This document shows, piece after piece, positions 1 through 23,345 of a stretch of DNA of 23,345 nt. Both the position numbers and the translations under genes were made by a program. Location of the stretch: NCBI GenBank assembly GCA_051117555.1, contig JBNPEG010000217.1, forward strand, positions 1-23,345, written 5' to 3'. The stretch's first letter is position 1. Each line of letters begins with the position of its first letter. The notes beneath the pieces were generated by a model, which was not told the origin of the DNA, ran no database searches, and saw only the letters and a program-made list of their open reading frames with translations. The DNA comes from Elainellaceae cyanobacterium. Lineage in GTDB: Bacteria; Cyanobacteriota; Cyanobacteriia; CAZCXK01.

Positions 1-100
1 GTGCTTTTGTGTAAAGCTCACTGCGTGACACCCCTAACTGCTGAGCAAGTACTTCCGCCTGTTCAAAAACTGAATCTGGAAGCGAAATTGCAGTTTTCAT
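1..100 (-). CDS. Ribbon-helix-helix antitoxin (ChpI/MazE6/CopG-like), partial, runs off the window; first gene of integron cassette 2
   Basis: Not in the ORF track. ATG at 100-98 gives MKTAISLPDSVFEQAEVLAQQLGVSRSELYTKA..., the MKTAISLPD...SRSELY pattern of RHH antitoxins usually paired with MazF/PemK toxins. Confidence 0.85.
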   Translation of the reverse strand, partial: MKTAISLPDSVFEQAEVLAQQLGVSRSELYTKA

Positions 101-130
101 AGTGACGTTAGTTTAAAGTTCTATTCTTTA

Positions 131-150
131 GTGATACCTCAGTTATACCA
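131..150 (-). promoter_or_regulatory. Candidate cassette-internal promoter/operator of the antitoxin gene
   Basis: Minus strand TG-G-TATAAC (extended -10-like, 150-142) within GGTATAAC-TGA-GGTATCAC, ~40 nt upstream of the ATG. TA cassettes usually carry their own autoregulated promoter. Confidence 0.5.
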
Positions 151-224
151 GAGCTGCAAGAACGAGCACACTTAGATACCAGCAGAGAGCCTCTCTGTAC
201 GTCCTGAGCCAAAAACCGGATGAC

Positions 225-311
225 AGCTAACGGTGCCCATCACCCGTCGCAGATACCTTTGAATACTCACAGACAACCTCTTGGCGGTCGGGTGCATGGG
301 CGTTGTTGTGC
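225..311 (-). other. attC: attC recombination site (87 bp)
   Basis: Minus strand reads R'' GCACAAC, 5-nt spacer AACGC, L'' arm CCATGCACCCG, variable loop, L' arm CGGGTGATGG, spacer GCACC, R' GTTAGCT. The L'' arm has one extra unpaired base, as expected for attC. It lies 35 bp downstream of the cassette 1 stop codon. Confidence 0.92.
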
Positions 312-944
312 GGCGCTAATACCCTGATCTGATTCAGAATCACTAACTAATCATTTCTGCGACCACTACCACCTGCCCAAGGCGGAGGTCCACCTGCCTC
401 ACGAATTTGAATCACTTCGCCGCCATCACGAGTAATTGTGTAAGCATCAAAATCTTCATCATCATACTCCCCAACAACAGTGACACTCTCTCCAGGAGTG
501 AAGTTAAGTTGATGATACCAACGTGGTCCGGCATCAACAATTACCTGTCCGGTTCCATCATCCAGAATAAATTCATTGCCAACAACACTACGGATTTCAC
601 CTGAGATTGAAATTCCTGGATTTCTCTGGAGATCACGAATTGAAACCTGAGCTTGAGCAACGGAAACTCCTACCGCAGTTGTTGTAGAAACTAGAACAGC
701 CAGAAAAGCCGATTTCATGAGTAAACACCTCTTTGCTTCACACCTTCTAGACTCTAGAATAACAAAACTCAAATCTTCATCTGAGCATGAATACTTATAA
801 TATGCATTCTATTCTTTCTATTGTCGCTGTGTCACAGGATTAGCAGCTACATTGTTCCTATCAATTGCCCTGAGGTATCGAGGTTTGCAATATTGACCGG
901 ATATTTTCAAGTTACTCTTTTCACCCCAAAAATCAGCAGCACAA
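231..944 (-). mobile_element. Integron gene cassette 1 (first position, ~714 bp)
   Basis: The 5' core GTTGTGC (945-939, minus strand) is the exact complement of this cassette's own attC R'' GCACAAC (311-305), as expected for an integrated circular cassette. Confidence 0.85.
347..718 (-). CDS. Secreted bacterial OB-fold protein (NirD/YgiW/YdeI-like)
   Basis: ATG at 718 with an AGAGGTG RBS is preferred over the TTG at 772. Signal peptide MKSAFLAVLVS...AQA is followed by GEIRSVVGNEFILDDGTGQVIVDAGP...VTVVGEYD, typical of BOF domains. Confidence 0.8.
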   Translation of the reverse strand: MKSAFLAVLVSTTTAVGVSVAQAQVSIRDLQRNPGISISGEIRSVVGNEFILDDGTGQVIVDAGPRWYHQLNFTPGESVTVVGEYDDEDFDAYTITRDGGEVIQIREAGGPPPWAGGSGRRND

Positions 945-958
945 CTAAAGTTGCATAT
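939..958 (-). other. attI: attI simple site (crossover between 945 and 944)
   Basis: Minus strand ATATGCAAC-TTTA-GTTGTGC: an R core (GTT) preceded by an inverted L-like box. It sits between the intI 5' end and the first cassette, with no attC fold upstream of it. Confidence 0.78.
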
Positions 959-1166
959 CACCTCCTCTGAGGGCATTTATGCCGACTATTATCCGCATAA
1001 ATGCCCAAATTGGGGGGTTATACAGAACTCTTTCGGGCTATCTACTCGAATTAGAGTGTTATGCCGACTGGGGTCGTGATAACTATCCTTACATGGGTGT
1101 TTAGCCTGATTTTGTTCTGCATAATATCCTTACCAAGGAATGTTATGCCGATAGCTTCAGCAAGTC
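950..1166. repeat. Phased array of degenerate dyad-symmetric units (~41-42 bp period) between attI and intI
   Basis: 24-bp 10-4-10 units at 977 (TTATGCCGAC-tatt-ATCCGCATAA), 1018 (TTATACAGAA-ctct-TTCGGGCTAT), 1059 (TTATGCCGAC-tggg-GTCGTGATAA), 1101 (TTAGCCTGAT-tttg-TTCTGCATAA) and 1143 (TTATGCCGAT-agct-TCAGCAAGTC). Confidence 0.85.
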
Positions 1167-1201
1167 TTTATAGTGAGTACGGAGACGCAAGTGTAATATT
1201 T

Positions 1202-1215
1202 AGTACATAAATACC
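1202..1215 (+). promoter_or_regulatory. Candidate cyanobacterial LexA (SOS) box upstream of intI
   Basis: AGTAC-ATAA-ATACC has one mismatch to RGTACNNNDGTWCB. It lies just downstream of a -10-like TAATAT (1194-1199) and 20 nt upstream of the ATG. Confidence 0.6.
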
Positions 1216-1235
1216 ACCTCCATCTACCCTTGGCT

Positions 1236-2198
1236 ATGGAATCTCGACCTAAAAAGCTGCTTGACCAAGTCCGCGACGCTATTCGCCTGAAACACTACTC
1301 CTACCGTACCGAGCAAACCTATGTCGGATGGATTCGTCGGTACATTCTCTTTCATAACAAGCGGCATCCTAAAGATATGGGGACACTAGAAGTTGAGGCG
1401 TTTCTAACTCACTTAGCAGTAGAAGGGAAAGTTGCCGCATCAACCCAAAATCAAGCTCTCTGCGCTATTTTATTCCTTTATAACAACGTTTTGAATCAAG
1501 AGCTAGGCAAATTAGATGCGGTTCGAGCAAAACGTTCAAAATATTTGCCAACCGTTTTAACTAAAGCAGAAGTTAGAGGCATCCTTCAGCATGTATCAGG
1601 GGTTCCGGGACTCGTCATCCAGGTTTTATATGGTAGCGGTTTGCGCCTTAGTGAAGGGCTAGGTCTTCGAATTAAGGATCTTGATTTTGCTCAACGTCAG
1701 ATTGTGGTGCGCGATACAAAAGGCAATGAAGACCGAGTCACTATGTTGCCGGATAGTTTAATTACTCCTCTGCAGCAACACCTTCAAAAAGTGAGACGGT
1801 TACATGAGTTGGACTTAGATCAAGGCTATGGTTCTGTTTATCTACCCTTTGCCTTAGAACGTAAATACCCCTATGCAGATCGAGCCTGGATCTGGCAATT
1901 TGTCGTTCCTTCCTCATTTCGATGTCGCGATCCTCATAGTGGCGTTATTCGTCGTCACCATCTCCATGAAAGTGGGGTACAGAAAACTTTAAAACAAGCT
2001 GTGCGTGTAGCTGGCATTGCAAAACGTGTTGGGTGCCATACATTTCGCCATAGTTTCGCCACCCACCTGCTGGAAGATGGCTATGACATTCGTACAGTAC
2101 AAGAACTGTTAGGCCATAAGGACGTCAAGACGACGATGATTTATACCCATGTGCTAAATCGAGGCGGACGGGGTGTGAGAAGTCCGTTGGATGGGTGA
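1236..2198 (+). CDS. intI: Integron integrase (tyrosine recombinase)
   Basis: N-terminal [22 protein letters not shown]...RHP and [16 protein letters not shown]; IntI-specific insertion [19 protein letters not shown]....DP.SG..RRHH; intact catalytic motifs [22 protein letters not shown] and TMIYTH. ATG 1236 is preferred over TTG 1230. Confidence 0.98.
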
Positions 2199-2269
2199 AG
2201 GCGATCGCCAAAGACCGGTTCTAAAGGATCATCACCCCCGAATCCCATTAAATCTCTCTAATAAGCCAA

Positions 2270-2283
2270 AGTACGGTTGTATT
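2270..2283 (+). promoter_or_regulatory. Second candidate LexA box
   Basis: AGTAC-GGTT-GTATT has one mismatch to RGTACNNNDGTWCB and is followed by a -10-like TACACT at 2295-2300. Confidence 0.5.
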
Positions 2284-2314
2284 TCTTTCACGAATACACT
2301 ATTCTTTGCCATTA

Positions 2315-2508
2315 AGCGCTCAAACGAGCGGCGCTCTCTAGAAGTGCAGGCACACGTTCCAGAGAGCTAATCCCCAACTGTCAGTACACAGTCGGAGACT
2401 ACAGTCTATGGTATAGCTCCTGTAGCCATCCTGCTTTGTCATGCAGAAAATTCGGGATGGCCCTTTGTTTGAGCGCTCCTTATCAAACAACAAGTAGGAG
2501 CAACTATA
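2315..2508 (+). ncRNA. Putative structured leader / cis-regulatory RNA
   Basis: Perfect 11-bp long-range helix 2315-2325/2467-2477 encloses hairpins 2333-2367, 2373-2395 and 2425-2461. Two GCTCCT anti-SD copies (2416-2421, 2475-2480) are complementary to the SD AGGAGC (2496-2501). Confidence 0.5.
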
Positions 2509-2744
2509 TGGTTTATCCACCCAACCCGCCCGGTGGGGCGGACAGCTCATCGCGTCCGGATGATGAGCGCCATACCCTGCGCATCATTGCCGTGGGGTCA
2601 CTCACCGTCGTCAACTACTATGTGATGCAGATGTATCAACTCGACTATGCCGAACCAGGTGAATGGTCAAAACCCTTGCCCACGGTGAATCCCAATGAGG
2701 TGATGCGGATTTTGACTAAGCGTATTCGGGGGTTGAATATGTAA
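2508..2744 (+). CDS. Small cyanobacterial hypothetical protein (78 aa)
   Basis: AGGAG SD 7 nt before ATG 2508, in frame with ORF 2436-2744. The C-terminal LRIIAVGS...YAEPGEWSKPLPTVNPNEVMRILTK resembles a multi-copy family of small cyanobacterial proteins (from recall). Confidence 0.75.
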   Translation: MVYPPNPPGGADSSSRPDDERHTLRIIAVGSLTVVNYYVMQMYQLDYAEPGEWSKPLPTVNPNEVMRILTKRIRGLNM

Positions 2745-2780
2745 CGCCCAAAGAAAAGTATGCGTTTATCGCATATGTTA

Positions 2781-2867
2781 AGATCCCCCGCTGTCGCTGC
2801 CCCTTGAAAAGGTGGCTATTTACGGATGGCTGAAGTCGCCCTTTTCAAGGGAGATTTAGGGGGATCT
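2781..2867. repeat. Cyanobacterial REP/MITE-like palindromic element
   Basis: Nested inverted repeats AGATCCCCC (2781-2789)/GGGGGATCT (2859-2867) and CCCTTGAAAAGG (2801-2812)/CCTTTTCAAGGG (2840-2851). Confidence 0.75.
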
Positions 2868-3082
2868 CTAGGGCGTTACGCTAAATGCATACTGATATAT
2901 AGCAACTACTACAATTTTTGGTAGAGGCGCGATCGCACTCGATTAGATCATGATCAAACTTGATTGAAGGCACCTATCAAATTTGCTATTTAATCAGAGC
3001 TTAAACGCAGCATAACCGTCATGCCTGCACCCTCTGCGCTAACGTTGACAAGACGAATTTAATCGTGGTGTAAGAGAACGGC

Positions 3083-3535
3083 ATGAGTAGTCAAGGCAAA
3101 AAGCGATTAAACGCATGTTTGGCGATCGCTAGCTATGCCGCTGGAGGAGGCGCTGCATCTGTGGCACCGACCCCCTGTATGGAAGTCCCCAAGCAGATTG
3201 TATTAACTGCATCAGACGTGATGATGTATGCGTCGATCTGGAAGATTTATTTTGAAGAAGACCTGACTCAGAAAGACATCCTTTCCATGCTGGCAGAGGT
3301 CGGAATCGTGTCTGTTGCAGCATTTGGGACTGCCTATCTAGTTGCCCGAGGCAGTACGGCATTGCTGCACGAAATCACTGATTGGATTGGTCCCATAGGA
3401 TGGGGCATGTCGGCGTTGATTTCGGGTTCTCTGGGAGGGCTGTCAGGCATGGCGTGGGCGTTCTATTGCGATCGCCTGTATGAACAACGCCATCTAGACT
3501 TGCAACACAAAAAAATACGAGTCAAGCCAACCTAG
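3083..3535 (+). CDS. Hypothetical membrane-associated protein, DUF697/YcjF-like
   Basis: 150 aa with Gly/Ala-rich hydrophobic helices (AAGGGAASVAPTP; IGPIGWGMSALISGSLGGLSG). Overlaps the convergent metK-like gene by 14 bp. Confidence 0.6.
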   Translation: MSSQGKKRLNACLAIASYAAGGGAASVAPTPCMEVPKQIVLTASDVMMYASIWKIYFEEDLTQKDILSMLAEVGIVSVAAFGTAYLVARGSTALLHEITDWIGPIGWGMSALISGSLGGLSGMAWAFYCDRLYEQRHLDLQHKKIRVKPT

Positions 3536-4709
3536 CAACCTTGTCTGTTTTTTCCCAGGGGAGATCCAGATCCATGCGGCCAACATGTCCATAAGCGGCC
3601 AGTTGGCGATAGAACCCGTTTTCGACCTTGGATGGTAGGTGTCGGAGATTAAACTGTCGGATGATCCCAGCGAGGCGAAAGTCAAAATGTTGGTTCAAGA
3701 GCGTCACAATATCATCTTCGGGAATGTTGCCGGTGCCGAAGGTTTCCACCTCGATGCTCACCGGACGCGCGAGCCCAATTGAGTAGCTGAGCTGGACTTC
3801 ACATTCATCCGCCAAGCCTGCGGCGACGACATTTTTAGCGGCATAGCGAGCGGCATAGGCTCCCACTCGGTCAATCCGCAGGGGATCTTTGCCACTCAAG
3901 GCTGCGCCGCTGTGCTTTGAATATTCGCCATAGGTATCGATGGCATTCTTGCGTCCGGTTAGCCCAGAGTGAACCGACGGACCTCCCATAATCACCAGCC
4001 CATCGGGGTTAATGAAAATACGAGTGTCGGCATCCGGTCGAACGGCTTCGCCCTCAAAGGCTGGATCAATGACCATGGCTCGAATGTCGTCTCGAAGCTG
4101 GTCTAAATCAGGCGTTGATTCGTCGAGTTGACTGGCGATAATGGCAATGCTGTGAATACGAACCGGCTGGCGATCGCGATATTCGATGCCGACCTGAGTT
4201 TTACCATCCGGTGTGAGATAGGGAAGGCGTTGATCCTCTTTGGAGTGCATCATTTGCCGCGCTAGCTTCCGCGCCAGCCAAATCGGGAGTGGCATTAGGG
4301 ATTCAGTCTGGTCGCACGCAAAGCCAAAGACAGTGGCCTGATTTTTGACGGGAATAGCTTCGATCTCGTCATCGCTGAGGGATGCTTCATCAAAGTCGTT
4401 ATCCCGCGTGGGTGGAAATTCTTCCAAGCTCGTCAAAATGCTGCAATCTCGACCGTTGAATCCGGCTTGGTCATAGCCTGCCTGCTCAATCACCCGACGC
4501 GCCACTCGAATAAAATCAACGTTGGCATTAGGCGAAAACCGAGCTGATAAGAAGACAATGGCCGTTGATACGGCGCACTCGGTCAGCACCCGAGCGTGAG
4601 GATCTTGCTGAAGAATGCGATCAACGATGGCATCACTAATCTGATCGCAGAGCTTATCCGGGTGGCCGGGGGTCACCGACTCAGACGTGAACATGAAATT
4701 TTTTCTCAT
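3522..4709 (-). CDS. metK: Methionine adenosyltransferase family protein, divergent paralog
   Basis: FTSESVTPGHPDK, PDGKTQ, GLTGRK, DTYG, SGKD..IDR, AYAARY, AAYGH and PWEKTD are present. The GAGDQG signature is replaced by PVKNQA. Confidence 0.9.
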   Translation of the reverse strand: MRKNFMFTSESVTPGHPDKLCDQISDAIVDRILQQDPHARVLTECAVSTAIVFLSARFSPNANVDFIRVARRVIEQAGYDQAGFNGRDCSILTSLEEFPPTRDNDFDEASLSDDEIEAIPVKNQATVFGFACDQTESLMPLPIWLARKLARQMMHSKEDQRLPYLTPDGKTQVGIEYRDRQPVRIHSIAIIASQLDESTPDLDQLRDDIRAMVIDPAFEGEAVRPDADTRIFINPDGLVIMGGPSVHSGLTGRKNAIDTYGEYSKHSGAALSGKDPLRIDRVGAYAARYAAKNVVAAGLADECEVQLSYSIGLARPVSIEVETFGTGNIPEDDIVTLLNQHFDFRLAGIIRQFNLRHLPSKVENGFYRQLAAYGHVGRMDLDLPWEKTDKVARLA

Positions 4710-7700
4710 GCCTGTGCTCCTTGCAGTTCACTGGGCTGATTGACTTGGAGGGCTTTGCTGCTTTCATTGACCACCAGCGGCAGGAGTGCAAAGGTTGCAA
4801 TCACCGCAGCATCAATGGGATCGATGGGCTGAAGTTTGAGCAGTCCCCGCAGTGGCGGCACCATCAGCGGCAGAATCTGAATTGCCAATGATCCGGCGAT
4901 CGCCCATTCCACATAGGGATTGCGAGGTAATGACTTGCCTCCAAAGAGACTCTGAGTCTGAGACCGACAGCTTAGCGTATGGAGAACTTGCCCGATCGTG
5001 AGGCTCATAAAGATGACGGTGCTCGACCTCTGGCTAATGCCGTAGCGCAGTAACCCATATCCGTAGGCAGCTAGCGCAGACACCGAAATCACAGCCGACT
5101 CAGCGGCGATCCGCTGGTAGTCATCGGGTTGAATAATCGGAGTGTCTGGGTCACGGGGAGGCTGCTCTAACACGTCGGGTTCGGGCGGTTCGAGGGCAAG
5201 GGCAAGCCCCGGAAAGATATCCGTCACCAGATTCAGCCAAAGAAGCTGCATGGCGTTGAGGGGTTCCCCGAGTCCGGCAGCAGTCGCAACAGTAGCCACC
5301 ATGATTTCGCTCATGTTAGTTGCCAAGAGAAAGTGAACGGACTTTCGGATGTTGCTGTAAATGGTTCTGCCTCGGCTGACCGCATCAATCATGGTTCGGA
5401 GGTCATCGTCGCCAATGACTACATCCGCAACTTCATGGACAACGCTAGTGCCGCCTGCGCCCATGGCAACGCCGACATTGGCAGCCTTCAGAGCAGGCGT
5501 GTCGTTGATGCCATCTCCCGTCATGGCGACGATTTTGCCTGCCTCTTGTAAGGCTTGCACGATTTGCAGCTTATCGGCGGGGCTGATGCGGGCAAAGATA
5601 TCTACTTTGTCAGAAAGGGCTTTGAGTTTTTCGGGGTCGAGCGTGGCTAAATCGGATGCGTCTAGGATTTCAAGATTGCGATCGCGACTCAGGCGGAGCT
5701 GTTTGCCGATCGCATAGGCCGTCGGGCTTTGGTCCCCCGTAACCATCACCGTATCAATTCCGGCGCGGTGAAAGTCGGCGATTAATTCGGCAACGCCGTC
5801 ACGAATCGGATCTGCCATGCCCGTTAGCCCTAGCCAGGTCAGATCGGTTTCGGGATGATTGTCGGACGAGTCGAGGTGCGTATAGGCAAACCCCAAGACT
5901 CGCAATGCCTGACCTGCCATGCGTTCGTTGGCAAGGATGATAGCCTGCCGATCGTCGTCGGTGAGGGGCATCACGTCACCGTCTTTCATCTGGAATGCAC
6001 ACTTTTCAAGGACTTCATCTGGGCTACCTTTGACCGCCACAAACGGGTGTTCTCCAGGTGATTTATGAAGGGTGGTCATGACGTTGCGATTGTCAGACCG
6101 GGGAAGGGTGTCTTGTCGGGGATATTGATGATGCAAATCGACGATGTCAATATCAGCGGCGATCGCCAGTTCAACGAGCGCATTTTCGGTCGATGATCCG
6201 CTAATGTCATAGGTTCCATCATCCTGTCGATTAACCTCGCTTTCATTGCAAAGGGCGCCAACTTGAATCAAGATCAGCAACTCCTTGCAGTCTTTCGGCT
6301 GAATCGGTTCGTCATCTTGGGAGACAAACTCGCGATCGCCAATCTGAACATCTCCCAACGCAATGTGAACGTGCTTGACTACCATGCGGTTTTGGGTGAT
6401 GGTGCCGGTTTTATCCATGCAAATAGTTTGCACGGAGCCGAGTGCTTCAACCGCATTTAGGCTACGCACCAGGATATTTTGCTTGCGCATATCTTGAATG
6501 CCCAGTGCCAAAATCGTCGTGGCGATCGTGGGCAACCCTTCTGGAACGGATGCGACGGCGAGAGAAATCGCGGTCTTGAGCATTTGCAAAAATCCGTATC
6601 CCCGGAGCAAACCAATGCCAAAGACGAGAGCACAGACTCCGCTGCCGATCGCCACAAGCTGGCTCCCCGTTTCGTCAAGCTGTCGTTGCAGAGGTGTCCC
6701 TTGGTCGGCAGCCTCGCCCACCATGGTTTGAATCTTGCCCATTTCGGTAAATCGGGCAGTGGCAACGACAACCCCTAACCCGCTTCCGCCTGTGACCAGC
6801 GTGCCTTTATAGACCATATTGGTGCGTTCTGCGAGGGGAATCGTATCGCCCTGTAAGACCTCAGGTGTTTTATCGACCGGAATACTTTCGCCGGTAAGAG
6901 CTGACTCATCAACGCTAAGCATATCGGTCGCAATCAGGCGAGCATCGGCTGGAACCTGGTTTCCCGATCGGAAAACGACGATGTCTCCAGGCACAATCTC
7001 GTCGCTCTCAACCTCGATGCGATCGCCATCACGAAACACAAGCGCACTGGGGCGATCGCCATCACGAAGCGAATGAATGATTTGCTCAGATTGGCTTTCG
7101 GTTACATAGCCAATGATGGCGTTAACGCCCACCACGCCCATGATAGTAACCGCATCTGCCAATCCTCCGGTGACAATTGAGAGTACTGCTGCTGCGCTGA
7201 GCAGGGCGACGGGTAGGCTATTAAACTGCTCTAGAATGATGGCCAGATCGGAGCGCGTGTCTGTTTCAGATAGACGATTGCTGCCGTAGCGATCGCACAA
7301 TTCTTCGACGAGTTCTGTGGAAAGCCCGCCTTCTTTATTGGTATTGAACTCTTTGAGCACTGACTCAATCGGCATTTTGTGCCATTCTTTGACCGGCTGT
7401 TCGTCACCCTCTTGCGGGTCTTGAGATTTGCGCGATTGGCGTGGGTGAGGCGGTTGAACAGGCGAGGACTCGTGCCGGGGATGCTCAGACTGTTGATACT
7501 GCTCAACGACCGTGGCGATCGCCTCTACAACATCATCATGGCTCAATTCGGGCGCAAACTTGACTAACACATTGCCCGTCAAACTACTGGCAGATACCTG
7601 ATTAATCATCCGTTGCTTAGACAGATGCTGTTCAAGATACTGCTCTAGCGAGTTAGATCGATGCAGTGCATCGACGTGATAGCGGGCTCTGCCTCGAACA

Positions 7701-7762
7701 GCGGTATGGATAGCGTGAATCACAGAATCTCCCTGAACCCTATGCATCGGAACGTGCATCAT
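4706..7762 (-). CDS. Cation-transporting P-type ATPase (P2A/SERCA-PacL-like) with N-terminal HMA2-like domain
   Basis: TGES, PEGL, DKTGT, KGSP, TGD and GDGIND motifs; TM5 TNMSE and TM6 WLNLVTD. The N-terminal HTAVRGRARY...VSASSLTGNVLVKF is HMA2-like. Confidence 0.95.
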   Translation of the reverse strand: MMHVPMHRVQGDSVIHAIHTAVRGRARYHVDALHRSNSLEQYLEQHLSKQRMINQVSASSLTGNVLVKFAPELSHDDVVEAIATVVEQYQQSEHPRHESSPVQPPHPRQSRKSQDPQEGDEQPVKEWHKMPIESVLKEFNTNKEGGLSTELVEELCDRYGSNRLSETDTRSDLAIILEQFNSLPVALLSAAAVLSIVTGGLADAVTIMGVVGVNAIIGYVTESQSEQIIHSLRDGDRPSALVFRDGDRIEVESDEIVPGDIVVFRSGNQVPADARLIATDMLSVDESALTGESIPVDKTPEVLQGDTIPLAERTNMVYKGTLVTGGSGLGVVVATARFTEMGKIQTMVGEAADQGTPLQRQLDETGSQLVAIGSGVCALVFGIGLLRGYGFLQMLKTAISLAVASVPEGLPTIATTILALGIQDMRKQNILVRSLNAVEALGSVQTICMDKTGTITQNRMVVKHVHIALGDVQIGDREFVSQDDEPIQPKDCKELLILIQVGALCNESEVNRQDDGTYDISGSSTENALVELAIAADIDIVDLHHQYPRQDTLPRSDNRNVMTTLHKSPGEHPFVAVKGSPDEVLEKCAFQMKDGDVMPLTDDDRQAIILANERMAGQALRVLGFAYTHLDSSDNHPETDLTWLGLTGMADPIRDGVAELIADFHRAGIDTVMVTGDQSPTAYAIGKQLRLSRDRNLEILDASDLATLDPEKLKALSDKVDIFARISPADKLQIVQALQEAGKIVAMTGDGINDTPALKAANVGVAMGAGGTSVVHEVADVVIGDDDLRTMIDAVSRGRTIYSNIRKSVHFLLATNMSEIMVATVATAAGLGEPLNAMQLLWLNLVTDIFPGLALALEPPEPDVLEQPPRDPDTPIIQPDDYQRIAAESAVISVSALAAYGYGLLRYGISQRSSTVIFMSLTIGQVLHTLSCRSQTQSLFGGKSLPRNPYVEWAIAGSLAIQILPLMVPPLRGLLKLQPIDPIDAAVIATFALLPLVVNESSKALQVNQPSELQGAQA

Positions 7763-8342
7763 TCGTTTGCGGAGACTCTGCTGCGGGTAGTTGAGGCTGA
7801 GATTCTGCCGTAGAAGGATGGAGCTTCAAAAAGGTATCAAATGAATACCAAGCGAGGGTATACCACGGAATATCGTCAAATTGAAGTCCTTTCACCACCA
7901 ACTGTCGCAGCGCTAGCCCGCTTAGGCCAATTGGAACCAGCATTCGCAGATCCACCAGTCCGTTGGTGAGCCAACCCACTTGAGCATTCACTTCAGAGGT
8001 GGTGTTCATCAGTTCACCCGCTAGTTGCGATCGCCCTTCTGAAACGTGCGATCGCCTGCGAGTTGACACATCGGCAGAATGTGGGCTAGGAGATTGAGAC
8101 GGGGTATCCATCTCAGCCTGAGCTTCTGCCAGTAAATCTTCGATTTGCTCTCCAGCTTCTGCTACCGCTTCTTTACATCGTTCAGAAAAGGCAATCCCTT
8201 CTTTAATAGCAGAACGAACTGCTGGTTGGTTAATAGCGGCTGTAAGGGGCAGAAAGACAGGCGCCGTGAGTATAGCCGCGAGTCCTTCAACCATCTCTGA
8301 TACTCTAATCTCACCCACGTCGAAATCTGAATCAGATGCCAT
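7740..8342 (-). CDS. DUF5132-like protein with hydrophobic C-terminus typical of HMA2-cluster proteins
   Basis: GLAAILTAPVFLP...RSAIKEGI....KEAVAEAGEQIEDLLAEAQAE, then VDLRMLVPIGL...IPWYTLAWY. Confidence 0.75.
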   Translation of the reverse strand: MASDSDFDVGEIRVSEMVEGLAAILTAPVFLPLTAAINQPAVRSAIKEGIAFSERCKEAVAEAGEQIEDLLAEAQAEMDTPSQSPSPHSADVSTRRRSHVSEGRSQLAGELMNTTSEVNAQVGWLTNGLVDLRMLVPIGLSGLALRQLVVKGLQFDDIPWYTLAWYSFDTFLKLHPSTAESQPQLPAAESPQTNDARSDA

Positions 8343-8432
8343 CAGGGTATCCTCCGGTGTAGTTTGACGGGCTCGCTGTTTACACTAATTGAGAGTGCGA
8401 TCGCTCCACATCATTCGTCGGGTGGAGTTTTA

Positions 8433-8466
8433 GCATTCTGCATTCTGCCGTGCATTCTGCCGTGCA
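8433..8466. repeat. Short tandem repeat
   Basis: TGCATTCTGCCG x2 (8439-8462) with partial flanking copies. Confidence 0.7.
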
Positions 8467-8546
8467 ATATAGCCATCAACGCTAGCTGCGATGTAGAGAA
8501 TCACCGTGGTCATCAAAATGCCTCATCAGCACCCCTAATCACCGAC

Positions 8547-10178
8547 CTAAAATTCTTCATCCCACTCAATACTGGGGGTGGGATGGCAATGGTGCCCGTT
8601 TGGGGAGTCTGAATTTTGGGTTTCTTCATCCAAAACGTCAATCACGCGATTATAGATGGCATCTGCTTCGCTGTATGAATTGCCAATACTGGTCAAGCCA
8701 AGCTTGCCAAACTCAGATAGGCAGCCAATCAGGTGAAATGCCGTTCCAACTTCGGTAGCACTATTAAAATGCAGACGATGGTGGGCAATGATATCCATCA
8801 AGTCGTTGGGGAGTAGCCCTTTGTAGTGGGGTTTTTGCAAATTGTCAGACGCGATGTAGTATTTTGGATTGCCTTCGTGGTCGTAAAACAGCCCAGTTTC
8901 TGTCTCGTAGTGTCCGTTTGTGAGCAACCTCAGCGTCATAAAGGGATGAGTGGTGCCCCCCTTGCGGAGATTAATTTCGATCGCCTGGATATCCCATTCC
9001 TTCTCAGGATCGCCACGATGTTCGGGATGATGAACCGCGATGAAATCAGCGCTAAATCGCTCCAGGGCTCCCTTCTTTGCCAGATTTTCGCCAATCCGAT
9101 ATCCCCATTCTTGAAGGCGGAGCCGGTATGCTTCATCCGCAGGAAATTTACATCCTAAAAAGATTTGCCCGTCTGGGCCGCCGAGAATTTGGTCATGAGT
9201 CGAAAGAATATCGACCTCTCCCGACGGCTTAATGCACACTTGGACGCTGGGCGATCGCTTCTCCTCTCCTTCGATAAACGCCTCTGCGATCGCGCCCAGT
9301 TCAGGAATGCGGCTACTAAAGTTAGCCCACGTTTCATTGGGAGCCTGAAAGCGTAGCTGATGAAAGCTTCGATAGATAGCGCCAATGCGCTGAGCGTGGG
9401 ACGCAGTTCCGGGTGCCATATCGTGGAGGTGATCCAGCTTTAAAAGCGCATTCCCTTCCCCTGAAAATCCTTCGTTGAGCTTGATCACGATCCGCTGGAG
9501 ATGCGGCTGCCGTTCCCAAAGTTCTGCGGCGACGACGGCTAGATCTTCCGCGTTGTAGACCAAACTGCTGCCATCAGGATGAGGCACGTCACACTCCGCA
9601 AAAATTTGGCGACTGCCGCTTTTGGTTCCCCAATGTAGCAACTCTGGGTCAAGCCCAAACAGAGGCATCTCCAGCCGCACTGCCAACTCTCGCTCTAGAG
9701 GAGTTGAGTTAAAGCACGTCATGTAGGACTGCCCAGGACGAAGCGCCTGTCGAATTCGCTCCATCAGCCGAGGACGCTCTAAAATCTTTTGGGTCAGCGG
9801 CTTAAGCGACGAATCGTAGGCACACAGCAGCAGCAGGCGATCGCGCGCATGGGAAAATGGCACCCCCGGCAAGAGCTGCAAATAATAATCGACCACAGAG
9901 GGATGAATCGGCTGAGAGGTCACATAAATTAACCGAGTTCGAGGATTGCGCAGCCGAATCACAGAAAACAGGAGCCGTTCTTCATAGTGGTGAATGCCTT
10001 GAATCTTGGCGAGTTCTCGCTGGTCGAGGCTCAACGATGGAATCACCAGAATGTCATACACGCCGCGATCGAAAATATCAATCGACTGCCAGCGATCGCA
10101 CAATTGAGCCTGAAGCTGATGGAACTGCTCAGATTGATAGTCAGTGTGTGCTAATGACGGCAATATTAACTCCCGCAT
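8547..10178 (-). CDS. ATP-grasp peptide ligase PGM1-related protein
   Basis: 543 aa with HYEERLLF, KSGSRQIF, VIKLNEGFSGEGNA, SPSVQ, STHDQIL and EINLRKGGTTHP, the ATP-grasp motifs of the PGM1/BesA-like family. Confidence 0.85.
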   Translation of the reverse strand: MRELILPSLAHTDYQSEQFHQLQAQLCDRWQSIDIFDRGVYDILVIPSLSLDQRELAKIQGIHHYEERLLFSVIRLRNPRTRLIYVTSQPIHPSVVDYYLQLLPGVPFSHARDRLLLLCAYDSSLKPLTQKILERPRLMERIRQALRPGQSYMTCFNSTPLERELAVRLEMPLFGLDPELLHWGTKSGSRQIFAECDVPHPDGSSLVYNAEDLAVVAAELWERQPHLQRIVIKLNEGFSGEGNALLKLDHLHDMAPGTASHAQRIGAIYRSFHQLRFQAPNETWANFSSRIPELGAIAEAFIEGEEKRSPSVQVCIKPSGEVDILSTHDQILGGPDGQIFLGCKFPADEAYRLRLQEWGYRIGENLAKKGALERFSADFIAVHHPEHRGDPEKEWDIQAIEINLRKGGTTHPFMTLRLLTNGHYETETGLFYDHEGNPKYYIASDNLQKPHYKGLLPNDLMDIIAHHRLHFNSATEVGTAFHLIGCLSEFGKLGLTSIGNSYSEADAIYNRVIDVLDEETQNSDSPNGHHCHPTPSIEWDEEF

Positions 10179-10370
10179 ACCTTCAGACCCATATTTATGT
10201 CACGTCAAAATTTGCAGCAGACCAGAGAGATGCATACTCTCTTCCAGTAATTGTTTCAGGAATATCTTTTCCTTACAGTAAACAAATCAACTGACGACTA
10301 TGGGGGCTGATGAAATTTCTTAACGGTTTTGCATCGAATATATTGGCTCGGACACACCGTGGACGCACTA

Positions 10371-10580
10371 GTGCCATTTGGCAGAAATAAGCCAACCCCT
10401 AACCAATTCTCGATTTTGGATTTGCGATTTTGGATTGACGGCCAGCAGCCTTGCAGGGGTTCTGGCTTGTTCATTTGTAGCCTTACTTTGAAGAATTGGC
10501 ATACGTGCGGGCATCTTGCCCGCGACGTGAGCTCACATTAGGGTTATGACGTGAGCGAGGCGCTCACGCTAAGGTTATGA
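10371..10580. repeat. Composite intergenic repeat cluster (MITE-like nested IRs, heptamer repeats, REP-like hairpins)
   Basis: Imperfect outer IR TGCCA.../...TGGCA (10372-10501); inner IR AAGCCAACCCCT/AGGGGTTCTGGCTT; GATTTTG-GATTTGC-GATTTTG heptamers (10412-10436); hairpins GCGGGC-ATCTT-GCCCGC (10507-10523) and GTGAGC-GAGGC-GCTCAC (10551-10567). Confidence 0.65.
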
Positions 10581-10735
10581 ACCTTCCGCCGTCCTTGTGC
10601 TAGTCAGATCGATTAAAGCACTTTCAATAGGGGACTACAGCATTCTTAAGACAGATTCCGCATTTTGGTCGTATTAGTGCTTATCCGAAAACTCGCTAGA
10701 GTTTTTGGAATCCAATTTTAGACGCCGATCTGGGG

Positions 10736-11722
10736 CTATTTGTCGCGCGATCGCTTGATTTGATTAATCTCGCGCTGCAAGTCGTCAATTTGCTGCCGCA
10801 GGCGATCAACTTCCTGACCCTCAGCAGGTGTTTGACCTGACGGTTCAGCAGAGACGTCAACCGAGCCTTCTCCCGAGCGCCGATAGTTTCCGCGTCGAAT
10901 CTGCCGATAGTCAGCCGAGTCTGCCCAATCTTTTAGGTAATGCACGCGCTCAACCGCGAACGGATGGGTCAGGAACACGCCCTGAGACAGGTTGTTGTAT
11001 AGCAAAAATTTATAAACTTGATTCAAATTGTCGATGTCTAAGTCTTGGTAGCGATCAGCCTGGCGTAAGAATTCATCTAGGCTCATTTCATGGGCATAGC
11101 GACTGCTGCCTCCCGCCATTTGCATCATCATTGTCATGACGAGGTTCAAATCGTCAGTGACGAGCATGGCGGCGCGATCGGCGGATAGCTCTGCCTTTCG
11201 TAGCCATTCATAAAACCCGAGAATCAACCCCGTGCTAATCAACATGCTCAATCCCAGCGTGGCTTCTGCGAGTCCTGCGATAGTGGCGATCGCCCAAATC
11301 GCCATCTGCGTCAGCGTGGTATGGCCACATTTCACATGCCCCAGCTCATGAGCAATGACAGCGCGAATTGCATCCTCGTTGAGACAATCAATCAGCCCGG
11401 TGTTGAGCGTAATCGATGGACGCTCTTGCCCCAGCGCAAACGCATTGATTTGAGGCGATTGCGCCACAAATAATAGCGGCTGAGGATAGACATCCAAATC
11501 TCGCAAACACTCTCGGAAAATTCGATACAGAGACGCGTATTGCCTGGGACCCACCTCGACGCAGTTGCCTAAGAGATAGATATTTTGCGGACGTTCATAA
11601 ATCACCTCCATAAATTTACGAGCAACGACATCAAACCCCGGCACACTCCGCAACGCTTGCTCGGCTTGATAATCGAGCGGATGGCGAAAGGCCTCATTTG
11701 AAATTCCGGTATACGTTGGCAT
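10736..11722 (-). CDS. M48 family zinc metallopeptidase
   Basis: HELGH zinc motif, INAFA, AELSADR, THP..VER and a C-terminal coiled coil. Confidence 0.93.
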   Translation of the reverse strand: MPTYTGISNEAFRHPLDYQAEQALRSVPGFDVVARKFMEVIYERPQNIYLLGNCVEVGPRQYASLYRIFRECLRDLDVYPQPLLFVAQSPQINAFALGQERPSITLNTGLIDCLNEDAIRAVIAHELGHVKCGHTTLTQMAIWAIATIAGLAEATLGLSMLISTGLILGFYEWLRKAELSADRAAMLVTDDLNLVMTMMMQMAGGSSRYAHEMSLDEFLRQADRYQDLDIDNLNQVYKFLLYNNLSQGVFLTHPFAVERVHYLKDWADSADYRQIRRGNYRRSGEGSVDVSAEPSGQTPAEGQEVDRLRQQIDDLQREINQIKRSRDK

Positions 11723-11827
11723 AGGATTGAGAAATCCACAAAACGCTAAAACACGCGGATTGAGACAGAATACGGCTAATTATGTGATTGGAGCCGTGAT
11801 TTAAGAAAGTTATAGCACTAGGGTCAA

Positions 11828-12133
11828 ATGGAGAGCATTATTGCTTGGATTATTGGCGCTGCGATTGTCTATGGAATCTTTAAGATCGTACAGTGGGCGA
11901 TCGCCCAGCAATCGGGCTCAGGAATTAGCATTCGAGGTCTAAATTCAAATTCTGATCACCGCCAAGCTCGCCCAAATCGACGACTGGAGCGAGACTTAAC
12001 GCGAATGATGGGCGGCAATCGCAAGGAAGCTGAGCGCCTCGTCAATTATATGAGGCGTCAACATCCGGGGCAGCCTGAGGATTGGTATTGGGATAAAGCA
12101 ATTTATGATCTAAAGCGCGATCGCAGATCTTGA
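11828..12133 (+). CDS. Small hypothetical protein with N-terminal TM helix
   Basis: N-terminal hydrophobic helix; C-terminal GNRKEAERLV...PGQPEDWYWDKAIYDLKRDR resembles a conserved cyanobacterial domain. Confidence 0.75.
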   Translation: MESIIAWIIGAAIVYGIFKIVQWAIAQQSGSGISIRGLNSNSDHRQARPNRRLERDLTRMMGGNRKEAERLVNYMRRQHPGQPEDWYWDKAIYDLKRDRRS

Positions 12134-12166
12134 TTCCTACGATTTGATGGATAAGGAAGGACATCC

Positions 12167-12940
12167 TTGGCAGCACTTGTTTCATTGTTGACAGTCTTGA
12201 CCCTGTCTCTCTTGATCAACCGCATTGCCACCGTTCTCCTGACGCTCACAGGCTTGTCTCGCGAATCTGCCAGATTTCAAGCCCGATCGGCATTCACAGG
12301 TGTTGGGTTTACTACCCGAGAAGCCGAACAGGTCGTTAATCATCCCGTACGCCGTCGCATCGTGATGTTTCTGATGCTGCTTGGCAATGTGGGCATCGTC
12401 ACGTCGATCTCATCGCTGTTGCTGACGTTCATCAACACGGTTGGGCCAAGGGTTTGGTTGTTTCGCGTCCTGCTTTTAGGAAGCGGTCTCGCCATCCTAT
12501 GGTTGATTGCCAGTAGCAAATGGGTCGATCGCTATCTGTCTCAGTTCATCGAGTGGGCGCTGCGTCGTTGGAGCCGTTTGGATACGCGCGATTACGCCAA
12601 TCTACTCCACCTATCCGGAAAATATACTGTTCTCGAACTAGAGGTTCAGGATGATGATTGGCTTGCCCACCAGCGCCTTGACGACTTAAATCTTTTGCAA
12701 GAAGGAATTGTGGTCTTAGGAATCGAGCGGGCAAGCGGTCGCTATGTGGGTGCGCCCAAATCAGACACCCGCATCTATCCAGGAGATACGCTGATTCTCT
12801 ATGGGCGGCTTCCTCAACTTGATGAGCTTGATTCACGTCGGGCGGGGTGGCTCGGCGATGCCGCCCATGAAAAAGCAGTACGAGAACAGGAGGAAGTTGT
12901 CGCCGAACAAGATAGCGAAGAAGCCGCTGAAGGCATGTAG
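12167..12940 (+). CDS. TrkA-C (RCK_C) domain membrane protein, putative K+ transport related
   Basis: ARFQARSAFTGVGFTT pore-like motif, several TM helices and a C-terminal RCK_C (VVLGIER...AP....I.PGD.L.LYG). AAGGA SD precedes the TTG start. Confidence 0.85.
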   Translation: MAALVSLLTVLTLSLLINRIATVLLTLTGLSRESARFQARSAFTGVGFTTREAEQVVNHPVRRRIVMFLMLLGNVGIVTSISSLLLTFINTVGPRVWLFRVLLLGSGLAILWLIASSKWVDRYLSQFIEWALRRWSRLDTRDYANLLHLSGKYTVLELEVQDDDWLAHQRLDDLNLLQEGIVVLGIERASGRYVGAPKSDTRIYPGDTLILYGRLPQLDELDSRRAGWLGDAAHEKAVREQEEVVAEQDSEEAAEGM

Positions 12941-13051
12941 ACAGAGGGTCTGACAGTTACGATTACGCAGAAACCAGTAGCTATAGGCTGACGCGATCGC
13001 GACAGATTGCTTCGACAAATTGAAACGTTTTAGTCCCGATTCCTTTGAATA

Positions 13052-13939
13052 TTAGCCTTTCAGATGCTCCTCTAAGAACTTTGTGGTACGCTCCCAAGCA
13101 AGCTCTGCGGCTTCAGGGTTGTAGCGATCGCCCGACGGATTGGCAAACGCATGGTCTGCATCCTCATACGTATAAATTTCTGGGGATTTGCCCACGTCAT
13201 TCAGCGCCGCTTCAAACTGCTGCACGGTTTCAGGAGGCGGATTATCATCGAGTTCGCCAAAGTGCCCTTGAATCGGCATTTCTAACGCGCTTAATGCGTC
13301 TGGATCAGTCGTGATGCCGCCACCATAGTAGATGACAGTAGCATCTAGTTGCTCGGGAAGGGTCAGAGCCGTATTGAGCGACCATGTGCCGCCAAAACAC
13401 CAGCCAATGCTACCCACCTTGGGCGCGTTTAGGGTGGTGTCTAGATAGTCGTGGGCTTGACGCAGATTTTCTCTGAGCAACTCTGGATTTTCTAACGCAG
13501 ACTGAACTAGACTCCGCGCTGTTTCAGGTGTTTCAGCGACCTGGTTGCCATATAAATCGACTGCAAGAGCAGCATAGCCCTCTGCTGCCAACATGCGGGT
13601 CATGGCTTCGATATTTTCGTTGAGCCCCCACCATTCATGAATCACGATTAAGCCCGGGAGTGGCTCGGTAGCATCGGCTGGACGGGCTAAATATCCGGTG
13701 ATATCTGTTCCATCCAGAGTGCCATAGGTGACTGTTTCAGCCGAAATGCCGTCTGTGGGTGCCTGGGCGATCGCCCCCGATGGAACAGGAGCATCGTCTT
13801 TGTGGAGCGACATCATGTGCTCGCTGGCAACAGCTGCATTGTCTTGAGGAGTTGATTGCTGAGCAATGGAGACTTGAACAATGCCCCATCCCAAAACAGC
13901 CAGCAATGAGATTAGCGCTAGACCAATGAGTTTTCGCAT
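13052..13939 (-). CDS. Dienelactone hydrolase family protein, secreted
   Basis: IHEWWGLN, GWCFGG nucleophile elbow, HAFAN and an N-terminal signal peptide. Confidence 0.93.
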   Translation of the reverse strand: MRKLIGLALISLLAVLGWGIVQVSIAQQSTPQDNAAVASEHMMSLHKDDAPVPSGAIAQAPTDGISAETVTYGTLDGTDITGYLARPADATEPLPGLIVIHEWWGLNENIEAMTRMLAAEGYAALAVDLYGNQVAETPETARSLVQSALENPELLRENLRQAHDYLDTTLNAPKVGSIGWCFGGTWSLNTALTLPEQLDATVIYYGGGITTDPDALSALEMPIQGHFGELDDNPPPETVQQFEAALNDVGKSPEIYTYEDADHAFANPSGDRYNPEAAELAWERTTKFLEEHLKG

Positions 13940-14025
13940 GGAGTCTATTGTCGAGATTTTACCTTTCCGAGTTTATCGTACGTTTCGATCTCGCTGTCGA
14001 GATCGCTGTGCCTAGGAGACGCTTG

Positions 14026-14052
14026 GGCAGAAGGCAGAAGGCAGAAGGCAGA
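14026..14052 (+). repeat. Heptamer tandem repeat (STRR-like)
   Basis: GGCAGAA x3 plus GGCAGA. Confidence 0.85.
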
Positions 14053-14147
14053 GAAACCAGTTGACGCAAAACCTAGACAATGTTCTACGCAAAACTACAC
14101 GGAATTTCGAATGTGGGTTACGATTTACGAAACGTTACGACAATATT

Positions 14148-14191
14148 AAATTTTTTAATTCTGGACTGGAAATTTTTTAATTCTGGACTGG
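14148..14191. repeat. Perfect 22-bp tandem duplication upstream of the RND operon
   Basis: AAATTTTTTAATTCTGGACTGG at 14148-14169 and 14170-14191. Confidence 0.9.
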
Positions 14192-14277
14192 AAAAATTTA
14201 CGTCCTTTCCCCCTCAAGAGGAATCTTGAGTCTTGGATGTAAATAAATCTAAACCCATGCTCTGAGGCATTCCTAAC

Positions 14278-15576
14278 ATGCAAGCTTGGTTTCCCCGTTG
14301 TCAGAGTGCGATCGCCCGCTGTTTTTTACTCATTGGATGGTTCGGACTCTTGACCGCTAGTTCTGGATGTCTTGGCTCGTCTCGGCATGAGGCTCAAGCT
14401 CAGTCCGAGCAGCGTGAGGAAGTACCCGGTGATCAGTCTGTTTTGGTGCAAACGGCGATCGCCCAGCCCGACTCCCTAGATAATGTTTTAGAGTACACCG
14501 GCACGACAGCGCCCATTCAGCAAGTCAATCTACGAGCCCGCGTCGAGGGTCAACTGGTAAGCTTGGCAGTTAATGTTGGAGATTTTGTCGAAGCGGGGCA
14601 GACCCTAGGACGTATCGACGATGACCTGCTGATCACTGATGTAAACGAAGCACAGGCAGAATTGGCAGCTCTACAATCTGAGGTGGCACAAACGCAAGCG
14701 CAAGTTGATAACGCTCAAGCCCTGGTCGAACAGGCGCGGGTTGAATACCAGCAAGCGCAAGCCGATAACGCCCGCCTCCAGTCGCTTGCAGCAGATGGCG
14801 CAGTGTCTCAGCAGCAGGCAGATTTGGCTGAAACGGCTATGAAAACGGCTGAGCAATCTCTGCGTTCGGCACAGCAAGGCGTGCAAACTCAACAGCAAGC
14901 CGTAGTTGCAGCACAGGGTCGAGTGAATGCCCAGCAAGCCGTAGTAGCGCAGACAGAAGAGCAGCGGTCTTACACCCTGTTAAAATCGCCGATTACCGGA
15001 TCAATCCTGGAGCGGATCACTGAAGCCGGGAGCATGCTTCAGCCGGGAGACGAAATCGTGCGACTTGGAGACTTTAGCACGGTCAAAATCATCGTGCAGG
15101 CGTCAGAACTAGATTTGGCTCAGATTCGAGTCGGCCAGTCAGTGGATGTGAGCTTTGACGCATTTCCGGGGCGATCGTTTACGGGCGAAGTCGCACGGAT
15201 TTCTCCGGCTGCTGACCCGGTCGCTCGTCTAGTGCCTGTTGAGGTGACGTTGCCTAACCCCAATGGTCAGATTGGCAGCGGATTATTGGCGCGGGTTAAT
15301 TTTGCGCCCCGTGCATCCCAACAAGTGGTGATTCCAGACAGTGCTCTCGAAACCGGAACAAACTCGGAAACACCCACCCTATTTGTTATCGAAGGCAGCG
15401 GCGATAATGCCAAAGTAATCGCCCGTCAAGTTCAACTGGGCGATCGCGCGAATGGCAGAATTGAAATTCGCGCTGGGTTAGAACCGGGTGAACCGTTTGT
15501 GATCAAAAGCAGTGCCCCCTTAGAAGATGGACAGACTGTGAAGTTAAGTATTTTGTCAGAAACCCCATCCGAGTAA
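14278..15576 (+). CDS. RND efflux periplasmic adaptor (membrane fusion protein)
   Basis: Lipobox-like SSGC, lipoyl halves (VEGQLVSLAVNVGDFVEAGQ; SPITG), long coiled-coil hairpin, beta-barrel and GLEPGE terminus. Confidence 0.93.
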   Translation: MQAWFPRCQSAIARCFLLIGWFGLLTASSGCLGSSRHEAQAQSEQREEVPGDQSVLVQTAIAQPDSLDNVLEYTGTTAPIQQVNLRARVEGQLVSLAVNVGDFVEAGQTLGRIDDDLLITDVNEAQAELAALQSEVAQTQAQVDNAQALVEQARVEYQQAQADNARLQSLAADGAVSQQQADLAETAMKTAEQSLRSAQQGVQTQQQAVVAAQGRVNAQQAVVAQTEEQRSYTLLKSPITGSILERITEAGSMLQPGDEIVRLGDFSTVKIIVQASELDLAQIRVGQSVDVSFDAFPGRSFTGEVARISPAADPVARLVPVEVTLPNPNGQIGSGLLARVNFAPRASQQVVIPDSALETGTNSETPTLFVIEGSGDNAKVIARQVQLGDRANGRIEIRAGLEPGEPFVIKSSAPLEDGQTVKLSILSETPSE

Positions 15577-15586
15577 GGCGGCTACT

Positions 15587-18500
15587 ATGCAAAACGCGAC
15601 ACGATCAGGATTCAGCATTAGCCGAATCGCGATTCGGCGGCACATCGGCACTCTGATGCTCACCATTGCTCTCCTAGTGCTTGGGCTCTTTTTCGTCACG
15701 CAGCTTTCGGTTGACTTGCTGCCATCCATCACCTATCCGCGCATTGGGTTGCGAGTCGCTGCGCCTGGCATTTCGCCCGAAGTCGCCGTTGATGAGGTTA
15801 CGCGTCCTCTAGAAGAGGCTCTGTCTGCCACCGAAGGAGTTGAGCAAATCTTTTCTCAAACTCGTGACGGACGCCTTAGCATCGACTTATATTTTGAACC
15901 CGGCGGCAATATCGACCAGGCGCTCAATGATGCGACCGCCGCCTTAAACCGTGCCCGTGACCAGCTTCCTGACACAATTGATACACCGCGCCTGTTTAAA
16001 TTTGACCCGTCTCAGCTTCCGGTTTATGAATTTGCGCTCACGTCACAAACGCTTCAAGGCGTGGATTTGCGGATTTTTGCTGACGAAGAACTGGGACGAG
16101 AACTGACCGTCGTTCCAGGTGTCGCCAGCGTGGATGTGTCAGGAGGGTTACAGGAAGAGGTATTAGTCAAGGTCGATCTAAATCGCTTGCAAGCCTCAAG
16201 TGTTGGGCTTGTTGACCTGCTAGACCAGCTAGACGCTCGCAACCAAGACATTGCAGGTGGCCGCATTCGCGGAGACGATTCTGAATCGCTAACGCGCACC
16301 CTGGGACGATTTCAAGAGGCTGATGAGGTTCGAGATCTCTCGTTTGATGTCGGCGACGATACCACAGCGCGTCAGGTGAAGCTGCGTGACTTTGCTGACG
16401 TCATCGACGGCACCGAAGAACAGCGCGTCTTCGTCACGCTCAATCGGCAGCCTGCCGTTAAGGTGAGCGTTCAAAAGCAGCCAGATGCTAATACGATTAC
16501 TGTGATTAATGCCGTCAAGCGGCGCATGGAGATGATGCGCGACTCGGGGGTCTTTCCAGATGACCTGATCCTGACGGTAACGCTAGATGAGTCAATTTTT
16601 ATTCGCGATGCCATTCGCAATGTGGCCGTTTCGGGTCTAACGGGGGCAACTCTGGCAGCGATCGCCGTCCTCCTTTTCCTAGGGTCACTCCGGCAAACCT
16701 TTATCATCGTTACTGCCATTCCGTTGGCTACACTGGCGGCCATCATGATGATGTGGCTGTTTGGCTTATCGCTCAACGTGTTTACCCTGGGCGGGCTTGC
16801 CCTTGGCGTCGGGATTGTCGTTGATAATTCCATCGTCATGCTGGAGAACATTGCCAGCGGAATCAGTACAGCCGCGCAAGATCATGCCAATGGCAATGGA
16901 ACAAGCGATATCGGCAACAGCCCTAGTGACGCGAATGGCAATGAGTTGATTCACCCGCCCCCTGAGGCTCTGATTCATCAGGCAGAACAAAGCAGCCAGC
17001 AAGTCGAATCGGCATTGCTGGCCTCGACGAGCACTAACTTGGTGGCAGTGATTCCGTTTCTGATGATTGGTGGATTCATCTCACTCCTGTTTAACGAATT
17101 GATTTTGGCGGTTAGTTTTTCGATTGCGGCATCGCTGCTAGTAGCGCTGACCGTGGTGCCCATGTTGGCGTCTCGGCTGCTGGCGATTCCTAAATCAAGC
17201 CACATCCACCGATGGAAGCCGCTGAGATGGTTTCAGCAACGCGTCAAATCTGGGACCTCGACCTATGCTCGTTTTCTAGATAAGGTACTCCGCCGCCGAC
17301 TTCTCACAATCGCGATCGCCTTCGTGATTCTGGGAGGTGGCAGCGTCCTCATGATTGGGCAGATTCCCCAAGAAATCTTGCCCGAAATTGACACTGGGCT
17401 TGCCGAACTTCGAGTGCAATTTCCACCTGGAACGCCTCTAGCCGACAACCGCACCGTCATGACATACATTGACGAACTCCTGATGGAACAGCCCGAATCT
17501 GAGTACGTGTTTACCACGGCTGGGGGCTCCCTCTTTGGCAGCAGTACGAGTGAGAATACGCTCCGAGGACGCAGCACTATCACCCTAAAACCGAGTGCCA
17601 ATGTTGAGGAATTCACTGACCGATTAAACCAGCAGGTCAATCAGTTTAATCTGGTTGATTCTCGTATTCGCGCCTATCCCGATTCGGTTCGAGGGCTGAT
17701 CTTGAATAATTCCCCGGTTCGCGGAGACATTGACGTAGGGCTCCAGGGATCAAATACTGAAACGCTTCAGCAGGCAGGGCTTCAAGTTCTTAGCGCCCTC
17801 GATGAACAAGCCTCGTTAGCACGATACAGCCCGGATGCAGAAGAACCCCAGACCGAGGTGCAGATTATTCCTGACTGGGAACGGCTCTCGTTCCTTGACT
17901 TGACGACTGCTGATATCGGAAACACGATTCAAACGGCTCTCTTGGGATCAGTGCCCACTCAGCTTCAGCGGGGCGATCGCCTCGTTGATGTGCGAGTCCA
18001 GCTCGATCGAGATGCCATCGAGCAACCCGATCAACTCCAGTCGCTGCCGTTGTTTGTCGATGATAATAAGCGAGTGCGCTTGGGAGATGTTGCAACCATT
18101 CAAGGCGGGAACGCACCGGGTGAAATTCAGCGCATTAATCAGCGACAGGTCTATCTTATCGAAGGCGATTTAAACGACGGAGCGAACCTCAGCCAAGCGC
18201 TGGAAGAAGTAGATCAAATCCTAGCAGGGCTAGAACTGCCGGACGGCGTAAGTCGTCTGCCGAGTTATGCAGAGGCGAGCAATCAGCAGATTCAATCGTC
18301 CCTAATTATTCTAGGCGGGCTAGCAGCGTTCCTTGTTTTCGTGGTAATGGCCGTTCAATATAATTCTCTGATTGATCCCCTCGTCATTATTTTGACGGTT
18401 CCCCTCGCCCTAGCAGGCGGCATATTTGGGCTCTTCGTCACACAAACAGCACTCGGTGCAACCGTTATTATTGGTGCCGTTTTGCTAGTTGGAATCGTGG

Positions 18501-18874
18501 TCAACAACGCCATCATCATGGTGGAATTAGCAAACCAGATCCGCTCAGCAGAACAGGTCAATCACCGAACCGCCATCCTGTTAGCAGCTCCTCAACGGCT
18601 TCGCCCCATCTTGATGACGACCGTAACGACTGTGCTGGGATTATTTCCGTTAGCATTGGGACTCGGAGATGGCTCAGAATTCTTACAACCTCTTGGAATT
18701 GTCGTGTTCTCAGGACTGTCGCTAGCCACCCTGCTAACGTTAATCATCATTCCTTGCTTTTATACTCTGCTGCACGACCTGCTCGAACCGACGGAAAATA
18801 AATGGCAACGCTCCCGTCTCCGTCCCCATCTGTCTACAGCCTCAGACGAAGACACAATCCGACAGAGAAATTAA
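15587..18874 (+). CDS. RND efflux permease (AcrB/AcrD/AcrF family)
   Basis: 1095 aa with VDLLPSI, GIVVDNSIVMLEN, GIVVNNAI, RLRPILMT and a 12-TM layout. Confidence 0.95.
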   Translation: MQNATRSGFSISRIAIRRHIGTLMLTIALLVLGLFFVTQLSVDLLPSITYPRIGLRVAAPGISPEVAVDEVTRPLEEALSATEGVEQIFSQTRDGRLSIDLYFEPGGNIDQALNDATAALNRARDQLPDTIDTPRLFKFDPSQLPVYEFALTSQTLQGVDLRIFADEELGRELTVVPGVASVDVSGGLQEEVLVKVDLNRLQASSVGLVDLLDQLDARNQDIAGGRIRGDDSESLTRTLGRFQEADEVRDLSFDVGDDTTARQVKLRDFADVIDGTEEQRVFVTLNRQPAVKVSVQKQPDANTITVINAVKRRMEMMRDSGVFPDDLILTVTLDESIFIRDAIRNVAVSGLTGATLAAIAVLLFLGSLRQTFIIVTAIPLATLAAIMMMWLFGLSLNVFTLGGLALGVGIVVDNSIVMLENIASGISTAAQDHANGNGTSDIGNSPSDANGNELIHPPPEALIHQAEQSSQQVESALLASTSTNLVAVIPFLMIGGFISLLFNELILAVSFSIAASLLVALTVVPMLASRLLAIPKSSHIHRWKPLRWFQQRVKSGTSTYARFLDKVLRRRLLTIAIAFVILGGGSVLMIGQIPQEILPEIDTGLAELRVQFPPGTPLADNRTVMTYIDELLMEQPESEYVFTTAGGSLFGSSTSENTLRGRSTITLKPSANVEEFTDRLNQQVNQFNLVDSRIRAYPDSVRGLILNNSPVRGDIDVGLQGSNTETLQQAGLQVLSALDEQASLARYSPDAEEPQTEVQIIPDWERLSFLDLTTADIGNTIQTALLGSVPTQLQRGDRLVDVRVQLDRDAIEQPDQLQSLPLFVDDNKRVRLGDVATIQGGNAPGEIQRINQRQVYLIEGDLNDGANLSQALEEVDQILAGLELPDGVSRLPSYAEASNQQIQSSLIILGGLAAFLVFVVMAVQYNSLIDPLVIILTVPLALAGGIFGLFVTQTALGATVIIGAVLLVGIVVNNAIIMVELANQIRSAEQVNHRTAILLAAPQRLRPILMTTVTTVLGLFPLALGLGDGSEFLQPLGIVVFSGLSLATLLTLIIIPCFYTLLHDLLEPTENKWQRSRLRPHLSTASDEDTIRQRN

Positions 18875-18986
18875 GGAAGAGGGTTTAAGGTGAGGCAATA
18901 CTTACCAATATAAAAACATGAGCAAACCAACGAGGCTAATTGCTCTAGACAAATTGATCAAGTTAATCAGCTAACGTACAAATAGG

Positions 18987-19250
18987 CTACCGCGCAAATG
19001 AGCGGCTAACCACATTATATTTTCGGCTTGCACCCGATATCTGACGCGGATCATCGGCTGGCTGAGCGACTGAGCTAGCATCCGGCTGCATTGAGATATA
19101 TTCCTCAATTGCTTGAAATGCTTCAGCTTCAGACGATAACCACCGCTGAACCAAAATATCGTAGGGCTTATGACGAGTTTCGGTGACAGGAGCAGGCTCC
19201 CACATTTTCAGGAACACCCCGTTGCTGGTTGGGGTAATCTGGTACTTCAT
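18987..19250 (-). CDS. Small hypothetical protein
   Basis: 87-aa ATG ORF in an otherwise empty interval; no family recognised. Confidence 0.5.
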   Translation of the reverse strand: MKYQITPTSNGVFLKMWEPAPVTETRHKPYDILVQRWLSSEAEAFQAIEEYISMQPDASSVAQPADDPRQISGASRKYNVVSRSFAR

Positions 19251-20101
19251 CGTTTAGTGCACTAGGTAGACACACGCCAGGGGCTCATTCGCAATCAGAC
19301 CTCAGTTTGACTTGGGCATACTGCGCTCCGACCACATAAGACGCGGTATTTAACGAGTATTTAAGGATTAGGCAAACCTCATACTCAGAGCCATCCCCCA
19401 TGGCGTTGGACAGACTTAATTCAACCCGGATTATACAGATTCTGTGAGAATAGTATCATCTGCTAGAGGAATTGTTTTGTATAAATCAATCACCTGCGAA
19501 GATCAAATCATCAATTTTAAAGAGAGCGCTATGCGTCTATAACCGCCAGTCTCTGATTCTTTGTCAGTCCGTCAGGAGTGAAGCACATAATCGTAGGCAA
19601 ACCCTAACCGTCTAGAACAACGCATGTCTTCATACGCTAATTTTGATTGCTGGATCGACGGTCTAAAATTTTCAACACTGTTTGAGCTAGTTTTAATCTA
19701 TGGTTGAAAATCTCGTCAAACAAAACGGTCCCAGTCAAAATGATCAGTAAGACAGCCAAATCCATAACCTGACCCTCGTTTATGCTATCTCCGCGTCTTC
19801 AGACTACTCAAGCGGATTCTTCTCTACTTCCTTCAGCAGCATGACCCGCTTGGGGGAAGCCGTATCGTACGAAGCAAGCTAATGTCCATATGGTTTGATA
19901 TCCCTTTCCGCCACACAGCCAAAAGCCCTGCAAAATTCAAGCTGCCTATCTTGTAAAGTTATCTAACATTTATACGCCTATCCTGTTTTTGCTCTTGAAA
20001 CCTGTAGTGTTGCAGGAAACTTAACAAGATTATGAATAGTCTCTGTTACAAGAGCTGTAACCATGCTAATCAAACTCGCTACACCTTCTATCGTGTAAAG
20101 T

Positions 20102-20707
20102 ATGCCTTCTACCGTTAAGCCGTCGACCGAGCCTGCGTGGAATCAGATGCCGTTGGTAGTCCAACCTGATCCATCGCAATTAGACAATATCAAAGCTCAG
20201 CTTGATCTCGTCTTGCTGGCTTTGGAAGCATTGGCTGGCATTGGTTCAGATGCAATTCTTCAAGCTGCTGCTGATTTACAATTGACTGACGTGGTCGCTG
20301 ATCGAGTCTCTCTATGGCGCCTAAGACAAGCAAGCCCACTTCGGAAAGGGCAGGGGCGAAAACGTTTGGACGTGGAAGAGGCGCGATCGCTCGTGCTGAT
20401 TAGTTGTCACTTGGCAAAACAACATCGAGAATTGATTCGCCGAGCCGTTGCCCTGCTAGAGCAGTTGACAGAACAAGGAGAACCGCCTCATCAAGCGGCT
20501 CTTTTGGGAGATTATCTAGACAACTTCAGCAACACGTATCAAGAAAGAATGGATCATGGAGATGAAACCCCAATCGCTCAGTTAACTCATTTAGCGCTTA
20601 AGCTACTGATTGACTTGTTGTTTTACAGCGCGCCGAACGGCTCTCGACGGTTGTGGCTTGCATTACTCGATCGAGCTGCTCTACCGGCCTCTGCTCGTTC
20701 GTATTAA
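20102..20707 (+). CDS. DUF3038 domain protein
   Basis: IKAQLDLVLLALEAL, DRVSLWRLRQASPLRK, LLGDYLDNF and LLIDLLFYS; adjacent to a DUF4335 gene, as usual in cyanobacteria. Confidence 0.88.
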   Translation: MPSTVKPSTEPAWNQMPLVVQPDPSQLDNIKAQLDLVLLALEALAGIGSDAILQAAADLQLTDVVADRVSLWRLRQASPLRKGQGRKRLDVEEARSLVLISCHLAKQHRELIRRAVALLEQLTEQGEPPHQAALLGDYLDNFSNTYQERMDHGDETPIAQLTHLALKLLIDLLFYSAPNGSRRLWLALLDRAALPASARSY

Positions 20708-20859
20708 ACCGCATCTAAGTCCAAGACTGAAGTTCTGGCTGTGAAAAAACTCCAAATTTTCAGTTGGCTTTGGCATCGTGCGATCGCCACCTCTATATTT
20801 ATCTCCTTGTTCAACCGCTATAGATTACGCAGAGATTAATTATTCCTCCTCGATCAACT

Positions 20860-22359
20860 ATGTCTATATCCATTCTGCGTCGATATACCCCATCTACCTG
20901 CACTCTAGAAATCATGGCGAAAGAGTCGCCCCTTTCTCGTTGGACTGGGCGACCGGCGCTTAAGCAGGTCCGGTTTCAGCTTAGTTTTGACGGTCCTCAC
21001 TTACCCACCGATCGGCATGTGGCAGTCCGTGGCGATCGCGAGCAGCTTGATCGGTTGTGTGACATTGTTGAAGAGTATGTCCAAGGACTTCTTAGGCAAT
21101 CGCCCGCTCAGTTTGACACGCTGCTGTCGTTAACCTCGACTGAGCCCAGAGCGTTTTCCCGAGCGGATACCCACGGTTCTCACAATGGTCAGCTTGGCGA
21201 TCGCCCACTCAATGAAATCTCTCAGTCTGCCGGTATGTCGCTTCAGCCCGTAGGCGCTCTAAAACATAGCCTCTCACTGGGGGAACTGGCCACCTCCGAA
21301 TCAGGTTCATCGGTGACGCTAAGCACCTTGGAATTATTTGATCTGGCGAATGCTCTCGACGAATATCAGGCTGATACCTTGTCGTTGCCTGCGTTCGAGC
21401 ATGCTCGTCAGCACTATTTTTCCAATACCTGGTTGCGGGTTGCGGCAGTCTTGCTGCTGACCGTAGGCGTCACTGCAACCGTCACTCAGTTTCTGACTAA
21501 TTCGTCTACGACGAGCCTGCAAACAGCCGATTCTGTGGATAATTCGGACGGCCAATCGGAGGACGACATTGCGCGGTCGACGAACGACGATATCACGTCT
21601 GACGACACTCTATCTGAATCGGCAGAAGTCAATCTTGGCTTAGAGCAGACTCCATCAGGCGAAGCGGCACCGTTTTCAGATCTTGCGCAGCCAACGCGCC
21701 CCAGTCCGTCGCCCAATTCAGCCCCCCCCGAAAATCGTCGGTCTCAGCAGCGTCAACCGTCTAATAGAGGGCCGTCACCCAATGGAAGTCAGCAACCGAC
21801 CAATCCAGTGCCATCCATTCCTCCACAACTGACTGCCATCCCTCCAGTCGAGCGGAGCGATCGCGCGAGTTCTCCCTCTCCCTCCGGTGATATGGCCTCA
21901 AATGATACGGCATCGTCGGCTGCTGAATCAGCGCCCCTGCCATCTTCCGCAGCAATGAGCCGTCAGCCATCAGATCCTGGCGGAATCAGCAGTTCTACCC
22001 CACAACCCGAATCCAGAATTTCGCGCTCCGCTACAGACGGAATGTCGGATCAGGCTGCACTGGGAGATCCCAATACAATTCCTCAGCTTGAAGAAATCCG
22101 AGACTATTTTCGCGATCGCTGGCAGCCTCCCGAAAGTCTGACCCGCAATCTAGAATACCGTCTGATGCTCAATGCCGATGGGTCAATCGAACGAGTCGTT
22201 CCCCTCGGCCCCACCGCCGAAGACTATATCGATCGTACCGAGATGCCTTTGAGAGATGAGCCATTTGTCTCCCGGATTCAGGGCGGGCACATGCCCCAGA
22301 TTCGGCTAATTCTAGGCGCAGACGGCGACGTTCAAGCCTTCTTAGAATACCTAAACTAG
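20860..22359 (+). CDS. DUF4335 domain protein (single TM, Pro/Ser-rich linker, TonB-C-like terminus)
   Basis: RRYTPSTCTLEI..SPLSRW, LFDLANALDEY, TM segment and YFRDRWQPP..L...LEYRL. Confidence 0.85.
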   Translation: MSISILRRYTPSTCTLEIMAKESPLSRWTGRPALKQVRFQLSFDGPHLPTDRHVAVRGDREQLDRLCDIVEEYVQGLLRQSPAQFDTLLSLTSTEPRAFSRADTHGSHNGQLGDRPLNEISQSAGMSLQPVGALKHSLSLGELATSESGSSVTLSTLELFDLANALDEYQADTLSLPAFEHARQHYFSNTWLRVAAVLLLTVGVTATVTQFLTNSSTTSLQTADSVDNSDGQSEDDIARSTNDDITSDDTLSESAEVNLGLEQTPSGEAAPFSDLAQPTRPSPSPNSAPPENRRSQQRQPSNRGPSPNGSQQPTNPVPSIPPQLTAIPPVERSDRASSPSPSGDMASNDTASSAAESAPLPSSAAMSRQPSDPGGISSSTPQPESRISRSATDGMSDQAALGDPNTIPQLEEIRDYFRDRWQPPESLTRNLEYRLMLNADGSIERVVPLGPTAEDYIDRTEMPLRDEPFVSRIQGGHMPQIRLILGADGDVQAFLEYLN

Positions 22360-22679
22360 CGATCGCCTGAGAACGATGGTCGGATTCCGGTTACCCGTTC
22401 AACCACAGTTGGCGGCAACCCAGGGCGAATAACGCCACAGTAATACATAGTGAGGACGGCTTCATAGACCCAATGGTCGGGCGTTACATCGGTGTAGGGA
22501 TTGGGCAGAGTTTCAACCTCGCCACTCACGCAGGCGTCGACCACCTGCTGAGCCGACGGTTCTGCTTGGGCAAGCTCAGACGGGCGATCGCGTTCTGCTG
22601 TTTGGGCAAATACTGGAAGGTTTGCGCTAAGGGCGATCGCCATCGCAACTGAAAGTGAATATCGAAATTGCATCGGCAT
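22356..22679 (-). CDS. Small secreted protein with SLH-like motif
   Basis: Signal peptide ending VFA-Q; YTDVTPDHWVYEAV..MYYCG S-layer homology-like motif. Confidence 0.7.
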   Translation of the reverse strand: MPMQFRYSLSVAMAIALSANLPVFAQTAERDRPSELAQAEPSAQQVVDACVSGEVETLPNPYTDVTPDHWVYEAVLTMYYCGVIRPGLPPTVVERVTGIRPSFSGDR

Positions 22680-22721
22680 TATTAAGAGATTTATTAAGAG
22701 ATTTGATAGGGGGCTAACGAC

Positions 22722-23093
22722 TTAATCGGGTTGCAAAAAATCATAGAGAATCTCGTCAGGTTCGTCTTCGATCTCGTCGTCCGGGAGAGGATCAATGGGC
22801 CGATCTGTAGGATTAGTCACGGCTAGCGACGGATGCGGATACAACCGCTGATGTAGCCCCTGCACCTGCTCACGCAGGCTACCAACCATTTTCTCTAAGT
22901 TTTCTACCCGTTCTAACGACGCATAGCGTTCTGGGATCGTTTCACGCTTGAAGTAGTCAGCCAAAATAGCGGAGACAGCATCTGACAAAGAGGCTAGGCG
23001 GTGTTTTTCTTGATAGGTGACGAGCTTTTGATGAAGCGCCAACGACACTGCGATCGATAGGGAAGGCTCTTGAGTGGGCATTGACAGATCCAA
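22722..23093 (-). CDS. Hypothetical protein (RHH-like N-terminus, coiled coil, acidic tail)
   Basis: IAVSLALHQKL..YQEKH..SLSDAVSAILADYF, then a heptad region and EDEPDEILYDFL. Confidence 0.7.
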   Translation of the reverse strand: MDLSMPTQEPSLSIAVSLALHQKLVTYQEKHRLASLSDAVSAILADYFKRETIPERYASLERVENLEKMVGSLREQVQGLHQRLYPHPSLAVTNPTDRPIDPLPDDEIEDEPDEILYDFLQPD

Positions 23094-23180
23094 GAAAATA
23101 TCTTCTCTAAAGGTAGCATCGCACTCTTTAAATGTTCATAGCACTATACGCTCATGCTAAGTAGGTGGGCGGAATCAAAT

Positions 23181-23316
23181 GTAGGATGGGTATAGCCCTT
23201 CGGGCATGGCTTCGCTAAAGCGATAGCGTAACCCATGCGGGCGTTGGGTTATTGCATTCGGCAAGGCTGCGCCTTTCTTGAATGCCCCTTGGGCTATACG
23301 TACCTCAACCCAACCT
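23181..23316. repeat. GTAG-type REP-like doublet with nested small palindromes
   Basis: GTAGGATGGGT...ACCCAT (23181-23236) and GTTGGGTT...AACCCAAC (23243-23314), each enclosing further hairpins. Confidence 0.65.
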
Positions 23317-23345
23317 TGTATATAAGCGGTACGCCCCTCGGATTT

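Follow-up and report, generated by a model that had tools for sequence, protein, structure and literature searches.

Current models of the integron capture site rest on attI1, with its four IntI1 sites, and on the Vibrio attIA, which has no accessory sites. According to the passages on attI1 in PMC12901181, IntI1 binds the L and R boxes together with DR1 and DR2, two accessory repeats whose sequences are given in the corresponding section of PMC3146285. These repeats have been reported to favour attI x attC recombination and proposed to act as topological filters, in a section of PMC8946536 that also describes the Vibrio attIA as free of accessory repeats; in the relevant portion of PMC3146285, most environmental attI sites are described as devoid of direct repeats. 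An earlier note on the DNA analysed here had stated that class 1 attI carries only DR1 and DR2 as accessory elements, which agrees with what PMC8946536 and PMC12901181 say where they treat that site. The four sites of attI1 lie within about 65 bp, and the accessory two are direct repeats 19 bp apart.

Phased protein sites beside a crossover core are known as well from the res site of the Tn3/gamma-delta resolvases, from the XerCD sites cer and psi and from the arm-type sites of lambda attP, and in these systems direction and partner choice are determined by an architectural complex assembled on the accessory sites. The res site, made of three dyads, is the target of a serine recombinase; cer and psi depend on ArgR/PepA or ArcA from the host; and lambda Int has a separate arm-binding domain, of which no counterpart is known in IntI. 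The locus described here resembles these sites in that several phased elements adjoin the crossover core, but its accessory sites resemble the core sites themselves. Rows of about ten phased repeats upstream of a gene, possibly serving as an autoregulatory operator, are also typical of centromere and iteron arrays of the ParR-parC type. In contrast to these, no partition or replication gene is seen beside the present array, whose flanks are named by NCBIfam as an integron integrase and a YgiW-like OB-fold protein, and the array was tied to an integron junction in every locus inspected.

The window, meaning the whole stretch of 23,345 bases analysed here (bases 1-23,345 of contig C211), belongs to a 6.06-Mb genome (6,060,088 bases) and holds both hallmarks of a functional integron, namely an integrase gene and an attC-bounded cassette transcribed away from it. 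The intact intI gene (1236-2198, plus strand, 320 aa) is free of stops and matches the integron integrase profile TIGR02249 over profile positions 1-313 of 315 with 466.1 bits, the cut-off being 265; in a genome-wide search it was the sole complete copy. Cassette 1 (231-944, minus strand) is oriented away from intI, and its ORF (718->347) would encode a secreted YgiW/BOF-like OB-fold protein, as judged from matches to NCBIfam NF033674 and Pfam BOF that are weak and slightly under their cut-offs. The attC of this cassette (225-311, minus strand, about 87 bp) has RYYYAAC/GTTRRRY-like ends, which read AGCTAAC (225-231) and GTTGTGC (305-311) in plus-strand letters, and the imperfect long hairpin between them is predicted by DNA folding to form a long bulged stem. 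Contigs from public runs break near both boundaries of cassette 1, and on its attC side both metagenome and metatranscriptome contigs do so near 228. Beyond the attC, a second ORF is truncated by the contig end and gives ribbon-helix-helix matches under the cut-off.

The six bases with which cassette 1 starts, GCACAA in plus-strand letters (939-944), match the complement of its own attC box GTTGTGC (305-311) exactly, as is characteristic of circle insertion, and the crossover was therefore placed at 944|945. Two inversely oriented core boxes and a G|TT crossover are found at this point beside the first cassette: the attI simple site (939-956) comprises an R box, GCACAAC (939-945), a 4-nt spacer and an L box, GTTGCAT (950-956). 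Homology to relatives and to metagenome contigs stops at 946/947, at most 3 nt from 944|945. At the other end, alignments of relatives reveal a region adjoining intI (1167-1235) that presumably contains the intI promoter and carries a conserved box, TTTAGTACA (1199-1207), a possible counterpart of the cyanobacterial LexA motif. The LexA of cyanobacteria is described as recognising a divergent motif in the part of Cambray et al. (PMC3108266) that deals with it.

Between the attI crossover and intI, forward half-sites of the form TTAKRCnGA start at 977, 1018, 1059, 1101 and 1143, with start-to-start spacings of 41/41/42/42. Dyad 1 (977-1000; TTATGCCGA, 6 nt, TCCGCATAA) was recovered by inverted-repeat search, motif scan and position weight matrix, and sits in an extended palindrome (971-1006) with GGG/CCC extensions and 15-nt arms that are 93% complementary. 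In dyad 2 (1018-1041) the forward half TTATACAGA is followed by a weak reverse half, and in dyad 4 (1101-1124) the forward half TTAGCCTGA is followed by TCTGCATAA, both dyads being seen by motif scan and matrix. The motif scan also yielded dyad 3 (1059-1082), with forward half TTATGCCGA and a reverse half, TCGTGATAA, that bears two mismatches, and dyad 5 (1143-1166), with forward half TTATGCCGA and the degenerate reverse half TCAGCAAGT; the latter is supported by alignments, in which the same degenerate form is also kept adjoining intI in relatives. The earlier note had listed the same five positions and spacings, which were confirmed. Its description of five 24-bp dyads stands for the forward halves, which are well kept, but less so for the inverted partners 15 bp downstream: those at 992 and 1116 match well and the one at 1074 moderately, while those at 1033 and 1158 are weak. 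It had also placed an L box, GCATA at 953, one period upstream; this was right, and a relic reverse half-site (951-959, minus strand) lies there as well, one period before the reverse half-site at 992.

The density of these sites is far from that expected by chance. Exact TTATGCNGA sites occur at 977(+), 992(-), 1059(+), 1116(-) and 1143(+), with a one-mismatch site at 1018(+), and the remainder of the window contains only one further exact site. The whole genome of 6,060,088 bases has 216 exact half-sites, which gives an expectation of 0.006 per 175 bp and a probability of 8e-14 for five or more, and clusters of at least three are found only in this array and on one other contig (C7). The matrix calls eight of the ten nominal half-sites, spanning 977-1151, so core-like sites continue on the intI side of the simple site, and motif-free autocorrelation of the region upstream of intI gives z = 5.0 with a best lag of 41. 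Within the array, pairwise identity is 0.80 for forward half-sites, 0.46 for their reverse partners and 0.33 for all other columns. A simple tandem repeat or minisatellite was considered and rejected: Tandem Repeats Finder, run on 700-1300 with a minimum score of 30, returned no rows, because the units are alike at the motif only, and the non-motif columns are just 0.33 identical.

The arrangement is not a peculiarity of this genome. An IntI relative at E <= 1e-60 was found in 137 of 401 sampled genomes of the class, and 92 cyanobacterial intI upstream regions formed the comparison set, of which the 80 that were free of N and at least 400 nt long entered the autocorrelation. Their mean motif-free autocorrelation peaks at lags 40 (0.302) and 41 (0.303) over a background of about 0.255, with a harmonic at lags 80-83, and neither peak nor harmonic appears in the intI coding sequences used as control; individually, 32 of 80 upstream regions reach z >= 3 versus 0 of 80 controls. 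The period whose conservation the earlier note had proposed to examine by this means upstream of cyanobacterial intI genes is thus conserved. A matrix derived from the upstream regions reads (G/A)TTA(G/T)(G/A)CnGA(A) and, at threshold 8, finds 16.0 sites per kb there versus 0.45 in coding sequence and 0.95 in shuffles, although it was trained on the same regions it counted and is circular for counting, only the autocorrelation being motif-free. By this matrix, 68 of the 92 loci carry at least four half-sites, 61 at least six and 13 none or one, with up to 14 in a single locus and arrays that span 200-350 bp. The nearest same-strand spacing is 40 bp in 107 cases and 41 bp in 111, and the forward-to-reverse offset is 14 in 116 cases and 15 in 45; period (40-41) and inner offset (14-15) are held in most of the 92 loci, across many cyanobacterial families, and the number of units differs among close relatives. 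The unit consensus shows a conserved GGG three bases ahead of each half-site, pointing to a full half-site of about 15 bp (GGG-N3-TTAKRCnGA), and the orientation alternates about every 20 bp in a unit of 40-42 bp.

A species-wide scan with a pattern of one and a half units, covering one genome for each of 185,579 species, returned at least 124 arrays where we estimate that about one chance match is expected. Among the 80 matches listed, most are cyanobacterial, and the non-cyanobacterial labels comprise nine Chloroflexota/Anaerolineae/Thermoflexales, two Acidobacteriota, one Bipolaricaulota and one 'Berkiella'; all of these loci come from MAGs, so the phylum labels are only as good as the binning. 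An IntI match within 1.5 kb accompanies 21 of the 80 matches listed, and the array lies upstream of the intI start in all 21; the other 59 have no intI match within that distance. When 11 loci were inspected by eye, ten of them without intI, the terminal half-site was separated from a cassette junction by 5-6 nt in ten, so orphan arrays resemble attI platforms whose integrase has disappeared. A strict RYYYAAC regular expression recovered the junction in only 4 of the 21 intI-linked scan loci, though it is visible by eye, and this count was set aside as uninformative. The genome of the window itself contains further arrays on contigs C7, where intI is deleted, C168, where it is internally deleted, C182 and C173, together with a weak one on C116. 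The persistence of arrays without an integrase in cis fits the decay of intI, but also a binder encoded elsewhere.

One link between the half-sites and the integrase is the junction. In the cyanobacterial loci inspected it reads RYYYAA|C, followed after 5-6 nt by the first forward half-site, and the same layout is present in five of six non-cyanobacterial loci with intI, the sixth reading GAC. Since the junction sits 5-6 nt before it, the first half-site is the L box of attI, and an L box is an IntI site by definition. Of 67 arrays, 34 have a forward site preceded by AAC at a distance of 5-7 nt, and in most of the arrays that appeared to begin with a reverse site the matrix had matched the cassette-side box itself. 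At 48 junctions the cassette-side R box, which comes from attC and not from the array, shows the preferences GTT-A(0.73)-K-n-C(0.67)-n-G(0.56)-C, and it has preferences in common with the array half-site beyond the classical 7-bp core. In this regard, the matrix also matches the L box TTAGGGCGA, DR1 GTTACGCAG and DR2 GTTATGGAG of the attI1 sequence (L097), a weak test at threshold 4, with three matches in about 80 bp out of 22 in 3,954 bp and about 0.45 expected by our own estimate. The attI1 L box and DR1 form a back-to-back dyad with an offset of 16, and thereby have the geometry of one array dyad, in which the offset is 14-15.

Other features of the half-sites are less typical of integrase sites. 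The best-conserved bases, G7 and A8, fall outside the classical 7-bp GTTRRRY core, and G occupies the first position in just 41-49% of sites. Sites within the array face each other across 17 nt, whereas the distance in a recombination core is 4-6 nt, a geometry without parallel among the known substrates of IntI.

The array thus compares with attI1 in its place between intI and the first cassette, in a crossover within a GTTRRRY-type R box and in accessory sites that share the same core. It differs in that the window holds 8-10 strictly alternating sites with a GGG extension and a 40-42 bp unit; the ten nominal sites occupy about 190 bp, and the attI1 pattern of two direct accessory repeats within about 65 bp is absent. 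Integrase binding has been demonstrated for attI1 and is predicted from sequence comparison for the present array. Relative to attI1, the sites are novel in their number, alternation, extension and period, and searches of the literature, with subscription journals and bioRxiv supplements outside their scope, turned up no description of such an array, in line with the earlier note, whose author knew of none.

Together, these findings point toward 945-1166 as the attI of a chromosomal integron, whose phased row of R/L-box-like sites is probably bound, in double-stranded form, by the integrase that the integron encodes. Each half-site would be taken up by an IntI monomer, and an extended nucleoprotein platform would form beside the crossover. 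Such a platform would retain IntI at attI and promote attI x attC capture, much like DR1 and DR2 of attI1. Placed as it is between intI and the cassettes, it would also impede transcripts that enter the cassettes from the intI side. Finally, it would offer alternative crossover points.

Direct support for the last of these steps comes from cassette 1. Alignment A1 shows that three relatives (L008, L009 and L144), whose IntI proteins are 84-86% identical, extend about two more units to a canonical junction, and that the window turns to cassette sequence immediately to the left of GTTGCAT. Contigs from two soil metagenomes of one study match 947-1221 with two differences in 275 nt and carry one more array unit to the left of 947. 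The reverse half-site at 951-959 would accordingly be a relic of a dyad that lost its forward half to the cassette, as A1 and the loose contig ends in runs X1 and X2 suggest. The simplest reading is that cassette 1 represents an integrase-made insertion at an inner array site, with an intact cassette boundary, and inner array sites may serve as crossover points. The window junction is one base off the clean G|WT crossover expected from the metagenome variant, so the exact crossover point is fixed only within about 3 nt. Of the three readings that the earlier note had offered, the extended IntI-binding scaffold is the best supported, on comparative grounds; that of secondary attI sites gains from the fact that the cassette 1 junction is an array-internal position in three relatives and in near-identical metagenome contigs; and that of an operator for another dimeric protein is disfavoured, since no partner gene and no dispersed single operators were found and two variants coexist in one genome.

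This last alternative nevertheless deserves attention. It supposes that another dimeric DNA-binding protein, either a host regulator or an unrecognised factor, uses the array as its operator to control the intI promoter, the outward cassette promoter or both, and that IntI binds the simple site only. Repressor operators typically show dyad symmetry and a regular period, the best-conserved positions (G7, A8 and the GGG extension) are not part of the classical IntI core, and arrays outlast intI, both in this genome (C7, C182 and C173) and in 59 of 80 among the matches listed. In addition, all four Chloroflexota loci examined have an 11/12 match to the sigma-70 consensus (TTGACA, 17 nt, TACAAT or TATACT) between the array and intI, or the place that intI once occupied, aimed through the array at the cassettes, just where a roadblock repressor would sit. 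A weaker candidate outward promoter can be read by eye in the window on the minus strand (TTACAC 1196->1191, 18 nt, TATAAA 1172->1167); a promoter scan of 700-1300 listed none in 1167-1235, its only promoter-like site being inside cassette 1 (835->806). Any occupant of the array would, by position, stand in the path of outward transcripts.

Against a separate operator protein, no conserved partner gene was found downstream of intI, where the DNA is a dispersed repeat restricted to the genus. A 78-aa ORF in that DNA (2508-2744) was considered as the array binder and discarded, as it is part of the repeat and common only to two loci of the same genus. Single operators do not occur elsewhere, for all dyads with at most one mismatch lie in arrays (3/3 genome-wide), and the first half-site is at once an array element and the attI L box. 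With an architecture found in several phyla, any other binder would need to be carried along by the integron, but IntI is all that the platform encodes. Furthermore, the half-sites appear to vary with the integrase. In a quick, midpoint-rooted tree, six IntI proteins form a separate clade with an SH-aLRT of 100, of which L088 and L092 carry TTAKAYGTCA half-sites; identity is 75% between these two IntI and 58-63% when either is compared with the IntI of the window (L002) or with L044. In a genome with two integrons (G286), one integron has six NGA-type and no GTCA-type sites and the other none and four. Two variants in one host genome, each beside its own intI, are not expected from a host factor, and they suggest that the half-site variant follows the IntI clade rather than the host, evidence that is telling but thin, resting as it does on one two-integron genome and a quick midpoint-rooted tree. 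On balance, we regard control by a different protein as unlikely.

A second alternative, which we judge very improbable, is that the units act as folded single strands, either as attC-like DNA hairpins for IntI or as RNA hairpins in the leader of a cassette transcript. Both strands of 945-1170 do fold better than shuffles (z of -4.1 and -5.2), as any row of dyads must, and in Chloroflexota a strong promoter is predicted to drive transcription of the array. The units also recall attC in that both have the same R-box consensus and that the interval from a reverse to the next forward half-site reads as a miniature R''-...-R' palindrome, a shrunken attC with an RYYYAA-like box, CCC, loop, GGG and a GTTRRRY-like box. 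They differ from attC, however, in being 40 bp long, in having no L box pair and no pairing covariation, and in carrying no cassette. Among 169 dyads, the complementarity of dyad arms at variable positions is 0.56/0.40/0.36 versus 0.56/0.40/0.42 for arms of other dyads of the same locus, and no excess of complementarity over non-partner arms was detected across the spacer between facing half-sites. The array units were accordingly rejected as attC sites, as partner arms are no more complementary than non-partner arms and the sequence itself is conserved. Strand asymmetry is likewise lacking, with G:T and A:C mismatches balanced within dyads (77 versus 84) and in a further comparison (208 versus 193), and the window gave no Rfam match at E <= 1 in 1-3200. 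Most dyads are imperfect: a search for phased perfect dyads with at least 8/9 paired positions, too strict for counting arrays, left 75 of 81 loci with at most one dyad and no phased chain of two or more. Across phyla it is the sequence rather than the pairing that is kept, and such selection favours recognition as double-stranded DNA.

Least probable of all is a neutral relic, made of tandem duplicates of the attI simple site or of decayed miniature attC sites: although the variable unit number between close relatives, the many degenerate reverse half-sites in the window and the survival of arrays next to dead or deleted integrases would be in keeping with it, period (40-41) and offset (14-15) are maintained in most of the 92 loci, the dyad-array layout recurs in other phyla, and motif columns at 0.80 amid others that have drifted to 0.33, with no tandem repeat detected, indicate purifying selection on the sites only.

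Building on the probable recognition of the array by its own integrase, we tentatively propose a wider model, which we consider possible but rather doubtful. A phased integrase filament, or 'integrasome', on an attI of 200-350 bp in cyanobacteria, Chloroflexota and Acidobacteriota would serve at once as a capture scaffold, as a crossover ladder along which the junction moves by whole sites, and as a transcription gate, thereby coupling recombination with cassette expression. No RNA run of this organism was found, and one metatranscriptome covered just small parts of the stretch, namely cassette 1 and pieces of intI.

If an architecture of 8-14 sites is conserved in several phyla, cassette capture in much of integron diversity would involve a nucleoprotein machine far larger than has been assumed. 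The array would provide a defined, repetitive DNA substrate for the study of IntI oligomerisation on double-stranded DNA, of direction and of partner choice, would open the 'topological filter' idea put forward for DR1 and DR2 to test on the array, and would reveal whether integrase occupancy controls cassette expression. For annotators, the array offers a sequence signature of attI by which platforms without an integrase can be recognised, with at least four such remnants in this genome. Additionally, one contig carries three tandem promoter-array-cassette modules without intI.

In the own genome, which holds only one intact integrase, additional attI-type arrays adjoin integrase genes that have been deleted or truncated, and these lie at positions 4250-4384 of contig C7, 27396-27545 of C182, 29983-30134 of C168, 28356-28459 of C173 and 46741-46883 of C116. 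Two soil metagenomes from a single study yield contigs that match the window array at 99% and skip 618 bases inside intI (window 1221-1840), with a microhomology of 10 bases at the gap. These contigs therefore represent a lineage in which the integrase is dead and the array has been kept.

A single Chloroflexota MAG contig (loci L159-L161) carries three tandem modules and no integrase; in each module a promoter close to consensus is combined with three dyads and a single gene of cassette type. These modules look like repeated attI-plus-promoter units within an array. Upstream of the intI genes of one IntI subclade, inspection by eye of L078, L082 and L083 shows that the array is absent and that a single dyad of other sequence (TAGATCTC..GAGATCTA-like) adjoins the junction; at L081, likewise inspected by eye upstream of intI, no obvious dyad was seen. 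Thus, the number of accessory sites appears to vary, from one dyad up to about seven.

On C7, the array passes directly, via a GCGATCGC (HIP1) site, into a dispersed repeat that in the window lies immediately 3' of intI (2199-2750 and 2758-2893). This repeat contains a 78-aa ORF (2508-2744) that tblastn matches 18 times in the own genome, on 18 contigs, the window's contig counted, and that has no match in Pfam or NCBIfam. The stretch of about 135 bp at 2758-2893, present in more than 25 copies, is like a miniature transposable element.

Regarding the cassette genes, a promoter-like site (GTGACA, 18 nt, TAGAAT; 10/12) lies on the minus strand at 806-835, inside cassette 1 and 5' of its gene, so that, judging from this candidate site, cassette 1 may have its own promoter. 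A second ORF on the minus strand, entered by the contig start (window 1-100), gives ribbon-helix-helix matches to RHH_5 and RHH_1, both below the cut-offs, and has the look of a cassette gene of antitoxin type. A break in the assembly falls at the window start, as one does directly upstream of intI in many relatives.

Upstream of intI, a conserved box, TTTAGTACA, together with the bases that follow it (window 1199-1216), may resemble the cyanobacterial LexA motif, a likeness that would be in keeping with SOS control of intI.

Follow-up and report, generated by a model that had tools for sequence, protein, structure and literature searches.

A MetK-like protein with a changed methionine pocket, encoded directly behind a CoBaHMA-fused P-type ATPase, probably acts in the service of the pump instead of producing SAM

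Why would a cyanobacterium that owns a housekeeping metK carry a second MetK-like gene, and why would that gene sit directly behind an ion pump? The question arises at one locus in a 23,345-nucleotide stretch of an Elainellaceae cyanobacterium genome, which we call the window. An initial annotation, made from the letters alone, placed a full-length ORF at 3522-4709 and judged its product to be a MetK paralog, probably not a standard SAM synthetase. The ORF is indeed full length (395 aa from ATG to stop), but it lies on the minus strand, which that annotation missed; the plus-strand frame is riddled with stops. Four features are needed for the discussion that follows:

3083..3535, plus strand: predicted membrane protein of 150 aa, a family-less ORF convergent with the MetK-like gene
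3522..4709, minus strand: MetK-like protein of the H238/R269 type, 395 aa (ORF, Pfam/NCBIfam, site tables, AF2 model, Foldseek)
4706..7762, minus strand: P2A-type (Ca2+-pump-like) P-type ATPase with an N-terminal CoBaHMA/HMA_2 domain (Pfam, NCBIfam, structure matches)
7740..8342, minus strand: small membrane protein of 200 aa with a DUF5132 helix (Pfam DUF5132, 39.9 bits)

Fold and active site of the MetK-like protein

The assignment to the MetK family holds. All three MetK domains are found (Pfam PF00438, PF02772, and PF02773; E values of 1e-32 to 1.5e-55), and the score against TIGR01034, the metK equivalog of NCBIfam, is 379.5 bits, above the cut-off of 309.4; two remoter members of the H238/R269 type fall under that cut-off, at 307.1 and 262.4 bits. 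The best Foldseek matches of the AF2 model (pLDDT, 89.6; pTM, 0.90) are MetK structures (TM, 0.88-0.94; 41-44% identity), and the protein scores 345 bits against the MetK of PDB 7r3b. A plasmid collection returned a canonical metK, 49% identical, as its sole match, and the ESM Atlas returned ordinary MetK clusters only. Since the TIGR01034 score exceeds the cut-off, annotation pipelines name the protein methionine adenosyltransferase, and carrier genomes thus appear to hold two SAM synthetases, one of which almost certainly has another role.

Which parts of the active site have been kept? Site columns were set by aligning the MetK-like ORF to the canonical MetK of its own genome and to 120 homologs and were then tabulated; the columns come from this alignment, and the residue numbers are what we take to be those of E. 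coli MetK. Every residue call of the initial annotation, retained or changed, was reproduced. The residues kept are H14, D16, K17, E42, D163, K165, R244, K245, K265, and D271, so that all of the Mg2+/triphosphate ligands (H14, D16, K17, K165, R244, K245, K265, and D271) are present. The residues altered are E55 (to R), Q98 (to F), S99 (to P), the GAGDQG motif (to PVKNQA, D118 becoming N), R229/F230 (to L/V), D238 (to H), and K269 (to R), along with T227 (to D), G253 (to E), G258 (to S), and F262 (to L), which had not been listed before. D118 of GAGDQG belongs to the methionine/SAM pocket of canonical MetK. The gating-loop sequence of canonical MetK could not be recognized in the alignment with the 120 homologs.

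The same division runs through the clade. Among 92 diverse pump-linked members of the H238/R269 type, D16, K17, E42, R244, K245, D249, and K265 are each present in all 92, H14 and D271 each in 91, and D163 in 89; K165 is present in 79 and replaced in 13. The new residues are held in a similar way: H238, R269, and L262 each occur in 92/92 members, S258 in 89, R55 in 85, and E253 in 80, while position 98 is L, M, or F in 77 and position 118 is N in 68, with D118 still found in 13. F230, the adenine-stacking residue, is kept in 56 members and lost in 36, including the present protein. By comparison, 107 other representatives, some 16 of them further H-type sequences, were tabulated at 55/98/118/238, and 79-86 show the canonical state (E, Q, D, and D) at these positions. 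According to PMC8727953 (Fig. 5 legend), eight residues of E. coli MAT contact SAM: E55, Q98, I102, H14, D163, R229, F230, and D238. Among these eight, E55, Q98, R229, and D238 are replaced across the clade, the R229 position being variable.

In total, the sequence evidence indicates that the triphosphate half of the MetK site is kept and that the methionine/SAM-contacting residues are replaced. With the methionine-holding residues replaced, SAM production at a useful rate is not expected, and we infer that SAM synthesis has been lost. Given that F230 and D118 survive in parts of the clade, and H14 and D163 in nearly all of it, its members may still carry out some adenosine binding or adenosyl transfer; H14 helps C5'-O5' cleavage in MetK enzymology.

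A clade under purifying selection, beside a canonical metK

Do these substitutions define a family, or are they the marks of a gene in decay? In a midpoint-rooted FastTree phylogeny of 184 sequences (5 of 189 were dropped for gaps), the 94 H238 tips sit in a single 95-tip clade with a support of 0.997, and the subclade of the window protein holds 79 tips (support, 0.935). The substitutions are thus monophyletic, as the initial annotation had proposed to check. The clade, marked by H238, R269, L262, and R or H at position 55, forms a branch separate from canonical MetK and spans cyanobacteria, Nitrospirota, anammox Planctomycetes, NC10, Desulfobacterota, Proteobacteria, and Acidobacteriota. Compared with its two nearest relatives, the protein shows dN/dS values of 0.071 and 0.098, indicating purifying selection, and the fixation of new residues across the clade argues against drift in a dead gene. 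The earlier argument against simple decay is borne out: the changes, which might have been strain specific and under relaxed selection, are clade-wide (the pattern is common to 81 members in a first table and to the 92 diverse members in a second) and under purifying selection. As read from the alignments and the tree, the pattern is neither chance nor decay.

The paralog turned up in no more than 12 of the 200 genomes sampled across the phylum. A canonical metK, which the initial annotation had proposed to confirm elsewhere in the genome, is present on another contig (522 bits to TIGR01034); a canonical metK is also found in all 12 other sampled cyanobacterial carriers (13/13 with the present genome) and in 5/5 noncyanobacterial carriers examined. 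Nowhere in the genomes examined is the paralog the sole copy, and in none does it stand as the housekeeping source of SAM. Given the monophyletic clade, the canonical metK elsewhere, and the purifying selection, the judgment that this is probably not a standard SAM synthetase stands. Our best reading is that the H238/R269 type represents an ancient subfamily in its own right within the MetK fold, extra beside the housekeeping metK.

The neighboring pump and the three-gene block

The clade was defined by its residues, and pump linkage was counted afterwards. The MetK-like gene lies directly downstream of a CoBaHMA P2A ATPase in 121 of 122 informative loci. In a first scan, 76 of 80 loci had the ATPase as the immediate upstream neighbor in the same orientation, and of the four that did not, three are contig edges; in a second scan, it was so placed in 49/49 noncanonical loci (45 of them on new contigs), and such a pump was found at 0/30 canonical metK loci. 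The distance from the ATPase stop to the MetK-like start is at most 467 nt in all 118 loci and is -3 (an ATGA overlap) in 26; in the window, the overlap of the pump's TGA stop with the MetK-like ATG can be read directly in the sequence. Of 15 cyanobacterial genomes, 2 have a pump ortholog but no MetK-like gene, and the MetK-like gene occurs without an adjoining pump at one locus only (L073), where the same contig holds a pump ortholog at a distance of about 26 kb. Such an imbalance is in keeping with an accessory role. As a point against, the pump does without the protein in at least those two genomes. Pairwise identities of the two proteins correlate (r = 0.90 over 3321 pairs), which may merely reflect shared descent, and gene adjacency speaks for shared function, not for contact. 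Culturable carriers of the module include Trichormus variabilis ATCC 29413 and Chlorogloeopsis fritschii PCC 6912.

Apparent ATPase/MetK-like fusions were seen in 5 of 122 long hits (P0285, P0286, P0318, P0401, and P0403). All are singletons with truncated halves; these chimeras look like frameshifts or misassemblies and do not count as Rosetta-stone evidence. A literature search brought up no description of a MetK paralog and a P-type ATPase as a pair.

What kind of pump is this? Its longest ORF is 1018 aa, and the true start is probably a GTG at 7723, with GGGAG ahead of it. Pfam finds E1-E2_ATPase, Cation_ATPase_N/C, and HMA_2 (32.5 bits, against a cut-off of 30). The best NCBIfam match, PMR1-type, scores 616.6 bits, below its cut-off of 798.3, and the SERCA-type match scores 554.2 bits, below its cut-off of 703.4; the closest solved structures are Listeria LMCA1 (486 bits) and SPCA1 (461 bits). 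The motifs are conserved among the pumps: DKTGT and the E of PEGLP in 82/82, the N and E of TM5 each in 82/82, and the N and D of TM6 each in 81/82. We take these TM4, TM5, and TM6 positions to be the Ca2+ ligands of SERCA. By its motifs, the pump would be classed as P2A Ca2+-type, its ion specificity being predicted. HMA_2 is detected in 107 of 114 linked ATPase N termini, and H6, R12, and R14 are invariant in the 76 that were aligned. An Rfam search of the whole window (E <= 1) gave no match and therefore no riboswitch hint to the pump's ion.

Just upstream of the pump, the DUF5132 gene is the first in a three-gene block. Its product carries a C-terminal hairpin with a subthreshold match (20 bits) to positions 88-150, the latter half, of the HMA_2 profile. 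By tblastn, 44 of 80 loci have a homolog in front of the ATPase; by clustering, 48 of 81 do. The block is best read as a DUF5132 membrane protein, a CoBaHMA-fused Ca2+-type ATPase, and a MetK-like gene, in that order, with the last gene translationally coupled. The convergent 150-aa ORF, whose 3' end overlaps that of the MetK-like gene by 14 nt, has no match in Pfam, NCBIfam, or PADLOC; 10 of 80 other loci have a homolog of it next to the MetK-like gene, and it is a possible accessory gene of the block. PADLOC likewise has no match for the MetK-like, pump, or DUF5132 proteins, and a promoter/terminator scan of positions 3000-8700 found fewer sites than in shuffled controls. The ATP-grasp gene (8547-10178), the M48 peptidase, and other window genes have homologs in 0/80 related loci, which places them outside the module; the window integrase has one match among those 80 loci.

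That the gene is almost always paired with a CoBaHMA-fused P-type ATPase escaped the initial annotation. This pairing narrows the alternative functions which that annotation had put forward, namely a different acceptor, a different NTP, a tripolyphosphatase, or a regulator.

What the MetK-like protein may do, and how it compares with known systems

Based on the lost methionine pocket, the kept triphosphate pocket, and the seat behind the pump, the MetK-like protein probably works for the pump and does not make SAM. We tentatively favor a specific form of this idea, in which it would be a non-SAM-making, triphosphate-binding or -hydrolyzing accessory protein. In this model, the protein would act as a cytosolic accessory of the CoBaHMA-fused pump; a triphosphate-type ligand (inorganic tripolyphosphate, short polyphosphate, or nucleotide triphosphate) would be bound, and possibly hydrolyzed, in a pocket that R55, H238, and R269 would render more basic; and binding or hydrolysis would be coupled to pump activity or regulation. 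Parts of this model are inferred: which ligand is bound, that the protein touches the pump, and which way any regulation runs. Could one go further? As a long shot, we speculate that the protein docks on the Ca2+ pump as an active tripolyphosphate- or polyphosphate-processing enzyme, which would make PPPi from ATP there or cleave PPPi or short polyphosphate. Combined with the DUF5132 protein and the basic CoBaHMA domain, it would form an unrecognized machine coupling Ca2+ transport to polyphosphate chemistry. If so, cyanobacteria, Nitrospirota, anammox bacteria, and others would share a bacterial means of building Ca-polyphosphate or Ca-carbonate storage bodies.

Several other explanations deserve attention. 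Might the protein be a silent pseudoenzyme, that is, a structural or scaffold subunit that works without a small ligand, for example by oligomerizing pumps through the MetK dimer or tetramer? The tight operon linkage across phyla would suit such a part, as would an intact MetK fold whose substrate pocket is gone, and a dead paralog acting as a regulator has a precedent in the AdoMetDC prozyme (PMC6221367). However, the Mg/triphosphate ligands are invariant in 91-92 of 92 members over many phyla, and a ligand-free scaffold would have no reason to keep them; we consider this explanation unlikely. Another candidate is an adenosyltransferase with a new acceptor: ATP would be cleaved at C5', tripolyphosphate would be freed, and the adenosyl group would pass to a nonmethionine nucleophile (maybe anionic) or to water, with the reaction or its product linked to the pump. 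The persistence of H14 (91/92), D163 (89/92), and F230 (56/92) is consistent with such chemistry, and the pocket residues have given way to new ones that are conserved, not random. Yet F230 and R229 vary in the clade and are both gone here, which is odd for an enzyme that holds adenosine; the canonical gating-loop sequence is not recognizable; and the conserved block encodes no candidate acceptor pathway. On balance, we find a new acceptor quite improbable.

Finally, is this simply a genuine divergent SAM synthetase for local or special-condition supply, tied to the pump by a need for K+/Mg2+ or by coregulation? Functional divergent MAT paralogs do exist in eukaryotes (MATX; PMC3923989), and the present protein has a complete fold, an intact triphosphate site, and a TIGR01034 score above the cut-off. 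Against this, E55, Q98, D118, and D238 have all four been replaced, and every carrier examined has a canonical metK besides. In the mutagenesis of Taylor and Markham (J Biol Chem, 1999), a single D118N or D238N change in E. coli MetK reportedly reduces SAM synthesis about 1000-fold and affects tripolyphosphatase activity much less. A divergent SAM synthetase is, to our minds, very improbable.

These observations bear on more than one field. For enzyme evolution, a bifunctional active site appears to have been split, its triphosphate half frozen and its methionine half rebuilt and then refrozen across many phyla. For transport, the block points to an uncharacterized subfamily of Ca2+-type P-type ATPases with a CoBaHMA domain, a soluble partner of enzyme fold, and a DUF5132 membrane protein. 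In the literature covered here, CoBaHMA and DUF5132 come up solely in connection with intracellular carbonate formation in cyanobacteria (PMC8890360; bioRxiv 10.1101/2024.07.07.602159), and the operon offers that field a widespread, testable module.

How does the module compare with known systems? With canonical MetK (TIGR01034; PDB 7r3b and 1fug/1rg9), the MetK-like protein has in common the three-domain fold and the Mg-triphosphate residues. In contrast to canonical MetK, E55, Q98, D118, D238, and K269 have become R, F/L, N, H, and R, the GAGDQG and gating-loop sequences are lost, and the gene is operon linked to a P-type ATPase, as 0/30 canonical loci are. The CoBaHMA family (Pfam HMA_2, PF19991) is described in PMC8890360 as having a His ahead of strand beta1 and conserved basic residues, around calcyanin and intracellular CaCO3 biomineralization; the N-terminal domain of the pump, with its invariant His and two invariant Arg residues, resembles it. 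A DUF5132 protein is encoded beside ccyA in Microcystis, according to bioRxiv 10.1101/2024.07.07.602159, and in having a DUF5132 neighbor, that locus and the present pump block are alike. HMA_2 matches in the present genome are confined to this operon, so no CoBaHMA-type calcyanin was found there. The CoBaHMA literature covered, including PMC8890360, contains no mention of a MetK homolog; the family paper of Gaschignard et al. 2024 (doi 10.1002/prot.26668), which lies outside that scope, may describe the pump architecture or its neighbors.

In its DKTGT, PEGLP, and TM5/TM6 residues, the pump is like the P2A Ca2+ pumps (LMCA1, SPCA1/PMR1, and SERCA), but it falls below both equivalog cut-offs and carries an extra CoBaHMA domain. 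Control of pumps by accessory proteins is a known theme (phospholamban, FXYD, and KdpC); unlike the known small membrane regulators, the partner here is a 395-aa enzyme fold. The trypanosome AdoMetDC prozyme and eukaryotic MATX are likewise paralogs of SAM-pathway enzymes kept for a changed role. MATX, however, is an active MAT, unlike the role that we propose here, and the prozyme partners its own active paralog, whereas the MetK-like protein has an ion pump as its partner and retains half of its own active site.

A rebuilt methionine site in an intact MetK fold

The gene of interest encodes a 395-aa MetK-like protein (P0001), which the initial annotation took for a MetK paralog with a rebuilt substrate pocket. 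It lies among the following features of the window.

Features of the window
3522-4709, minus strand: MetK-like ORF, P0001, 395 aa; the plus-strand frame there is full of stops
4706-7762, minus strand: P-type ATPase (the pump), 1018 aa, upstream of the MetK-like gene
7740-8342, minus strand: DUF5132 protein, 200 aa, upstream of the pump
3083-3535, plus strand: predicted membrane protein, 150 aa, no family match, converging on the MetK-like gene
8547-10178, minus strand: ATP-grasp protein with PGM1 C-terminal domain, just upstream of the operon
14278-18874, plus strand: ordinary pair of HlyD-type adaptor and AcrB-type RND transporter, unrelated to the finding
20102-22359, plus strand: DUF3038/DUF4335 gene pair, unrelated to the finding

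All three MetK domains of Pfam are found in P0001, whose NCBIfam TIGR01034 metK score of 379.5 bits exceeds the 309.4 cut-off; among solved structures it is closest to bacterial MetKs (7r3b, 345 bits). The MetK fold is intact: AlphaFold2, given 92 relatives, models the protein confidently (pLDDT 89.6, pTM 0.90), and Foldseek superposes the model on MetK structures (TM 0.88-0.94). The only low-confidence stretch, residues 250-275, is the glycine-rich loop beside the triphosphate site.

P0001, the canonical MetK of the same genome and 120 homologues were aligned and the columns tabulated, which reproduced every residue, kept or altered, that had been called earlier (the numbers are those we take to be E. 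coli positions; the columns themselves were set by the alignment). Kept are H14, D16, K17, E42, D163, K165, R244, K245, K265 and D271. The alterations are E55->R, Q98->F, S99->P, GAGDQG->PVKNQA (with D118->N within it), R229/F230->L/V, D238->H and K269->R, to which the alignment adds the clade-wide changes T227->D, G253->E, G258->S and F262->L, absent from the earlier list. As SAM contacts in E. coli MAT, the legend to Fig. 5 of PMC8727953 names E55, Q98, I102, H14, D163, R229, F230 and D238. Set against these contacts, P0001 retains the triphosphate side of the site and loses the methionine side, and the replacement set on the methionine half adds the basic side chains R55, H238 and R269.

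Site conservation among 92 aligned pump-linked members drawn from many phyla
D16, K17, E42, R244, K245, D249, K265: kept, 92/92
H238, R269, L262: new, fixed, 92/92
H14, D271: kept, 91/92
S258: new, 89/92
R55: new, 85/92
E253: new, 80/92
K165: kept, 79/92
N118: new, 68/92
F230: kept, 56/92

Against its two closest relatives, P0001 has dN/dS values of 0.071 (dS 0.575) and 0.098 (dS 0.475), dS being saturated for more distant pairs. Together with the fixation of new residues across the clade, these values agree with the initial view that this is no case of simple decay; the site is rebuilt and under constraint.

An extra copy across phyla

More than 120 cyanobacterial proteins are 71-98% identical to P0001, all labelled methionine adenosyltransferase in their source records. 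Members at 63-71% identity were found by genome scan in Nitrospirota/Thermodesulfovibrionales, Brocadia, Loosdrechtia, NC10, Syntrophales, other Desulfobacterota and Entotheonellaceae, and a search of 1.84 billion representatives returned more distant ones with the identical signature. The substitutions do define a clade: in a midpoint-rooted FastTree phylogeny of 184 sequences (189 minus 5 dropped for gaps), all 94 H238 sequences fall in a single clade of 95 tips (support 0.997), whose lone other tip has N at 238. The window's own subclade (79 tips) is monophyletic (support 0.935) with short branches.

Within the phylum, the paralog (at least 71% identity) occurs in 12 of 200 sampled genomes plus the window's own, and all 13 carriers have two MetK matches. 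The expected canonical metK of the window's genome is on contig C73 (522 bits, 420-aa ORF), and five of five carriers from other phyla likewise have a canonical copy (464-618 bits) beside the paralog (262-382 bits). Thus, housekeeping MetK is always present in the carriers examined, and the paralog is an extra copy. GC3 is 0.56 for the paralog versus 0.41 for the canonical metK of the same genome; a tyrosine recombinase (Phage_integrase + Phage_int_SAM_4; 1230-2198, plus strand) lies 1.3 kb past the 3' end of the operon; and one relative (L036) is on a Nostoc plasmid. These observations fit a patchy, horizontally spread distribution.

Linkage to a putative calcium pump

The genomic context, an addition to the initial annotation, is that the pump and MetK-like genes overlap: the TGA stop of the first and the ATG of the second share the sequence ATGA. 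The pump is directly upstream on the same strand in 76 of 80 related loci; in three of the other four, the MetK-like gene sits at a contig edge, leaving L073 as the one true exception. There, the same contig has a pump orthologue ~26 kb from the MetK-like gene (G206 contig C3: 361633-364758); its match falls into two parts, residues 7-477 and residues 482-1005, with ~170 nt between them, so it may be interrupted. A second scan, with an alignment of distant members as query, gave 79 further locus ids (4 on contigs already seen). The pump was upstream in 49/49 non-canonical loci, including Paracoccaceae, Geminicoccaceae, Methylocystis, Nitrosospira, Chromatiaceae, Acidobacteriota and Binatia; H238 was read by pattern in 44 of these, and 2 of the remaining 5 show H in alignment A2. 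As an internal control, no P-type ATPase lay near canonical (D238) metK in that scan (0/30 loci). Joined, the scans give linkage in 121 of 122 informative loci, with an intergenic distance of -3 (the ATGA overlap) in 26/118 and a maximum of 467 nt. The MetK-like gene is inherited together with the pump, and the two are often coupled in translation. Pairwise identities of the two proteins correlate across loci (r = 0.90, 3321 pairs), which may reflect only common descent. A few fused ORFs look like artefacts and were not counted as support. No regulatory RNA was found in the whole window (Rfam, E <= 1), and no clear promoter in a scan of 3000-8700.

A strong orthologue of the pump is present in 15 cyanobacterial genomes, and in 13 of them the MetK-like gene adjoins it. 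In the other two (L162 at G002:C6 and L163 at G101:C50; pumps 57% and 52% identical), it is missing within 9-11 kb, and in G101 the pump has no CoBaHMA N-terminus either. That the pump can stand alone, and the MetK-like gene practically never does, fits an accessory role for the latter.

What does the pump move? Its domains are E1-E2, Cation_ATPase_N/C and hydrolase, preceded at the N-terminus by HMA_2, which the literature on calcyanin calls CoBaHMA (bioRxiv 10.1101/2024.07.07.602159). In NCBIfam it scores best against PMR1-type and SERCA-type Ca2+ ATPases, in neither case reaching the equivalog cut-off; of the structures solved, Listeria LMCA1 (486 bits) and SPCA1 (461 bits) come closest. 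DKTGT and PEGLP are present in 82/82 linked pumps, as are the Asn and Glu of TM5, and the Asn and Asp of TM6 in 81/82. Because we take these positions to be the SERCA Ca2+ ligands, the pump is likely a Ca2+ (or Ca2+/Mn2+) transporter. CoBaHMA was detected in 107/114 linked pumps, the seven misses being contig-edge or ORF-calling cases, and its His and two Arg residues occur without exception in 76 pump N-termini. HMA_2 matches elsewhere in the window's genome were nil, so the block is not tied here to a CoBaHMA-type calcyanin.

The DUF5132 gene precedes the pump in 44/80 loci by tblastn and 48/81 by clustering; its stop is ~17 nt ahead of the probable true pump start, a GTG at 7723 that follows a GGGAG. 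The Pfam HMA_2 profile is split over the two genes, positions 9-74 in the pump N-terminus (7517-7714) and 87-150, the membrane-hairpin part, in the DUF5132 C-terminus. Elsewhere the two parts belong to a single protein, a hint that the CoBaHMA domain and the DUF5132 protein act jointly. Nitrospirota, anammox and deltaproteobacterial blocks add stand-alone CoBaHMA proteins (92 aa), a DUF3562 protein, a zinc-ribbon protein and a repetitive 230-aa protein; the last, with no family match, separates the DUF5132 genes from the pump in 11 loci (L022, L050, L057, L059, L066, L077, L081 and similar). The 150-aa ORF overlaps the 3' end of the MetK-like gene by 14 nt and has homologues beside it in 10/80 other loci, all cyanobacterial. 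The ATP-grasp protein, a weak BesA-like match (127 bits; cut-off 750), has homologues in 0/80 related loci.

Proposed role and comparison with known systems

In E. coli MetK, single D118N or D238N changes reportedly lower SAM synthesis ~1000-fold and affect tripolyphosphate hydrolysis far less (Taylor and Markham are said to have found this in 1999). By that analogy, P0001 would have stopped making SAM. We posit, tentatively and at a little short of an even chance, that it instead binds, and perhaps hydrolyses, a triphosphate-type ligand and serves the pump as a soluble accessory protein, whether as an enzyme acting locally or as a regulator that senses the state of energy or phosphate supply. 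A scaffold that binds no ligand at all seems unlikely, weakened as it is by the invariant Mg/triphosphate ligands. An adenosyltransferase with an acceptor other than methionine would suit the retention of H14 and D163, but F230 and R229 are unconserved, and we regard it as rather improbable. That P0001 is a true SAM synthetase is very improbable, given that all four methionine-side residues are replaced; this replacement and the ever-present housekeeping copy support the earlier suspicion that it is probably not a standard one.

We found no literature report of a MetK paralog paired with a P-type ATPase, and none of the CoBaHMA and DUF5132 papers compared here mentions a MetK homologue. The finding extends to a cross-phylum module of a pump and a MetK-like partner. 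That partner resembles MetK in its triphosphate half but lacks the methionine site that defines the enzyme, and methionine adenosyltransferase is therefore the wrong class for it.
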